Positions 1-64,000 of a stretch of 64,000 nucleotides of DNA are shown here, piece by piece. The position numbers and the translations under genes are program-made. Source of the DNA: Eledone cirrhosa (lineage: Eukaryota); assembly GCA_964016885.1 (NCBI GenBank), contig OZ024742.1:178808001-178872000 (forward strand), in the 5' to 3' direction. How positions within the stretch are numbered: position 1 is the first letter of the stretch; each line of letters begins with the position of its first letter. Below the pieces are notes generated by a model. That model saw only the letters and a list, made by a program, of their open reading frames with translations. It did not search any database and was not told the DNA's origin.

Positions 1-2370
1 GTTGGTGGTGGTGTTGGTGGTGATGGTGTTGGTGGTGGTGTTGGTGGTGATGGTGTTGGTGGTGATGGTGTTGGTGGTGATGGTGTTGGTGGTGGTGGTG
101 TTGGTGGTGATGGTGTTGGTGGTGGTGTTGGTGGTTGTGTTGGTGGTGATGTTGGTGGTGGTGGTGTTGGTGGTGGTGTGTTGGTGCTGGTGATAGTGCT
201 AGGATGTTGCTGGCGGATGGTGGTGTGGGCGTGGCGGATGGTGGTGTGGGCGTGATGGTGTTGGTGGCGGTGTTGGTGGTGATGGTGTTGGTGGTGGTGG
301 TGTTGGTGGTGATGGTGTTGGTGGTGGTGTTGGTGGTGGTGTTGGTGGTGACGGTGTTGGTGGTGGTGTTGGTGGTGATGGTGTTGGTGGTGATGGTGTT
401 GGTGGTGGTGGTGTTGGTGGTGATGGTGGTGGTGTTGGTGCTGGTGTGATGGCGCTGGTGATAGTGCTAGGATGTTGCTGGCGGATGGTGGTGTGGGCGT
501 GATGGTGTTGGTGGTGATGTTGGTGGTGATGTTGTTGGTGGTGGTGTTGGTGGTGATGGTGTTGGTGTTGGTGTTGGTGGTGACGGTGTTGGTGGTGGTG
601 TTGGTGGTGATGGTGTTGGTGGTGATGGTGTTGGTGGTGGTGGTGTTGGTGGTGATGGTGTTGGTGGTGATGGTGTTGGTGGTGGTGTTGGTGGTGGTGT
701 TGGTGGTGATGTTGGTGGTGGTGGTGGTGTTGGTGCTGGTGTGATGGCGCTGGTGATAGTGCTAGGATGTTGCTGGCGGATGGTGGTGTGGGCGTGATGG
801 TGTTGGTGGTGGTGTTGGTGGTGATGGTGTTGGTGGTGATGGTGTTGGTGGTGGTGTTGGTGGTGGTGTTGGTGGTGACGGTGTTGGTGGTGGTGTTGGT
901 GGTGATGGTGTTGGTGGTGATGGTGTTGGTGGTGGTGGTGTTGGTGGTGATGGTGTTGGTGGTGATGGTGTTGGTGGTGGTGTTGGTGGTGGTGTTGGTG
1001 GTGATGTTGGTGGTGGTGGTGGTGTTGGTGCTGGTGTGATGGCGCTGGTGATAGTGCTAGGATGTTGCTGGCGGATGGTGGTGTGGGCGTGATGGTGTTG
1101 GTGGTGATGTTGGTGGTGATGTTGTTGGTGGTGGTGTTGGTGGTGATGGTGTTGGTGTTGGTGTGGGCGTGATGGTGTTGGTGGTGGTGTTGGTGTTGGT
1201 GTGGGCGTGATGGTGTTGGTGGTGGTGTTGGTGGTGATGGTGTTGGTGTTGGTGTGGGCGTGATGGTGTTGGTGGTGGTGTTGGTGGTGATGGTGTTGGT
1301 GGTGATGTTGGTGGTGATGGTGTTGGTGGTGATGTTGGTGGTGATGGTGTTGGTGGTGATGGTGTTGGTGGTGGTGTTGGTGGTGATGGTGTTGGTGGTG
1401 ATGGTGTTGGTGGTGGTGTTGGTGGTGATGGTGTTGGTGGTGATGGTGTTGGTGGTGGTGTTGGTGGTGATGGTGTTGGTGGTGGCGTTGGTGGTGATGG
1501 TGTTGGTGGTGGCGTTGGTGGTGATGGTGTTGGTGGTGATGTTGGTGGTGATGGTGTTGGTGGTGGTGTGTTGGTGCTGGTGATAGTGCTAAGATGTTGC
1601 TGGCGGATGGTGGTGTGGGCGTGATGGTGTTGGTGGTGGTGTTGGTGGTGATGGTGTTGGTGGTGATGGTGTTGGTGGTGATGTTGGTGGTGATTGTGTT
1701 GGTGGTGGTGGTGTTGGTGGTGATGGTGTTGGTGTTGGTGTGGGCGTGATGGTGTTGGTGGTGGTGTTGGTGGTGATGGTGTTGGTGGTGATGGTGTTGG
1801 TGGTTGGTGGTGTGGGCGTGATGGTGTTGGTGGTGGTGTTGGTGGTGATGGTGTTCGTGGTGATGGTGTTGGTGGTGGTGTCGGTGGTGATGGTGTTGGT
1901 GGTGGTGTGGTGGTGACGGTGTTGGTGGTGGTGTTGGTGGTGATGGTGTTGGTGGTGGTGTTGGTGGTGATGGTGTTGGTGGTGTTGGTGGTGATGGTGT
2001 TGGTGGTGGTGTCGGTGGTGATGGTGTTGGTGGTGGTGTGGTGGTGTTGGTGTTGGTGGTGGTGTTGGTGGTGATGGTGTGCTGGTAGTCGTGTGTTGGT
2101 GGTAGTGTGGTAATAGCGATGGTGGAGGTGGTGGTTGTGTTGTGGTGGTAGTGTGATGTTAGTAATGGTGGAGGTGGTGGTGGTGTGTTGGTGGTGATGG
2201 TCGTGGCGGTTTTGGTGATGGCGACGGTTTTGGTGGTGGCAGTGATGGTGGTAGTGTAGTGGTGGAGGTGGTGGAGGTGTGGTGGCGGTGGTAGTGTGAT
2301 GTTAGTGATGATGGGGGTGGTAGTGTGGTGATAGTAACGGTGGAGGTGGTGATAGGGTGAGGGTGGGGTT
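1..2370. repeat. Compound (GGT/GAT/GTT) trinucleotide satellite with higher-order unit of about 270-295 bp
   Basis: Marker GTGATAGTGCTAGGATGTTGCTGGCGGATGG recurs at about 190, 458, 753, 1048 and 1580. Unit lengths 268 and 295 are not multiples of 3. Confidence 0.95.
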
Positions 2371-2559
2371 TGTATTTTTGATGATTGGAGGTAGAGATAG
2401 AAGTAAACTGTAAAATTATATAGTGAACAGATCTGTGAATGTGGTCAGCCTTTGTCCAATGTAACTGACCAACAGACAGGCAGACGACACATAATTGAAC
2501 AGTAGTACACACCGCAACCACTTTTAAACCCACAAGCACCCAACACACTCATTCACTGC

Positions 2560-2610
2560 CACAAAACACAAACATAAACGCCCAGACCAGACAAGGGCCA
2601 GACATAGATG

Positions 2611-2676
<66 letters not shown>

Positions 2677-3810
2677 ATACACCCACACATGAATACAAAC
2701 ATATATACACACAGGGACCACACACACACATATACACATACACAACCATACACGCCCAGACCAGACACTGGCCAGACATAGATTTTACACACACACACAC
2801 ACACGCACACACGCACACACGCACACACATACACACATGAATACAAACATATATATACACAGGGACCACACACACACATATACACATATACACATATACA
2901 CATGTACACATATACACATATACGCAGACTAGACACAGACAACACACACACAGACACACACATACGCACACACACACACATGAATACAAACATATATACA
3001 CACAGGGGCCACACACACTCACACATATATACATATACACATATATACAGACTAGACACAGACAACACACACACACACACACACACATCCACACACATAT
3101 ACACACATACACATGAATACAAACATAAATACACACAGGCACCACACACACACATATACACATATACACACACACAGACCAGACACAGACAACACACACA
3201 TACACACACACATCCACACACACACACACACATGAATGCAAACATAAATACACACATGGACCACACACACACATACACACATATACACACACACAGACCA
3301 GACACAGGCAACACACACATACACGCACACATACACATATCCACACACACACACACACACACATGAATGCAAACATAAATACACACATGGACCACACACA
3401 CACATATACACATATATACACACACAGACCAGACACAGACAACACACACATACACGCACACACACACGCATCCACACACACACACACACACACATGAATA
3501 CAAACATATATACACACATGGACCACACACACACATACACACATATACACACACACAGACCAGACACAGGCAACACACACATACACGCACACACACATCC
3601 ACACACACACACACACACACATGAATACAAACATATATACACACATGGACCACACACACACATATACACATATACACACACACAGACCAGACACAGACAA
3701 CACACACACATACACACACACACACTCACATACAAACACGAACGTACCCCATACACATCCGCCCACATACTCCTCTACACATATAAACCCCACACACATA
3801 TACAGAAACT
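2560..3810. repeat. CA-rich minisatellite, unit about 120-150 bp
   Basis: ATGAATACAAAC...CAGACCAGACACAG anchor repeats at about 2689, 2837, 2980, 3113, 3232, 3363, 3494 and 3621. Confidence 0.9.
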
Positions 3811-3818
3811 ATATTAAC

Positions 3819-4420
3819 TGGTGGATTGGCAGTATTATTAGAGCGTCGGACATTATGCTTTGCGGCATATAGTTACGGCCCATTACATACTGAGTTCAAA
3901 TCCCGCCGAGGTTAGCTTTGCCTTTCATCCTTACGGGGTCGATAAAATAAAGCACCAGTAATTACTGGGGTCGATTTAATCGACTTTCCCCTGCCCTCAA
4001 AATGCTTGGCCTAGTGCCTATATCAGAAATCATTATTTCTTTGGATTGGCAGTATCGGTAGAGGGTCGGACACCATGATTTGAAGCATAGAGTTACCTCC
4101 CTTTATGATCTGAGTTCAAATCCCGCCTAGGTTATTTTTGCCTTTCATCCTTACGGGGTCGATAAAATAAAGTACCAGTTATATAATTGGGTAATTGCTG
4201 GTCTTGTGCCAAAAGTAGAAACAATTATTTCTTGGATTGGCAGTATCGGTAGAGGGTCAGACGCCTTGCTTTGAAGCATAGAGCTACGTCCCTTTATGAT
4301 CTGATTTCAAATCTCGCCGAGGTTAACTTTGCCTTTCATCTTTACGGGGTCGATAAAATAAAGTACCGGTAATGTACTGTGTAATTGCTGGCCTTGTGCC
4401 AAAAGTAGAAACAATATTAC
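3819..4420 (+). mobile_element. Three head-to-tail tRNA-derived SINE copies (octopus-type; central domain resembling the MetaSINE/Sauria SINE domain)
   Basis: A-box-like TGGCAGTATCGG, B-box GAGTTCAAATCC, central GCCTTTCATCCTTACGGGGTCGATAAAATAAAGTACCAG and 3' GAAACAATTATT, repeated three times. Confidence 0.9.
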
Positions 4421-4809
4421 AATTATTTCTTTATAAACCCATAAACAAAAGTAACATACTTAAAGACGGTAAAATATTGCCAACAGTCGCTCCACTGGCA
4501 ACATTTTCCCGTCCCTAAGAGTCTTTACTCGATATTTATAAGCTATTTTATAACACCTGATAGTGATTGCAGTTATTTTCTGCGCCTGAGATTCTTACAT
4601 CTTATAAATTTATTTCCGCGTTGTTTAGTAAGTTCGAAAATTCGAGCTTCACAAAAGTAATATGTTTTCCTGGGATGGGAGGGAGGTGAGTTTTCGTGAA
4701 TAAAACATTAAAAAAAAGAATGTAATTCGGAAATGATAAAGTTAAAAGCAAGATAAAATAAAAGTAATAAATACAATTATTAACTTTGTTTTTCATAACG
4801 AAAACATAA

Positions 4810-5135
4810 CGCACCAGTAATGCACTAGGGTTGATTTCATCGACTTTCCTCTTCCATTCAAATCGCTGGCCTTGTGCCAAAAGCAGAATAAATTATTATT
4901 TCTAACATAGTAAGGACGGTTGATTGGCAGAGGCGTTAGAGCATCGGACAAACGTTTAGCAATATTTGTTAAAGCCCCTTACATTTTGAGTTCGAATTCC
5001 GCCTAGGTCAACTTTGTATTTCATCGTTCCGCGATCGATGAAATAAAATACCAGTCAGTTACTGGTAAGATAGAATAACTTTCCCTTCCTCCTAAATTAC
5101 TGGCCTTGTGCTAATGCTAGAAAGAATTATTTCTA
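4810..5135 (+). mobile_element. SINE 3' fragment followed by a diverged full SINE copy
   Basis: Same B-box, central domain and GCTGGCCTTGTGC tail as 3819-4420. Confidence 0.8.
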
Positions 5136-5616
5136 ACATCGTTCATGAAAAGGAGATACTGACATTTTTGATGAGGGAAGGTAAGCTGTGAAGATTAGGC
5201 TTTTCTTGACAAGGCTTATTAAGCATTTGTTGACTAAGCACAAATTCCCTTCATCAAATATGAAGCTTGAGGTTTTTTCCAAATGTTGCTGGCAGTAAAT
5301 GATATTATACTGTGTACCTCATGCTTTTGCAACGATCAACTTTTCTTAAATTTATTAATTCTTTCCTCCAGCTAAAATTTGAATTTCCAGTCTCGCCGAG
5401 GAGGGCTTTGTATGTATCCGAGACTACATAAAATGGTTATATAAACAGATATATTTAGTATATAGACATGTAAACGTATTAAATTTACGTATTTCTATGT
5501 ATATTGAAAATATTAATATGTGTATATGTGTGCCATTGTGTGAATGTGTGTGTGTGGAGAAATGCTAGTGGCAAAATGCCTGAGCGGTGGGCATTGCTTC
5601 AATTGTATACATATAA

Positions 5617-6062
5617 TTGTTTCTACTTTAGGCACAAGGCCAGCAATTATCCAGTGCATTACTGGTACTTTATTTTATCGACCCCGTAAGGATGAAAGGC
5701 AAAGTCAAGCTCCGCGGGATTCGAACTCAGATCGTAAATGGACGTAACTATGCTGGAAAGCATGGCGTCCGACTCTCTACCGATACTGCCAAATACAAAT
5801 AATATCTTGCACTCTGAATTAGTTTAGTGGGACAAAAAAAAACAGAATAATTTCAAAAACTCATTTCTGTCTTTGGGCGTTAAAATAATGGTTTCTGATT
5901 TAGGCACAAGGTCAACAATTAGTACTTTATTTTATCGACCCCGAAAGGATGAAAGGCAAGGCTAATCTCGGCAGGATTTGAACTCAGAACGTAAAGAGTC
6001 ATAAGTCTATGCCGCGAAGTATGGTGTCCGACGCTCTACCGATACTGTCAATCCACCGCCCT
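5617..6062 (-). mobile_element. Two SINE copies on the minus strand (5617-5792, 5890-6062)
   Basis: Reverse complement of the SINE consensus (GGATGAAAGGCAA, GGATTTGAACTCAG). Confidence 0.88.
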
Positions 6063-6199
6063 TTTGAATGTTAAAATAATGAGAAGTGAACATGAGAAAG
6101 AACCACTATAGCCCGAGCTGATCGAATCTTTTGGAACAGTTTTATATAATGAAATAGTGTAGACCTTGTCTATAAGTCATCTTAGTGAAAGAAACGGGC

Positions 6200-6694
6200 G
6201 TGTTTCGATCTTCTTAGATCTCTCAACGGGCTATATTCACCTAGAAGGTTGGCTTGACTGAAATACGGTCAAACAAATATTGTATTGGATTGCGCTTGTG
6301 AGCAGAAAGTTAGAGAAGCAAAATGGATGGTATCATCTGTGTATTAGAGGGTGTTGTTGGGGGTGACCTAAAGTAGGTTGTTGATAGATGAGACGAAGAA
6401 TATGACCACACCAGTGTTGACATAGTGTATGTGTGTTGGGGGGGAGGGAACTGAAAGAACACCCCCAAACACACTCCAAGTTAGTTGTGATTTGACTTGT
6501 AGTTATCGATTGAAGAGATGAGAAACGGATGTAGCGAAGAGGCGAGTAGTTTTGTCAGGTGATCTGCCTGCTTTGCATTTGTTGCGGGTAACAATTTTTC
6601 TTTCATCAACATTCTCGAGGGTGAGAGCGCACTGATAAATGACATAGGGGAATAGGTCTCCAGGACACCTGGCTAAAAACATACTAGTAGTCAT
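6200..6694 (-). pseudogene. Degenerate CR1/L2-type LINE reverse transcriptase fragment
   Basis: Minus-strand remnants of ...FDK...SHLFNR...GGV...INNL and YTDDT (about 6330-6345), the YxDD catalytic motif. Confidence 0.55.
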
Positions 6695-6697
6695 TAA

Positions 6698-6813
<116 letters not shown>

Positions 6814-6914
6814 GAGATAGAGAGTGGCGGTGGGAAGAGGGGCAGATTTAAGCGTTGGAAAAGTAGTTGTTAATGGCTGTCTCTATAACTTTTGAGATAT
6901 TAGAAGTATGTATG

Positions 6915-7040
6915 TGGGCACAGTATGAATGAATGGTTAATATGTGCGCTTCGCAATCATTTGGCTCCAGGTTCGATCCCACTGCGTGATATTTTGGCCA
7001 AGTCTTATTTACCATGACCTCGAGTCAATTCATACATACG
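6915..7040 (+). mobile_element. tRNA-headed CORE-type SINE fragment
   Basis: A-box-like TGAATGGTTAA, B-box GGTTCGATCCC, then CORE-like TTTTGGCCAAGTC. Confidence 0.6.
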
Positions 7041-7079
7041 GGAATCTGTCTGGGAGCCGGTCGAATGAACGGTACCTAT

Positions 7080-7495
7080 AACACTGGTCAACAAAATTTT
7101 GCTTTTATTCTGCAGATTTTATTCTTGGGAAATTTGGATCCGTTGATTGTCACGCATAATGTATGTAAACCATGTGTTGAAAATCTACGCCAATGGACAA
7201 AGGGCACCAGGAAACAACTAGCATTTGGCATTCCTATGGTATGGCGGGAGCCAAAGAACCATGCAGGAGATTACTACTTTTGTCTCACAAAGACTTCTGG
7301 TTATAGCAAGAAAACTCGACTGAAAATAAGTTATCCAAATCTAGATTCAACAATTCGTCCCGTGCTTCACTCAGATGAAAATCTGATGTGTTAGGAAAAA
7401 ATTGACGCCATATTTGAAATCAACACTTCAAAATTAGCTAAAAACAACAACAAAACATAAGTCAGCAAAAAGAGTCGAGTTATCTAGGGTATCCC
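7080..7495 (+). mobile_element. Internally deleted DNA transposon with transposase N-terminal fragment
   Basis: ORF 7014-7394 contains VCKPCVENLRQW...FGIPMVWREPKNHAGDYYFC...YPNLDS, a Cys/His motif typical of a widespread animal DNA transposase family. Superfamily is uncertain (recalled as TcMar-ISRm11-like). Confidence 0.65.
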
Positions 7496-7540
7496 AACGT
7501 ATTTATATGAAATTCGTTTTTAATGTACCCAGATAAAATG

Positions 7541-7634
<94 letters not shown>

Positions 7635-8129
7635 ACACAAAGATACACATAATACACACACATACACACAAGCACACACAAACACATACACATACACACA
7701 TACACACACAAACATACACAAACACACTCATACACACAAACAAATACACACATACGCAATTATAATCGATGTCAGATTAAAATGTCCAGTACAGCCGGAA
7801 GTTGGTTGTTTCTGGTGGGCAACGCTTTTCTCCTCATTTTCACAAGGGGGTGTATCTGAGATATATTGTGGGGTTTGGCTTGTCTTTTGTTTGGTTTTAT
7901 TGTTTTTTGAGGTGTTTTAAGATTGATTCAAGGTTTTTATACGAAAATGTTTAAATTCGATTTAATATAGCTTAAAAAAATGAACCCCCCCCCCAAAAAA
8001 AAAAAAACACAGGTAAAAAAAGAATACTTCCATTTTATCTATTTTATTTATTTTATTTATTTGTATTTTTTCTGCGGCGTATTTATTTTCTTTCCTACTT
8101 TCTATCAAGGAAGGGGGGTTTTTGTGGGG

Positions 8130-9200
8130 TTAATTGTGACGTCACGGTCGCGTGGGAATCAGGCGATGATAAGTATACGTGGGTGGTAAAAGCAAAAAAC
8201 AAAAACAAAAAACATATAACAACAAAAGCATAAAAATAATAACAAAAAAAAAAGAAAAAATAGATAACAGATAACAAATAAAAACCTTAAAAACAAACAA
8301 CATACAGGTAAACGTTTCATAGGAAGAAGCCCCCCCCCCTTCCCCAGACCTCCCACCCCCCAAAAAAAACATGCTAATAAACGAAATAAAACAGCAAATA
8401 GATAAATACAAATGACAATATCTTTATAAACACTGCGGTAGTCCGGTGTTCTGTTAACTGCTGCTGCTCACCAAACAACGTTTTATGCTGCTGTTGTCCC
8501 CCTCTCATGTTGTCTCTTACTCTCAGCCTCCTCCTCCTGCCCCCCCCCCCCCCGCCCCTTCGCTCGGATCAATCACTTTTGTAAAAAAGGAAGTCCTAAA
8601 CTGTTGTTATTAGTTCTTCTTCTTCTTCTTCTTCTTCTTCTTCTTCTTCTTCTTCTTCTTCTTCTTCTTCTTCTTCTTCTTCTTCTTCTTCTTCTTCTTC
8701 TTCTTCTTCTTCTTCTTCTTCTTCTTCTTCTTCTTCTTCTTCTTCGCCGGAAACGTCACCATCATCATCGTCAATGTCATCATCATCATTATCACTATCG
8801 GGGTGATGATGATGATCATCATCATCAACATACCGTCAGTATTTTTTTAAATTATTTTCTGGCTACTTTTGTCTTTTTCCTTTGGTTTCTTGTCTCGTAT
8901 TGTTGTGACCAATAGGATTTGACGTGGGAATATCGCTAATTATTTCCCTTGCTGATAATAAGATAACAAGAAAAAAGAAAGGAAGAAAAGGGCGGGGTGG
9001 GCCCTATGTAAACTAATGATTTTCAACATACACATACACCGATCATGGCGGTGGCGGTGGGAGGTAATTTGAAGTGTGGGGGCTGTTGTAATGGGGGACA
9101 AAGTAGGTAAATAAAGAATCAAATAGAGATAAAGTCGCCACACGACGGGGTATATTTCTACAGGTTTTATAAATATGCGCCATTTTCTGGGAACGACAAC
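8130..9200. promoter_or_regulatory. Possible host Pol II promoter region
   Basis: Unique, relatively CpG-rich DNA with CRE palindrome GTGACGTCAC (about 8136), ETS-like CCGGAA (8747), CCAAT (8909), GC box GGGCGGGGT (8990) and YY1-like CGCCATTTT (9178). No linked exon identified. Confidence 0.3.
8614..8745. repeat. (CTT)n microsatellite
   Basis: Pure CTT run. Confidence 0.98.
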
Positions 9201-9616
9201 GTTTCATTTATCATAGCCACTGTTGTCTCTAAGGTTAGAAAAATATATATTAACCTACCCCGTCAAACATTATCACCTAATGCGGGTTGAAGTAGTGAGG
9301 GAGCCTCTATACGGCCGCCAAACCTGCTAGAAATATTAACGAAATATCCCTTCAGTCATATCCCATAACGTCGTTAAAAAAGGGATGCACTGGATAAATT
9401 CCTCGTTGGTTTCGTGTCTGGATACGGGAAATGATGGGATGATCTCGGTTGGAATGTCTTTGATTATTGATCTGCTTGATCAAAGTTGTCCTCCTGGAGG
9501 TGTAAGATGATAGAGAACGAAAGACAGAGAAAAGAGGGAGATGCCTGTATAGAGAATTATAGAAGAGAAAGAGAAACAGTGTGAAAGGTAGTATATGTAT
9601 ATGTATATGTATATGC

Positions 9617-9648
<32 letters not shown>

Positions 9649-9741
9649 GTATGTGTGTGTATATATATATGTTTATGCATATATATATGCATATACATAT
9701 ATATATATACATACACACATACATATGTATATATATATATA

Positions 9742-9936
9742 TATTTTATAGAAGGAGCTTCTACAAGACTAGTACTGTTTCATTCAGATGAAATCTTCAG
9801 GAAGCCCACTGAAGATTTCATCTGAATGAAACAGTACTAGTCTTGTAGAAGCTCCTTCTATAAAATAAAAAAATTTTACTCTGCCATGTATTGAGTACCT
9901 TACTTACTGTGGTTATCCCCGACTCAACCCGGGACC

Positions 9937-9940
<4 letters not shown>
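9742..9940 (+). mobile_element. Fold-back PLE pLTR-like element with truncated hammerhead core
   Basis: Perfect 59-bp arms 9742-9800/9809-9867 with 8-nt loop. CTGAAGA(9809)...GAAAC-AGTACTA-GTC, then AATAAA and a tail. Flanked by (TA)n. Confidence 0.75.
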
Positions 9941-9991
<51 letters not shown>

Positions 9992-10170
9992 GTGTGTGTG
10001 TGTAAAGAGAAAGAAGGTTTCTTACTCAGTCTTAATGTGACAGGAGAATTTCCTGCTCTTCTCATCGAATTAAACAAACAAGCCGTGCTGTGAACAATAG
10101 AGATTCAAGATACACACTCATTCTATCAACTTCATTTTGTAACGGAGTTAGCACTCTCTATATCTATCTA

Positions 10171-10225
<55 letters not shown>

Positions 10226-10232
10226 ATGTATG

Positions 10233-10299
<67 letters not shown>

Positions 10300-10618
10300 T
10301 CAGTGATGCATCTGGACTCAATTTATTGCGTGTTACAATTGTTTCGCCGGCAGGTAGCTCGAGCGAGTGATAAAATTTGCTCCGAACGAATTACCCGTGT
10401 CTGAAGGAACCTGCAGCCGTAGAATCAGCCAGATCCATACAGGGACCATGTCTCGAGCTACCTACCGGCGAAACAATTGTAACACGCAATAAATTGAGTC
10501 CAGATGCATCACTGATTTTTCGTTTTCTTTATACTATCTACACTCTACCCTGCTGAATATTGAGTGGTAATTTTGGCATACTGCCTATGGAAGCACCATA
10601 GCTACCATTATACACAAG

Positions 10619-10620
<2 letters not shown>
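10300..10620 (+). mobile_element. Fold-back PLE pLTR-like element
   Basis: Inverted arms 10300-10363/10452-10515, between (TA)n tracts, with an internal hammerhead. Confidence 0.75.
10396..10486 (+). ncRNA. Type I hammerhead-like ribozyme with long stem II and A9G
   Basis: Stem I CGTGT/ACACG; core CTGAAGG; GAAAC-AATT-GTA cleavage triplet with palindromic loop III; AATAAA follows. Confidence 0.6.
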
Positions 10621-10655
<35 letters not shown>

Positions 10656-10732
10656 CTGTATATATGTGTTTGTCTCTGTGTATATATATATGTATATATA
10701 TATATATAGAGAGAGAGATAGATATAAATGCA

Positions 10733-10763
<31 letters not shown>

Positions 10764-10959
10764 TCCCTTCTAATGCTTTACAAATGCTTTTTTCTTTATA
10801 TTTGGTTTTTTCCTTTAAAAATCATAATTTCTTTCCATGTCTCAAATACGGCCACATTGCACTGGTATCAGTTTCAACTCAGAGAAGGACAAAGATTCAA
10901 ACACTAACTAGACTATATAAAAGTCTATTCTAAAAAATCATCAAGCATCACGAAGAGTG

Positions 10960-11160
10960 TTCCAGTTGTTTAAACAACAGAGCAGCTTGCTAGTTAATTT
11001 AACGAAGTCGCTGAGCATTCTACAGCTACAGATAGATGCGCACCCTTAACGTAGTTCTATATGGTGAAATAAATTGTTTTGCTCAACGACACATGGTGAC
11101 GCGGGAAATAGAACACAAGATCATACGATTGGTAGCCGTACGCTTTAACCAATAAGTTAC
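10960..11160 (-). mobile_element. CORE-type tRNA SINE
   Basis: Minus strand has a tRNA-like head, CORE-like TGTGTCGTTGAGCAAAACA and GAACTACGTTAAGGGT. Related sequence at about 45000-45120. Confidence 0.6.
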
Positions 11161-11208
11161 ACGCAAACTCACACATGCACACACACACACACTCACGCAC
11201 ACACACAC

Positions 11209-11365
<157 letters not shown>

Positions 11366-11675
11366 ATATATATATATATATAATATATATATATATATAT
11401 AAAGAGAGAGAGAAAGAGAGAGAGAGAGAAAAAGAGGGATAGATATACAAAGAAAGAGATGGGCAGATATACAGAGATAGATAGATAGAGAGCGAGAGAG
11501 AGAGAGGGAGAGAGAGCGGAGTGGGGGGGGGGGGGGGGGTTAGAATCTAGCAAGTGGGTAAATATTCAATACTATCCTTGCAGTTTCATAACCAAATCTT
11601 CCTTTATGAGTGGTCAGACAATGTACAGCAAGCAAGAGAGAAAGAAAGAGAGAGAGAGAGAGTGAGACAGATATA

Positions 11676-11735
<60 letters not shown>

Positions 11736-11737
<2 letters not shown>

Positions 11738-12510
11738 CTGTCTGAACGTAATGTTATTACTCTGGGCTCCTTCCTCATCCGAGTGCTAAAGCTACAGACC
11801 GATTATGCATACGTTAGCTTGGCCGTGTTCTAAAGCTTCGTCAATGCTGTACTAAAATTTATATTTACTCCTAGAATTAACGATTAACTGATTAATTTAA
11901 TTAGATGATTCTATTGATTGATTAATTGTTTATGTTTGTTTGATAACTTCTGGTTGAGTGCTTAATTCGGTTTGTCTAAAGGGATTCATTCCTTTATCTC
12001 AAATTGGAATTCACCGCCTAAGCGGGGGTTACCTCCCTTGGAGAAAACCACGTGTCTATGGCGACATTTAAAGCTACAACATACCCGCTCAGGCTAAGAA
12101 CGAAAGACTTGCTGAAGAAGGAAATCCTATGTTCTGTCGTCAAAAACCATTAAATTGCAGACTCCTGCAATCGGGATTTGTCGATCTTGGATTTGCAGAA
12201 ACTTAGCGCTGATGTTGTTTGCTGTATATGATGTATATTGTTGATATACGATGTAAGTTATATATTTTGCACTCAGCCTCACCGCTCTGTCCGAGTCAGT
12301 ATAACATCTTTTCCTGGGTCCTGTATTTTCGTTGCTCTAGTGATGCGGCTGGACTGCCGACCGCTATATCTGATTTGCTAAGCTGTCTGAACGTAATGTT
12401 ATTACTCTGGGGTCCTTCCTCATCCGAGTGCTAAAGCTACAGACCGATTATGCATTCGCTACCTTGGCCGTGTTCTAAAGCTTCGTCAATGCTGTACTAA
12501 AATTTATATA
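11736..12510 (+). mobile_element. Partial-tandem PLE pLTR-like element in (TA)n
   Basis: About 127-bp direct repeat at 11736-11862 and 12380-12507. Degenerate CTGAAGA...GAAAC at about 12113-12201. Confidence 0.65.
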
Positions 12511-12520
12511 TATATATATA

Positions 12521-12769
12521 TAAATTATTAAACAAATAATGAATAAACAAAGAAACAGTTCCTTATATTAAACAAAAAAAGTTCATTTAATATAAGGAAC
12601 TGTTTCTTTGTTTATTCATTATTTTTTTAATAATTTATCTCGACTCTGTTTTCCGTTTATCTTTCACCGAAAGTGATTTTTGAATGCATCTCTTCTTTTC
12701 ATGATATCCGGATTACATTGAGTTCTTCATACGGATTGGACACTACCGTAAACTTTTGGTAGATTTATC

Positions 12770-12770
<1 letters not shown>
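12521..12770 (+). mobile_element. Fold-back element; same family at about 49570-49790
   Basis: Hairpin 12521-12638. Shared termini AAATAATGAATAAACAAAGAAACAGTTCC and TTTTGGTAGATTTATCTA in both copies. Confidence 0.7.
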
Positions 12771-12804
<34 letters not shown>

Positions 12805-12833
12805 ATGTATGTATCTCTCTCTCTCTCTCTCTC

Positions 12834-12934
<101 letters not shown>

Positions 12935-13499
12935 TATCAGATTAAAGTTTAAGCAAAGAATCGCTGGTTTCACCCTTAACGGGATCTTCTGAAACCCAAA
13001 AAATCAATCTGTTAACGCAGAAGTAAATATTTCGAAAAACGTTGCAACCGAAGGAAAGCAGGAAGACGATACTTTGGTTTGTGAAGACGTTCCCAGACAA
13101 TGAACGGAAAAAAGCGAAGATAATACGTCGTTATATGGACCGCTGAGAACAATTACACGCAAAGACAAAACGACGTTTATGGTATAATTGGAGTCGTAGA
13201 TTAATATTCTATTTAGGAAACCGAATGATTCTCGACTTCAGAGATAAGAATAATGTAAATAAACTAGTTGAACGAAAATGACAGAGGTTATTAAAATCAT
13301 AAAATCAATAATAATTAAATATATACATACACGCATCTAAATACGTACATACGCACTCCCTATGCATGCATATACATGCACGTACACCTAAACACGCGCA
13401 CACATACATAAACCCGCGCGACACATGTACTCGCACACATACGAACGTATACACCAAATAGACATAAGAAATATATGTGTGTGTGTGTGTGTGCAACTG

Positions 13500-13564
<65 letters not shown>

Positions 13565-13580
13565 GTATATATATATATAT

Positions 13581-13618
<38 letters not shown>

Positions 13619-13679
13619 TATTATATATATTATGGAATATTGTTGGCTTCTTGCTGCAATAATTTCTATACTTTTCATT

Positions 13680-13770
<91 letters not shown>

Positions 13771-13938
13771 CGAAAGGGATATTCAATTTGTTGGTAATTC
13801 AACAAATATATAACTGATTCAGAGCACCCAACACGTTTTCTGGAGTATAATATTCAATGATATTAAGATATCCAAGGAAAACTTGAACTGTTAAGGTATC
13901 TTTTCTTGGTTATGTCAACATTTATAAAACAAACTTTG

Positions 13939-13999
13939 TATTTTATCTGATGAAAGCGTACCAAAGTTTTGGTACCCTTGAAATATATATAATAGAATA
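13939..13999 (+). ncRNA. Type I hammerhead ribozyme (canonical core)
   Basis: Stem I TATTTTAT/ATAGAATA; CTGATGA; stem II AAG-GTACCA/TGGTAC-CTT; GAAAT-ATAT-ATA. Confidence 0.85.
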
Positions 14000-14038
14000 A
14001 ATATGGTTTTATAAATATACTTTCCATTTATTTAATAT

Positions 14039-14154
<116 letters not shown>

Positions 14155-14252
14155 TAAAAAAACAGATTAAAGTTTAAGCAAAGAATTGGTGCTTTATGAT
14201 ATTTATCCTTATCGAGCCCTCTTTGGATTTTAGTTTTCAAATTTATTATTAT

Positions 14253-14344
<92 letters not shown>

Positions 14345-14399
14345 ATAGATAGATAGATAGATAGATAGATAGGATAGGTAGATAGATAGATAATCAGAT

Positions 14400-15247
14400 G
14401 CACAAAGATCACCAAGGTCACCCCAAAAAAGAAGTGCACAGAATAGATAGGATGAGTCAGCGGAACAAATGTCAAAAGGGCTTGCTAAAGATATAACAAT
14501 GAAAGCAACTATTCATCCATAGAAATCAGATGTACGAAAATCATTTAGACAACAAATGGTGAGAAATAGAGCAACTCAACTGTGGCATGAAGAAACTGAA
14601 GCTTAAACAACTCAAAATCTATGAGAAGCAACAATAGAAGAGTGACGATAAAAAAAGGTTGACGAGTGGAACTTTGCTGCTTTTAGTTACAATCTATATC
14701 AAGCCTATGCTTCAGAACTTTTAATTCGAATTTCCTCAATGAACAAAATTTGTCCAAATTGCGGTGTTAAAAAATGGAATAGTGAGTCAAATAGAAAGAT
14801 TAGGTTTTCACTATTACCTGAACCAAAAGAACCCTCGAGGAGACTGGTGATTGGTACAATTACTGAATCAAGACACTTTCTTCAAAATATCCAGTACAAT
14901 AATGCATTTCAAATGACATTATTCGGTGCAGATATCATACCTGAAGATGGCTTTATAACCACTTTCGAGATCCAAGGGCAAGTGTACCACAGAATTGGAC
15001 CACTTCAGCCATTTTCAGAAGAAGAACCAAAGTATTTACAACTGTCTTTCATCAGTGATATGAAAACCCAAGCACAGACAAGATATGAAATAAATAAAGA
15101 AACACAGTATAAAATCATATTGTAACTAAAAGATACGTTACATAAAAGAAACAGCTATATTAGAAGTTTCAAATATACCCTAGAAACATTTTTGAATGGA
15201 ATTTTACTATTTTCTTTAACCTGGGCAACACCGGGTATTTTGCTAAT
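14400..15247 (+). mobile_element. Helitron remnant (Rep/helicase N-terminal fragment plus 3' terminus)
   Basis: ORF 14739-15125 with CPNC, YNNAFQMTLFGA and IQGQVYHRIGPL. 3' hairpin CTGGGCAACACCGGG followed by CTAA (decayed CTRR end). Confidence 0.85.
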
Positions 15248-15257
15248 ATATATATAT

Positions 15258-15343
<86 letters not shown>

Positions 15344-15468
15344 TGTATGTATATATATATATACATAGTGTATATGTGGTTGGCGTTAGGAAGGGAAACA
15401 GCTATAGAAACCAGCCCCAAATCAGTTCTGTATGAGCAAGACATGGTCATCAAATGGACGGTAAACGG

Positions 15469-15504
<36 letters not shown>

Positions 15505-15507
<3 letters not shown>

Positions 15508-15628
15508 AAAAGAGTCAGCACCCCGACGGCAGAGCTCAAGCCGTTTCGGCAGCTATTTCTGGACGCAACGTATCGAGTACTCGGTGCGTTATGGTCCACC
15601 TGGTTCCTTACCACACTCGCTTCGTTAT
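15505..15628 (+). mobile_element. Family A (TA)n-inserted pLTR element, rearranged copy
   Basis: Shares CCCCGACGGC-GAGCTCAAGCCGTTTCG and the TTATGGTCCACCTGGTTCCTTACCAC tail with the other family A copies. Confidence 0.8.
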
Positions 15629-16753
15629 ATATATATATATATATGCTGTATGTGTGTAAAGTATCCGAGCGCGGGATATCCCTGAGCTAATTTTGCTTGA
15701 CTGTTAATTGTTCATTGATTATTTGTTAATTAGGCAGGAATATATTATTATGTCTTTGTTAATCCTGTATCAATAATTTTATAATAATTTTTTGATCGTA
15801 CATTATTAGATTACTGAAGCTACCTTATACCTTCTTAAAAATACATTTTATAATTATTGTCTTTTTGCTTATGTATTTTCTTACTTATCATTTTCTTTAA
15901 TCTTGCCCAACTTGATAAGCTCTTTGAATTGCTCCCTAATTAAATTACTTAAATTACTTAAATTATTTTATCTATTATACCTAAGTTGTATCTGTTGAAG
16001 CAGCCCTTTGAAAATTCCACGGATATCCCAAATACCGTAATTTTTAACTTTAAATTTATAATTTTCCTCAATTCGTTTATATATATCCTTAAAGGCTCTC
16101 TAAAATTTTAATTCTTCGAAGGGTCTCTCGGAGGAGGTTCCTATTAAAAATATTAAAGGGGCCTTTTCTGAGGGATTTATTGAAGGCTTTTTGAATTAAC
16201 CTTTAATTGATTAGCTTCTTTCAACTTAGTAGGGATTATCAAAACTTCGTAAATTTCCTGAAATGTTTTAACATGATCTCTGGGGAAGAAAGTTTTTTTC
16301 TTTCTAAAAAAATTTTTTTCTCTCGAAGGAATTTCTTAGGAAACTTTATATTTTTTTAGGGAAACTTTATATTTTTATTTTTTTATTTTTTTATTTTATT
16401 AGTCATTTAATCTCTTCTCGTTTGTTAAGTTTATTGCGGCTTGTAACCTTTATGCACTTATTGAGGGATTTTTTAAGGTGCTTCTACGAGATCCCAAGTC
16501 TTTTACTTTTAATGCGTAAATTATAAATTATCTAATTTTTAACTTTCAATCCCTGACTCTTAGGCCCTTTTCAAATTCTCTTAACTCCCCATAACCCATC
16601 CCTTTTACAACTCCGACAACTAATATAAAAGAGCCCCCTTAAAATATAGACCCCAAATATACAAGCGGAGCTGCTGATGTATACCACAATTTCAAACTGC
16701 TAGTCTTGAGTGATACGTTGATGTAAATAATGAACTTACAATCACATGTTATA

Positions 16754-16800
16754 TGCCTTGAAAAGTCGCACCATATGGTCGGACGAAACGGCTGTCGGCA
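16754..16800 (+). ncRNA. Type I hammerhead ribozyme, U3-A8 variant
   Basis: Stem I TGCC/GGCA; core TTGAAAA; stem II GTC..ACCA-TA-TGGT..GAC; GAAAC-GGCT-GTC; AATAAA directly after. Confidence 0.75.
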
Positions 16801-16847
16801 ATAAACTTGTTATAATGTCATAATAGTTCCTTTGTTCTTTTTCATTA

Positions 16848-16882
<35 letters not shown>

Positions 16883-16904
16883 TGAATATATATATATAAA
16901 TATA

Positions 16905-16980
<76 letters not shown>

Positions 16981-17395
16981 TATATATATATATATAAATA
17001 TATATATGTATATATACATACATATATATATATTGTTATATTTGGGGAGGGTCATATTGTTATAATATTGCCAGAGATAATAACAGAACACACTCACGTT
17101 TGGTTTGAGTTGGTTTTCGCTTCTGTATCTTTTATATCTCCACAGTTAATTTATCTGGTAATCAATGTTTATCATTGATTGACCAACGGTTAAAAATACA
17201 GATATAAATATATATATATATAGTCTATCAAAGTTCTTCCGTCACACACCTGTGGCATCATCTGTGGTACTATTATGTTTCCTCCCGTTGTATTGTAATA
17301 CCTACGTCATTTCTATTTAACTAATTTATTTATTTATTTTTGTCTCTGTCTCTGATTGCGCATGCGTTTCTCTGATTGCGAATGTGTGTTTCCTG

Positions 17396-17444
<49 letters not shown>

Positions 17445-17449
17445 CACAT

Positions 17450-17986
17450 ATATCAACTAGAAATAGATTGACACATATATATATAAAATAAACACATGAA
17501 ACAATCTCAGGGAATAATTTGTAAAGTGTGTAAGCACACATAGCTAGGTAGGTAACTAATTAAAGTTTAACTAGAACTTCAAATATAAATACCTTTTAAA
17601 ATGATTTGCATTTGCTGTGTAAACGCAGATGGTTGGATCTTCTCCTTTGGTGACCATCCGGGATTTGACCGCTGTGATTTACTGGTTAATTGGTGAAATA
17701 TATTTTTTATTTAAAGAAATATATACAAAGGAGATTAATCATTTTAAAAGGTATCTATATTTGAAGTTCTAGTTAAACTTTAATTAGTTACCTACCAAGC
17801 TATGTGTACTTACACATTTTACAAATTATTCCCTGAGATTGTTTCATGTGTTTATTTTATATATATATATATCAATCTATTTATAGTTGATATAAAATGG
17901 TCGGATCTATTCATTGCAATCTTTGAGCTTATTCTGCAGTGAATATGGCGCATGTCTCTCAGACATGATAACCTTAATTTAATTTT

Positions 17987-17990
<4 letters not shown>
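17450..17990 (+). mobile_element. Fold-back element with about 157-bp inverted arms
   Basis: Arms 17450-17607/17737-17893. The spacer holds a hammerhead-like motif. Confidence 0.8.
17641..17734 (+). ncRNA. Hammerhead-like motif, G3-C8 variant, with AT-rich duplication near the cleavage site
   Basis: Perfect 9-bp stem I TCTCCTTTG/CAAAGGAGA; core GTGACCA; GAAATATATA. GAAATATA is duplicated around TTTTTTATTTAAA. Confidence 0.55.
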
Positions 17991-18055
<65 letters not shown>

Positions 18056-18241
18056 ATAATCTCCCATTAGGTTGAGATGCAATTTGGCAATATTGGGCTG
18101 CGCTTTCTAGCAACCAGCCCACTCGCCGTAAGCAACCAATCACATTCTTTCTAACTTGACCACTGCCACGTTACGATTCTTAGCCATTTTGAATCTGTTT
18201 CTGGCGGGGATCGCTTTGGAAAATTACCTGTCCTATGAGTT

Positions 18242-18323
18242 TGTTTCCTGACGAGTTCGAAACTCGAGATTTTATCCTTAATAGGATATCTCAAAACGCG
18301 AACGAAACCCCAGGGTAGAGACA
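18242..18323 (+). ncRNA. Type I hammerhead ribozyme (canonical core, extended stem II)
   Basis: Stem I TGTTTC/GAGACA; CTGACGA; GTTCG...CGAAC; GAAAC-CC-CA-GG-GTA. Confidence 0.85.
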
Positions 18324-18671
18324 TAATCATGGTAAGAGTGTACGCATTTCTTCTAACTTTAATTTTATACCTAATTGTGTATGGTTGACGATATATTTAG
18401 TCGATTTATACATGCTGTTGAAATGTTGGGTAAATATTCTATTGCGGTCGGCGGCGAAGAGGCTGCTGTCGTTTATTTATCAAATATTTCTTCATAGGAG
18501 CCTTTATTCTTATAGCCTGGTCTAATTGATTCTTTTATGTGGTTAATTATGCTAATTGGGAGAAGAAATGGTGTATATATATATTATCAAATGATTCAAT
18601 GGACATACTTTATGATATATATATATATATACGATATTAACAAATGGAAACTATATTTATAAAACCATATT

Positions 18672-18736
18672 TATTTTATTATACATATTTCAAGGACACC
18701 ACGTTAAATTATGGTGTTCTTTCATCAGACAAAATA
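18672..18736 (-). ncRNA. Type I hammerhead ribozyme (inverted copy)
   Basis: Reverse complement of 20354-20418. Confidence 0.8.
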
Positions 18737-20353
18737 CAATATAGATCAGTTTTATAAATAAATATTGACATACCCTTAAAAGATGCAACCATTACTGTTG
18801 GAAGCTCCCGGATAGTGGAGTTGTTTACTTACATTATTATTAGTATTGGATATTTTTATTTTTAAAATAAGCCGTTGTTATTTTTTTTTATTTTTTTTAT
18901 TTTATTTTATTTTATTTTTATTTTTTTAATTTTATTTTTTTTATTGTTTTTTTTTTTTTTTTTATTTTTTTTTTTACATTTTATTTTTATTATTTATTTT
19001 TTTTTATTTTATTTTATTTTTTTATTTTTTTAAATTTATTTATTTTTTTTTTTTTTATTTTTTTATTTATTTATTTATTTTTTAATTTTATTTTATTTTT
19101 TTTATTTTTTATTGTTTTCTTATTGTTCTGAAATCTTATATTTTCGAAAGTTTATCCTTTCAATATTTTGAGTTAAATATACGTAAGATTAATTTCTATA
19201 CTAAATCTATTAAACATACTATTATTTTAAATTAAAATATTCTATAATATTTTTAAATTGTATTGCTTTTAAAGTTATATTGCTATAATTATATTTCCAA
19301 ATTGTAATATAATCCTTTTGTATTTTATGTACTCAATTATACTATGTATTGTATTGATGTATACTTCTCTCTATATGTGAGTATATATGTATATGTGTAT
19401 ATTGACATACATGTACATGTGTTCTATGCGTTTTTATGAATATATGTCTGTCTGTATGTATGTATATGTATGCGTGATGCGTATCTACCTATTGGCTGAG
19501 GGTACACACACATGTATATATATGTATATGTGAGAATTATGTGTGTACATGTGCGTGCATATCTATACAATTTTGATTGCACTTATGTATAATGTTTATC
19601 CCAATGATTCCTAACAGATAGACATATAATTAACAGCCATAAATACATAACAGGTAATCTTATATATATATATAAAACATTTTTTATTTAATAACATAAA
19701 GTGTGTATAACATTAAATTAAAGAATCCTTTATGCTTTGTGTGTATATATTATATACGTAGTTAGATATGGTATGTATTTTATAAGTGTGTATATATATT
19801 TATATGTATTTTTGCGTGTGTATACGTGTTATATGATATGTAGTTCTCTGGCAATATATGGATTTCTTAATGTATAGATCGCAATTTTTAATATGTTGAT
19901 CTCAATTTTTAAATGATTAACTAAACATCTATTCATATTTAAACAATGATTAATTTCTCATATTATATATGTATATTCCATTCATGATTATTAACATTTC
20001 TAATTTTATTTATTCATTTCATCTCAATTGTTAAGTTAACTCAACAAGTTATGACTTAGTGTTTTCGTTCTCTCCCCTTCTCTCTGTCTCTTCTCTATCT
20101 CTATATCTTTCTCTCTCTGTTGTTTTGGTATCTCTCTCTCTTTTCTCTCTTTTTTCTTTCTTTTCTTCTTTCTTTCTCTCTTTTTCTCTCTCTCCTTCTT
20201 TTTCTTTCTCTGTAATCCAAAGGCTTATTTAAAAAAAAATCCAATACTAATAATAATATAAGTAAACAACTCCACTATCCGGGAGCTTCCAACAGTAATG
20301 GTTGCATTTTTTAAGGGTATGTCAATATTTATTTATAAAACTGATCTATATTG

Positions 20354-20418
20354 TATTTTGTCTGATGAAAGCACACCATAATTTAACGTGGTGTCCTTGA
20401 AATATGTATAATAAAATA
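20354..20418 (+). ncRNA. Type I hammerhead ribozyme (canonical core)
   Basis: Stem I TATTTTGT/ATAAAATA; CTGATGA; AAG-ACACCA/TGGTGT-CTT; GAAAT-ATGT-ATA. Confidence 0.85.
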
Positions 20419-20545
20419 AATATGGTTTTATAAATATAGTTTCCATTTGTTAATATCGTATGTTTACTCCAAATACTTGTTGAGTGCTTTATATCAGTTA
20501 TAAAAATATTTGCTTGTTGTATCCCAACAATTTAAATAGAACTTT

Positions 20546-20617
<72 letters not shown>

Positions 20618-20778
20618 TAAGTATGTTTTGAAACAGTGAGCAGGTTTTAAATTAGAAAATAGAATAGCTTTCACAGTATTTTTTACTAAAGAAATTATAG
20701 CCTGATAATGGGGTTTAGAACCCTCAGATAAATGGAAAAAGATGAGTATTGACGTACATGTACGTCAATACTCATATG

Positions 20779-20814
<36 letters not shown>

Positions 20815-20815
20815 T

Positions 20816-21380
<565 letters not shown>

Positions 21381-22073
21381 ATATATATATACATGTATAC
21401 ATACATAAATACCTAATGTATATATACATGGGTACGTACATAGATACATACACACATACATCCATCCATCCATCCATACATACATACATACATACATACA
21501 TGAATACAGACAGTCAGACAGACATGACATGATTGTCATTGCAGATAATACGAAAAGCTGACATTCAGATTGCAGACATAAGAGGAGATAAATAAATATA
21601 TAATACAATAATAACGAAATGAAATAATAGAATATTAAAAAGAAATAATAATACAAACACTTTGAAACAATGACAATACACATTACAAAAAATATAGATA
21701 TAAACTATATATATATAAAAAAAAAAAAAGGAGTAAAATGGTGTTGTTTTAGGTTTTAAAATACGTTATCATAAGATATAGTAATTCAATGATGTGGTTA
21801 TTATGGAAAATAAAGATAGAATATTTCACTAGATTTCTTGATAAGAGGATGAGATTACTGTGTTGCAAGTAGGTAGATGTATGAAAGATATGGTGATATG
21901 GTGATATGGTGATATGGTGATATGGCGATATTGGTGATTCTGGTGATACATGGAGAGGGCGGTGAAAATGTGTACTCTCTATGTATTGTGAGAGCTCTTA
22001 TATGAATGGGATTGGGTTTTTTCGAGAAAGAGAAAGAAACAGAGACGTGTGTATCTTTCTGCATATATGTGTT

Positions 22074-22122
<49 letters not shown>

Positions 22123-22126
<4 letters not shown>

Positions 22127-22345
22127 CGAAGGAAATGTGGTAAGGAACCAGGTGGACCATAACGCACCAAAGTACTCAATATTTAGGGTAGTAGAGTGGG
22201 TAATATGAACGAGTAGGACCCCGACGGCTGAGCTCAAGCCGTTTCGACGGCTAATTCTGGACTAAATTAGCCCAGAATTAGCCCTAAATTAGTCCAGAAT
22301 TAGCCGTCGAAACGGCTTGAGCTCAGCCGTCGGGGTCCTACTCGT
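22123..22345 (-). mobile_element. Family A fold-back pLTR element
   Basis: Long arm starting ATAACGAAGG, fold-back at about 22260-22295, short arm ending in (TA)n. Confidence 0.88.
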
Positions 22346-23197
22346 ATATATATATATATATATATATTTATATAAATATATATATATATATATATACAAA
22401 TATATATATAAATATATATATATATTTATATATATATAAATATATCAAACATCCTTGGAACTTACCAACTTTTCAACCATCCTCTTACGTCATCACCTAT
22501 ATAACTCACCCACACACACACACCCCAAACATTTTTTTCTCCACACGCCACCCACACCCACAACACGCTTAAACCCCACACACACGTGCTTCCCACCACA
22601 TATTTACACCCTCAGCCTCCTGATTCCTCTCCCCCCACCCCCCTATCCACACACGCACAAACACTCCGACCCACAAAAACACCCCCCACACACACCTCTT
22701 CCTGAACATGCAACCCCGTTCTTCCCCCAACCCTCACTTTCACATACACACACACACACACGCACACCTACACACACACACCACCTTCAGCCCTCCCCGC
22801 TCGGACACCCGTCTCCCTCTCCCCACTCCACCCGCCACCACCCCTACTCACCCCACACCCTTCCACCACCTGTTTACTCCCCTTTTAATTTCAGTTTATT
22901 TTGATCATGCCTTTATTTTTAAATTTTCTCATTCCTTGTATTTTGATCATGCTTTATTTTTATTTTTTATATTTTTTGTCTTTATTTGTTAATTTTTCAT
23001 TCGCACCGTTTCCTTTCGCTATATGTCTCTCCACCACTCCCCTACACACCTTTTGAACTCTGTTCCCACACACTTCTCACCTGAGGAAGGGCGTATGCCA
23101 GAAACGTCGTCCCCCACCTACCCCCCACTCTCCTGAGCCTGAATTTAATAAACATTTATTGTACTGCCTCTCTGTTCTGTCCCTGTTCAAATTTTTC

Positions 23198-23308
<111 letters not shown>

Positions 23309-23324
23309 ATATATATATATGTAT

Positions 23325-23394
<70 letters not shown>

Positions 23395-23848
23395 ATATAC
23401 ACATATAGTGTGTACATAAGTACACACTATATGTATGTATATATACACATATAGTGTGTATAAGTATGTATGTATATATACACATATAAGTGTGTCACGA
23501 ATGTACAGGGAAAGAGAGATTAAAGGAGTGTAAAATCCATTCATATTATTTCATCATTCATACTTTTCAAAAATAAAACTATGTCACACACTTATAAAGA
23601 CACATTCTGAAGCAGCCTTGTTAAAGTTTCGTATACCACCCTTACGGTATGTATTTCTGCACTCTGCGTTCAAATCCCGTCGACTTCATAATACTGTCAA
23701 TCTCCCGCTCTTTTGAATTATAGTAATACTACCAGTGTTTCTGCGCATCAAAATACACTGCCCACTAACAAAACACATAAATAAGGGCTCGAGTTTTTAT
23801 AAATATGCCTACTTGTGGACATCAGAGCAATAATACACTAACATTTCT

Positions 23849-23926
<78 letters not shown>

Positions 23927-24019
23927 CTCCCCGAATCGAGTACAAGCAGATAATTATTTCAGCACATGAGTACAGACACTTCAATACATGTGTAAAAAGA
24001 AGCTGTAGTAAAGAGGAAA

Positions 24020-24485
24020 GGGTATGCTTTGCGAAGGGCAAGGAGGCAGAAGAGGCTTGGGCGAGAAATTACTCTAGAAATCTGTACAGAATTTTATTTA
24101 TGGAAAATATCATCTAAATACAGTTTAATAGGGAAAGAAAAAAAGAAAATAGCAAAATATAAAGAAAAAAGGAGTAAAAGCCCGGGAAAGGGAGGGAATG
24201 GCAAGGACTCGAGAATCACAAAAGAATGAAGAGGGGATAAAGGAGGGATGATTGGGCTCTGGGCCTATGGCGGGGCGGTAAATGGGTGCACCCTGCGACA
24301 AGACCGCAAAAGCATTCCCGCGGACATTGGCCAGCGACACCTGCTGCAACAGTCACCTCACCTCGCGGGGCTCCTTCCTCAGGCGGGCCGCCGACGTTCC
24401 GATCTTGCGGAGGAGCTCGACTGTACGGGGTCCAAGTACGCCTGAGGTCTCGACTACGACCGGTGCGGAGAGGAAGCGGCCTGAC
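24020..24485 (-). mobile_element. CRE-clade non-LTR retrotransposon 3' end (restriction-like endonuclease C-terminus plus 3' UTR)
   Basis: Minus strand translates APVVVETSGVLGPRTVELLRKIG...LLQQVSLANVRGNAFAVL, followed by a pyrimidine-rich UTR and AATAAA. Confidence 0.75.
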
Positions 24486-24489
24486 AATC

Positions 24490-24830
24490 CTTGGTTAGTA
24501 GTAAAAGGTGATTCAGGTATGATAATTAAGAGTAAGGATGGTCACAGGTTGGGAACAAGCGAGTAAAAATTATCCAGGTGGATGGAATATTTCCAGGATG
24601 TGCTCAATCGATCGGATGCGGTCCATATCTGGCGGACCGTCTCCAGGTAACAGATGAGAAAATCTGAACGTAGGAATTCGTCAAAGCTATTAGTTGCATG
24701 AGGACCAACAAGACACCAGCTAAACAAGGTAACTGCAGAATTGCTTAAGCATTGAGGAAATGTCATCGCATGGGGTATCTTTATATGGTATGAAGACAAA
24801 TATGAAGATATCCTGAAGTGTTCATCTATA
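24490..24830 (+). pseudogene. RTE-clade LINE ORF fragment (EN-RT linker)
   Basis: IKSKDGHRLGTSE*KLSRWMEYFQDVLNR...NKTP...VTAELLKH. Confidence 0.65.
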
Positions 24831-24875
24831 TTCCATTTATAATTCATTTCAGACAGTGAATACAGTATATACATT

Positions 24876-25418
<543 letters not shown>

Positions 25419-25639
25419 TCTGGGATGAAGAGAAGGAGGAGTGGCGGGCGTAAGACATAATTAACAGAGAGAGTATCAGAGAGAAAGGATTGGGGAGGAG
25501 AGAGACGTATAACAAGATGGAACAATGTGTCCGAATACGGAAGAGCCGAACTCCCACCGTCATCGACCCCATCTCTCTCGCCCACCACATCTCTCTGTAT
25601 AGTGAGCAAATGGGGTCCCACGTCCTGAAGTAATGTAAC

Positions 25640-25700
<61 letters not shown>

Positions 25701-25851
25701 ATATATACAGTAATAATAAATGTGATAAATAATTTAGTTAGACTAAAATCGGAAGAGGGCTCGATAAGGATTATATATATAGAGATATGTATAAAAACTG
25801 TAGAGCAAATATTTATTAAAATAACAGATTAAAGTTTAAGCAAAGAATCGC

Positions 25852-25882
<31 letters not shown>

Positions 25883-26109
25883 GGGGAGAGAGAGATAGAG
25901 AGATGAGAGAGAGATAGAGAGATGAGAGAGAGAGAGCGAGAGAGAGCAAGAGAGGGCGAGAGAGGGAGAGAGAGAGAGAGTTAATTGCACAACAATTACT
26001 TCAAGTATGGTTTGGTAATTGTGGAATTAACGCTATACCGAACTCGTCCTTTGCATTGAGTGCTCTACCAATTTTGGATATAACCTCCGATTTTCCACCA
26101 CCACCACCA

Positions 26110-26112
26110 CTA

Positions 26113-26183
<71 letters not shown>
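26110..26183. repeat. (CTA)n microsatellite
   Basis: Pure run. Confidence 0.95.
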
Positions 26184-26184
<1 letters not shown>

Positions 26185-26331
26185 TGTATATATGGATTGA
26201 TGCGTATTGTACTTTATCTATTTGAAAGGAACTCATGAACTAGAAGCCAATTTCAATGAAAGGTTTCGAATTAGGGTTAATATTGTTGATTATTATTATA
26301 TGTTATAGGTGGTGGATTGTTATATGTAATA

Positions 26332-26524
26332 GGTGGTGGATTGGCAGTATCGGCAGAGGGTCGGACGCCATGCTTTGACGCATAGAGTTACGGCCCTTGC
26401 AATTCTGAGTTCAAATCCCGCCGAGGTTAACTTTGCCTTTCATCCTTACGGGGTCGATAAAATAAAGTACCAGTAATGCACTGGGTAATTGCTGGTCTTG
26501 TGCCAAAAGTAGAAACAATTATTA
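26332..26524 (+). mobile_element. Full-length tRNA-derived SINE
   Basis: Intact A and B boxes, central domain and ATT tail. Confidence 0.92.
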
Positions 26525-26680
26525 TATGTTATATTCAAATAAATGTGATATTCTTAAACGAGGCTCATATATTTGTCTGTATAAGTACACTTTCCAAATA
26601 GCTCAATTAAAAAAGCTCCTACGGAGTGAAACATTCGGCTTTCTGTTCAAGATCTTTTTTATTTCAATGTAATGCAAGAT

Positions 26681-26712
<32 letters not shown>

Positions 26713-26731
26713 GCACACACACACACACACG

Positions 26732-26763
<32 letters not shown>

Positions 26764-27216
26764 CACACACACACTCACACACTCACACACACACATATAT
26801 ATATATATACAAAGTATCTTTACGTAGTTTTACGTATATTTACGTAGTTTTATATATGTATTAAGGTTAGCTAGCTATCTGGATATCTAGATATCATGCG
26901 TAATCAGAGTTATTTGACACGTTATCCATATCTAATACATCGCATAATTACACTATACCGCCATCTTATACTGCTAACACCGCAAGCGTATATTCACAAT
27001 ACTTTTGGGTTTTGTTTTTATTATTCAGATTTCTCGTTTATTTGGTTTTCGTTTTTTATTACTATTATTGTTTGTCGTGAGTTTTTAGCTTCCTTTTTTG
27101 TTTGTTGTTTTAATTGGTTCATTTGCTTATTTGCTTGTTTTGGATATATCGTGTGTGGTTTATACGGGTGGGATTTGATTAACTGATCAAAATATATATA
27201 AATATATATATATATA

Positions 27217-27379
<163 letters not shown>

Positions 27380-28027
27380 AAAGTATCATAGGCAGCCATT
27401 TTGAAAGATGGCTATCTAAACATAAAGAACAAAACACCTTCAACAGTGTTAATCGATGCTTCTCAATCAATCTATTGTTTTGCTGTTTATTATATACTGC
27501 TATATAACTCACTTTACTACTTCTTTCTCTGTCGCTCTCACATCCTCGTTTTTATTCTGTCTCCCTGTCTCCCCGTCTGCCCCTCTCTCTCTTGCACACA
27601 CACACACACACTTCCTTCTTTGTCTCTTTCTTTTTGTCACTCTAGCCTGTCTCTTTCTAGATTCTCTTTGTTTCTTTCTCCCTCTCTCTCCACACACATC
27701 CACACACCCACAAAGCTACACCCCCCCCATATATATATATATATGGAGAATAAGATGGGCTGTGTAGTTGCTAGTTAAGGTAGCTTAAAATGGAGTGAGG
27801 ATAAGAAGAAAGCAAGAACGGGGGAGTTTTCCTCATCAGTTGTCTACTGGCGGCCTCGGATATTTCCATGCTTTAAAGACAAGATATCTACCGCCCAGAG
27901 CGTTCAATAACTGGGTAAGTTATTGGGAAAACAGAGGAGGGAGGCAAGGAAAATAGAAGGGAAAAGTGAAGAAAAGAGAAAACAGCGAAAAAAACAACAG
28001 ACCGGGCAATGTGCGAGCAACTTAAGC

Positions 28028-31000
28028 TAAGAAAATCCAAGACCACAGCGATAAGAGAACTTAAGTTCAAGAGCCTTTTCTCACTTACACTCGCTGGGGT
28101 CAGACGTGTCTTTTCGCTCGCCCACACGCACTTGAACTTAAGTTCTCTTATCGCTGTTGTCTTGAATTTTCTTACCATCACCACCGGCGGCAACCCCACC
28201 GCCAACAACAACAACACCACCACAAGCACCAACATCGAAAACACAACAACAAAACACACACACCCAGCAACAACGACAAGAAAATAGCAAAACCACACCC
28301 CACCCCACCCAAAAGGAAATGAACAGCAATAAATACACACAACAAGAAACTAATGACTTACATAATTGAACACACAGACATTTCACAGCACGACTACATA
28401 ATACCAGCACCAATCAAAACACCAACGAACATAAGACTGGTAAGAATATCACAGAAACAATACACTAACATTAAAATGAAATTCCCCAACGCAGTTGGTG
28501 ATTTCAGAGACCTAGGAGGGACACTCAACCATAGAGTATACTCGGATATACTCACAGAAGAGTCGACGACTAGCCGAAGGGACGGTTCAAGGTAAGTGAT
28601 CCTTTCTCGCTTGCCCCGTTCCTCACCCAACATGGCCGTATTCAGGATCGGAAGTGTAAACGTGCGTGGTTTGAGCTCGGTTTGGAAGCAGGGTCACATG
28701 CTTAACGACTTCAGGTCACTAAACATAGATGTTGTGGCCATCAGCGAGACGAGAATCTCCGAAACGCAAGCTTTCTAACCAATCTTCGACGGTTACGAGG
28801 TGTACGCATCTTCGAGCCGTCCGGGAGAGGGAGGCGGAGTGGCTGTGTTGTTTCGGAAGTGCTTGGTTCTCGCCATACGGACCATCTTCCTGGACCCAGA
28901 AGGTAAGTCGGTGGTGCTGGACGTGAACGGCACCGAAGGAAAACGCTTTCAGGCTAGTAGCCTCTATGCGCCGACAGGGACAGGACGGCCAGATTTCTTC
29001 AGACGTCTAGAGACCTTTCTTGGAACGTCCCGCTCTTTAGTGTTAGTGGAACAGTATCTTGGATGCACGCTGGGATTGTGTGGGGCTAGTGGATAGGCGA
29101 GGAGGGTGCAAGAGCCTCACCAACCTGCTCAGACGCTTTGAACTGTCTGATAGGTATCGACTGGATCACCCGAATGTGCCAATGTGGACATGGACAAACC
29201 GCATCGGGTCATCCAGATCGTATCTAGATAGGTATTCTGCAGAGAACTAGATAAGGCTAGTATAGGTTGTCCACAATTTAAAATAGTCGACTACACAGAC
29301 CACAAATTTGTGATCTGTGAGATCGAGATAGACAGACTTCATAGACAAGGACCAGGTTACTGAAAGCTGAACGCGTCTTTCCCGACGCACAAAGCCTACA
29401 GAGACCGGATTAGCGTATTAGTTAAGCGGGCGTAGACGAGAGCGGTCGTCAACAACAGGTGGTGTTTTGCCCTGAAAAGGATAATTAAAGTAGAGTGGAT
29501 TATGTTTAGCGGAGTAGTAGCGATAGAGGGAAATAGAGTACAGGGAGAGCTAGTCAGAAAGCTAGAAGAGGCGTTTAGGACAGGCATTGCAACCGACATG
29601 CTTGCGGCGAGATTGGTACTCGACCAATTCTTCAACGCAAAACACGAAGGCTGCGTTGTCAGAGCTAGAGCGCGTGCTCTGAAACACGAGGAGACGAAAG
29701 CCGTCCAATGGGCCCGGGTGGCAGAGGCGCGACGTGGCAACAAAGCCACAATTCGGTCTTTGTCTGACCAAAACGGGTGCATGTTGCTCGAACACGAGCA
29801 GATGTGTGAGGCTTTTCAGCAGCACTTTGCTGAACTGTTCGGGATCGGCGGCGGGCCTGATCGGGTTGTGGACTTCAGTGCATACCTCGACGGACTACCC
29901 CGGCTCTCGACGACCGCAGCACAGTGTTGCGAAAAGCCAATAACAGCCGGAGAAATACGAGAAGCGATGACTAACTGCATGAGGGGTAAATCGCCAGGTT
30001 TGGATGGTCTGCTCTACGAGCTTTATGCATTTATGCCAGACTTGTTCGGTGACTTCTTGGCAGACGTCTACTGCAACTGGCAGCAGAACGGGAGCATTCC
30101 CAGTTTTGTGAGCCGAGGACCGGTGGCGCTGCTGAGAAAAGACCTGAACAAGGGGGATGTTATCGATAACTTCAGGCTCATAACTCTGCTAAACGCCGAG
30201 TTTAAGATTTTGGCCAAGGTGTTAGCAACGAGGTTGGCGCTTGTCGTCGAGGGTCTGATGGGAGAGGCGCAGATATGCGCCATTCCGGACAGATTCATAC
30301 ACGACAACCTCCACCTCATGCGATACATCGTAGAGAGGGTGGTTAAGTAACCTGGCATGGGTGGGGCCCTGATCAACTTGGATCATTTCAAAGCATTCGA
30401 TAGAGTCGACCATCGGTAGCTGCGGCGGTCCTCGAGGCAGCCGGTTTCGAGCCCGTTTTCAGTGGTTGGATCGCTGCGATGTACAGCGACATCTACTCAG
30501 TTGTGAGAGTGAACGGTCACCTGTCGCAGCCGTTCAGCGTCATGCGCTAGGTCCGCCAGGGTTGTCCCCTCTCGTCCCTCTTCTGCGTATTGGGTCTCGA
30601 GCCGTTACTGCACAAACTGGGGTCGATGAGGGGCGTCCCACGCGAACTAGGATGCGGGAAATCCGAGTCGGCCTACGTCGACGACGTCACCGTGGTTGTG
30701 TCGAGCACCAGACACATCCAGAAGCTCGACACCGCTCTCAAGGAATACGAAGCGGTGACAGGAGCAAAGATAAACAAGGAAAAGTCGCTGGGCTTGCAGC
30801 TCAGCACCTGGAGAGACAAATCCATGCCGTCCGACATCGTCGTGGGGCGTTGGACGGACGGACCGGTTAAATTGCTCGGGGTCTGGTTTGGTCCGGACCT
30901 CCAGATGGAGAAAAACTGGAGCGAGGTGACGAACAGGGTGGCTTCCCTCACCCAGAAATGGGCCGAAAGAAAGCTGTCCCGAAAGGCCGGGCGGAGTTGG

Positions 31001-31885
31001 CGAATGCGTACATAGCATCCGTCATCTGCTACCGCCTCACCGTCGTCTCTTGCCCCGGCCCAACTCTCACCAAAATGGAGCACTCCTCTTCCGCTTTTTG
31101 TGGAAGGGACGCGCTCCCATGGTCAGACGATCCATCTGCTGTCAACACCCGTTGTGTGGAGTAATGGGCATGCCATGGCTGATGATGCGCAAACATGCTC
31201 TGAGGCTGCGACATCTCTGGTGCTTCCTTGACGGTGAACAAGTGTGGTCGCCGTTCACCAGGCACGTTTTCCCACAGCTCGTCTCCTTGACGGAACTGCA
31301 GTCCTGGGTCAGGAAAAGACCGAGGGATAGCGCTTGGAAACTGGAATGTCCCCAGGCGCTCACTGCCCTTTGCCAGCTGGGCACCAGTATCGGTGGAACA
31401 TCCACCTCGGCGTTCTATAGAGGACTAATGGAGGGGAAGAGCGACGACGTTCTCGGAGAGATCCTTGGCGTCGAAGAAAATCAGCTGTTTGCTCTCTTCC
31501 GGAGAACTTTCAGTCCAGGGCCTATGGATAACTTCCAGAAATCCCTTGCCTGGAAGTGCTACCGGGGAGCTTTGCTGGTTCGAGATAAGCTCTACAGGCA
31601 CGGAAGTGCCGTCAGCCGAGCCTGTCCGAGATGCACGCAGAACGGCGAAACTGCCGTGCACGCACTCGTTCAGTGCCGAGCATTGCTGACTTGTGGAGCT
31701 ATGTCGAACAGTTGCTGTCGCGTGTAGGACCGATCCGGTTATCGACTGAGTCCATTGTGCAGATGATCTCGCTGTCTTGCTTCGAGGAGCAAAGGCAGGC
31801 GGTTTTCATCTGCCTGGTGGCCATGGCGAAAGAGATTGTGGTGGACAAGGTTCAAAGGGTTAAAGACAGACACTTTCCTCTTCGG

Positions 31886-31895
<10 letters not shown>
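28028..31895 (+). mobile_element. Decayed L1/Tx1-clade LINE (short ORF1 remnant plus APE-RT ORF2)
   Basis: ORF2 starts at ATG 28632 with GSVNVRGL...ISETR (APE), SYLDR, TDH, KSPGLDG, NFRLITLLNAEFKILAKVLA, RQGCPLS, YVDD and CPRC...ETAVHALVQC. Many frameshifts and stops; 3' end cut at (AAT)n. Confidence 0.92.
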
Positions 31896-31917
<22 letters not shown>

Positions 31918-31919
<2 letters not shown>

Positions 31920-32075
31920 TGTTTCTACTTTCGGCACAAGGCCAGCAATTACCCAGTGCATTACTGGTACTTTATTTTATCGACCCCGTAAGGATGAAAG
32001 GCAAAGTCAACCTCGGCGGGATTTGAACTCAGATCGTAAAGGGACGTAACTATGCTGGAAAGCATAGTTACGACC
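31918..32075 (-). mobile_element. 5'-truncated SINE whose (ATT)n tail abuts the L1/Tx1
   Basis: Reverse complement of the SINE consensus. Confidence 0.88.
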
Positions 32076-32080
32076 CTCTA

Positions 32081-32135
<55 letters not shown>

Positions 32136-32137
<2 letters not shown>

Positions 32138-32760
32138 TGTGGCTCACATTGTGTCCGAGTGTAAACACCTAGCCCAGACCCACTATAAGGGCTGGAGACA
32201 CGATGTGATGGGCAGGGTGATCCACTGGCACCTGTGCAAAGTAAACAATCTACCACATTCTGAGAAATGGTATGAGCATAGGCCAGAGGCGGTGATGGAG
32301 AACAGTCAGGTGAAGGTGCTGTGGGATTTTAGGATACAGACGGACAAAAAACTGGAACACAATAGACCTGACCTGGTGGTTGTGGACAAAGAAAAAAGAT
32401 CGTGCCTGATTGTGGATGTGGCCTGCCCGTTCGACACGAGAGTGCAAGAGAAGGAGAGGGAGAAAATTAACCGATACCAGGACCTAAAGTGGGAGGTGAA
32501 AAGGATTTGGAACTGCCATGAAGTCAAAGTGATCCCGATTGTCATAGGCGCACTGGGGACTATCTCCAAAGGTTTCCAGGGATGGTTAAAGAAAATCGGC
32601 CCCTTCACGCTTTTTGGAACGCTTCAAAAGGCATGCTTGCTTGGAACAGCAAGAACCCTCCGATACGTCCTGAATATCTGAGGCTGCAGGTAGTGGCTTG
32701 ATATTCAATCCAACGGACTTTCCAGTTAACCAACATCAATGACTGAGATTCAAGGAATAA
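32136..32760 (+). mobile_element. 5'-truncated R4/Dong LINE (RLE domain plus 3' UTR)
   Basis: HIVSEC...RHD...NRPDLVV...IVDVACP...EK..RY; nearly identical to 34182-34806; flanked by (AAT)n. Confidence 0.9.
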
Positions 32761-32794
32761 CAACAACAATAATAATAATAATAATAATAATAAT

Positions 32795-33035
32795 AGAAAA
32801 TCCCAGGAAACCCGCGTATAGGAGAAATACAAAAGATAGTACTAATGGGAACTGCCCATATACTAAGGAAGATTCTGTCAATATAAGTACATCACAAGTC
32901 TAAACACCTAAAGATGCATGTGTGAGTATGTATGTTCTTTCTTGAACATGGCGGACCTTGTTGTCTCTTGAGGTCACTGGTTGTGACTTGGTGATAACTC
33001 GTATGAACATAAAGCAAGATAAATGCAGCTGTAAA
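32795..33035 (+). mobile_element. 3' end of a second R4/Dong-like family
   Basis: KIPGNPRIGEIQKIVLMGTAHILRKILSI* plus UTR, between (AAT)n tracts. Confidence 0.7.
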
Positions 33036-33104
<69 letters not shown>

Positions 33105-33106
<2 letters not shown>

Positions 33107-34806
33107 AGAGTTGACATCAACTGGAGTATCCTTGGGAAGCGTGAAGATCAAGAGAGGTATCTTCCAGGGAGATAGCCTGTCCCCTCTGTTGTTTGTCCTT
33201 GCCCTAATGCCCCTGACCATTATGCTGCGAAAAGTGAGAGCAGGATACAAGTTGGGAAGGGGAGAGCTTACCATCAATCACCTCCTCTTCATGGACGATC
33301 TTAAGCTCTTCGGGAAAAGTGAGAAGGAGTTGGATGTGCTTGTTGACACTGTCCGTATTTTCAGCAGTGATATATGTATGCAGTTTGGTATTGGTAAATG
33401 TGGAGTCATTGTGATGAGGAGGGGTAGGTTGAGCAGAAGTAGCGGGATCCAGATACCAACAGGTGAGATGATAAAGGAAATTGACTCTGAGGAAGGATAC
33501 AAGTATTTGGGCGTTCTGGAGGCTGATGGCATAAAGAACAAAAAAATGAAGGAATTGTTAAGAACTGAATACATTCGGAGAGTAAGGAGCGTATTGAAGT
33601 CACATCTGAACAGCAGAAATGCCATAAGCGCAGTAAATTCCCGAGCTGTGTCTATTATTAGGTACAGTGCGGGAATTCTGAGATGGAATGTTGCTGAACA
33701 AAAAGAAATGGATAGGAAGACTAGGAAGCTATTGACTATCTACAACATGTTCCACAAGAGGAGTGATGTCGATAGACTCTACCTAAGGAGATCTGAGGGT
33801 GGAAGAGGTCTTATCAGCATAGAGGACTGTGTTCAGATGGAGAAAAACAACCTATACAAATACGTGACCTATAGTAAGGAGCCAATGCTCAAAACTGTAC
33901 TGAAGGAGGGGACAGTAGGCCAGGGGATGTCCAAGGAGGAAATAACATCAAGGAGGAAGAGCAGCCTTAAGGGAAAATCCCTTCATAGTACCTTCTTTGA
34001 GAAAACTGAATTTAGAGATCCACAGACATGGAACTGGCTGAGAAGAGGAGACCTCAAAAAGGCTACAGAAGGAATGATAATGGCTGCGCAGGAGCAGGCC
34101 CTCAAAACGAAGTGGTTGAAGCACCATATTTACAAGGAGGAGGCTAGCCCACTGTGCAGGATCTGTGGAGAGAGAGAGGAGACTGTGGCTCACATTGTGT
34201 CCGAGTGTAAACACCTAGCCCAGACCCACTATAAGGGCTGGAGACACGATGTGATGGGCAGGGTGATCCACTGGCACCTGTGCAAAGTAAACAATTTACC
34301 ACATTCTGAGAAATGGTATGAGCATAGGCCGGAGGCGGTGATGGAGAACAATCAGGTGAAGGTGCTGTGGGATTTTAGGATACAGACGGACAAAAAACTG
34401 GAACACAATAGACCTGACCTGGTGGTTGTGGACAAGGAAAAAAGATCGTGTCTGATTGTGGATGTGGCCTGCCCGTTCGACACGAGAGTGCAAGAGAAGG
34501 AGAGGGAGAAAATTAACCGATACCAGGACCTAAAGTGGGAGGTGAAAAGGATTTGGAACTGCCATGAAGTCAAAGTGATCCCGATTGTCATAGGCGCACT
34601 GGGGACTATCTCCAAAAGTTTCCAGGGATGGTTAAAGAAAATCGGCCCCTTCACGCTTTTTGGAACGCTTCAAAAGGCATGCTTGCTTGGAACAGCAAGA
34701 ACCCTCCGATACGTCCTGAATATCTGAGGCTGCAGGTAGTGGCTTGATATTCATTCCAACGGACTTTCCAGTTAACCAACATCAATGACTGAGATTCAAG
34801 GAATAA
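33105..34806 (+). mobile_element. 5'-truncated R4/Dong LINE with an uninterrupted RT-CCHC-RLE frame
   Basis: RGIFQGDSLSPLLF, HLLFMDDLK, YKYLG, CRICGEREETVAHIVSEC and PD-(D/E)xK nuclease. Stop at 34727. Inserted in (AAT)n. Confidence 0.95.
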
Positions 34807-34810
34807 CAAC

Positions 34811-34841
<31 letters not shown>

Positions 34842-34843
<2 letters not shown>

Positions 34844-35155
34844 GAGGAGAGGGAGAAAATTAACCGATACCAGGACTTAAAGTGGGAGGTAAAAAGGATT
34901 TGGAACTGTCAAACTGCCAAAGTCAAAGTGGTCCCGATTGTCATAGGCACACTAGGTACTATCTCAAAGAGTTTCCAAGGATGGTTAAAGAAAATTAGTA
35001 CAGCCCCGCTTTTTGGAACACTTCAAAAGGCATGCTTGTGGGAACAGCAAGGACCTCTCTGACGCGTTCTGAATATCTGAGGCTGCATGTATTGGCTTGA
35101 TATTCATTTCAACAAACTTTCCAGTTAAATAACATCAATGACTGAGACTCAAAGA
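34842..35155 (+). mobile_element. Older diverged R4/Dong 3' fragment
   Basis: Same RLE C-terminus and UTR with indels; ends in (AAT)n. Confidence 0.85.
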
Positions 35156-35170
35156 ATAATAATAATAATA

Positions 35171-35248
35171 ATTGTTTCTACTTTTGGCACAAGGCCAGTA
35201 ATTACCCAGTACATTACTGGTATTTTATTTTATCGACACCGTAAGGAT
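35171..35248 (-). mobile_element. SINE 3' fragment fused to the PLE
   Basis: TTGTTTCTACTTTTGGCACAAGGCC...CGTAAGGAT. Confidence 0.85.
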
Positions 35249-36530
35249 TTTTTGATGAGCACGTGAAGTGATTTTTTTACAGCAAAATTTTGTCCTGATT
35301 TAAATGTATACGTGTTACCTTCAATGAGGTGAGTGCAGGTTCCACAATTAGAGCGACCACATTTTTTGACAGTTGGTTGTGGGTTTGTAGTAGGCAATTT
35401 GGCATTGGTGAGTAATGTTTTCAGTGATTTCGGTTGTCTTTTGCTTTTGATTATTTTGTGTGTTTCAAGGACTTTTTTCATTCTTACGTCTTGTTTCAGT
35501 AGAGGGATGTTGTGAATAGTGTTGTAAGCTTCCGCATTTCTTGGGTTGTGTGTTGAGATATATGATAGAATATTGGACGTACCTTGAATTTGTTTCTGTT
35601 TCCGTAATTCATCAATGCCTATTACTTTAGCCCTTTCTATTCCATTATTTATTAGTAATGGTGGGTACTGTCTTTCGTGTAGAATTTACTTTAATTCTTG
35701 AAGTCTTTTATTTCGCGTTTCATAATTGGAGACAATTGTGCAAATTCTTCTTGCTAGGATAAAATGGATGTTCGTCTTCTTGTGCTTTGGATGGTCGGAG
35801 GTGAATAGCATGTATTGTTTGGAATCTGTTGGTTTGTAATGTATGTCAGTTTCAATATTTGTGTCTTTTTTTAAGATTAAGATGTCCAGAAATGGGAGTT
35901 GGTCTGGGCTGTATTCCATTGTGAATTGGATGTGGTTATTGATGCCGTTTATTAAATTTTTGACACCATTCAGTTGGTCGAGTGTGTGGGGCCAAATAAT
36001 GAGACAATCATCCAAATAGCGTTTCCAATTCTCTGATATATTATGATTTGGACTGTTCATAAATCTGGACTTCTAAGTATGCCATGACTAAGTTGGCATA
36101 AGTCAGAGCTGCTTTTGTACCCATCGCAGTCCCCGATATTTGCTTGTAAGTACTGCCATCGAAATCAAAAAAGTTGTTCTGTAAGATAAATTTTAATCCT
36201 TCGGTGATGAAGCTTTTTTCTATTCTGCCAGGTATCTCATTGGGATATTTCTCTAGCCAGAATCCTATTGCTTGTAGTCCGTATTGGTGTGGGATCGTTG
36301 TGTAGAGATTCACTACATCGAAGGACACAATAATAGTATCGTTGTTGACATGTTTGGGGAGGTGGTTTAAGAGGTCCAGATCGTCTTTTACAAGGCTTGG
36401 TATGTGTTTGAGAATTGGTTTTAGTAGTATGTCTATAACGTTGCTCAGTCTGTGTGTTTCACATTGTGGGCGCGCTACAATTGGTCTTAATTTAAGGTCT
36501 GTGGGGTATTGTGTGTTCACGCAGGCTGAA
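35245..36530 (-). mobile_element. Penelope-like element RT plus Cys-rich linker (GIY-YIG domain lost)
   Basis: LRPIVA, SFDVVNLYT, GTAMGT, RYLDD, LPFLDI, YKPTD...HP, then CGRSNCGTC linker. Frameshifted. Confidence 0.92.
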
Positions 36531-36544
36531 GTGGATTGTTTACA

Positions 36545-37080
36545 ATCACGTGACAGTCATAATTTCATTTATAACCAACAAATTGCATTTAAAAAAAAAA
36601 GCCTTCGTAGGCCACTTTTTTTATTGTCATAAAATTCTCTAAAAGGCTACAAAATTAATTCCCAAATACGGGCGCGAAATTTAATGAACTTGTTCACGTG
36701 ACAGTCATTATTTCATTTATAACCAATCAAATTACATTAAAATAAAAAAAGCCTTCGTGAGCCACTTTTTTTATTGTCATAAAATTCTCTAAAAGGCTAC
36801 AAAATAAATTCCCAAATACGGGCGCGAAATTTAATGAACTTGTTCACGTGACATCCAATAATTTCATTTATAACCAATCAAATTACATAAAAAAAAAGCC
36901 TTCGTGAGCCCCTTTTTTAAGTAAAAAGAATTTCAAACACTGATATATGAAAAAAACAACCTGTGCCCCCCCCCCTTGTTTGAAGAACTTTGTAACGAGA
37001 ACTGGCGCGAAATTTATTATACTTATTGACCAACCAATCAAATTACTTCTCTAAAAACCTGGCGTTTCCATATAAAACAA
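36545..37080 (+). promoter_or_regulatory. 149-bp tandem promoter module of a PLE pLTR (E-box, CCAAT, E2F; TATA)
   Basis: CACGTGAC at 36547, 36696 and 36845; AACCAATCA; GGCGCGAAA three times; TATAAAA at 37071. Confidence 0.65.
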
Positions 37081-37139
37081 GTAACATTCAAAGACCAACT
37101 AGATGTGAGAAACACCACAGACCCTCCATCTCAGCTCTA

Positions 37140-37175
37140 CTTTTGAAAAGCAGAAGAACTGCGAAACCGGTAAAG
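37140..37175 (+). ncRNA. Minimal type I hammerhead, U3-A8 variant (family C)
   Basis: CTT-TTGAAAA-GCAG-AAGAA-CTGC-GAAAC-CG-GTA-AAG; AATAAA downstream; stem I is only about 3 bp. Confidence 0.7.
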
Positions 37176-37237
37176 GAACCAAATAAATATATATATATTT
37201 TTTAAAAATAAGACTCCAGTTGCATTTTCGATTTCAT

Positions 37238-37320
<83 letters not shown>

Positions 37321-37323
<3 letters not shown>

Positions 37324-37661
37324 CGAAGGAAATGTGGTAAGGAACCAGGTGGACCATAACGCACCAAAGTACTCAATACTTAGGGTAGTAGAGTGGGTAA
37401 TAGGAACAAGTTAGACCCCCTACTTCTCCTACCGGCAGGTTTAGCTACCCGTTCCTCCACCAATTTGCCATCACAGATTTACTACTAACTTGTGATGTGA
37501 CCAATGCTGGTGATTACCTCTTTGACCATATATGGAATTACCCCTTGATAAGCTCGGCTATTTAAATACCAGAATAAATTTTCATTCAGTCCAGAATTAG
37601 CCGTCGAAACGGCTTGAGCTCAGCCGTCTTTTAAAAAATTAAAATTGGGGTCTTACTTGTT

Positions 37662-37665
<4 letters not shown>
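37321..37665. mobile_element. Longest family A copy, containing the complete hammerhead
   Basis: Antisense tail 37321-37419 followed by a sense pLTR segment. Confidence 0.85.
37540..37651 (+). ncRNA. Family A hammerhead, U3-A8 variant, 18-nt insertion at the cleavage site
   Basis: Stem I ACCCC/GGGGT; TTGATAA; stem II CGGCTA/TAGCCG; GAAAC-GGCT-TGAGCTC-AGCC-GTC. Confidence 0.7.
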
Positions 37666-37726
<61 letters not shown>

Positions 37727-37727
<1 letters not shown>

Positions 37728-38240
37728 ATTAAGTTAAAAATGTACATCCACATATGTATACTGAAATACTAGTATGCATATGAATACACACACGTGTACA
37801 TATGTAGATGTACCGAGTTTTTCACTGGTCACTTTACTGTGAGTGTCCAGCTATTCTGTATGTAAACACACAGACAAACCGGTTTTTAGAGTCATACTGG
37901 TTTTTGAGGAAACACCTTTCCTCTATTCTCCAGAAAGCCAGACAAGGAATATTGGACTAGTTTCGATGTTGTTACATCTCATCAGCAATATTTACCTATC
38001 TTCTGGCCTTTCTAGAGAATCGTAAAAGCACATATCGTTATATGCTTTTTCTATGAAAATTAGTAGTGGGCAGACTAATTTGCATAGAGCATGAGTACGT
38101 ACCGGTTCAACGGAGACGATAAAAACAAATAACGAAACGAAATTAAATTTCGTTTCGTTTGTAACTCACTTTTGTATGACTGACGCTTAAACAATTAAGT
38201 TAAAAATGTACATCCACATATGTATACTGAAATACTAGTA

Positions 38241-38247
<7 letters not shown>
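37727..38247 (-). mobile_element. Partial-tandem pLTR element with 55-bp terminal direct repeats
   Basis: AATTAAGTTAAAAATGTACATCC...GCATAT at 37727 and 38193. Confidence 0.8.
37948..37992 (-). ncRNA. Type I hammerhead ribozyme (canonical, minimal)
   Basis: AATATTG-CTGATGA-GATGT-AACA-ACATC-GAAAC-TA-GTC-CAATATT; all three stems perfect. Confidence 0.92.
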
Positions 38248-38288
<41 letters not shown>

Positions 38289-38291
<3 letters not shown>

Positions 38292-38483
38292 CGAAGGAGA
38301 TGTGGTAAGGAACCAAGTGGACCATAACGCAGTACTCAATACTTAGGGTAGTAGAGTGGGTAATAGGAACGAGTAAGACCCCGACGGCTGAGCTCAAGCC
38401 GTTTCGACGGCTAATTCTGGACGGCTAGTTCCAGAATTAGCCGTCGAAACGGCTTGAGCTCAGCCGTCGGGGTCTTACTCGTT

Positions 38484-38488
<5 letters not shown>
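38289..38488 (-). mobile_element. Family A fold-back element
   Basis: Family A consensus; loop CTGGACGGCTAGTTCCAG. Confidence 0.88.
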
Positions 38489-38544
<56 letters not shown>

Positions 38545-38883
38545 ATATATATATGTATATATATACTCGTAGATACACCTATCACTAACATAACTTTCTC
38601 TCTGATTACTTCGACATCGTTCCTACAGGTGTTAAATAAATACATCATTTTCTAACTGGAGGTCTGTTTCACCTTAAAACCTCACACACATACACAGTCG
38701 CACAAACACACACTCACTCACACACACATGTTTACGCATATACTCATATGTACACACATATACTTATACAATATCTATGATCCTGACCGCCACATGCCAA
38801 CTTTTCACCATCCCATTTACGTCCTTAAATTTAATATCTTCTTTAAACCCCATCATAAAAACTGACACTCATACGCATCCCCG

Positions 38884-38947
<64 letters not shown>

Positions 38948-39077
38948 CATACTAAACACATACACACACATATATATATATAATGTATATATGTATATTA
39001 AATTATAAAGATATATAATAAATTATATATATATATATTCTATATATATATATTCTCTCTCTCATTCTCTCTCTCTC

Positions 39078-39137
<60 letters not shown>

Positions 39138-39181
39138 GTGCGAAACATAAGTCAATTGCATGAACTCATAATCCTTTATTT

Positions 39182-39237
39182 ACTGCTATATATATTTCGA
39201 TGATAGCCATTGAATGGCTATGACCTCATCAGGCAGT
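39182..39237 (-). ncRNA. Type I hammerhead ribozyme (canonical)
   Basis: ACTGC-CTGATGA-GGTCATAGCCAT-TCA-ATGGCTATCATC-GAAAT-ATAT-ATA-GCAGT-AAATAAA. Confidence 0.9.
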
Positions 39238-39300
39238 TAGTCAGTTCTTAGATATGCCAGCTCTGTGTTTATGGTGTTGATGGTATCAGAGCCTTGGGAC

Positions 39301-39333
<33 letters not shown>

Positions 39334-39432
39334 TACAGAGATACACATTCCTCTGATACATACACCAAACGTATACGAGCGGGTATGTCGGCGCCTATAT
39401 ATATATGTATATATGTATAATACCCACCCCCC

Positions 39433-39473
<41 letters not shown>

Positions 39474-39804
39474 CCCAGAAACACTGAAACACTGAAACAG
39501 ACTATATACCCGCCACAAGCAATCACAGGCACGCATACATTCACATAATCCAGACATAACAAAACATTTGTTTAGCTCAAAACGTTCATTCATAAATTTA
39601 TTATGATTCTACCAACGAATTATTTTACTACAAGTTCAATAGGCATACTAGAAGTAGTATCTAAATATCCCTCAAATCAGGGAATGTATAAAATCAGCGT
39701 GTTAGAAGGTTATATCAATGCTGTTGGAAGATTAAATAGCAATACAATAATTATACGAAAAATATTGAATTGTTACATTTAATATATCACTATGATCTCA
39801 GAGA

Positions 39805-40005
39805 GGTCGATTGGCAGAATGGTTGGAGCGTTGGACAAAATGCTTAACGGCGTTTAGTTATGGCTCTTTATGTTTTATGTTCAAATCCCGCAGAGGATCA
39901 ATAAAATAAAGTACTACACTAAATACTGGGATTGATTTAATTTACTTCGGTAAAGTACTTTCCGCCTAAATTGGCTGATCTTGTGCCCAAATTAGAAATC
40001 AATAT
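39805..40005 (+). mobile_element. Diverged SINE
   Basis: TTGGCAGAAT..., GTTCAAATCCCG and CTTGTGCCCAAATTAGAAA. Confidence 0.75.
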
Positions 40006-40306
40006 ATTTAATTATCTCAAATATATATGTATATATCTGTGTTTGTTTTTCTTTTATATTCAATTATAATATACGGCTCAGAAAAATCTCTTTCCTAGAG
40101 CTATTTTATTGTAAGAGACTATTTTGAGTTTCTAACTCAATATATACCTTTGATATATTCGGCTCCGTTAATTTGTTGAGCTAATTCAAATGTCGAGTAA
40201 ACCTGGTTTGTGAGACACGCTAAGTTCAGATACCATGTGCGTTATTATATATACGCACACTATTCAGTTTTTAAATATACTTAGAAGTGACCAGGATACT
40301 AATTTT

Positions 40307-40386
40307 TCACCCACTGATAAGCAAGAATCGGTATTCCTCTTCACAATTAATTTTGCAAAACAGCATAGCCAAAGCTGTCTGGGTGA
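40307..40386 (+). ncRNA. Decayed hammerhead inside an element with terminal direct repeats (about 40020-40570)
   Basis: Stem I TCACCCA/TGGGTGA; CTGATAA (G8A); AAAAC (G12A); stem III ACAGC/GCTGT-C. Confidence 0.7.
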
Positions 40387-41239
40387 TTGGTAGTTAGCAC
40401 AATTCCGGTTTGTATTTATTTTCTTGATTTATTCTTAAATTGAGTCTGGCAAACCCAATTGTCTATAGTTAGTATTCTTTTCACCTTAGCGAATCTGGTC
40501 CCTTACGATTTGAACACATATATGTATATATCTGTGTTTGTTTTTCTTTTATATTCAATTATTATATTTAATTATCTTGATATTCCGTGTATAAAACCCC
40601 TTTACCAAGATAGTCGACTTAATCAATATTCGGTTTAACACTACCAACTGACCGCGGTTGCTTTTGGTGGAGTCCACTCTTTTGCAAGCAGTTGGACTAA
40701 CTTTGATAACTTTGATAGGTTTCGGTCAGTATTGGCCCAGGCCATGTCTACCTTAAAAGCTAGATCATAAATTTGAGGATAACTTCTCACATCTGTCTCA
40801 CCCGACTCGGGAGCCCTAAAAATGTCATAGGCACGGTTTTTCCTCTTGACTCAGCAATAAAAAATATTAATCGACAGAAATGTTAGGGCGTCGGATTGTC
40901 ACTGAATTTTTATTTCAGCTCACTGCACTTTGGTTCAAATCCCACTAAACTCAACTTCGCCTTCCATCTTTTAGATGTCAATAAATAAATTACCATTTCA
41001 GAGGCAGTTGATTCGTGGAATTGTGGTAGTGTTGCACGAGATGCTATGTGGTATATGTTGTATCTCTATGCGTTTTGAGTTCAAATCCCGTCTTCTTCTG
41101 ACAGGATTTGCAAGCGCTATGTACTATCAGTAATACAGAAACAAATGGAAACAGTTTTCTTGATCCGATATCAAAATCGACTCCTTTCCTTTATAATAGG
41201 AAATAATTATGCTATAAATAGCTAGCAAAACAACAGCAA

Positions 41240-41550
41240 CAATCGAACAAAAAGCTATTTTCCATGTTCAAACCAACCGACATTTATCAAAGAAGTACCT
41301 AATGCCCCAGGTAACCATGAAAAGTGGATCGAATTGGAAACACAAGGTATTAAATGGGAACAAAAAAACACCCACACGGAAAACAAAAGGGCGAGGATAT
41401 TGTGTTAAAGTGACTGTATGAAAGAGTCATTACATGACCAGTGAACGGAAGTACTGAGTGGATTGGAAGTAGATCAAGTAAAACTTATTACTGGTTTAGG
41501 TAACTCATAGCTGAGACTGAATGGTTCCTGATCACTGCACAAGATCAAAG
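41240..41550 (+). pseudogene. Highly degenerate R4/Dong-like LINE fragment
   Basis: Remnants ESLHDQ and LIAETEWFLITAQDQ. Confidence 0.45.
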
Positions 41551-41984
41551 TTCTGTGATTTTGTTTTGTTTATTTGTTACTTTTTGATGTTGATGCTGTT
41601 TTTGTTGTTTGCTCGCCAGACGTTTCCAACCCGTATTTAATGATGTAGAACATAGAAAAGGCGTCTTTTGTGGTTTTGATGTGATTATGAAGAGGGGTAA
41701 TCGATCACGTTACTTTGTTTCTGACTATTCACATTTGATCACAACTGAATTGTTTCATTATTTTTTTTTTAATTTGCTGAGTCGATAGAACGTCGGATTA
41801 AACGCCTCTCTATCTATTCCAGCTCGCTGCACCTTGAGTTCAAATCCTGTAGAGGTTAACTTTGCCTTTCAGTATTTCGTGTTTGATAAATAAAGTACAA
41901 GCCGAGGGGCGGTGTATTGGCGGAATTATTAAATACTCTAGCAGGATGTGTTGCAGATTCTGATCCGGCTCTGTGCGTAGTACT

Positions 41985-42675
41985 TAGTGTAGAGAAGTTA
42001 GTTCGGAGAAGAATAAAACATTTAGTGCGGAGAAGTTAGTGTGGAGATGAATAAAATGTAGTAGTTAGTGCGGAGAAGTAGAAGTTAGTGTGGAGAAGAC
42101 TAAAATGTAGTAGTTAGTGCGGAGAAGTTAGTGTGGAGAAGACTAAAATGTAGTAGTTAGTGCGGAGAAGTTAGTGTGGAGAAGACTAAAATGTAGTAGT
42201 TAGTGCGGAGAAGTTAGTGTGGAGAAGACTAAAATGTAGTAGTTAGTGCGGAGAAGTAGAAATTAGTGTGGAGAAGACTAAAATGTAGTAGTTAGTATGG
42301 TGAAGAATAAAATGTAGTAGTTAGTGCGGAGAAGTAGAAGTTAGTGTGGAGAAGACTAAAATGTAGTAGTTAGTGCGGAGAAGTTAGTGTGGAGAAGAAT
42401 AAAATGTAGTAGTTAGTGCGGAGAAGAATAAAATGTAGTATTTAGTGCGGAGGAGTAGAAGTTAGTGTGGAGAAGACTAAAATGTAGTAGTTAGTACGGT
42501 GAAGAATAAAATGTAGTAGTTAGTGCGGAGAAGAATAAAATGTAGTATTTAGTGCGGAGGAGTAGAAGTTAGTGTGGAGAAGACTAAAATGTAGTAGTTA
42601 GTACGGTGAAGAATAAAATGTAGTAGTTAGTGCGGAGAAGACTAAAATGTAGTATTTAGTGCGGAGGAGAATAAA
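41985..42675. repeat. Composite 14/29-bp minisatellite between SINE remnants
   Basis: Units GTTAGTG(C/T)GGAGAA and GA(C/A)TAAAATGTAGTA in varying order. Confidence 0.92.
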
Positions 42676-42931
42676 AGGCAAAAGTCGAGCACGATAGATA
42701 TTTGAACTCAGAAAGTGAAGATAATTAAATAATGCAAAGAATGTGATTGTGTTAGTTGTAAGGGATGGCGACTGTGAGAAACAACATTGTAAGTAGGTGT
42801 GAAAGCTGAATACACAGATCATATATAGGTATAAATATTTATATAAAAAAAAATTAACAAAAGAAGTTGACATATTTACACACACACACACACACACACA
42901 CTCACACACACACACACACACACACTCACTC

Positions 42932-42966
<35 letters not shown>

Positions 42967-42998
42967 GACACACACGCACACACACACAGACACACACA

Positions 42999-43049
<51 letters not shown>

Positions 43050-43058
43050 ATACACGCG

Positions 43059-43089
<31 letters not shown>

Positions 43090-43308
43090 GCTGTGAGTGA
43101 AATAAATACATATTTTTGCGCGAATGTGTACTTTTATCTATAGTATAAACTATTGCTCTATTTGAAAGGTTCTCAAATTTTGGGAGCCTCACGGCCACGT
43201 AATACCCTCAACGGCCCTCAACCCTATTTACAGAGAAACCTGCCTAGACTCAAATTGTAAATGATATATAATAAATAAAATTGCTAATTTATATATACTA
43301 AATAATAT

Positions 43309-43499
43309 AATTGTTTCTACTTTTGGCACAAGGCCAGCAATTATCACAGTGCATTACTGGTACTTTATTTTATCAACCCCGTAAGGATGAAAGGCAAAGT
43401 TAACCTCGGCGGGATTTAAACTCAGAATGGCAAGGCCCGTAACTCTATGCGTTGAAGCTTGTCGTCCGACCCTCTACCGATACTGCCAATCCACCGCCT
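43309..43499 (-). mobile_element. Full-length SINE
   Basis: Reverse complement of the consensus at 26332. Confidence 0.92.
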
Positions 43500-43679
43500 T
43501 ATATACTAAATAATATAATATATACTATGTATAAATAAATATTATATATTTTTTTAATTTTATCATATTTATATATAATATGTATCATTTGATATTTGAT
43601 ATACTATTATATCATCTTTACCGACCTCTGGATCTTCTCAATGCCCCCGGGGGCGGTAGCGCCCACTTTATTCAGTGCT

Positions 43680-44140
43680 ATCAAGCGAATTGGCAGAGTC
43701 GTTAAAGTGTAAGAGAAAATGCTTAGCAATACTAGTTCTGCCTCTCTACGTTCTGATTTAAAATCCTTCCAGGTGAAATAAAATAAAGTACCAGACAAGT
43801 ACTGGAGTCCATTCTTCCACTGTTTCTCTGTCTCTTTCTAGCTCTTTCTGTCTCACAATCTGACCCAGACATGGAGAAGGATGGAATCTGTCAGGTTTAA
43901 AATGTCACAATGGCACTTCTATGACTCAACCAGCAGTTCAGGTCTCAGGAGATCATGGAGAGATATTATTAACTCCCTAATGTTTGCGTTAAGGCGGTGA
44001 ATTGGTAGAGTAGTTAGAATTTCGGATAGAATAATGCTTTGCAGTATTCGTTCTGGCTCTCTCCACTCTGAGTTCAAATCCTGCCGAGGTTCAATTTACC
44101 TGGTCGATAAATAAAATGTCAGATCAGTACTGGAGTCGAT
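43680..44140 (+). mobile_element. Two diverged SINE copies
   Basis: GAATTGG(C/T)AGAG heads, B-box and AAGTACCAG/AGTACTGGAGTC. Confidence 0.7.
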
Positions 44141-45202
44141 ATTTTCTCTGTATCTCTTTCTCACTTCCTTTTTATCAGTCTTTCTATCACCACCACCCCT
44201 TTCGCTCTCTCCATCTCCATGTTTAAAATGCCCAAGACAGGCCGTATGTCACGACAGTGCCACTACGACTCCACCATAAGTGTCGGTCTCATACAAATAC
44301 AACTGTTTGCGTTACTTTATCTTCGTACGTAATGCACTGTTGTTACATTTGCACGAAGCGGCAGTAATACGAAGAATTGAATTAAATTGAATGAACTTTA
44401 TTTAGGGAAGGAGGAGAAAAAAGGCAGCTGCAAATATTAACGGCGGAGTTTATCTGGCCATGGGACTAAACAGATTTGAAACAACAATGGAGCAGAGATA
44501 TAGGAGGGAGGGAGTGAAGGAGGTTGAGGAGTAGAGAGATATATTATAAGGGTGAGAGAGAGAGATGAAAAAAGAGGAAGGGATGGACAGAGAGGAAGGG
44601 AGGATGTGAGAGGAAAGGGAGGGCCTGAGAGGAAGGGACGGTGAGAGGGAAAGAAATGGAGAGAGAGAGAGAAAGGGAGGGTGAGAGGGAAATGAAATAA
44701 GGAATTGGATGTCTTAATGTCCACTTCATTCACAATGAGTATATATTAATTAGACACTTTAGCGAGAGCAGTTCCTGAATTAGAGTGATGGGCAAAGTAA
44801 AATATGGTCAATCATCTCAATAAATAAATAAATAAATAAAATAAGAAATAAAATAAAACAAATAAAACAATAAAATAAAATAAATAAAACAAAAAGAGCC
44901 AGCCATAAACAACAGATTAACCACGGCATCCAAAACTAATGATATTAATAACGTTACGAGGTGTACCTGTGGTTTTAAACATCCAGCTTTGTCACACACA
45001 GTGTCACGCTGAATCTCCCTGAGAACTCTGTTAAGGGTACGTGAATTTGCATATTAACATCACGAGCATGCGATACCGTTGTTCGAACAACTGGCACGCT
45101 CGTCGTCAAAACCGATGGAAGCCCAATACCCAGATACATATATAGACACACACATATATATATATATATATACACACACATACACACATATATATATATA
45201 TA

Positions 45203-45576
<374 letters not shown>

Positions 45577-45579
45577 AAT

Positions 45580-45632
<53 letters not shown>

Positions 45633-45633
45633 A

Positions 45634-45694
<61 letters not shown>

Positions 45695-45749
45695 TTCAAA
45701 ATATTAACAAATGTAGACATTCACGTAATCAAAATATATTTTATTATAT

Positions 45750-46335
<586 letters not shown>

Positions 46336-46504
46336 ATATATATCAACTAAGAATATTTTCGAAACAGCGAGTGGGTTTGAAATTATTATAAATGTAAGCT
46401 ATCGCCGTATTTTGACTAAATACTCATCTTTTTCCATTTCTCCGAGGCTAAATAATTTCTGTAATTTCTTTAGTCAAAATACGGCGATAGCTTACATTTA
46501 TAAT

Positions 46505-46602
<98 letters not shown>

Positions 46603-46803
46603 TATATATACATTTAGGTTTGTTGGTTCACCACTGGATAGAACTGGTCATTCCGTATAGTTAACCATGATGTAATATTAGGGAGACCACTCAACGTAAT
46701 GCAACTCACACGTCTTCGTTTGTGTTGTTGGTGGTGCGAGTACGGAGTTAATTATTATAAAATAACATGAGGCTGGATTGGTGTAATTCCTTAAAGCTTT
46801 ATT

Positions 46804-46861
46804 ATACTATGAACATTTCAATGTCCTGGTTCAGTGTGAATCCGGTGCCATCATCAGGTAT
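46804..46861 (-). ncRNA. Type I hammerhead ribozyme
   Basis: ATAC-CTGATGA-imperfect stem II-GAAAT-GTTC-ATA-GTAT-AATAAA. Confidence 0.75.
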
Positions 46862-46994
46862 TCGAAATTTAACAAAAGAATAGAATAGTTATAATATATA
46901 ATATATATATATATGGGAGCGACCAAGAATATAGTAAATATATTTCCTATAAACTCGTTATTATATATGATAACTCGTTATTATATATAATAAT

Positions 46995-47175
46995 GGCGGT
47001 GAATTGGCAGTAACGGTAGAGGGTTGGACGCCATGCTTTCTAGCATAGTTACGTCCCTTTACAGTCTGAGTTCAAATCCCGCCGAGGTTAACTTTGCCTT
47101 TCATCCTTACGGGATGAAGTACCAGTAATGTACTGGGTAATTGCTGGCCTTGTGCCTAAAGTAGAAACAGTTATT
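46995..47175 (+). mobile_element. SINE flanked by a 40-bp direct repeat
   Basis: SINE consensus; repeat copies at 46930-46969 and 47193-47232. Confidence 0.88.
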
Positions 47176-47281
47176 ATATATAATAACGAGTTTATAGTAA
47201 ATATATTTCCTATAAACTCGTTATTATATATGGGTGTGGGTGTGAGTATCGCTGTGTGTGTATGCGAGTCTACATGTTAAC

Positions 47282-47373
47282 ACATATCTAAGGAGGTTCC
47301 CGTTCCAGAATCAGGATCGGTCATTAATCGATCGTTCCTCGAGCTGATCGACAGTGAAACATATGTAATATGT
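47282..47373 (+). ncRNA. Decayed hammerhead (G5A)
   Basis: Stem I ACATAT/ATATGT; CTAAGGA; GAAAC-ATAT-GTA. Confidence 0.6.
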
Positions 47374-48164
47374 AATTAAATATGTAAATAATGCAACACT
47401 GATTCGTTGTTCCTTTATATTAATACTATTGTTACTCTGCTCCCAACGGGCAGCGAGTGCTCATCTCGGCACACCACATACGGACGCAATTAATTTGCAC
47501 CTTTAATACCTATATATATATATACATATATATATATGTATGTGTATGTATGTATTTTTATATCTGTATGCATATATATGTATGTTTATCTTTACCCTTT
47601 CTAGCAGTCTCTCTTTCTCTGTTAGCCTCTTCCTCACCTCACCCTTCAGTCACTCATTCTCTGTCACTACCTCTCCTCCTCCTCCTCCTCCTCCTCTTTC
47701 TTCCCGTTTGACCTGTGAGTAACTCTTTTCTCTCACATTCTCGGCCAAGCTGGTCGGAATTTTTTCTCTCTCGTCTACGATTTCACAGAACTTATGTTTA
47801 CCGAATTCGCAGACCAGACCCCTTCTTCCTCTCGTTAGACCTGTGCGAAATTCCTTCCTTGCTCACATTTCAACCAGGTTTGATGGTCTTTATTCTCTCG
47901 TTCACGATTTCACCGAACTTAAATTCATAGAAATCTGGGACTTGTCTCCTTCTTCCTCACTTTCTGTTGCCTCACCATTTTGTTTGTTTACCCTCGCGTC
48001 CCCTTTATTTACGTGTCCCAACGACTTTTTTTAGCCGTTGCTCGCACCAACCGGAGGCATATGGTCTTTAAAGCGATGAAATGCCTATGATAGTTGGAAG
48101 ATCACTGATGAAGGACAAACTTTTTTCATATGTAACCCATTTGCAACTCCGCAGCGCCCTTATT

Positions 48165-48314
<150 letters not shown>

Positions 48315-48627
48315 AACATATGCATAGCATACAGATATAAATATACACACATACACACACACACACATATATATATATATATGTATATATATAACAAATC
48401 CCGGATAGTCTTCCTACACTCCCGGATATGTCTCCGTAATCAATAACTCTCTACTTGATTGGGACATGGTGTTCAAACCCTGATGTGAAAGACTTCGCCA
48501 GTTGGTGCTATTTAGTTAGACAATACCTGGGCCAATACTGACCGAAACTTAGCAGATTATCAAAGTTCGCTTTTGTATTAGTTTTGCAAGATTTATTGGC
48601 AGCGTGACCATATATATATATATATAT

Positions 48628-48966
48628 TAGAAACTGAGGTTTCTTTTACAAAATGAAAAATAAACGAGGTGTTCTACACGAGTGAAAGTGTAAAGAAAAA
48701 AGATGAAATCGAAAATGAAACTGGAATCTTTAAAAAAAAAAAAATATTTATTCGGTTCCTTTACCGGTTTCGAAGTTCTTGTGCTTTTCAAAAGTAGAAT
48801 TGAGATGGAGGGTTTGTGGTTTTTCTCACATCTGATGAGAAAAACGACAAACCCTCCATCTCAATTCTACTTTTGAAAAGCGCAAGAACTGCGAAATCGG
48901 TAAAGGAACCAAATAAATATATTAAAAAAAAAACACTCCAGTTGCATTTTCGATTTCATCTTTTTT

Positions 48967-48971
<5 letters not shown>
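48628..48971 (-). mobile_element. Family C fold-back element with a U3-A8 hammerhead in each arm (48759-48794 minus, 48870-48905 plus)
   Basis: Arms 48691-48829/48836-48971, homologous to 37101-37240. Confidence 0.88.
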
Positions 48972-49012
<41 letters not shown>

Positions 49013-49518
49013 GTGTGTGTGTATATGACTGTCTTCCTGATTAACTTAATGGCGTGATTCTTCTTTTTATTGTCCTTTACCTTTGGGCCTATATGGTCAA
49101 TAAATGATATTGATAACGATTCTCGTTTTTTACTTTCTGAGTTCAACTTTCATCCATCCTAGGTCATTATTAAAATAAAGTATCATTCGTGAACTGGACC
49201 AACTTAATCCACCTCAAAAGAAAAAAAAAAAGAAAAAAAATTTCTGGCTTTGCACATAAATTAGAAACAATATTTCATATAGAAATAGACACATACATTG
49301 GCATGTTTTTATAGATATATGTATGCATGTTTCAATATGTTTGTATAACCGTTATGTGTGCATATAGGTATATTTATATATATATGTGAACGGTAAAAGC
49401 AAAAACATTCAAATGTTTATGTTTTCGGCGTCATTACCACACCCAGAGGCTAATCAAGTGGCTGTCATATGGTGCATTGCTATATATATATATATGTGTG
49501 TGTGAGTGTGTAACCAAG

Positions 49519-49575
<57 letters not shown>

Positions 49576-49788
49576 TAATAAAAATAATGAATAAACAAAG
49601 AAACAGTTCCTTATATTAAAAAATTCATCATTTTACGATCGTTTCTAGGATATATATATTAGTGTTGGTATGTATATCATATAGATCTATGTAAAATTTT
49701 TACAAACTATCAGAAGGAATATACATACCTACACATATATATGCTGTCTTCAGAAATAATCATTTATAATAATTTTGGTAGATTTATC

Positions 49789-49866
<78 letters not shown>

Positions 49867-50077
49867 TATTTATATATATGTGTGTATGTATTGGAGTGTG
49901 TGAGTATGTGTGTGTGAGTGTGTATAGCTAGATATATAACTAGACAGATAGATATGTGGATATATAGATTAATAGGTTGATAGTAGCAAAGTTAAATTCA
50001 TATTACTGGTTGGTCCAAAAGGTGACACGTCTATTATATATATATATACATACATATATATATATATATACACATAA

Positions 50078-50108
<31 letters not shown>

Positions 50109-50129
50109 TATATAATGAGATAAGAATTA

Positions 50130-50187
<58 letters not shown>

Positions 50188-50311
50188 CATATATATATAT
50201 ATATACACATATATATATATGTATATATACATACATATATATATATATATGTATATATACATACATATATATATATATAATGAGATAAGAATTATATATG
50301 CATATGTACAC

Positions 50312-50404
<93 letters not shown>

Positions 50405-50482
50405 TATATACATGTATATATATATCTATATATATATACATATATATATATACACACATATATATATATATATATACATATA

Positions 50483-50597
<115 letters not shown>

Positions 50598-50944
50598 AGA
50601 AAGACATTTAAAGCCTGGGATAATTTTGAGTGCTTTCCATCGACCATCATAACAACAATTTAGTGTGACAGCCATAAAACTTTCTATACTTTCGGAAACA
50701 ATTGACCGTTATGCTTGAATGACAACACACATAAAAATACATAGATACATCATATCGTAAAAATATAATAAAAATATAATATAATAAATAAATAAAAGAA
50801 TATCTATATAAAGTTGTAGTAAGATATAGAGAAACAAAAAGAAAATCACAGTCCTCCGAACAGAGGTGATATTGATGGAGAAAACATCTAGAGAGATAAA
50901 CCCATGAAGACATGTACACTTAGACATGAACTCACAGACACGTA

Positions 50945-51099
<155 letters not shown>

Positions 51100-51149
51100 A
51101 TATATATACATATGTATATATATGTACATATATGTATATATTCATGTGT

Positions 51150-51195
<46 letters not shown>

Positions 51196-51199
51196 GTAC

Positions 51200-51280
<81 letters not shown>

Positions 51281-51393
51281 CATAGATACATACATACACA
51301 CACACCCACACACACATATACATACGCACACACACACATACACACATATATATATATATATATAGAGAGAGAGAAAGACAGCGAGAGAGAGAG

Positions 51394-51428
51394 TGGTTAG
51401 CCTGTAAACGTTTAAGCCGACCCTCGTA
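51394..51428 (-). mobile_element. Isolated mariner-like TIR fragment
   Basis: TA-CGAGGGTCGGCTTAAACGTT on the minus strand, starting in a TA tract. Confidence 0.45.
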
Positions 51429-51458
51429 TATATATATATATATATATATGCTTTTATA

Positions 51459-51850
<392 letters not shown>

Positions 51851-52182
51851 TATATATATATAATAGAAAAAACGAGGAAGTTTCGTTTACATATGAAACA
51901 TATTTATTGCGTATTGACCTCTCTATCTCTATCTCTATCTCTATCTCCCTATCTTTCTCTTTTTCCCGTTATCTCTCCCTCTTTCCTTCTACCTCCCTTT
52001 CTTTTTCTCCATCCTCTCTCAGTTTTTATTTTTTCATTCCTCACCTTTTTTGTCCTAAGTTGCCTAAGTCCTTTGCAAAGCTTACCCGGGGTTGTTGTAG
52101 ATGGGTTTGCTTCGCAACCACATAGGGATAAGTGTCTTTAAGTACACCATCGGTTTGACCAATGAAATTTGGTAGGCAAATA

Positions 52183-52215
<33 letters not shown>

Positions 52216-52237
52216 TGTATGTATGTATGTATGTATG

Positions 52238-52955
52238 TTTTCTCTTTCTCTTAATTTCGAGTATATTTTTTTGACCGGCCACCTTCCTGGTGGCAAGGTT
52301 GTAAAAGAAAAGAAATTGTCATCCCTTGAATCACAAGAATGTTTTGCATATTTTGAAGGTGCCAGCTATTGCAGCCATTTGTAGACTATGAATTAGGGAG
52401 CTGCGCTTTTTGTCCGCAAATCCAAGTTCGGTCATACTTTGGTCCAAGCGGGTTGGTATATAACCCGTAGCACCAATAATGATGGGTATGAAGCTAAAGG
52501 TGTATCTTGGATACTGGATTTGTAAGCTCCTCATCAATGGTCCGTAGATGTCCTCCTTCTCCTGTATTTTTCTGACAACGTTTACACAAGTGGGCAGCTG
52601 ATCTCCACAACAGAACACGTTTTCAATGTGTGGTCCCAAACTACAATATCAGGCCGGTTGTGCTTTAATTTGGTGGCAGTTTTTATTTTCAGGTTCCACC
52701 AGTATTCCTTAGTGCCATCTGTCTCAATATATTCTTCCTCGTTTGTTGTTAATTTTGTTTTCCGAAGTGCGTTCCAGATAGTTCTAGCTATCCCATCGTG
52801 TCTCATGGGGAGGTAGTAGCGAGATGACATTCTTTCGCAGCTGGCAACAATGTGGCTTACATCCTCGATCTTTGTTTTACATAGCCTACATTTATTGTCA
52901 GCTGCTGGCCCTCCTCTTTTGTGCAGCAGATATTTGGTAGGGAGTTCTTGTTCCT
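52238..52955 (-). mobile_element. 5'-truncated R4-like RLE LINE inserted in (CATA)n
   Basis: [42 protein letters not shown]; one frameshift; (TATG)n on both sides. Confidence 0.88.
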
Positions 52956-53109
52956 ATGTATGTATGTATGTGTGTATGTATGTATGTATGTATGTATGTA
53001 TGTATGTATGTATGACAAGCGATTGCAATACTCTTAGCAGAGTTTGCAGCCATCATGTATGTGCGTGTATACTATTGAATTTCAAGGTAGTTTTTGAAAA
53101 GATTGTGTC

Positions 53110-53718
53110 GAAGTAAACGTAAAACCCCCTTCTATCACGCACAACTATGGGATTTGCACCTAGTAAGTTTCCTTTCCGAGGCACAAATCTAAGCAACATG
53201 TTTTGATGGACGTCCAGCAGTCGTCCATGCATACCAATATCCCCTCTCCACGCCACTGATGTTGTGCAAGGGAGAAGTAAAGGCTGATACAGCTTTGCGC
53301 CAGTGACGTCACAACTCATTTCTACAGCTGAGTGAAATGGAGCAACGTGAAATAAAATGTCTTGCTAAAAAAACACAACATATTGCACAGTCCGTGAAAT
53401 TGAACTCACCACTCACCACCGATGCTCTAACCACTAAAATGGGAAGGCCAAATAATGCGTCTAAAAATTATATACACAATGTTTGGCCTTCCAATCATGT
53501 AAAATTATATATATATATAATAAAGGATCGATCGACTTTCGTCAAATCGGACCGAGCAAACAATGTTTTCGTCGGTCTTTCCAGTTGCTAGTACTATCTA
53601 TCGGTCGGAACTCCAGGTAGAAGGAGCAACGCGAAATAAAGTGTCTTGCTCAATGGAATAACGCATCGCCCGGTCCAGGAATCGAACTCACAACCTCAAG
53701 ATTGTGAATCCAATTCAC

Positions 53719-53720
<2 letters not shown>
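53110..53720 (-). mobile_element. CORE-type SINE (53110-53440) and a 5' fragment (53620-53715)
   Basis: Minus strand B-box GAGTTCGATTCC and CORE-like TGAGCAAGACACTTTATTTC. Confidence 0.7.
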
Positions 53721-53766
<46 letters not shown>

Positions 53767-53792
53767 GTATATATGTATATATATATATATAC

Positions 53793-53962
<170 letters not shown>

Positions 53963-53963
53963 T

Positions 53964-54096
<133 letters not shown>

Positions 54097-54297
54097 ATCA
54101 AAAGATGGTTAAAAGAGTTCCATGTATTTTATTATGCGCATTTCAAAAACAAATATCATCATTATCTTATTTCTTATTCTTTCTTCTCATGAAGGACTAG
54201 CGTCCGAAACATTGAGACCCTCTTCTTGCTATTTTAAGCGTTAACCAAATATATTCCTTCCATATGCTGTACCGATTCTGCTGTTACTTCTGTTTAC

Positions 54298-54411
<114 letters not shown>

Positions 54412-54760
54412 TGTGTGTGTGTGCGCGCGTATGTGTGTGTGTGTGTGTATGTGTGGCAGTGTCTCATATTTTACGTTTAATGTTTTTGCATGTCCCATGA
54501 CAAAGCGATTCGACAAAAACAGAACGATAAAATAAGTACCGGACAAGAAAAGGTGACTTTTTTTTTTACTATACCTTTCAAGGCGGCGCCGCCCCATTCC
54601 CTCAATCCAATGATTGAAACCGAGAAAAGTATTAAACACGTATTTTTCTTCCCTAAACACCCTTTCTCTCTTTTCCGTCTAGTCTTTCTTAATACTCTTT
54701 ATTCTTTACGCTTTCCCCTTCTTTTTTCGCTAATAGTTGTAATTTCTGCAGCTGAAATAC

Positions 54761-54853
<93 letters not shown>

Positions 54854-54933
54854 TACTCACACACACTAACACTCAGACATTCTCTCATCCGTTCTCTCTT
54901 CATCGTCCAAATGTCTCTTTCTCTTTCCTCCTC

Positions 54934-55050
<117 letters not shown>

Positions 55051-55441
55051 GATATATATAGATATATATATACTTAAATCAGAGTAAACTCATACAGGGA
55101 CACACACAACCACAGACTCACACATACACTTAAATCACAGCATACAGCCGCACACACATACACACTCCCACTTAAATCATAGTACACACATACAGGCATA
55201 GAATTCAATAGTCCTCTGAAGGTTTGTCAATGACGTAGTGTCATTTGTTAAAGGAATTGTTATCTCAGCGTCCATCACTTTTAGCCAACAGCGCGTTGCA
55301 CCGGCTTGACACACTGTCGGGCCTTACTTGATCCTATCTTCCGCAGACAGATGCCTGAAAACCATCTGCTTGGACTGGTCAGCAGAGCGGAGACCAACCT
55401 TATTATAGTCGTCAATCCAAAGACGCACACATACATGTGCG

Positions 55442-55520
<79 letters not shown>

Positions 55521-55832
55521 GTATACATATACATACATATTTATAATTATATGCACACATATATATATATAGTGTGTGTGTATATATATATATATATATG
55601 TGTATATATATATATATATTTATATGTATGTATGTATGTATGTATGAATGTATGTATGTATTATGTTCGTATGTATGTATCTATGATTGTCCGTGAAATA
55701 TGTGTAATAATTTTTTGCGGGCCTACGTCCGCATGCTCTTGTGTTTGCTCTTGTGTATGATATTGGTAGTTGGATGTGATTTTCTGTCTGTCTCTCTCTC
55801 TCTCTCTCGCTCACTCTCTCTCTCTACCTCTC

Positions 55833-55895
<63 letters not shown>

Positions 55896-56677
55896 AGCTA
55901 TCTATCTCTATATCTCTCTATATATCTCCCTATCTCTCCCGTCCACTTACCCTCTCCGTATGATTTTCTTTTGTTATATGTTATATGTTTCTTTATGTTA
56001 GTAAAGTCATAATTATATTTTGTCCTTATTTTTTTTTTTACAGCGTAGATGTTGAGTGTATATAAGTATATACATCTCTGTGTGGGAGACAGTGTGTGTG
56101 TGATTATATACGAGTGAGTGTATATAAACTAAATTTGTTTCTTATTTTTTAGATCTCAGATTCTTATTTAAAATATAGATGTGATAATGCTTAATACGCA
56201 CACATATACACACATACACCCCCACACTTATGCACACATACACATACATCTCATACATACACATACATACACATATACACATACACATTCACATACACAC
56301 TTATATACATACACTCACACACAAAACATAAAATTATGAGATTTATCCTACGGTCAGGCATAAACTCTTTCAAAGGGGAAACGGTTTAAGCATGACTGTA
56401 GAGCATATCTATCTTATAATTATATCTGCACTCTACTCTGGCTTTGTATGGAGTATTAAGTTGAATAATACTCTTACTAGTCTTAATTAATAACATCTTA
56501 TCCATCCATCTACACACACACACACACACACACATACTGAGAGAGACACATACATATATACATACGCACACACACACACATATATAAATATGTAACATAT
56601 ATATATATATGTGTGTATAACATATATATGTGTAACATATATATATGTGTGTGTGTGTGTATGTGTGTGTGTGTGTA

Positions 56678-56734
<57 letters not shown>

Positions 56735-56867
56735 CGATATGTGTATGTATTTTTTCCTTTCTTATTCACATTACGCTTTCAATTAAATTTCTGTTTATTT
56801 ATTATTTATTTTTTATTTTGCAATACTCTTAACACTAAGCATTATGATGTGTGCGTATTAACCTCGG

Positions 56868-56985
56868 CTGAGTTCAAATCCCGCTGAGGTTAACTTTGCC
56901 TTTCATCCTTCCGGGGTCGATAGAATAAAGTACCAGTAATGCATTGGGTAATTGCTGGCCTTGTGCCAAAAGTAGAAACAATTAT
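56868..56985 (+). mobile_element. 5'-truncated SINE
   Basis: B-box through tail matches the consensus. Confidence 0.85.
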
Positions 56986-57064
56986 GAGGACAGAAAAGAC
57001 CAGTCCAGGAGCAAAGAAAATAGAATATTTAGGTGAAAAGCAAAGTATAACATTCTAAATCCAA

Positions 57065-57330
57065 ATCCATGGCCTTCTCAATCCTAGTTGATCTCAACCT
57101 CTTCATATCTTTGGCCATACTGAGCCATGTGTGGCTGCGGTATCGGTTTAGATCATCGTGCAATCTTTCCTTTGACCGCCCTCTAGTTCTTCGCTGCTTT
57201 GCTGTCCACTCTGTCGCTCTAATAGTCCATCTGTTTTATCTGAGATGAGAAACCTGGCCAACCTATCTATGTTTGCCTTTCTTGGTGATCTCGATTATGT
57301 CTTCTTCGAAGTAATGAAATATTGTCTTGT
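57065..57330 (-). pseudogene. RTE LINE C-terminal fragment
   Basis: DIIEITKKGKHR*VGQV...NRWTIRATEW...RTRGRSKERLHDDL. Confidence 0.7.
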
Positions 57331-57639
57331 CTATTGAAGGGCCTCTGCTCAGATCTAGTTGTATATGTTTGTATGTATCGATCCCTAACTCCCGATGAAG
57401 TCGCTGGGGTGCCTTACACATTTTAAACTTGGTGTATTCAATCCCTTTCCGTGTCTGAATACAGTCGAATTCATCCAGAGAAAGGAAGCGAGAGAGATAG
57501 CGAAAGAGAGGGGGAGAAAGAGAGAAAGAGATAGGAGGGACAGAGAGAGTGAAAGTAAGAGGCAGAAAGAGAGAGAGAGAGGAAGGGAGAGAAAGAGAGA
57601 TAAGGAAGAGGGAATTAAAAAAGAGATACAATGTAAGAA

Positions 57640-58195
57640 TCAACCCCAGTACTAGACTGGTATTTTTTTTATCGATCTTGAAAGGATGTAAGGAAAAGTT
57701 AGCATCAGTAGAATTTAAACGGAGAGCGTAGAGCGCTGGAACGAAAGATTTAAACTCAGAGCGCGGGAACGAAAGATTTAAACTCAGAGCGCGGGAACGA
57801 AAGATTTAAACTCAGAGCGCGGGAACGAAAGATTTAAACGCAGAGCGCGGGAACGAAAGATTTAAACTCAGAGCGCGGGAACGAAAGATTTAAACGCAGA
57901 GCGCGGGAACGAAAGATTTAAACTCAGAGCGCGGGAACGAAAGATTTAAACTCAGAACGCGGGAACAAAAGATTTAAACTCAGAGCGCGGGAACGAAAGA
58001 TTTAAGCGCAGAGCGCGGGAACGAAAGATTTAAACGCAGAGCGCGGGAACGAAAGATTTAAACTCAGAGCGCGGGAAGGAAAGATTTAAACGCAGAGCGG
58101 GGGAAGGAAAGATTTAAACTCAGAGCGCGGGAACGAAAGATTTAAACGCAGAGCGTGGGAACGAATACCGAAATGATTCTATCTGATGTTCTGAT
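57640..58195 (-). repeat. SINE carrying an internal 28-bp minisatellite (about 15 copies, 57738-58165)
   Basis: Unit GAACGAAAGATTTAAACTCAGAGCGCGG; SINE sequence continues on both sides. Confidence 0.88.
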
Positions 58196-58782
58196 GCCAT
58201 TTCATATGTTTAAGTAACACTAAACAAATTGCAATGGGATTCACTTAACATGACGTATCGGCGCGTGTTGGACAAAGGTCGATAAATGGAAATAGCCACA
58301 TATGCCCAGGTAGAAAAATGTTTGGCGGAATATGAAAAATCACAGATATTGTTAATCATGCGAAGTGATATAAAAAATGAATGTTAGATACGTTTCATAA
58401 GCTCATATGCAGAGTCACTCCTCCCTCCGCCATGTACATATACGAAAAATGTACTCCCGTTCTAACATACGTGTGCCATCGAGTGGCAAAGGTGTATCCA
58501 AATGTTGGATATACTGCCAAGATAGAACATGTGGTAGCAATTCTTTCTAGTTCATATTTTCTTAAATAAATTCAGATTAGTTTTTGTTACTACTAATCAT
58601 TAGATGTTAAGTAAATAGCAACCGCTTATTGTATATATTGTACAGTTGATCATTTATCAAAATCTAGTCAATAATCACACTAAATTAATACACCAACCAA
58701 TCGAATGAAATATGGATTCCTCCAGGGAAACTTCATATTACTACAGCTATCATTTCTAATATATATCAATAGTAGTAGACAG

Positions 58783-59118
58783 GTACTCAGGTACTCAAAT
58801 AATAGAGGGTTTGGAATAAGCGGGGGAGAGTTGGAAAATCGGTAATATTTCTAGGTTGTCTCCGTTAATTTTCTAAAAAAACAGAATTAGTCGTTTAGTT
58901 TACATATTGAGACCTCAACCCATCCAATTTTATAACATATGGGATTTCTAGTAATGTTCTTTTTTTGTCATGTGTAATGTTTTTTTTAATGTATAAAAAA
59001 AATCAATTGTCGCAGGAGTGCTACGACTTAAAATAAAATTTCGTCGGAGATAGATCAACAAAATCTAATAAGCGGAAGGGGTGTGGTGGGGGTGGGGGTT
59101 ATTCGAGACCCGAGAGTA
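58783..59118. mobile_element. Possible MITE with degenerate TIRs
   Basis: TACTC...AATAA / TTATTCGAGACCCGAGAGTA and subterminal AATAAGCGG motifs. Confidence 0.4.
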
Positions 59119-59495
59119 AGCAAAATCTATTGTTTCAAACGTGTAAGTCATGATTTGAATTGCATTAATCTATTGAATAATCATATTACCTCAATTGCTG
59201 TTGATACACCCACACCCACACGCGCGCACACGCATGCACACGTACACATACACACACACACATACACATATATACTTATGTGTGTGTATGTCTGTGTGTG
59301 TCTCAGTGTGTTTATTGTTTTACTTGTTTCGGTCATTAGACTGTGGCAATGTTGCAGAACTGCCTTGATTTAGTTGATAACACCGAACTTGGTATTTACC
59401 GAACTTGGTATTTACTTTTACTTATTGTTATAAAGTCTGGTATTTATTTCATCGAAGTTACGTGTCTTAACACAGACAGACATAATGTAAACATC

Positions 59496-59583
<88 letters not shown>

Positions 59584-59584
<1 letters not shown>

Positions 59585-59759
59585 CAGAAATGGTGTGGTA
59601 AAATACCAGGTGGAACATAACCCACCAGAGTACTCGGTACTTGGGATAGTAGAGTGGGTAATATGAAAAGATTCAGGACCCCGATGTCTCTTTAGCTGTT
59701 GAAACGACCGGAGCTCAGCCGTCGGGGTCCTGAATATTTTCATATATATATATATATTT

Positions 59760-59817
<58 letters not shown>

Positions 59818-59844
59818 GATGTTTACATTATGTCTGTCTGTGTT

Positions 59845-59917
<73 letters not shown>

Positions 59918-59992
59918 ACGAAGGAAATGTGGTAAGGAACCAGGTGGACCATAACGCACCAAAGTACTCAATACTTAGGGTAGTAGAGTGTT

Positions 59993-59995
<3 letters not shown>
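59584..59995 (-). mobile_element. Two family A copies (59584-59742, 59916-59995)
   Basis: Consensus tail; the first has a fold-back. Confidence 0.8.
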
Positions 59996-60082
<87 letters not shown>

Positions 60083-60302
60083 ATGCTTTCATATATTTTT
60101 ATATATGTATATCTGTTTGACCCGAAATAGGAGATCGAATCTTCGCTGTGTGGATAATTAGTTTAACCACCATCTCAGTGTGTTTGGCCTTTAACGTAAG
60201 TTGTAAGCTCTAATTCTTTTGAATTATTGAGCGCTTGCCTCACAATTCGAAAGTGTTTTTTCGTTATTTCATAGGCTGAAATTCGATTCTCGCTAATTTT
60301 TA

Positions 60303-60333
<31 letters not shown>

Positions 60334-60339
<6 letters not shown>

Positions 60340-60437
60340 GAAGAGTGAAGAATAACATGGTCAGCTGTACAAAAAGGGTTTATTAAAATAAACCCTTTTT
60401 GTACAGCCGGTCATGTTATTCTTCACTCTTTCACTAT
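60334..60437. repeat. Imperfect palindrome of about 104 bp next to (TA)n
   Basis: ATAGTG-AAGAGTGAAGAATAACATG...CATGTTATTCTTCACTCTT-CACTAT, folding at an AATAAA. Confidence 0.8.
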
Positions 60438-60447
60438 TATTGTTGCA

Positions 60448-60826
60448 AAGGGCGGAAGAACTCATAAGAGTCAACGGCCATCCAAAAGTGTGTAAATATG
60501 GATATACACATGTACCGCGCGGTTAAACCACTGGGAGTGAAGGACCCCTAGCCATTGTCAGGGCATTCTTCTAGGAGAAGGCAACTCAGGAAACTGGGAT
60601 AACTCCGATATAAAAACTGCGGCTCAGTAGTTACCGATGATGTTGATCTTTTCTTCTTTTCGGGTTATAGCTACTGTCGCTCAGAGAGTGGGATTGGCTC
60701 AGTGCACAGTCTTTCCTCACTTTAAAAAAATATCTTCACGCACAGGCATTGCACAATAGAATTGATTAATAATTATTAATAATGGTATATCGTGCAATGG
60801 CCATACTCGACAACGAGGGGGCAGCC

Positions 60827-60857
<31 letters not shown>

Positions 60858-61378
60858 TGTATGTATGTATGTATGTATGTATGTATGTATGTATGTATGT
60901 ATGTATGCGCGTATGCATTATGTATGTATGTATTATGTATGTTTTATGTATGTATGTATACATGCATGTATGTATGCACGTATGCATGTATGTATGTAAA
61001 CGGGCGGATGAACTCAGCAGAGTCAACGACCATCCAAATAGTACTTTGTTTTTTCACCTGGGAGTGAAAGGCCCCAGTTGTTGTCACAACACCTGTCTAG
61101 GATAGGGGAAACTCTGAAAAAAAATAACCTGCGGTTTCAGAAGCATCCGATGATTTTGACAAGTTCTCCTATTCGGTAGTATTTTCGATGCTCGAAGAGT
61201 GGGATTAGTCGAGTGGAAGCCCTTTCTCCACGTAAAAAACCTTGACAGCTCTGGCATTGCTTGTTCAGGATATTTTACAGGTTCGTGTGGCTGGCGGTAG
61301 CCTAAAAGTGTACCAAACTCTATAATCTGACAAGCGATTGCAGTACTCTTAGCAGAGTTTGTAGCTCTCATGTATGTA
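60448..61378 (+). mobile_element. Two related non-autonomous RTE-like elements with (TATG)n tails
   Basis: Shared head GGGCGGA-GAACTCA--AGAGTCAACG-CCATCCAAA...TGGGAGTGAA at 60450 and 61001; the 3' end of the second recurs at 53013-53060. Confidence 0.55.
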
Positions 61379-61380
61379 TA

Positions 61381-62240
61381 GGCGGCGATTTGGCAGAGTC
61401 GTTAGAAAGGCGGATAGAATGCTTTATGTTATTCGTTCCGGCTCTCTGCTTGCTGAGTTCAAATCCCACCGAGTTCATCTTTACCTTTCATCCTTTCGAG
61501 GTTGATAAAAAAAAAGTACTAGTCTAGTACTAGGATCAATTCTTGCTTTATATCTCTTTTTCATTTCCCCTCTCTCACTTTTTTTGTTTGTACTCAGACC
61601 TGGAGAGGGATGGGCTCCACCCTGCTTAAAATGCCCAAGGAACTATCAAGAGTTACGGGACCATACCATACCATGTATGTATGCATGCACATATGTATGT
61701 ACTTATCTATGTATGTATGAATGTATGTATGTGTGTATGTGTGTATGTGCGTAAAAAGTAAACAGTCAGAACACGTCAATGAAACAAAATATTAAAATAT
61801 TATTCTTCATCGAAAATGGTTTTATTCAATAATATATTTCCCTCCTTCCTTATCTGATACCTTCATACCTTTAAATATACATTACCGTATATTCTATTTA
61901 CTTCCTCTAATGATTCATTCTTTCTTTTAGTCATTCATACATTCATTTATTCGTTCTTTATTCATTAATTCATTCATTATTTTTCTTCTTTACCATATCT
62001 CTCGGTAAATGTCTTCCATTATACCTCAATCATATTTTATATGTAGATTGGCCATATGAAGAGAAGGGGGGGGGGGGCGGTATACAGAGGCGTGAAAGTG
62101 GCAGAGACGTTAGAACGTCAGATAGAATACTTGTTCCGTATTTGCTCTGGCTCTGTTCGCTTTGTGTTCAAATCCCGCAGGTCAATTTTGCCTCTCATCC
62201 TTTTGAAATCGGTAAAATAAAGTACCAGTCCAGTAATAAG
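61381..62240 (+). mobile_element. Two diverged SINEs (61381-61540, 62090-62240)
   Basis: tRNA head, GTTCAAATCCC and CATCCTTT...TAAAA..AAGTAC. Confidence 0.75.
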
Positions 62241-62789
62241 GTTGTTTCCTCTATATCTTTTTCTCGCTTTCTTGTTTTCACTTTATCAACCTCTCTCTCT
62301 CTCCTTTTCTAGAAGAAACCGACTGTGGCCAGACCTGGAGAGGAGTTGGGCTAGGCTAGGTTTTAAAAAAGCCCAAAAAACGCCATATGTCAACATGGTG
62401 CCCCCCCCCCCCCCCCCCCACGACTTCACCTTATGTTACGGCTCAAAGAAGATGGTAAATAGTAGCTACATTACTATTACTTATTTATTTTATCAAGTTT
62501 GATTAGCATTTCTTTTTTTAAAATTTATTTTTCTTGTTTTATTTTGATTTTTTTCACATTTTATTTTTGTTATCTGTTCTAGTTGTTGTTTGTTTTCTTT
62601 TTGTTTTCCGGTTGGTTCATTTTTACAAAAAAATGGAAATATTTAAAATATCTTTGAAATTGGTTAAAAAAGTTTGTTTCTTCCGGTAATTAGAGATACA
62701 TCCATTGTTCATGCTGCTGTTTTGGGGTTCATTTTGTTTGTGAGTGTTGTTATTATAGTTTAAAGTGTTGGTTGGCTTGCTAGCTATCT

Positions 62790-64000
62790 GGCATAATACG
62801 AAAAGGATCAGGACTCCGACGGCTGAAAACCATCGATGAAGAGATCCTCCTGGAAATCAACAATAAGACTGAAGGCCCCAAGGTAGAGAAGATCTCTAAA
62901 TTATGGAAAGGGGACTGCAACAGAGAAGAATTGAAATCCCTTCAACGCTGGGAAAAAAGTGCCGCTTGGTTCCTAAACTATGAATCGACTTTTCAAACGG
63001 ATTACACCTCCAATAACCCGTTCATAAAAATAGGAAAATCCATAACCGAACCGCACAACAACTTCGCAAACCCACCAGCCACTAACAAAAGAAGGAAGTA
63101 CCACACCGAAGATGAACTTCCCAACCTCGCTACCATAAGAAGGAACAAAAACCCTAGAAGTCATCACTCCCAGAATAACATTTACAACTTTCCCCCTTCA
63201 AGGAGACACCATACCAAATCACTCAACTACTACGCGGATGCCTCATCATCAAACATAGCGAAAAGATACCACCACCATGATAGATGTAACAACTTCCCCG
63301 CTTCAAGGGGACAGCAAGGTAATTTCCATATTCTCAACTCTCGCTTCCACAATACACAACAAACCCACACCACACGATACAACCAACAACGTAGGCCACC
63401 TATAACACCAAAATCCAACATGGCACATAGAAACACACATCCATACTCGCAATACAGGAACACCCCATTCAATCTACAACCACGAACCCGAACCACATTT
63501 TACAACAACAAGGAATATAACAAACACAGGAGACCACTTAACATCAGCAGACAACCCCTCTACCCCAACCATTTTTTAGACACAGCACACAGATACAAGC
63601 AAACAAAATAACACAAGACAGGGAGGAGAAACCGAGAGTAATAAAAAATATCAATCTAACTACTGCAGAACCAACACCCAACCTTATCAACTTACTCTCC
63701 AAAGGTCTTAAATTCACACCGACCCCACTACGTCCTAACTACTATGAAATGAAGGAAGACATCACAAACTTCTGTAGAAAGTTACGACTCAGTGAAGAAG
63801 TATTCTACCAGTACAATCAGGATGAATCATTAGCCAGAAATAGAAGCAACTACACCTCATCAAAAGGTAGGAATAAAATCCTGGACGAATTCTGTGAACA
63901 CTTGCACAGACAAAAACACAAGCCAAACCTCAACAAGAAAGAATGGGAAGAATTAAATAGATTAAAAACCGACAGAACCATTACAATTAAAGAGGCTGAT
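62790..64000 (+). mobile_element. Penelope-like element 5' region: upstream ORF plus RT N-terminus in the -1 frame, running off the window
   Basis: The -1 frame from 63572 is open to the window end: INL...LLSKGLKFTPTP...F.RKLRL...NLNKKEWEELNRLK.DRTITIKEAD (PLE N-terminal motifs preceding DKG). Confidence 0.88.

Follow-up and report, generated by a model that had tools for sequence, protein, structure and literature searches.

A predicted type I hammerhead with a natural G3-C8 pair in a ~545-nt tandem repeat of Eledone cirrhosa

The hammerhead motif at the locus

The window analysed here is a 64,000-nt stretch of contig OZ024742.1 of the Eledone cirrhosa assembly GCA_964016885.1. Its plus strand carries what is, judged by its letters and predicted fold, an intact, natural G3-C8 type I hammerhead motif, for which cleavage is predicted. 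Stem I (17641-17649 with 17726-17734) has 9 bp, Watson-Crick throughout, and brackets the core, as had been proposed in an earlier reading made without database searches (the sequence-only reading). The core at 17650-17656 reads GTGACCA, i.e. G3 U4 G5 A6 C7 C8 A9; U4, G5, A6 and A9 are kept and the 3-8 pair is swapped, again as first described. U10.1 and the 5' strand of stem II (17657-17661) follow, with 17690-17693 as partner; stem II comprises 3-4 pairs and a mismatch of U10.1 (17657) opposite U11.1 (17694). The 3' strand of stem II, U11.1 and G12 A13 A14 A15.1 occupy 17690-17698, with GAAA confirmed at 17695-17698. Stem III is a hairpin (17698-17724) in which 17698-17708 pairs with 17714-17724, giving 11 bp including one G-U, a 5-nt loop and the closing pair A15.1-U16.1, and it is present in every fold of the plus strand. 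It is followed by A17, so that in hammerhead numbering U16.1 lies at 17724 and A17 at 17725; a UA cut site is predicted after 17725 (17725-17726). Two further helices involve loop II: its 5' part (17661-17682) pairs with the bases before stem I (17619-17640) to form a long helix, P0, of 21 pairs with 6 G-U and two single-A bulges, while its 3' part (17683-17689) has 17735-17741 as predicted partner in a short helix, P0'.

Based on the RNAalifold prediction and pair counts, three stems surround the core with stem I open, i.e. a type I topology. The core features U4 G5 A6, A9, G12 A13 A14, A15.1-U16.1 and H17 are complete in the window copy, and its Watson-Crick 3-8 pair is G-C. Absent are the consensus identities C3 and G8, which are G3 and C8 in subfamily A, and the usual purine-pyrimidine pair 10.1-11.1, which is unpaired in 57/57 alignment rows and U-U by invariant columns. 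Because stem II, mismatch included, is the same in every subfamily, its imperfection, which the sequence-only reading noted, is not a copy-specific defect. What it took for a duplicated GAAATATA with an AT-rich insert is really the 11-bp stem III plus A17, the norm in this family. Its suggestion that the duplication and the imperfect stem II may leave the copy inactive is therefore not supported, both being conserved family architecture. The window copy has the subfamily majority base across the ribozyme, with 17660 as the sole exception; this base is G in 21 and A in 39 of 65 rows, and its U partner pairs with either.

No Rfam hammerhead model matches this locus, and, apart from one unrelated HH9 match, a scan of the 64-kb window gave nothing beyond simple repeats that resemble miRNAs. 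The opposite strand of the locus has no hammerhead core. A type I descriptor of our own was applied to 200 loci together with the window; it recovered this lineage and about ten other hammerhead families, and gave 0 matches on the reversed sequence that served as control.

The repeat element and its insertion

The motif lies, as noted earlier, in the spacer of a fold-back: a 130-nt spacer within a 158-bp, 96% inverted repeat. The inverted arms are thus as described, while the nature of this 'fold-back element' is better given as a Penelope-type insertion of a tandem-repeat monomer and an inverted truncated piece. On the plus strand, 17603-17988 is a 5'-truncated copy of a ~545-nt monomer (monomer positions 150-534) with a 'long' 3' end at (TA)n. 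On the minus strand, 17449-17606 is an inverted, 5'-truncated monomer piece (284-440) with a 'short' 3' end at (TA)n. The target is represented by a TA-rich microsatellite at the left insertion end (17400-17448) and a (TA)n microsatellite at the right (17989-18052).

The genome search and consensus that the sequence-only reading had called for gave 1,461 candidates at the DNA level (40 scored, at 96-99% identity), with G3-C8 recurring as a subfamily trait. The unit is arranged head-to-tail, its end joined straight to its start, with lengths of 546, 535 and 569 nt in three subfamilies, and each tandem unit carries one type I hammerhead. Among 126 distinct segments at 60 loci, 5' starts are scattered and 3' ends are fixed at two unit positions, 440 and 534, which lie 94 nt apart and are both adjoined by TA runs. 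Fold-backs make up 34 of 51 insertion clusters; 26 of the 34 combine one long with one short 3' end, and the window insertion is of this type. Copies are little more alike within one insertion (4.2% difference) than across insertions (5.6%). Three real units folded as circles gave z scores of -5.7, -2.7 and -3.2 (25 shuffles each).

In the available text of PMC8557442 and PMC11167929, Penelope-like elements are said to insert as truncated, tandem or inverted pieces with a 'tail' at one end, and to target (TA)n. The scattered 5' starts, the one-long-one-short ends and the (TA)n targets therefore point to Penelope-type mobilisation, and the element was likely copied into TA microsatellites by Penelope-type enzymes. 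It fits a non-coding non-LTR retrozyme with Penelope-type ends, for which RNA is predicted and circles are possible.

An ORF at a fixed place beside the unit was found in none of 200 loci, where Penelope-like ORF pieces occur at varied distances and strands. A partner search started from 10,596 GIY-YIG candidates, of which 150 were scored and 30 fetched with their flanks; neither these 30 loci nor five long-ORF loci held a coding partner sharing sequence with the unit. Neptune-like ORFs ending on (TA)n are present, but without sequence common to the unit. Going by the linker motif, we take the GIY-YIG and long-ORF loci to be mostly Neptune-like. Long open Penelope-like ORFs (frames of 604-1,096 aa) with a reverse transcriptase (RT) and C-terminal GIY-YIG occur at loci L232-L236 and are candidate enzyme sources; the 3' UTRs checked there showed no clear canonical hammerhead.

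Distribution and covariation of the G3-C8 pair

In one subfamily, of at least 278 places, the swap is fixed, and among its sisters positions 3 and 8 change together (G-C, C-G, U-A), which supports the idea of a natural G3-C8 variant. All pattern tallies are manual counts over listed rows. A pattern free at positions 3, 7 and 8 matched 1,782 genomic places (reversed-pattern control 0), and the first 100 listed comprise 80 U-A, 16 G-C and 4 other. G3 is found at 278 places (reversed control 0), with 96 G-C, 2 G.A and 2 G.U among the first 100 listed; every base occurs at N7 in these 96 G-C copies (C 82, A 10, U 3, G 1). C3 or A3 occurs at 81 places, all of them listed: 46 C-G, 19 C.A, 6 C.C, 2 C.U and 8 with A3, none of the latter being A3-U8. 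When all seven core letters were open, 322 places were found. The first 100 listed contain 51 G-C, 27 C-G, 11 U-A and 11 mismatched copies (3-8 paired in 89/100), and U4, G5, A6 and A9 are unchanged in 96, 97, 98 and 98, respectively.

Chosen copies from nine groups were aligned in 58 rows (57 distinct). The 3-8 pair in the 57 rows is U-A in 31, G-C in 14, C-G in 8, U-G in 2 and other in 2, i.e. a standard pair in 55/57. Pairing reaches 94% in stem I, where 5 of 9 pairs have changed in both strands, and 99-100% in stem III; given no structure beforehand, RNAalifold predicts all three stems. The sequence-only reading had named the loss of GTGANCA, or of stem I/II pairing, in other copies as evidence against it; what the copies show is C8 at 96 of the 100 listed G3 places and the 94% pairing of stem I.

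The copies are kin, so these covariation counts represent few events, not hundreds. They amount to about two double changes that arose independently, one from C-G to G-C and one or two from C-G to U-A. A B-type sub-subfamily with a C3.A8 mismatch and a common diagnostic letter in loop II is found at 13 places; such a mismatch can therefore spread, and strict pairing is possibly not needed for spread. Its loci include L156, L167, L174-L176, L178 and L179. A sub-subfamily with A at N7 retains G3-C8.

Sister families and direction of the swap

A looser pattern for C3-G8 in the same frame (U-U plus CC/GG) matched 426 places, with 6 in the control. Subfamily X is 85-88% identical to A and has the stem I and N7 of the window copy, but C3-G8. 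C3-G8 is also found in subfamily Y (~72% identity to A) and in families G and H (62-67% over the 3' part). Copies of G and H (L245-L249, L256, L231) have a 7-bp stem I, a long stem III and a long helix between 5' flank and loop II, as here. Most outgroup families were recovered with patterns that required core letters.

A tree of 55 rows was built with IQ-TREE, with positions 3, 7 and 8 masked, and was rooted on G and H. In it the G3-C8 copies group together in a single clade of 11 rows (9 G-C, 2 C.C; support 100/98) on a branch of 0.034 changes per site. The U3-A8 copies form another clade (support 100/100), with a U.G copy at its base. The remainder of the tree, including the sisters X and F as well as G, H and Y, is C3-G8, and unrooted trees are concordant. 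Because the G3-C8 copies are one clade in the rooted tree and the outgroups are C3-G8, the sequences indicate that C3-G8 is ancestral and that G3-C8 arose once from it, later to spread and diversify. Two U3.G8 wobble copies, L092:2217-2373 (+) and L187:1440-1596 (-), lie near the base of the U3-A8 clade and represent the expected intermediate from C-G to U-A.

Two other approaches were set aside. Ordering the subfamilies by divergence (1.3-4.9%) suffers from too large a sampling bias, and outgroups were used instead. A single templated inversion or palindrome repair, worked through by hand, does not convert the sister core to this core.

The long helix P0 and the short helix P0'

P0 joins the 22 nt immediately 5' of stem I to the first 22 nt of loop II and has a duplex energy of -22.4 kcal/mol in the window copy. 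The main part of P0 is 84% paired in the alignment, and both partners have changed in 7 of its 17 pairs, with the caveat that shifting bulges make the columns less sharp. Matched flank and loop halves of one subfamily give a mean of -17.2 kcal/mol vs -13.3 kcal/mol for mixed halves. Among 40,320 label permutations (147/176 copies, eight related groups) P0 ranks 28, a rank that is no p-value because the eight groups are related; stem I, the positive control, ranks 1,056 and three unrelated segment pairs rank 7,203, 25,593 and 19,139. Subfamily B has matching insertions on both P0 strands. Thirteen copies from X, Y, G and H were compared with shuffles, and in 11 of them the P0 duplex beats at least 195 of 200; the exceptions are G_L247 (124/200 shuffles as low) and X_L239b (20/200, with an internal duplication). 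A-type halves mostly do not cross-pair with G/H-type halves, and the distant families keep P0 in other letters. Taken together, the sequences indicate that a ~20-bp helix between 5' flank and loop II is conserved, with compensatory changes across all subfamilies and the distant families.

P0', formed by the 3' part of loop II and the bases after stem I, is 95% paired with no double change in the alignment; in G and H it has other letters and, by eye, still 4-5 pairs. Two local alternatives are less well conserved: an extension of stem II (17665-71/17683-89) is only 57% paired, and an extension of stem I, 78% paired and showing a single double change, has less support than P0. A fold with P0, P0' and stem III reaches -28.0 kcal/mol vs -26.5 kcal/mol for a simple hammerhead whose stems are extended locally.

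P0 has no more than one base in common with stems I and II and can therefore be described as a pseudoknot on the hammerhead, with only 7-8 nt leading from its far end back to stem II. P0 and P0' are candidate peripheral contacts between stems I and II. According to our own helix-length estimate, the fold with complete P0 would be strained within one unit and strain-free between neighbouring tandem units. Equally possible are an off-state fold and a shorter pseudoknot confined to one unit. P0 may limit cleavage to tandem transcripts and is as such a candidate new control over the timing of hammerhead cleavage.

One tentative model, which we regard as possible though doubtful, is a hammerhead in two halves that fold separately. 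The loop of the ~20-bp P0 hairpin would present the 5' strand of stem I, the core and the 5' strand of stem II, while a domain closed by P0' would present the rest, giving a strain-free ribozyme between successive units. Assembly between units is proposed since the 0-1-nt link between the halves strains the single-unit fold. If true, this would be a new way to cut multimers and yet spare unit-length circles, without the palindromic stem III on which other animal hammerheads rely. A word search for such a long helix returned nothing.

Comparison with known hammerheads

Metazoan non-LTR retrozymes, as described in the available text of PMC7229834 and of Li et al. 2026 (10.64898/2026.07.22.740005), resemble this element in being non-coding head-to-tail repeats with one type I hammerhead per unit, low GC, a structured unit and a Penelope link. 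According to Cervera and de la Pena 2020 (PMC7229834), the axolotl HHR_Amex2 has U-U at the base of helix II, as here. As far as these sources describe them, metazoan retrozymes lack the G3-C8 core found here, have a stem III of 1-2 bp vs 9-11 bp, and differ in that loop II here (~28-38 nt) is locked in a ~20-bp helix with the 5' flank. The unit here is also longer, 535-569 nt against the typical ~300 bp (PMC7229834).

Penelope-like pLTRs carry minimal type I hammerheads, including the U3-A8 form of Schistosoma Cercyon, with natural covariation at 3-8 and tandem and inverted truncated insertions, all as here (PMC4209133). In contrast to what the available text reports for them, the motif here has no G10.1-C11.1 pair and no palindromic mini stem III, and no linked ORF was found; the variants given there do not include G3-C8. 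In the consulted text of Perreault et al. 2011 (PMC3088659), natural bacterial and phage variants include U3-A8 and U10.1-U11.1, and G3-C8 is absent from it. Natural U3-A8 has already been published (PMC3088659, PMC4209133). In the PK hammerhead (PMC11300833, as partly available) a helix replaces the loop-loop contact of stems I and II, comparable to P0; that helix has 6 bp and replaces helix II, whereas P0, which belongs to an animal repeat, has ~20 bp and leaves stem II in place. The same core has been made in the laboratory as C3G/G8C double mutants (PMC11167929, PMC8495972, PMC3884650), which are reported to show partial rescue that is better when 17 is not C. Here, by contrast, the swap is natural, fixed in hundreds of copies and combined with A17.

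No natural G3-C8 pair was found in full-text searches or in keyword searches of PMC11014351, PMC10085705 and PMC6765202, a survey that is not exhaustive, nor in the searchable supplements of PMC4209133 and PMC3088659, whose figures are not searchable. What appears new, as far as the searches reach, are the natural G3-C8 pair and the conserved ~20-bp peripheral helix, while type I hammerheads, retrozymes and U3-A8 are already known. G8 is drawn as invariant and the searches described in the consulted papers use CUGANGA-type descriptors; G3-C8 families are therefore invisible to such searches, and Rfam misses this one. The present lineage contains three of the four Watson-Crick versions of the 3-8 pair; the direction of change among them is known, and one C3-G8 sister is nearly identical. 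It thus offers a ready natural series for measuring how important cleavage rate is to a mobile element of the Penelope type.

Predicted activity and alternative explanations

The reading that we favour, and hold to be probable, is that of a type I hammerhead with G3-C8 in a ~545-nt tandem repeat, with predicted cleavage after A17725 and Penelope-type copying into TA microsatellites. Tandem copies would be transcribed, and the hammerheads would cut the multimer to unit RNAs, which might be circularised. A Penelope-type protein with RT and GIY-YIG would then prime on nicked (TA)n via the TA-rich unit junction and write more-than-unit, truncated and inverted copies. The general acid in the hammerhead is the 2'-OH of G8; base identity at 8 would for this reason matter less than the 3-8 pair, and restoring the pair would restore useful activity. 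A17 would prevent a G3-C17 mispair. P0 would substitute for the contact between loops I and II and hold the two stems together, either through its proximal part, inside one unit, or as a whole helix that joins neighbouring units.

G8C costs 10^5-fold in activity and C3G rescues it partly, according to the available part of PMC8495972, and a partial C3G/G8C rescue is also reported for a lizard Penelope hammerhead (PMC11167929, likewise). The G3-C8 variant is said to be more active with G than with C at 17, data not being given in the accessible text (PMC3884650); the copies here have A17. U10.1-U11.1 is described as the best tolerated mismatch and is found in active natural ribozymes (PMC3088659, PMC7229834, available passages); several C3-G8 families of this genome have it too. 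Subfamily A has good prospects, in our estimate, of cleaving at the predicted site, probably more slowly than its C3-G8 sisters.

That the locus is a chance AT-rich arrangement without ribozyme ancestry is hardly credible. Rfam has no hammerhead model for it and the single copy folds with only a modest advantage over shuffles (z about -2.1 to -2.7), yet the sister families refute such a reading because they have the canonical core: CUGANGA stands at the homologous position in sisters and outgroups (46 places; 426 matches, control 6). The covariation and the zero matches in reversed controls argue the same way. A different question is whether this real descendant of a hammerhead still needs to cleave. 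G3-C8 could be slow or dead and have hitch-hiked, with pairing kept for RNA shape or packaging, which we consider unlikely. The spread of C3.A8 to 13 places would agree with this, as would the incomplete rescue in double mutants and the mismatched intermediate that the path from C-G to G-C requires. So would an in vitro system with the lizard Penelope element in which, according to the available text of PMC11167929, insertion went ahead with mutant hammerheads and RNA ends at the site were not observed. However, both letters became a complementary pair on one short branch (0.034), and the sub-subfamily with N7 = A retained G3-C8. Moreover, U4, G5, A6, A9 and GAAA-U-H are fixed in families that are 62-100% alike, while N7, loops and stems vary.

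The unit could also be the pLTR of a coding Penelope-like element, its copies being truncated ends or internal-deletion derivatives and no independent retrozyme. The Penelope-type signature of tail, inversion and (TA)n suits a pLTR, animal retrozymes are related to pLTRs in the text available of 10.64898/2026.07.22.740005, and the flanks examined cover 30 of the 150 scored GIY-YIG matches (10,596 candidates). The head-to-tail units of 535-569 nt, with end directly at start, and the lack of a fixed ORF neighbour in 200 loci make this origin rather improbable.

Other features in the window and genome

A canonical C3-G8 type I hammerhead with a UC site is present in another repeat at 37932-38003 (-) of the window; it is the HH9 match in Rfam, with 38.9 bits, below gathering. 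A further hammerhead of the canonical C3-G8 kind lies at ~9740-9810 (-) with its core at 9800; it has a UA site, a long stem III and U10.1.U11.1, and the same family is found in L064 and L192. To its left, at ~17040-17390 (-), the locus has as neighbour the 3' end of a different Penelope-like element whose hammerhead is decayed; the intact counterpart follows a GIY-YIG ORF in L092 and L107. By its motifs this GIY-YIG element is presumably Hydra-like. A small fold-back at L221:2460-2680 belongs to another short repeat, whose end has a short motif common to the 3' part of the unit. Perfect or near-perfect fold-backs are also found in the window at 20974-21055, 48792-48872, 51515-51664 and 38400-38490, and are probably other inverted Penelope-type ends.

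What the first reader, a model, noticed from the sequence alone, without database searches (positions are those of the whole stretch)
35245..37240. A PLE RT body is joined to an inverted pLTR, identifying the likely autonomous parent of the U3-A8 family C
Seen: the minus-strand PLE RT is 5'-truncated at about 36530 and directly abuts a plus-strand block (promoter repeats, TATA, U3-A8 hammerhead, AATAAA) that ends in (TA)n close to where the short arm of the 48628-48971 hairpin ends. Established: PLE copies often have an inverted 5' pLTR. Inference: the coding-free hairpins are extreme 5' truncations produced by this RT.
Basis: partly seen in the sequence, partly recalled or inferred. Interest (0 to 1): 0.75.

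Follow-up and report, generated by a model that had tools for sequence, protein, structure and literature searches.

The report
Dead Penelope copy explains hairpin stubs
This is a broken copy of a known kind of jumping gene joined to its own flipped end repeat, and its family's many small DNA hairpins turn at one fixed spot 30 bases behind a TATA box, likely because both cut DNA strands copy the same RNA leader and run off its start.

Summary
In 20 of 20 genomic copies examined, the 36546-37241 block lies in sense behind the GIY-YIG domain, so here it is an inverted pLTR. The family is a Neptune-type Penelope-like element (PLE) by motifs; no tree was possible. This copy is not autonomous: it is cut at both ends, lacks the endonuclease and is frameshifted. 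Ten other copies have intact frames. The hairpins are this family's, but they are not random extreme truncations. Of 100 arms sampled by position, 41 start within 6 bases at TATA+30. At least 1,409 hairpins turn there, against 30 at the hammerhead cut. Each inverted insertion has one short end and one tailed end (43 of 43). An arm stopping at TATA+30 was never paired with one passing it (0 of 46; about 12 expected). Likely mechanism: both target strands prime on one pLTR copy, and the copies run off the RNA start. Intact copies have two frames overlapping at a phased U-UUU-UUA, a predicted -1 frameshift. U3-A8 hammerheads and inverted pLTRs are published. This scan noted the run-off hairpins and the frameshift before, on other DNA. 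No RNA data.

The parts
35173..35248 (+). 5' half of a SINE-like repeat fused to the cut 3' end of the PLE body (not part of the element); 2-3 shared bases at the joint suggest a later deletion
   Evidence: compared with the whole copy at about 31920-32060
35249..36544 (-). PLE body fragment: RT core, thumb and CX4CxxC linker, ending just before GIY-YIG; two frameshifts and one nonsense codon; aa 235-675 of the family RT-EN protein
36546..37241 (+). Inverted pLTR, 5'-truncated inside the promoter repeats, ending at the short end (end 1)
36546..36918 (+). About 150-base promoter-region repeats (92% alike) holding CACGTG, CCAAT and GGCGCGAAA motifs (labels E-box, CCAAT box and E2F-like are recalled; function untested)
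37071..37077 (+). TATA box (TATAAAA), 30 bases before the family's fixed 5' boundary
37101..37101 (+). Predicted transcription start (+1); the hairpin apex and the start of solo stubs
   Evidence: inferred, no RNA data
37140..37175 (+). Minimal type I hammerhead, U3-A8 core, palindromic helix III; predicted cut after 37172 (+72)
   Evidence: variant described in PMC4209133
37182..37187 (+). AATAAA hexamer, no role shown
37242..37322 (.). (TA)n target microsatellite
48628..48971 (.). Head-to-head hairpin of an older subfamily of the same family: minus arm +1 to end 2 (with the about 65-base tail), plus arm +6 to end 1
20820..21244 (.). Hairpin of a sister PLE family (RT-EN 55-57% identical): U3-A8 core, apex 32 bases behind a CATAAAA box, one short end and one tailed end

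Best explanation
This is a dead, doubly truncated insertion of an abundant Neptune-type Penelope-like retrotransposon joined head to head to its own inverted pLTR, and the family's coding-free hairpins are likely the short product of the same reaction, in which both cut target strands likely prime on one pLTR copy and run off a predicted transcription start. SHOWN: the element order is TATA, +1, hammerhead (+40 to +75), end 1 (about +150), tail, end 2 (about +217), ORF1 of 400 aa, RT-GIY-YIG in the -1 frame, 3' region, promoter repeats, pLTR again. Insertions sit in (TA)n. Inverted insertions have one arm ending at end 1 and one at end 2. Arm starts pile up at +1. Arms of a pair are either both at or inside +1, or both past it, with rare pass/inside cases and no pass/+1 case. 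INFERRED: the endonuclease cuts both strands in (TA)n; the two 3' ends prime at end 1 and end 2, both of which finish in ATA and could pair with the target; the two cDNAs are joined at their 3' ends over 0-2 shared bases. On the uncut 5' leader both cDNAs would run off at +1, giving the roughly 360-base hairpin, or a solo stub if only one is kept. On the downstream pLTR they would stop at scattered points, giving a body plus inverted pLTR as in this window. A later deletion likely removed this copy's endonuclease and tailed end. RT-EN is predicted to be made by a -1 ribosomal frameshift.
For: pLTR position: 28 of 29 and 20 of 20 loci. Fixed boundary: 41 of the first 100 exact hammerhead matches on C1 start at -1 to +4, against 9 in the 68 positions upstream; 15 of the 41 have no inverted partner (17 by the script, less L178 and L181, which one search shows inverted). 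The boundary is 30 bases behind TATAAAA. A sister-family hairpin turns 32 bases behind CATAAAA, at the same YCAGAT context (one hairpin). Apex counts: 1,409 at +1 against 30 around the hammerhead cut. Ends: one short plus one tailed in 43 of 43 junctions with both ends seen (p 2e-14). Pair classes among 46 junctions: +1/+1 14, pass/pass 14, inside/inside 8, +1/inside 8, pass/inside 2, +1/pass 0, with 11.7 expected. The longer arm is the short-ended one 13 times and the tailed one 12 times. The commonest apex occurs in both orientations to the tail, 154 and 117. Arms of one hairpin agree at subfamily sites in 358 of 378 cells (231 expected) and share 5 rare variants (0.16 expected). In print: a PLE protein cuts and extends both strands, starts at two internal sites that bound the tail, and does not need hammerhead cleavage (PMC11167929).
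Against: No RNA evidence was obtained for the start site, for hammerhead cleavage or for the frameshift. 0 of 30 ORF-bearing copies begin at +1 (18 pass it, 12 start inside), which a simple linear +1 transcript does not predict, so the long template must be tandem, circular or reached by a jump. Two cDNAs copying overlapping RNA need strand displacement or two RNAs; neither was tested. Shared rare variants were seen only in close hairpins (5 in 60 pairs; 0 in 16 distant pairs), so gene conversion could explain them, and subfamily agreement could reflect subfamilies active at different times. The sample of 100 needed an intact hammerhead and came from the first 37 Mb of one contig. A splice between a donor-like site at ORF1 nt 722 and an acceptor-like site just before the slippery run could also join the frames (donor scan; acceptor read by eye). 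The hairpin behind the slippery site is weak (-7.8 kcal/mol).
Confidence: 0.7

Rival explanations
1. One reading: the hairpins are the short end of a continuum of random 5' truncations made by this RT, with no special boundary.
For: A continuum exists: 16 of 100 arms start at +5 to +41 and 41 pass upstream; inside/inside pairs are 8 of 46.
Against: 41 of 100 arms start in 6 positions (p 2e-36 against the upstream rate), and there are no +1/pass pairs.
Confidence: 0.08
2. One cDNA folds back and copies itself, or an antisense RNA self-primes, as proposed in print for palindromic PLE junctions.
For: Arms are more alike within (3.1% apart) than between hairpins (5.6%) and share 5 rare variants. 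Self-priming on an antisense template is proposed in PMC3846280 (passages).
Against: Fold-back needs the tailed arm to be the donor and so never the shorter one, but the short-ended arm is longer in 13 of 25 asymmetric pairs, some by kilobases. The commonest apex has a one-base loop, in both orientations. Solo stubs start at the same boundary. An antisense RNA has no evident reason to end at TATA+30.
Confidence: 0.12
3. The hairpins are a separate non-autonomous family (MITE-like or retrozyme-like) that amplifies as a unit.
For: At least 1,409 copies share the apex region; the 40 scored hits to the 48628 hairpin all have the same size and layout (biased by the query).
Against: The apex varies (21, 11 and 6 of the first 50 in three forms, 12 others). 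The tail sits on either arm (154 and 117). The main pLTR haplotypes appear in both hairpins and promoter-linked pLTRs. Apices avoid the hammerhead cut. Hairpins lack the promoter.
Confidence: 0.05
4. The +1 boundary is an RT pause, a splice acceptor or a processing site rather than the transcription start.
For: The boundary reads CAG, like a 3' splice site, and no RNA was available to map the cap.
Against: A probabilistic pause should give +1/pass pairs, and none was found. No common upstream exon or leader precedes the boundary. TATA spacing is 30 and 32 in two families.
Confidence: 0.05

Closest known systems
Neptune clade of endonuclease-bearing PLEs (PMC8557442; passages, section 12 and supplement part 54 seen)
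   Same: C-terminal GIY-YIG with CCHH; long CX2-5CxxC linker; GxKF and DKG motifs; (TA)n targets; partial tandems; RT3-4 and linker text most like the Neptune rows of Figs S1-S2, by eye.
   Different: Described as a single ORF; here ORF1 and RT-EN overlap out of frame at a phased U-UUU-UUA. A killifish Neptune with two ORFs is in print; the word frameshift was not found in that paper (PMC12602865, passages).
Canonical PLE insertion unit: inverted 5'-truncated pLTR with a one-sided tail (PMC3846280, PMC8557442; passages)
   Same: Head-to-head inverted copy, tail on one end only, palindromic junctions.
   Different: The tail is about 65 bases, not 30-40. The passages seen do not report a pile-up at the start site, strict short/tailed pairing or the absence of mixed pairs; PMC3846280 favours antisense self-priming.
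Poseidon_Ac in vitro reaction (PMC11167929; parts 1-2 of 4 read)
   Same: Two internal RT start sites bounding the tail; both strands cut and extended; AT-rich target; hammerhead cleavage dispensable.
   Different: Different clade; its start sites lie inside the ORF in an AC-rich stem-loop, here in the 5' leader with no stable fold found. That paper does not explain inverted hairpins.
Minimal PLE hammerheads, including the U3-A8 variant (PMC4209133; parts 1-2 of 4 read)
   Same: Type I, short helix I, palindromic helix III, U3-A8 covariation, opposite-strand pairs 100-700 bases apart.
   Different: Reported there for Schistosoma; this family has a shorter helix II (4 bp). Activity was not tested here.
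Non-LTR retrozymes (bioRxiv 10.64898/2026.07.22.740005; part 1 of 5 read)
   Same: Non-coding, hammerhead-bearing, derived from PLE pLTRs.
   Different: Retrozymes are head-to-tail tandem units; these stubs are head-to-head pairs or solos bounded by +1 and the two priming ends.

Membership tests
EN+ Penelope-like element | PLE-type RT with C-terminal GIY-YIG | tested here: met
   Pfam RVT_1 and GIY-YIG on full copies; the window copy lacks GIY-YIG
EN+ Penelope-like element | CCHH motif with two Cys inside GIY-YIG | tested here: met
   read in P0001 and P0003; definition
EN+ Penelope-like element | pLTRs in partial tandem or inverted position, one-sided tail | tested here: met
EN+ Penelope-like element | Hammerhead in the pLTR | tested here: met
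   motif present; cleavage not tested
EN+ Penelope-like element | Single ORF encoding RT and EN | tested here: not met
   RT and EN share one frame, but a 400-aa ORF1 lies out of frame before it: 20 of 30 copies stop at codon 400, 10 stop earlier, none later. This feature fails as worded in PMC8557442; a two-ORF Neptune is in print, so the family is filed as a variant.
Neptune clade | CX2-5CxxC linker between RT and EN, long form (short in Nematis) | tested here: met
   compared by eye with Fig. S2 rows
Neptune clade | Placement in an RT phylogeny with named references | not testable with these tools
   no named PLE reference proteins were available to the tools; the 120 listed homologues carry no clade names
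Hydra clade | CCHH absent, CxCX5C linker, DKT, no GxKF | tested here: not met
   CCHH, CX4CxxC, DKG and GLKF are all present
Naiad/Chlamys | N-terminal EN | tested here: not met
   EN is C-terminal
Autonomous element (this copy) | Intact RT and EN frames with flanking pLTRs | tested here: not met
   cut at both ends, EN missing, frameshifts and a stop; 10 of 20 fetched copies elsewhere have both frames intact
Non-LTR retrozyme (hairpins) | Head-to-tail tandem units, each with a hammerhead | tested here: not met
   head-to-head pairs or solos; boundary at +1, not at the cut
MITE (hairpins) | Amplifies as a unit with fixed terminal inverted repeats | tested here: not met
   variable apex, tail on either arm, pLTR subfamily haplotypes
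-1 programmed frameshift signal | X XXY YYZ heptamer in phase, in the overlap of the two frames (definition recalled) | tested here: met
   19 of 20 fetched copies; 5 of 20 sister-family loci, being all that keep the region
-1 programmed frameshift signal | Stimulatory structure 5-9 bases downstream (definition recalled) | tested here: inconclusive
   a hairpin starts 7 bases downstream but is weak, and no convincing pseudoknot was found
-1 programmed frameshift signal | Measured frameshifting | not testable with these tools
   needs a reporter or ribosome profiling

The most novel reading that the evidence does not exclude
The genome records two template classes for one Neptune-type enzyme. 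An uncut, capped leader is twin-primed at two fixed sites and gives the run-off hairpins. A separate circular or multimeric RNA, possibly closed at the hammerhead, has no 5' end at +1 and gives every long copy. That would explain why no ORF-bearing copy starts at +1 (0 of 30) and why +1 and read-through arms never pair (0 of 46). The enzyme itself would be a minor ORF1-RT-EN fusion made by an HIV-type -1 frameshift.
Probability: 0.35. Interest if true: 0.72.

Novelty: new variant of a known kind. Interest (0 to 1): 0.5.

Why it matters
How PLEs, the sister group of telomerase, form inverted pLTRs and one-sided tails is called an open question in PMC8557442 and PMC11167929. This family gives countable genomic rules that any mechanism must meet: one short and one tailed end, a hard stop at TATA+30, no mixed pairs, and no long copy starting at +1. 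It names the substrates for a direct in vitro test: the +1 to +217 leader, a (TA)n target and intact natural ORFs. It also shows that hairpin or hammerhead mini-elements in such genomes can be dead-end insertion products rather than separate MITE or retrozyme families.

Tried and rejected
Directional apex model (the tailed arm always complete, jumping onto the short arm): suggested by the 30 loci, but that was query bias; genome counts are 154 and 117 (p 0.03). Hammerhead-cut RNA as hairpin template: 30 apices against 1,409. Hydra clade and twin bulged hairpins behind the two ends (leads from earlier notes): Hydra motifs are not met, and no stable fold was found behind either end (z 0.37, -0.48, 0.35). 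A single long ORF: none of 20 fetched copies has one. RNA evidence: no RNA holder listed. Three contig runs of unknown kind from one study were laid; they show loose ends at about +2, end 1 and end 2, but may be the assembly's own sample and cannot show starts. Phylogeny among named clades: not run, for lack of named references. Whole-window repeat search was swamped by microsatellites. Rfam gave mostly miRNA look-alikes. ORF1 has no Pfam match. Long-arm comparison of distant pairs was uninformative: the partner was the best match in only 3 of 16. Rows dropped before counts: 4 of 80 pairs (L176, a sister family; L168 second and L195 first, not one insertion; L061, apex in an internal repeat), both L176 junctions of 48 (one sister-family, one pass/inside).

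Full report
1. Observation. The minus strand of 35249-36544 encodes aa 235-675 of a PLE RT-EN protein at 90-95% identity, in three pieces split by two frameshifts, with one nonsense codon. It ends after the CX4CxxC linker, just before GIY-YIG, where it is fused to the 5' half of a SINE-like repeat over 2-3 shared bases. That points to a later deletion (inference). At the 5' cut (36544) one extra base is followed by the plus-strand block 36546-37241. The block holds promoter repeats (92% alike), TATAAAA at 37071, a minimal hammerhead with U3-A8 core at 37140-37175, AATAAA at 37182 and then (TA)n. A 34-base hammerhead stretch has 10,850 exact matches in the 3.0-Gb genome G000 and 0 for the control.

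2. In 28 of 29 other loci found with the RT, the block lies in the same sense about 0.9 kb downstream. In 20 of 20 ten-kb loci (picked from the 43 matches) the order is RT, endonuclease, 3' region, block. The frame there matches Pfam RVT_1 and GIY-YIG. So the block is the pLTR and is inverted in the window. Five of those 20 loci (L064, L065, L068, L072, L076) have an inverted 5' pLTR of their own. The window copy is not autonomous. It is 92-93% identical to ten copies with intact frames.

3. Clade. The protein has a C-terminal EN with CCHH, a long CX4CxxC linker, GLKF and DKG. By the definitions in PMC8557442 (passages and section 12) this excludes Penelope/Poseidon, Hydra and Naiad. By eye, the RT and linker resemble the Neptune rows of its Figs S1-S2 more than the Nematis rows (supplement part 54 of 59). 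No tree was built: the 120 listed of 689 homologues carry no clade names. 'Neptune-type' is therefore a motif call.

4. Map of the element, with +1 the A 30 bases after the first T of TATA: hammerhead cut predicted after +72; end 1 at about +150; tail; end 2 at about +217; ATG about 27 bases later. Both ends finish in ATA and run into (TA)n.

5. Hairpins. All 30 loci fetched with the 48628 hairpin have one arm to end 1, one to end 2, and an apex at about +1 to +9 (biased by the query). For a sample independent of upstream structure I took the first 100 exact hammerhead matches on C1. Arm starts: 41 at -1 to +4, 16 at +5 to +41, 9 in the next 68 positions upstream (2 of them repeats of the +1 start), and 34 further up (p 2e-36). 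Fifteen of the 41 are solo stubs, mostly abutting TA repeats (after removing two that one search shows inverted). Genome-wide, 1,409 apices have both arms intact to about +4, against 30 around the hammerhead cut. Among the first 50 listed, three joints dominate (21, 11 and 6) and 12 differ (read by eye). The commonest joint has the tail on either side, 154 and 117; one of these loci has tails on both arms.

6. Pairing rules. Of 48 head-to-head junctions in that sample I dropped the two of L176. Of the 46 left, all 43 with both ends visible have one short and one tailed end. Both arms stop at +1 in 14, both pass it in 14, both start inside in 8, +1/inside in 8, pass/inside in 2, and +1/pass in 0, where 11.7 are expected. 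The longer arm is short-ended 13 times and tailed 12 times. In 60 close pairs (pooled from all searches), arms differ by 3.1% within and 5.6% between, agree at subfamily sites in 358 of 378 cells (231 expected), and share 5 rare variants (0.16 expected) against 142 unshared. In 16 distant pairs, 90 of 99 cells agree (67 expected) and no rare variant is shared. Differing arms and differing ends argue against an assembly fold-back artefact.

7. Parentage. The window's pLTR haplotype is the commonest in hairpin arms (31 of 101 in the listed classes) and in promoter-linked arms of RT loci (14 of 23). The 48628 hairpin is an older variant: 85-87% identical to the block, and up to 93% to promoter-linked pLTRs found by an older-variant pattern (195 matches). 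Two of the 20 such loci fetched show the endonuclease in sense upstream. The family made the hairpins over several subfamilies; this copy did not.

8. Mechanism. Shown are the anatomy and counts above. From print: a PLE protein cuts and extends both strands, starts at two internal sites bounding the tail, and does not need hammerhead cleavage (PMC11167929, parts 1-2 of 4). Inferred: both target strands prime, one at each end, on the same pLTR copy, and the cDNAs are joined 3' to 3'. On the leader they run off at +1; on the downstream pLTR they stop at scattered points. The absence of +1/pass pairs argues against a pause at +1 and against one arm coming from each pLTR. The even split of the longer arm argues against fold-back of one cDNA and against the antisense self-priming proposed in PMC3846280 (passages). 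One RNA with strand displacement and two RNAs of one class are not distinguished. Unexplained: 0 of 30 ORF-bearing copies begin at +1 (18 pass, 12 start inside), so the long template seems to have no 5' end there.

9. Two reading frames. Of 30 copies, 20 stop at codon 400 of ORF1, 10 stop earlier and none later. I fetched those 20: 19 have T TTT TTA in phase 20 codons before the stop, and 10 have the -1 frame open from there to the end of the endonuclease, 764-768 aa. The first Met of that frame lies behind the DKG motif. A sister family, 55-57% identical, has the same heptamer in phase, 10 codons before its stop, in the 5 of 20 loci that keep the region. None of the 120 listed homologues exceeds 803 aa although up to 1,344 aa was searched (weak, since gene callers made those entries). 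The downstream hairpin is weak, and a splice is a possible alternative. 'HIV-type' is a recalled label.

10. Replicate. The 20820-21244 hairpin matches the sister family's pLTR, which lies in sense behind its EN in 8 of 8 loci at 97-99.5%. Its apex is 32 bases behind CATAAAA, with one short and one tailed end.

11. What is known. Inverted pLTRs, one-sided tails and (TA)n targets are in PMC8557442 and PMC3846280. U3-A8 minimal hammerheads and opposite-strand pairs are in PMC4209133 (parts 1-2 of 4). Retrozymes as pLTR derivatives are in bioRxiv 10.64898/2026.07.22.740005 (part 1 of 5; supplements closed). A two-ORF Neptune is in PMC12602865 (passages). PMC13282606 gave no hairpin or hammerhead passage. 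I found no paper on start-site run-off hairpins or on a frameshift in EN+ PLEs in the searches (listings only; subscription papers and Repbase were not searched, and unread supplements may bear on this). Earlier notes of this scan report both ideas on other DNA; none was returned for this place or sequence. I reached both readings before seeing the matching notes (notebook), and they are not independent support.

12. Verdict. Observation confirmed; interpretation partly supported; a new variant of a known kind; interest 0.5.

Noticed in passing
window 20820-21244: Hairpin of a sister Neptune-type family with a U3-A8 core (GAAA read as GCAA in this copy); very young family (99% identity among 40 RT hits).
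   Followed up: yes
L228-L247 (e.g. L231:669-4105); L251, L253: Two overlapping frames with a phased U-UUU-UUA; the ORF1 stop is 20 codons after it in this family and 10 in the sister family.
   Followed up: partly
L193 about 2400-2440: The sister family's promoter, up to its TATA-like box, is joined to this family's arm at +2: a possible template jump between families.
   Followed up: no
L159, L166, L134 (apex regions): Short repeats of the first 10-20 leader bases at the 5' boundary, as if RT re-jumped at the RNA end.
   Followed up: no
L270-L286: The older subfamily has 2 more bases between TATA and +1 (32 instead of 30): a natural test of whether the boundary follows TATA or the initiator.
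   Followed up: no
window 32946-34727 (+), partial repeats to 35170: Non-LTR retrotransposon RT with zf-RVT and a restriction-like endonuclease motif, ending in (TAA)n, with a short duplicated 3' end; R4/Dong-like is a recalled label.
   Followed up: no
window 13944, 16755, 18677, 20359, 37952, 39184: Six further minimal hammerhead motifs of other families, five C3-G8 and one U3-A8; 37932-38003 also scores weakly with Rfam HH9.
   Followed up: no
solo stubs in L132-L194: Solo stubs starting at +1 mostly carry the tail (12 of 15), against 60 of 100 arms overall.
   Followed up: no
window 37325-37660 and 38290-38480: A frequent repeat that sits in (TA)n, here with inverted pieces, also flanks many fetched loci.
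   Followed up: no

Follow-up and report, generated by a model that had tools for sequence, protein, structure and literature searches.

The closest described systems are Penelope-like elements, in which the pseudo-LTRs (pLTRs) hold the transcription start, a 5′-UTR intron and a hammerhead motif (PMC2377424, PMC8557442, PMC4209133). In the literature consulted, only the promoter of Drosophila Penelope has been dissected. According to the consulted parts of Schostak et al. (2008, PMC2377424), transcription of D. virilis Penelope starts inside an upstream pLTR that arises from partial tandem insertion, a 5′-UTR intron is present, and the promoter is internal and TATA-less, consisting of an initiator and a downstream element. 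The same account proposed that the 3′ pLTR is able in principle to drive downstream genes. In the pLTR of Adineta vaga Pen2a, a putative TATA box with an initiator-like word after it provides a precedent (Arkhipova et al. 2013, PMC3846280); in the consulted part of that work, however, it is a prediction only, with neither upstream factor sites nor start mapping. The EN+ elements Neptune and Nematis (Craig et al. 2021, PMC8557442) have a C-terminal GIY-YIG domain after the reverse transcriptase (RT), a CxxxxCxxC linker, pLTRs, an inverted 5′-truncated copy, a tail, (TA)n ends and a hammerhead-like motif.

The element described here resembles Neptune and Nematis in these features, its hammerhead-like motif being a predicted one, and Drosophila Penelope in the predicted place of its start and in its predicted intron. 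However, upstream of the start it carries a TATA box together with E2F-like, E-box and CCAAT words, which are absent from over half of the sampled copies (55 of 98) and which distinguish it from D. virilis Penelope; nor is such an upstream promoter module described for Neptune and Nematis in the consulted part of PMC8557442. Thus the start site, intron and hammerhead in the pLTR and the idea that the 3′ pLTR may drive neighbours were already known (PMC2377424, PMC8557442), whereas the predicted upstream E2F, E-box and CCAAT module appears to be new for a Penelope-like element. We found no published account of it in a search of mostly openly accessible papers.

Identity of the element and of its repeat

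Judged by sequence, the repeat is the 3′ UTR and pLTR of a Penelope-like element of the Neptune/Nematis type, with RT and GIY-YIG domains. The initial annotation had placed the module in a retroelement, and indeed an RT and GIY-YIG frame precedes it in the same orientation in other copies; it had been overlooked that the module forms a Penelope-like 3′ pLTR, with a predicted hammerhead and the beginning of a predicted intron after it. The family is dispersed, with 3,778 first-look candidates, and the best copies among the 40 scored were 86-92% identical. Full elements have the order pLTR, ATG of a 400-aa ORF1, overlapping 775-aa ORF2, 3′ UTR and pLTR; their tandem period is 4.69 kb, and at head-to-tail junctions ORF2 is followed by the 3′ UTR, the module(s), the TATA box, the hammerhead-like motif and the ORF1 ATG of the next copy. 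The 775-aa frame of the full-length copy L092 matched two Pfam domains, of which GIY-YIG (E 3.7e-6) passed its cut-off and RVT_1 (E 4.9e-6) did not, and 714 homologues were found, with the same domains among the matches listed. Between RT and endonuclease, ORF2 has a CxxxxCxxC linker (CGRSNCGTC) of the CX2-5CxxC form, a type of motif that marks Neptune and Nematis elements (PMC8557442). The placement is one of type, made from motifs and not from a tree with named references. The pLTRs from partial tandems, the inverted 5′-truncated copy and the optional tail are all present (L092-L103 and the geometry of the window).

The start of ORF2, in the -1 frame, shares about 90 nt with the end of ORF1, and in both this family and a sister family described below the overlap contains a T TTT TTA heptamer in the ORF1 frame (approximately 3390-3400 in L092; 63572-63578 in the window). 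Judged by its class, this heptamer is a likely conserved -1 ribosomal frameshift site.

The window, i.e. the whole 64,000-nucleotide stretch of DNA that was analysed, contains a damaged copy. Its inverted, 5′-truncated and broken ORF2 piece (RT and GIY-YIG), recognized from translations and copy alignment, occupies 35246-36543 on the minus strand and is 93-94% identical to the full-length L092 and L096 in reverse orientation; the three ORF2 fragments in the window gave no Pfam match themselves. That a separate element, the module, had entered the ORF was ruled out, since other copies have the module after the ORF and in the same orientation. Besides being inverted, the window copy is truncated at both the 5′ and 3′ ends, and it has lost one CCAAT box as well as some 14-15 bp ahead of the TATA box. 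The insertion is decaying, its promoter now faces a (TA)n run, and nothing suggests a role of its own.

The tandem at 36546-36918 (plus strand), defined by TRF, copy alignment and module geometry, forms the distal part of the 3′ UTR/pLTR and consists of a 150-bp unit present 2.5 times with 92% matches (TRF), cut at 36546 by the inversion junction. The initial annotation had reported a 149-bp unit in about 2.5-3.5 copies; the repeat is real, but the last E2F and CCAAT pair (37004-37040) is not a fourth full unit and represents a diverged proximal unit without an E-box. The words of E2F, E-box and CCAAT type and the TATAAAA at 37071 are located in the sequence as it had claimed. Each unit reads, on the plus strand, E2F-like word, 13 nt, E-box, 19 nt, CCAAT and then GAGCCAC with a run of T. 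The E2F-like word GGCGCGAAA lies at 36671-36679 (where it is common to the sister family), at 36821-36829 and, as the proximal site at about -97, at 37004-37012; the proximal consensus, TTTCGCGCC on the minus strand, is kept in the sister family. The E-box word CACGTGAC starts at 36547, 36695 and 36845, within the sites TCACGTGAC of unit 1 (36546-36554) and TTCACGTGAC (36693-36702 and 36843-36852, the latter common to the sister family). The CCAAT word AACCAATCA is found at 36721-36729, 36872-36880 and, proximally, 37032-37040, the last being preceded by an E-box in copy L350 but not in most subfamilies; a degraded CCAAT box of unit 1, with one base lost in the window copy, lies at 36573-36582. 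The TATA box TATAAAA (37071-37077) is at -30 from the inferred transcription start, a pyrimidine-A initiator at 37101. The GAGCCAC and T-run element (36759-36772) also stands directly before the TATA box in intact copies of both families, in the place of the 14-15 bp lost from the window copy. As GAGCCACTTTTTTC (36759-36772, and at about -46 in L002 and L269) it is the longest exact word common to L002 and the sister-family promoter, and it adjoins the TATA-like box on its upstream side.

Exact GGCGCGAAA occurs three times in the whole window, always inside the repeat/promoter region. With at most one mismatch allowed there were 6 matches against 2.67 expected, a number reached in 2 of 100 shuffles. 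Since the tandem units are copies of each other and thus not independent, the motifs gain little support from the window by itself.

Copy 5′ ends, hammerhead and intron

The tip 27-mer of the element, whose first base lies 9 nt past the predicted start, is present in the genome in 9,495 exact copies. The first 100 places listed on contig C1, chosen by position and not by 5′ end, yielded 98 distinct copies. Counted from the base that lies 30 nt past the first T of TATA, 55 of them begin at -1 to +9, none at -2 to -19 and 43 further upstream; copies that start beyond +9 cannot enter a sample drawn with the 27-mer, but the empty upstream zone is not created in this way. The 55 copies correspond to 46 loci, with 9 head-to-head pairs. 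In the sister family 10 of 29 copies begin at -1 to +15, one at -6 and none at -7 to -129. At the position of copy starts, contig depth rises about fivefold, from approximately 0.2 to more than 1 million, and loose (TA)n ends are found there; the three contig runs amount to one DNA-like sample, possibly the assembly's own source, and can reveal neither starts nor expression. An additional G in front of +1, which would be a trace of a cap, was seen in only 2 of the 9 copies starting at +1 and was not used as evidence.

The pile-up of 5′ ends 30 nt after the TATA box suggests that reverse transcription ran to the 5′ end of the RNA, so that the simplest reading places the transcription start at 37101. 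The copy ends thus fall where a TATA-type RNA polymerase II promoter would start transcription, at an initiator about 30 nt after TATA. Support for this start comes from the copy ends, and an RNA cut or a stop of the reverse transcriptase could mimic such a pile-up; the predicted hammerhead cut is located about 70 nt downstream of it. In this way, copy 5′ ends may map the start of a retroelement without RNA data.

The predicted minimal hammerhead with a U3-A8 core (37140-37175, plus strand) was read by hand from the alignment. By this hand placement it is composed of UUGAAAA, a 4-bp stem II, GAAA, the palindromic ACCGGU, a cut after GUA and a 3-bp stem I. The U3-A8 variant of the core has been described (PMC4209133). 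No Rfam match was found over the pLTR hammerhead and the module, and the matches to Rfam miRNA and viral UTR families, mostly on (TA)n and palindromes, were below gathering scores.

The predicted 5′-UTR intron begins at the donor G/GTAAAG (37170-37240, plus strand, in the window). Its donor, pyrimidine tract and AG are present in longer copies; the window copy stops before their pyrimidine-rich GTGTAG acceptor. Among 244 local copies 240 were unspliced and the other 4 were not spliced either, and no exact spliced junction was found in the assembly. One contig of run X3 skips 50 nt, GT..AG, from the predicted donor to an earlier AG (L002:2144-2195). It is a possible spliced retrocopy or use of an alternative acceptor, and is absent from the assembly.

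At its 3′ end the window copy meets a (TA)n run (37241-37322, plus strand), the likely insertion target. Among the copies, the junction with (TA)n falls at one of two sites some 60 nt from each other (of 98 copies, 57 were long, 36 short or other and 5 other), which fits the Penelope 'tail' produced by reverse transcription from two internal sites (PMC11167929).

Motifs and spacers within and between families

To compare decay among insertions, we used 123 inserted copies with the whole proximal promoter, not picked by similarity of the module, and excluded 10 subfamily-diagnostic columns. Non-CpG bases deviated from the majority at 0.74% in motifs and 0.96% elsewhere (p=0.33). The motifs thus decay like the spacers in inserted copies, which indicates no visible selection on insertions. 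The four CpG bases of the E2F site deviated at 3.5%, against 1.0% for non-CpG spacer bases, so the retention of CpG-containing motifs put forward in the initial annotation was not borne out; the youth of the family accounts for the CpGs that are still present.

Between families the picture differs. A sister family, found by protein similarity (53-58% ORF2 identity), begins at 62784 of the window, where a second Penelope-like element occupies 62784-64000 and continues in L194; the tip of its pLTR has 9,954 exact 31-mer copies in the genome. Its pLTR has the same order of words as the window promoter. In a motif-blind comparison, the 330 nt upstream of 37101 shared with the sister-family copy L269 exact words of at least 8 nt that add up to 100 nt in 11 words, whereas shuffles shared 20 nt on average and none of 200 reached 100 nt. 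The shared words were led by E2F, E-box, CCAAT and TATA. For L002 with L269 the value was 79 nt (0 of 200 shuffles), and for L002 with L199 it was weaker, 59 nt (reached by 3 of 200). The similarity between the promoters of the two families continues past the TATA box. When four module types from real copies were aligned, 167 of 174 motif positions (96%) and 56 of 156 spacer positions (36%) were identical, in a count that was anchored on the motifs and therefore favours them. The comparison of motif and spacer decay suggested with the initial annotation therefore had a divided outcome: motifs are far better kept than spacers between families, but decay like them among inserted copies.

The gap between the E2F and E-box words is 13 nt in all four module types, although their spacers differ, and that between the E-box and CCAAT words is 7-8 or 19 nt. 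In other module variants the E2F to E-box gap is 4, 11 or 16 nt, thus the geometry is not strict; the distal unit of the young subfamily combines the 16-nt gap with CCAAC. The words themselves vary as well. The distal E2F-type site is GGCGCAAAA in both the young subfamily and the sister family, and the latter has the variants CACATG, GGCGCAAAA, CATAAAA and CCAAC, CACATG and GGCGCAAAA being frequent. Because of these varying words (CACATG, GGCGCAAAA, CCAAC), the factor names used here are predictions.

A more distant outgroup family (45% identity) had no 8-mer in common with the window promoter in the one pLTR examined. The outgroup pLTR at L300 (796-aa frames) contains TATATATAG, a TCAGT initiator and a U3-A8 hammerhead-like core; it lacks all three upstream motifs, and its 3′ UTR is long and (TA/TG)n-rich. 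A protein search for a third close family recovered the first family again.

The module has been duplicated repeatedly with different break points, giving periods of approximately 130, 150, 180 and 340 bp, and of approximately 120 bp in the sister family. The 150-bp tandem was present in 1 of 35 promoter-bearing copies of the unbiased sample and in 3 of 55 of a protein-based sample, and a 32-mer of this form had 178 exact matches. The mean pairwise distance was 10.2% for the 150-bp subfamily (11 copies) and 2.6% for the young subfamily (15 copies, picked by diagnostic words), whose members with intact frames mostly have one distal unit in the copies examined. The tandem amplification stressed in the initial annotation is therefore real, but it is a trait of an older minority subfamily; stacking of units is recurrent and is not needed for success. 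The 5′-UTR monomers of mouse L1 (see PMC9022269, PMC6454616) are likewise tandem promoter units that vary in number and sequence by subfamily; those monomers, however, are internal, at the 5′ end and transcribed from within, whereas the module described here is upstream of the start and in the 3′ UTR.

The E2F and E-box pair with a 13-nt gap and other spacers had 423 matches, and among the 100 of these listed nearly all spacers resemble known modules of the two families. No host-gene donor of the E2F and E-box module was found with the 13-nt gap, as all 8 loci read were element copies. Most of the 100 listed matches belong to a subfamily, seen at L121, L189, L276 and L323-L352, that carries one further module; it is about 60 bp long and reads E2F, 13 nt, E-box, 7 nt, CCAAC. 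The proximal promoter is carried by 35 of the 98 sampled tip copies, i.e. about a third, which extrapolates to some thousands genome-wide.

A putative upstream promoter and its alternatives

The pile-up of copy 5′ ends and the conservation of motifs between families together support the reading that the pLTR, with its E2F-like, E-box, CCAAT and TATA words, provides the next head-to-tail copy with an upstream promoter for RNA polymerase II. We consider this reading probable. The promoter proposed in the initial annotation is thus likely working in active parent elements, given that copy 5′ ends pile up 30 nt after the TATA box and that motifs outlast spacers between families. Host factors would be recruited by the predicted E2F-like, E-box and CCAAT sites, the TATA box would likely set the start at 37101, and the 3′ end of the upstream copy would supply the promoter to the next copy in the tandem. 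The RNA would start at +1, cross both ORFs and the downstream module, and reach into the tip of the second pLTR. Priming near +160 or +220 of the first pLTR may yield the abundant promoterless tips, and priming in the second pLTR may yield promoter-bearing copies like that of the window. Only those parent elements that are active in cells of the germ line or the early embryo would be exposed to selection.

In retroviruses, U3 contains enhancer repeats, and the promoter, situated upstream of the start, is borne on the RNA 3′ end. The promoter of the present element would be copied from the RNA 3′ end in a similar manner, and an upstream, motif-defined promoter in this position would make pseudo-LTRs act as the U3-R of true LTRs. 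The 3′ promoter of HeT-A (as cited in PMC2377424) also precedes the start and forms part of the adjacent copy, at its 3′ end. Both HeT-A and retroviruses, however, differ from the present element in enzymes and integration, and the pLTRs come from tandem insertion and not from strand transfer.

From the preference for E-box flanks we presume factors of the USF/MiT type. The flanks, together with the 10-11 nt gap in three of the four module types, point to USF/MiT-type factors and NF-Y as candidates. A composite of NF-Y with an E-box (USF/MAX) at 10-12 bp, also present in ERV9 LTR12, was found by ChIP in human cells (Dolfini et al. 2016, PMC4889920). The CACGTG-CCAAT gap agrees with it in those three module types, whereas in the window unit it is 21-22 nt, one helical turn more; moreover, two of three short modules have CCAAC, and the sites are predicted here.

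The promoter may in addition be coupled to the cell cycle, with E2F sites that tie transcription to G1/S or to proliferating cells and so give access to replicating germ-line DNA. This possibility would add to the promoter reading, but we regard it as doubtful. E2F-like words are kept in both families, and a conserved consensus site is situated near the start, at about -97 in the window; in human cells NF-Y with E2F1/4 marks DNA-replication and mitotic genes (PMC4889920). However, the same source reports E2F and NF-Y together in genes of other functions as well, with no preferred distance, the young subfamily and the sister family both have GGCGCAAAA at the distal position, and the fixed gap between E2F and E-box words may equally mean a germ-line programme or an invertebrate factor that recognizes a similar word. 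If E2F control were true, it would show a retroelement that times itself to dividing germ cells. A broader and less likely version holds that a U3-like E2F, E-box and NF-Y enhancer evolved in one clade of Penelope-like elements, limits the transcription of that clade to dividing germ-line or embryonic cells, is tuned by gain and loss of tandem units in each subfamily, and has scattered thousands of E2F-responsive outward promoters over the genome. Spread of E2F motifs by transposons, as may have occurred here, is described for MITEs of Brassicaceae (review, PMC7329337); those are plant DNA transposons, and according to the consulted part of the review their E2F motifs had little regulatory effect on adjacent genes.

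It is rather improbable that the true promoter is internal, downstream of +1 and over the intron, with the upstream module limited to enhancing expression or modulating it by tissue, and with no need of the TATA box. Such an arrangement has its model in D. virilis Penelope, whose internal TATA-less promoter is accompanied by upstream sequences that tune expression in the ovary (PMC2377424), and Chlamys-3 is likewise a case (PMC8557442); it would also accommodate the sister family, which has CATAAAA instead of TATAAAA and yet the same place of start. The window, however, has a canonical TATA box exactly at -30, TATA and initiator are found in the outgroup family, and it is the upstream words that are conserved between families, whereas the intron is visibly different by eye. 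The weakest explanation, that the motifs are neutral leftovers of common descent, the tandem a product of template-switch slippage and the pile-up an RNA-processing or reverse-transcriptase stop, may well hold for unit number, given the many local duplications in Penelope elements, the rare and old 150-bp tandem and a young subfamily successful with one unit, and it agrees with the lack of selection on motifs in inserted copies, but as a whole it is very improbable, since motifs are so much better kept than spacers across the four module types, the motif-blind comparison picks the same words, and the pile-up lies 30 nt after TATA, at an initiator-like dinucleotide and well before the predicted hammerhead cut.

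Several other repeats lie close to the window copy. Directly to its left, a 593-aa frame of a non-LTR element (32946-34727, plus strand; RVT_1 and a weak zf-RVT) has an (AAT)n tail and a duplicated 3′ end of 353 bp (repeat at 34498-35172). Fold-back fragments of another repeat family with (TA)n borders are located at 37276-37628 and 38244-38549 and are also found beside other copies. A hammerhead with a canonical core at 37932-38003 on the minus strand (Rfam HH9, 38.9 bits, E 1.4e-7, below the gathering score of 52) is part of another repeat.

Follow-up and report, generated by a model that had tools for sequence, protein, structure and literature searches.

The locus described here raises the question of whether cleavage of a retrotransposon RNA by its own hammerhead ribozyme can be read from the DNA that was copied from it. 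In the window, by which we mean the whole 64,000-nucleotide stretch of Eledone cirrhosa contig OZ024742.1 that was analyzed, one copy of a hammerhead-bearing repeat (family A) contains an 18-nt run of A/T only at 37629-37646, without a flanking duplication. It is preceded by GTC (the C being position 37628) and followed by GGGGTC (from 37647). A preliminary description of this DNA had placed the insert exactly between these two motifs and held them to be contiguous in other copies. This is borne out by the window itself, where all other matches to the GTC/GGGGTC junction are contiguous (14/14, with 0.56 matches expected by chance). The copy consists of two arms in opposite orientation between stretches of microsatellite, with the following layout:

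37241..37320, no strand: (TA)n target, left flank (start approximate)
37321..37419, minus strand: inverted long-tail arm, the reverse complement of the predicted downstream cleavage product from +99 to +1, ending at the predicted cut
37420..37666, plus strand: direct arm, in which about 210 nt of pseudo-LTR precede the cut (to 37628) and are followed by the insert and 20 nt downstream
37629..37646, plus strand: 18-nt A/T-only insert at the predicted scissile bond
37647..37666, plus strand: predicted downstream cleavage product from +1 to +20, comprising the stem I 3' strand and the short-tail end
37667..37728, no strand: (AT)n target, right flank (end approximate)
38289..38490, no strand: adjoining ordinary short palindromic copy, representing the comparison class, with two arms that extend past the cut and no catalytic core

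In the parent copies the sequence after the junction reads GGGGTC...CCTTCGTTA and then passes into (TA)n, and the inverted arm of the window copy mirrors those 99 nt. The direct arm from 37420 to 37628 is 97% identical to the parent copies, and a CC microhomology at 37418-37419 connects it with the inverted arm. The earlier claim that the antisense arm stops at GACCCC holds for the end as such, but the exact base in the window copy is known only to within 2 nt because these two C's are common to the joined sequence (the parents read ...TCCCTTTTTCTCC). Two further features of the window may be recorded here, namely a tandem duplication of about 150 nt at 36600-36900, immediately upstream of the insert-bearing copy, and a divergent match resembling the junction at 62812-63000 (minus strand), which adjoins a coding-looking open stretch.

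The predicted ribozyme and its parent element

In contrast to the short palindromic copies of the window, the insert-bearing copy carries a whole predicted type I hammerhead, which we parse as follows:

37534..37544, plus strand: stem I 5' strand, with ACCCC at 37540-37544 (pairing with 37647-37651) and a distal GGAA at 37534-37537
37545..37551, plus strand: catalytic core U3-U4-G5-A6-U7-A8-A9 (UUGAUAA), in which U3-A8 replaces C3-G8
37552..37605, plus strand: stem II (37552-37560 with 37598-37605) and a long loop II, from a constrained fold
37606..37628, plus strand: GAAA, stem III (37609-37613 with 37623-37627) and C17 (37628), the predicted scissile position, in a GUC triplet

The GAAA box, stem III and the NUH triplet of a type I hammerhead are all present in the last of these segments. 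Stem I forms in the free fold while stem II forms only in the constrained one, which at -25.5 kcal/mol is 2.4 kcal/mol above the free minimum of -27.9 kcal/mol (z -1.5), and an Rfam search of the hammerhead region at the gathering score returned no match; hence, ribozyme activity is only predicted. Likewise, self-cleavage after C17 is a prediction that draws on the enrichment of genomic junctions presented below. A tally of the stem III pairs across copies, which are too alike for such a comparison to be informative, contained no compensatory changes.

Exact matches to the core number 4,550 genome-wide against 33,975 intact junctions, and most copies are thus devoid of it. Among the best 100 of these 4,550 core matches the majority combine U3-A8 with T or G at position 7, one subfamily has a C3.A8 mismatch, and none has the canonical C3-G8; a U3.G8 variant is seen twice. 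The U3-A8 variant has been described in the Penelope-like elements of Schistosoma (PMC4209133). As characterized there, the hammerheads of Penelope-like elements, including those of Schistosoma mansoni, share with the present one the type I fold, U3-A8 and additional unpaired nucleotides at the foot of stem II. The present version differs from them in that stem III is a full hairpin of 5-6 bp, for which reason the predicted ribozyme RNA could act as a monomer.

The parent is a Penelope-like retrotransposon of about 3.5 kb with the hammerhead in its pseudo-LTR. Its open stretches of 598-801 aa lie between cut sites 3.5-3.7 kb apart and contain YxDD and GIY-YIG-type motifs, which were read by motif; Pfam matched 0/3 parent proteins. 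The protein further displays DKTG, RWR (not RWK), CNCPDRSSC, CNLC..E and CKH motifs, no CCHH, and, by inspection, one Cys inside the GIY-YIG core. The endonuclease is C-terminal, which rules out the Naiad clade. At the loci L119-L125 the coding parent is arranged in tandem units of 3.5-3.7 kb, and one of these loci (L120) also has pieces of other Penelope-like RT/GIY-YIG frames. The two 3' ends of the family, at +20 and +99, both lie in (TA)n, which fits the optional tail and microsatellite targets of endonuclease-bearing Penelope-like elements. With the Hydra clade (PMC8557442) the parent shares the C-terminal GIY-YIG, DKT, RWR for RWK, a CxCX5C linker and CxxC plus CxH around the catalytic E and N, as well as (TA)n targets, tandem and inverted copies, and a hammerhead in the pseudo-LTR. 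It departs from that clade in having a length of 3.5-3.7 kb as opposed to 'generally <3 kb', and U3-A8 as opposed to a canonical hammerhead, both being only tendencies in that paper. Going by motifs and (TA)n targets, we file the parent as Hydra-like rather than as a member of the Hydra clade because its length and core deviate and Pfam gave no match. Elements of this type, with such a tail and with inverted copies, are in themselves already known.

Insertions and arm ends at the predicted bond

A genome-wide search at the bond for inserts of 2-32 nt that do not start with G recovered 13 copies, 11 of which contain A/T-rich runs of at least 5 nt; the other two, one a rearrangement and one a 2-nt insert, were dropped. 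As a position-blind control, seven consecutive A/T were sought anywhere in a 26-nt span around the bond, wherein 27 junctions are possible. This control, which because of its gap limits is a little less sensitive to very long inserts close to the anchors, produced 21 hits, including 11 clean insertions, every one of them at the bond ((1/27)^11 = 2e-16). The remaining 10 hits are eight element ends running into (TA)n, one substitution, and one replacement that starts at the bond. Among 100 of the 130 insertions of at least 4 nt, most are tandem duplications and inversion joints; four are A/T-rich and at the bond, and one is A/T-rich but away from it, with a flanking duplication. In union, the searches yield 16 distinct inserts of 5-42 nt, found in all three subfamilies, two of which are placed only to within 1 nt.

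These 16 different inserts, at one bond and on different contigs, render it scarcely credible that the insert is an assembly error or a chance insertion affecting the window copy alone. In favor of such an error, the insert is uncovered in four sequencing runs aligned to it: none of the reads or contigs of X1, X2, X3 and X15 spans it. However, these runs appear not to contain the locus at all, since at most 0.55 of the words of the stretch are shared with them and nearly all of them have A as against this copy's T at 37412. In X1, X4, X16 and X17 no insert at the cut reached the 1% floor for reporting, a level far above the approximately 0.05% expected.

Copies with extra G's at the junction, which form the majority of the best 100 of 267 crossing joins, were considered as further cleavage scars and rejected. 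Their real partner arms all cross the cut (17/17, after two automated 'stop' calls were dropped as spurious; four copies are without a partner) and the core is present in only 4/23 of them, which points to slippage in the G-run.

We then examined the ends of long-tail arms whose departure from the template falls between +8 and -12 (21 positions). The search found 965 such arms, of which 100 were classified by hand. Twenty of these display a 23-nt microhomology deletion, a duplication/deletion that also surfaced in the insertion searches and was set aside since an 8-nt repeat explains it, and four are small indels, leaving 76 classified junctions. In this sample of 100 of the 965 arms, 34/76 junctions are at +1, i.e. 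the cut; the next most frequent position, +2, has 6 and any other position at most 4. A script run on 30 fetched loci agrees with the hand classification. Nine of the 34 are spacer-free and could be -1 ends joined via CG; when they are excluded 25/76 are left at the cut (p = 6e-15 versus a uniform spread). The search pattern misses certain kinds of junction, among them fold-backs at the TGAGCTCA palindrome of the stem III loop.

We found 311 head-to-head joins genome-wide with 0-8 nt between two +1 ends. The 50 that are listed include 13 with no spacer, 12 with a single A/T, 14 with other untemplated spacers and both arms ending at +1, two that are ambiguous on one arm and nine whose arms extend past the cut by a few templated bases. 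For 26 of these 50, both arms stop exactly at +1 with an untemplated spacer, and the -1 G is missing on both. Similar joins are found in independent contigs of the sequencing runs X1 and X2. In all 25 joins examined a +99 end is paired with a +20 end, a pattern that priming by both target strands at two internal start sites would produce (PMC11167929). Set against the 33,975 intact junctions, the 16 inserts and 311 joins are rare scars.

Most arms, however, end 33-48 nt upstream of the bond (40/65 background junctions), those ending at +1 being a minority. The upstream ends cluster near TCAGT/TTAGT (e.g. window 22223-22331, 25260-25335 and 38383-38468), a motif that we take to resemble an initiator. 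The cluster may represent an internal transcription start past the ribozyme core, giving RNAs unable to self-cleave.

The copies with inserts are distinguished from the background in two respects. First, the core is kept in 14/16 of them, two lacking it, versus 12/50 background junctions (p = 9e-6); in an alignment-based background 9/65 junctions reach as far as the core. Second, in the hand-curated set the partner arms of insert copies end at or before the cut in 6/6 cases as against 4/28 background elements (p = 1.6e-4), with three ends at +1 and one each at -1, +3 and +6. In curating the partner arms, four automated calls among the insert copies were discarded as fortuitous AT-rich matches, while in the background nine palindromes that had been counted twice were merged and five mutated arms were re-read as crossing. 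That the partner arm never crosses in these six suggests that in these cases the RNA being copied began with a free 5' end at +1. The subfamilies also differ in this regard. All loci with the C3.A8 mismatch read GGGGTCC (5/5), although one GGGGTCC copy with U3-A8 was also seen, and the subfamily so linked contributes 8/40 joins as against 54 of 100 listed intact junctions (8:32 versus 54:46, p = 3e-4). Its fewer cut joins could also be due to its age or expression. Five inserts come from this subfamily (e.g. L064, L146 and L151).

Could such junctions form with no cleavage of RNA, by processing of DNA hairpins, by self-complementary CCCC/GGGG ends, by polymerase stalling at stem III or by nicking by the endonuclease of the element? 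Palindromes are indeed the majority of copies, and the 13 spacer-free joins among the 50 listed could form via the CG microhomology at -1. Yet this does not extend to the 26 joins in which neither arm has the -1 G and the spacers are untemplated. Moreover, the arm ends peak at +1, within a run rich in G and C, no upstream position having more than 4 of them (100 of 965 listed), and strand-biased A-rich inserts, enrichment of core-bearing copies and a core-linked difference between subfamilies are unexpected from DNA hairpins that mostly have no core. We hence hold an origin of this type to be very improbable. Cleavage is the reading that we prefer: judged from the genomic DNA, the junctions very probably record it as an event in vivo. 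The preliminary description had interpreted the breakpoints as genomic fossils of cleavage in vivo and had proposed that junctions and insertions be checked for enrichment at position 17/1.1 across copies. Its interpretation gains support from a strongly positive outcome, with 11/11 insertions, 34/76 arm ends (from 100 of 965 listed) and 311 joins at that position.

The origin of the inserts

The inserts themselves have a distinctive composition, with A 180, T 66, G 23 and C 7 over all 16 when read in the RNA sense. T accounts for 25/64 of the first four bases and 41/212 of the later ones, and three of the 16 inserts (two 9-mers and one 16-mer) are T-rich. By comparison, head-to-head spacers of 9-39 nt are only nine in number; most of them repeat local or palindromic sequence and a single one is A/T-rich, suggesting that cDNA ends by themselves rarely gain long A-runs. 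The long A-rich runs occur almost only where downstream sequence is joined to upstream sequence; they would thus need the 3' end of the upstream product, as an RNA tail would provide. As a separate observation, the joins at L180, L184 and L186 have 19-36 nt of unrelated sequence between their two +1 ends, two of these spacers being near-palindromic; possibly they are captured foreign templates.

Based on these observations we propose the following sequence of events. The element protein would nick both strands of a (TA)n target, and two cDNAs would begin at the tail sites +99 and +20, respectively. If the template is a read-through RNA with a whole hammerhead, it would be cut after C17, creating a new 5' end at +1. 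A cDNA reaching +1 would usually run off, gain 0-7 untemplated bases (most commonly one A), and the two ends would be joined head to head. Rarely, the upstream product would acquire at its 3' end an A-rich, often U-first, tail and the reverse transcriptase would jump end to end, copying first the tail and then the upstream pseudo-LTR. Finally, microhomology would join the two cDNA ends. Initiation of cDNA at two sites on both nicked strands has been shown in vitro for another Penelope-like element (PMC11167929). Taken as a whole, insertion from an RNA template cut by its own hammerhead, with one arm ending at the cut and the other crossing it via a copied tail, is the likely explanation and the best that we can offer.

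Within this scheme, the short additions of 0-7 nt are best understood as marks of cDNAs that reached the end of the cut RNA and ran off, whereas the long inserts point to a tail and a template jump. The original suggestion of non-templated addition or template jumping at the cut end accordingly survives for the short additions at run-off ends and is refined for the long inserts, which suggest an RNA tail plus a jump instead of addition alone. An alternative that likewise accepts cleavage sees in the long inserts untemplated DNA, supplied while the jump or the end-joining took place, either by the reverse transcriptase or by a repair polymerase. The reverse transcriptase of R2 does gain extra bases at template run-off (PMC3774820), the three T-rich inserts are what addition of dA to the cDNA predicts, and an 11-nt piece of the window insert recurs in its 3-kb locus, although such matches are common in AT-rich DNA. 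The overall excess of A over T in the RNA sense (180 versus 66) is nevertheless the opposite of that prediction. Furthermore, spacers at cDNA ends are confined to 0-8 nt in 311 cases and just one of the nine longer ones is A/T-rich, while the best 100 of the 267 crossing joins include seven long A/T-rich inserts and no single-A/T insert. We therefore view untemplated DNA as an unlikely source, and RNA tails crossed by a jump of the reverse transcriptase as the probable one.

A further alternative is that the cut RNA was tailed and then re-ligated or circularized, so that the insert was copied from the mended RNA without a jump. Circular RNAs are made by hammerhead retrozymes (PMC7229834, PMC4918200), and there are tandem 3.5-3.7 kb units between cut sites in the present family. 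However, if a single RNA molecule served both arms, both should cross the cut with the same insert, and 0/6 do so; moreover, all 16 inserts differ, and thus none of them was amplified. This renders re-ligation rather improbable. A tail copied by a jump remains our preferred account, and it can be put in a more specific form. Cells are known to put mixed A-rich or U-first tails on RNA decay intermediates. By a slight preference, we would interpret the inserts as fossil RNA 3' tails, often U-first and then A/G-mixed, that were placed on the upstream product after opening of its cyclic phosphate and were captured by a jump of the telomerase-related reverse transcriptase.

If the inserts are RNA tails, they show how the cell handles the 3' end made by a ribozyme and indicate that this enzyme is capable of end-to-end template jumping. 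If the fossil-tail reading is true in full, the genome keeps a record, one molecule at a time, of how the ribozyme cut in the germline and how the ends were then repaired and tailed, and counting junctions would give a measure of ribozyme activity in vivo for each subfamily. The data further suggest that cleavage mostly aborts copying, giving head-to-head stubs of about 120 bp, and is only rarely bridged.

Related elements and other hammerhead families

Among known systems, the PAc Poseidon element of the green anole (PMC11167929) resembles the present family in that two internal reverse-transcription start sites define the tail, both target strands are cut and extended, and the targets are AT-rich. 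The tail of PAc is 30-40 nt long as opposed to 79 nt in the E. cirrhosa family. Cleavage of PAc RNA is dispensable in vitro, with uncut RNA as the main template, and the RNA-seq reads reported in the available text neither begin nor end at the cut (PMC11167929); in E. cirrhosa a minority of the genomic copies appear to derive from cut RNA. The R2 element with an HDV-like ribozyme (PMC3774820) offers a parallel from a different ribozyme and element class: its genomic 5' junctions mirror the ribozyme cut, with microhomology joining, template jumps, and untemplated bases gained when the enzyme runs off. In R2, however, the cut sets every full-length 5' end, and the account of it consulted here describes no A-rich run rejoining the upstream product, unlike the inserts of the present family. 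Finally, the metazoan non-LTR retrozymes have type I hammerheads related to those of Penelope pseudo-LTRs, but they are short tandem non-coding repeats with circular RNAs (PMC7229834; bioRxiv 10.64898/2026.07.22.740005), whereas the present family has a coding parent and inverted pairs.

The reading of a ribozyme cut from genomic junctions is thus already known for R2 (PMC3774820). As for the endonuclease-bearing Penelope-like elements, the paper on the Hydra clade calls the function of their hammerheads unclear and has, in its available text, no junction evidence (PMC8557442), and evidence in vivo for Penelope-like hammerheads is stated to be lacking in PMC4209133. Our literature search, which covered main articles, mostly open-access, found no prior report of evidence for cleavage in vivo by the hammerheads of endonuclease-bearing Penelope-like elements. 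The junctions of the present genome, hundreds in number, pinpoint the predicted bond with single-base precision, and in vivo hammerhead cutting in such elements is therefore testable from assemblies alone in any genome that is rich in them.

The window also contains hammerhead-like sequences of other families. One of these had been taken for a third breakpoint of the same kind, with the sequence after GTC failing to pair as stem I:

23081..23111, plus strand: hammerhead-like core of a different family, not a breakpoint

This interpretation has to be withdrawn because the same unpaired sequence follows GTC in 6/6 copies found. The family to which it belongs (23081-23200 in the window; L189-L194) has a hammerhead core, stem I pairing in 0/6 copies and ends in (TA)n, and is likely a decayed pseudo-LTR. 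One head-to-head join was found in the hammerhead family represented at window 37985 (minus strand), and it crosses the cut of that family; this second family is much rarer, being represented by 7 junctions versus 289 in a set biased to family A. Together with that at 37985 (minus), further hammerhead-like cores in other repeat families are found in the window at 13947 (plus), 20362 (plus), 18728 (minus), 39232 (minus) and 48832 (plus), several of which have a minimal palindromic stem III.
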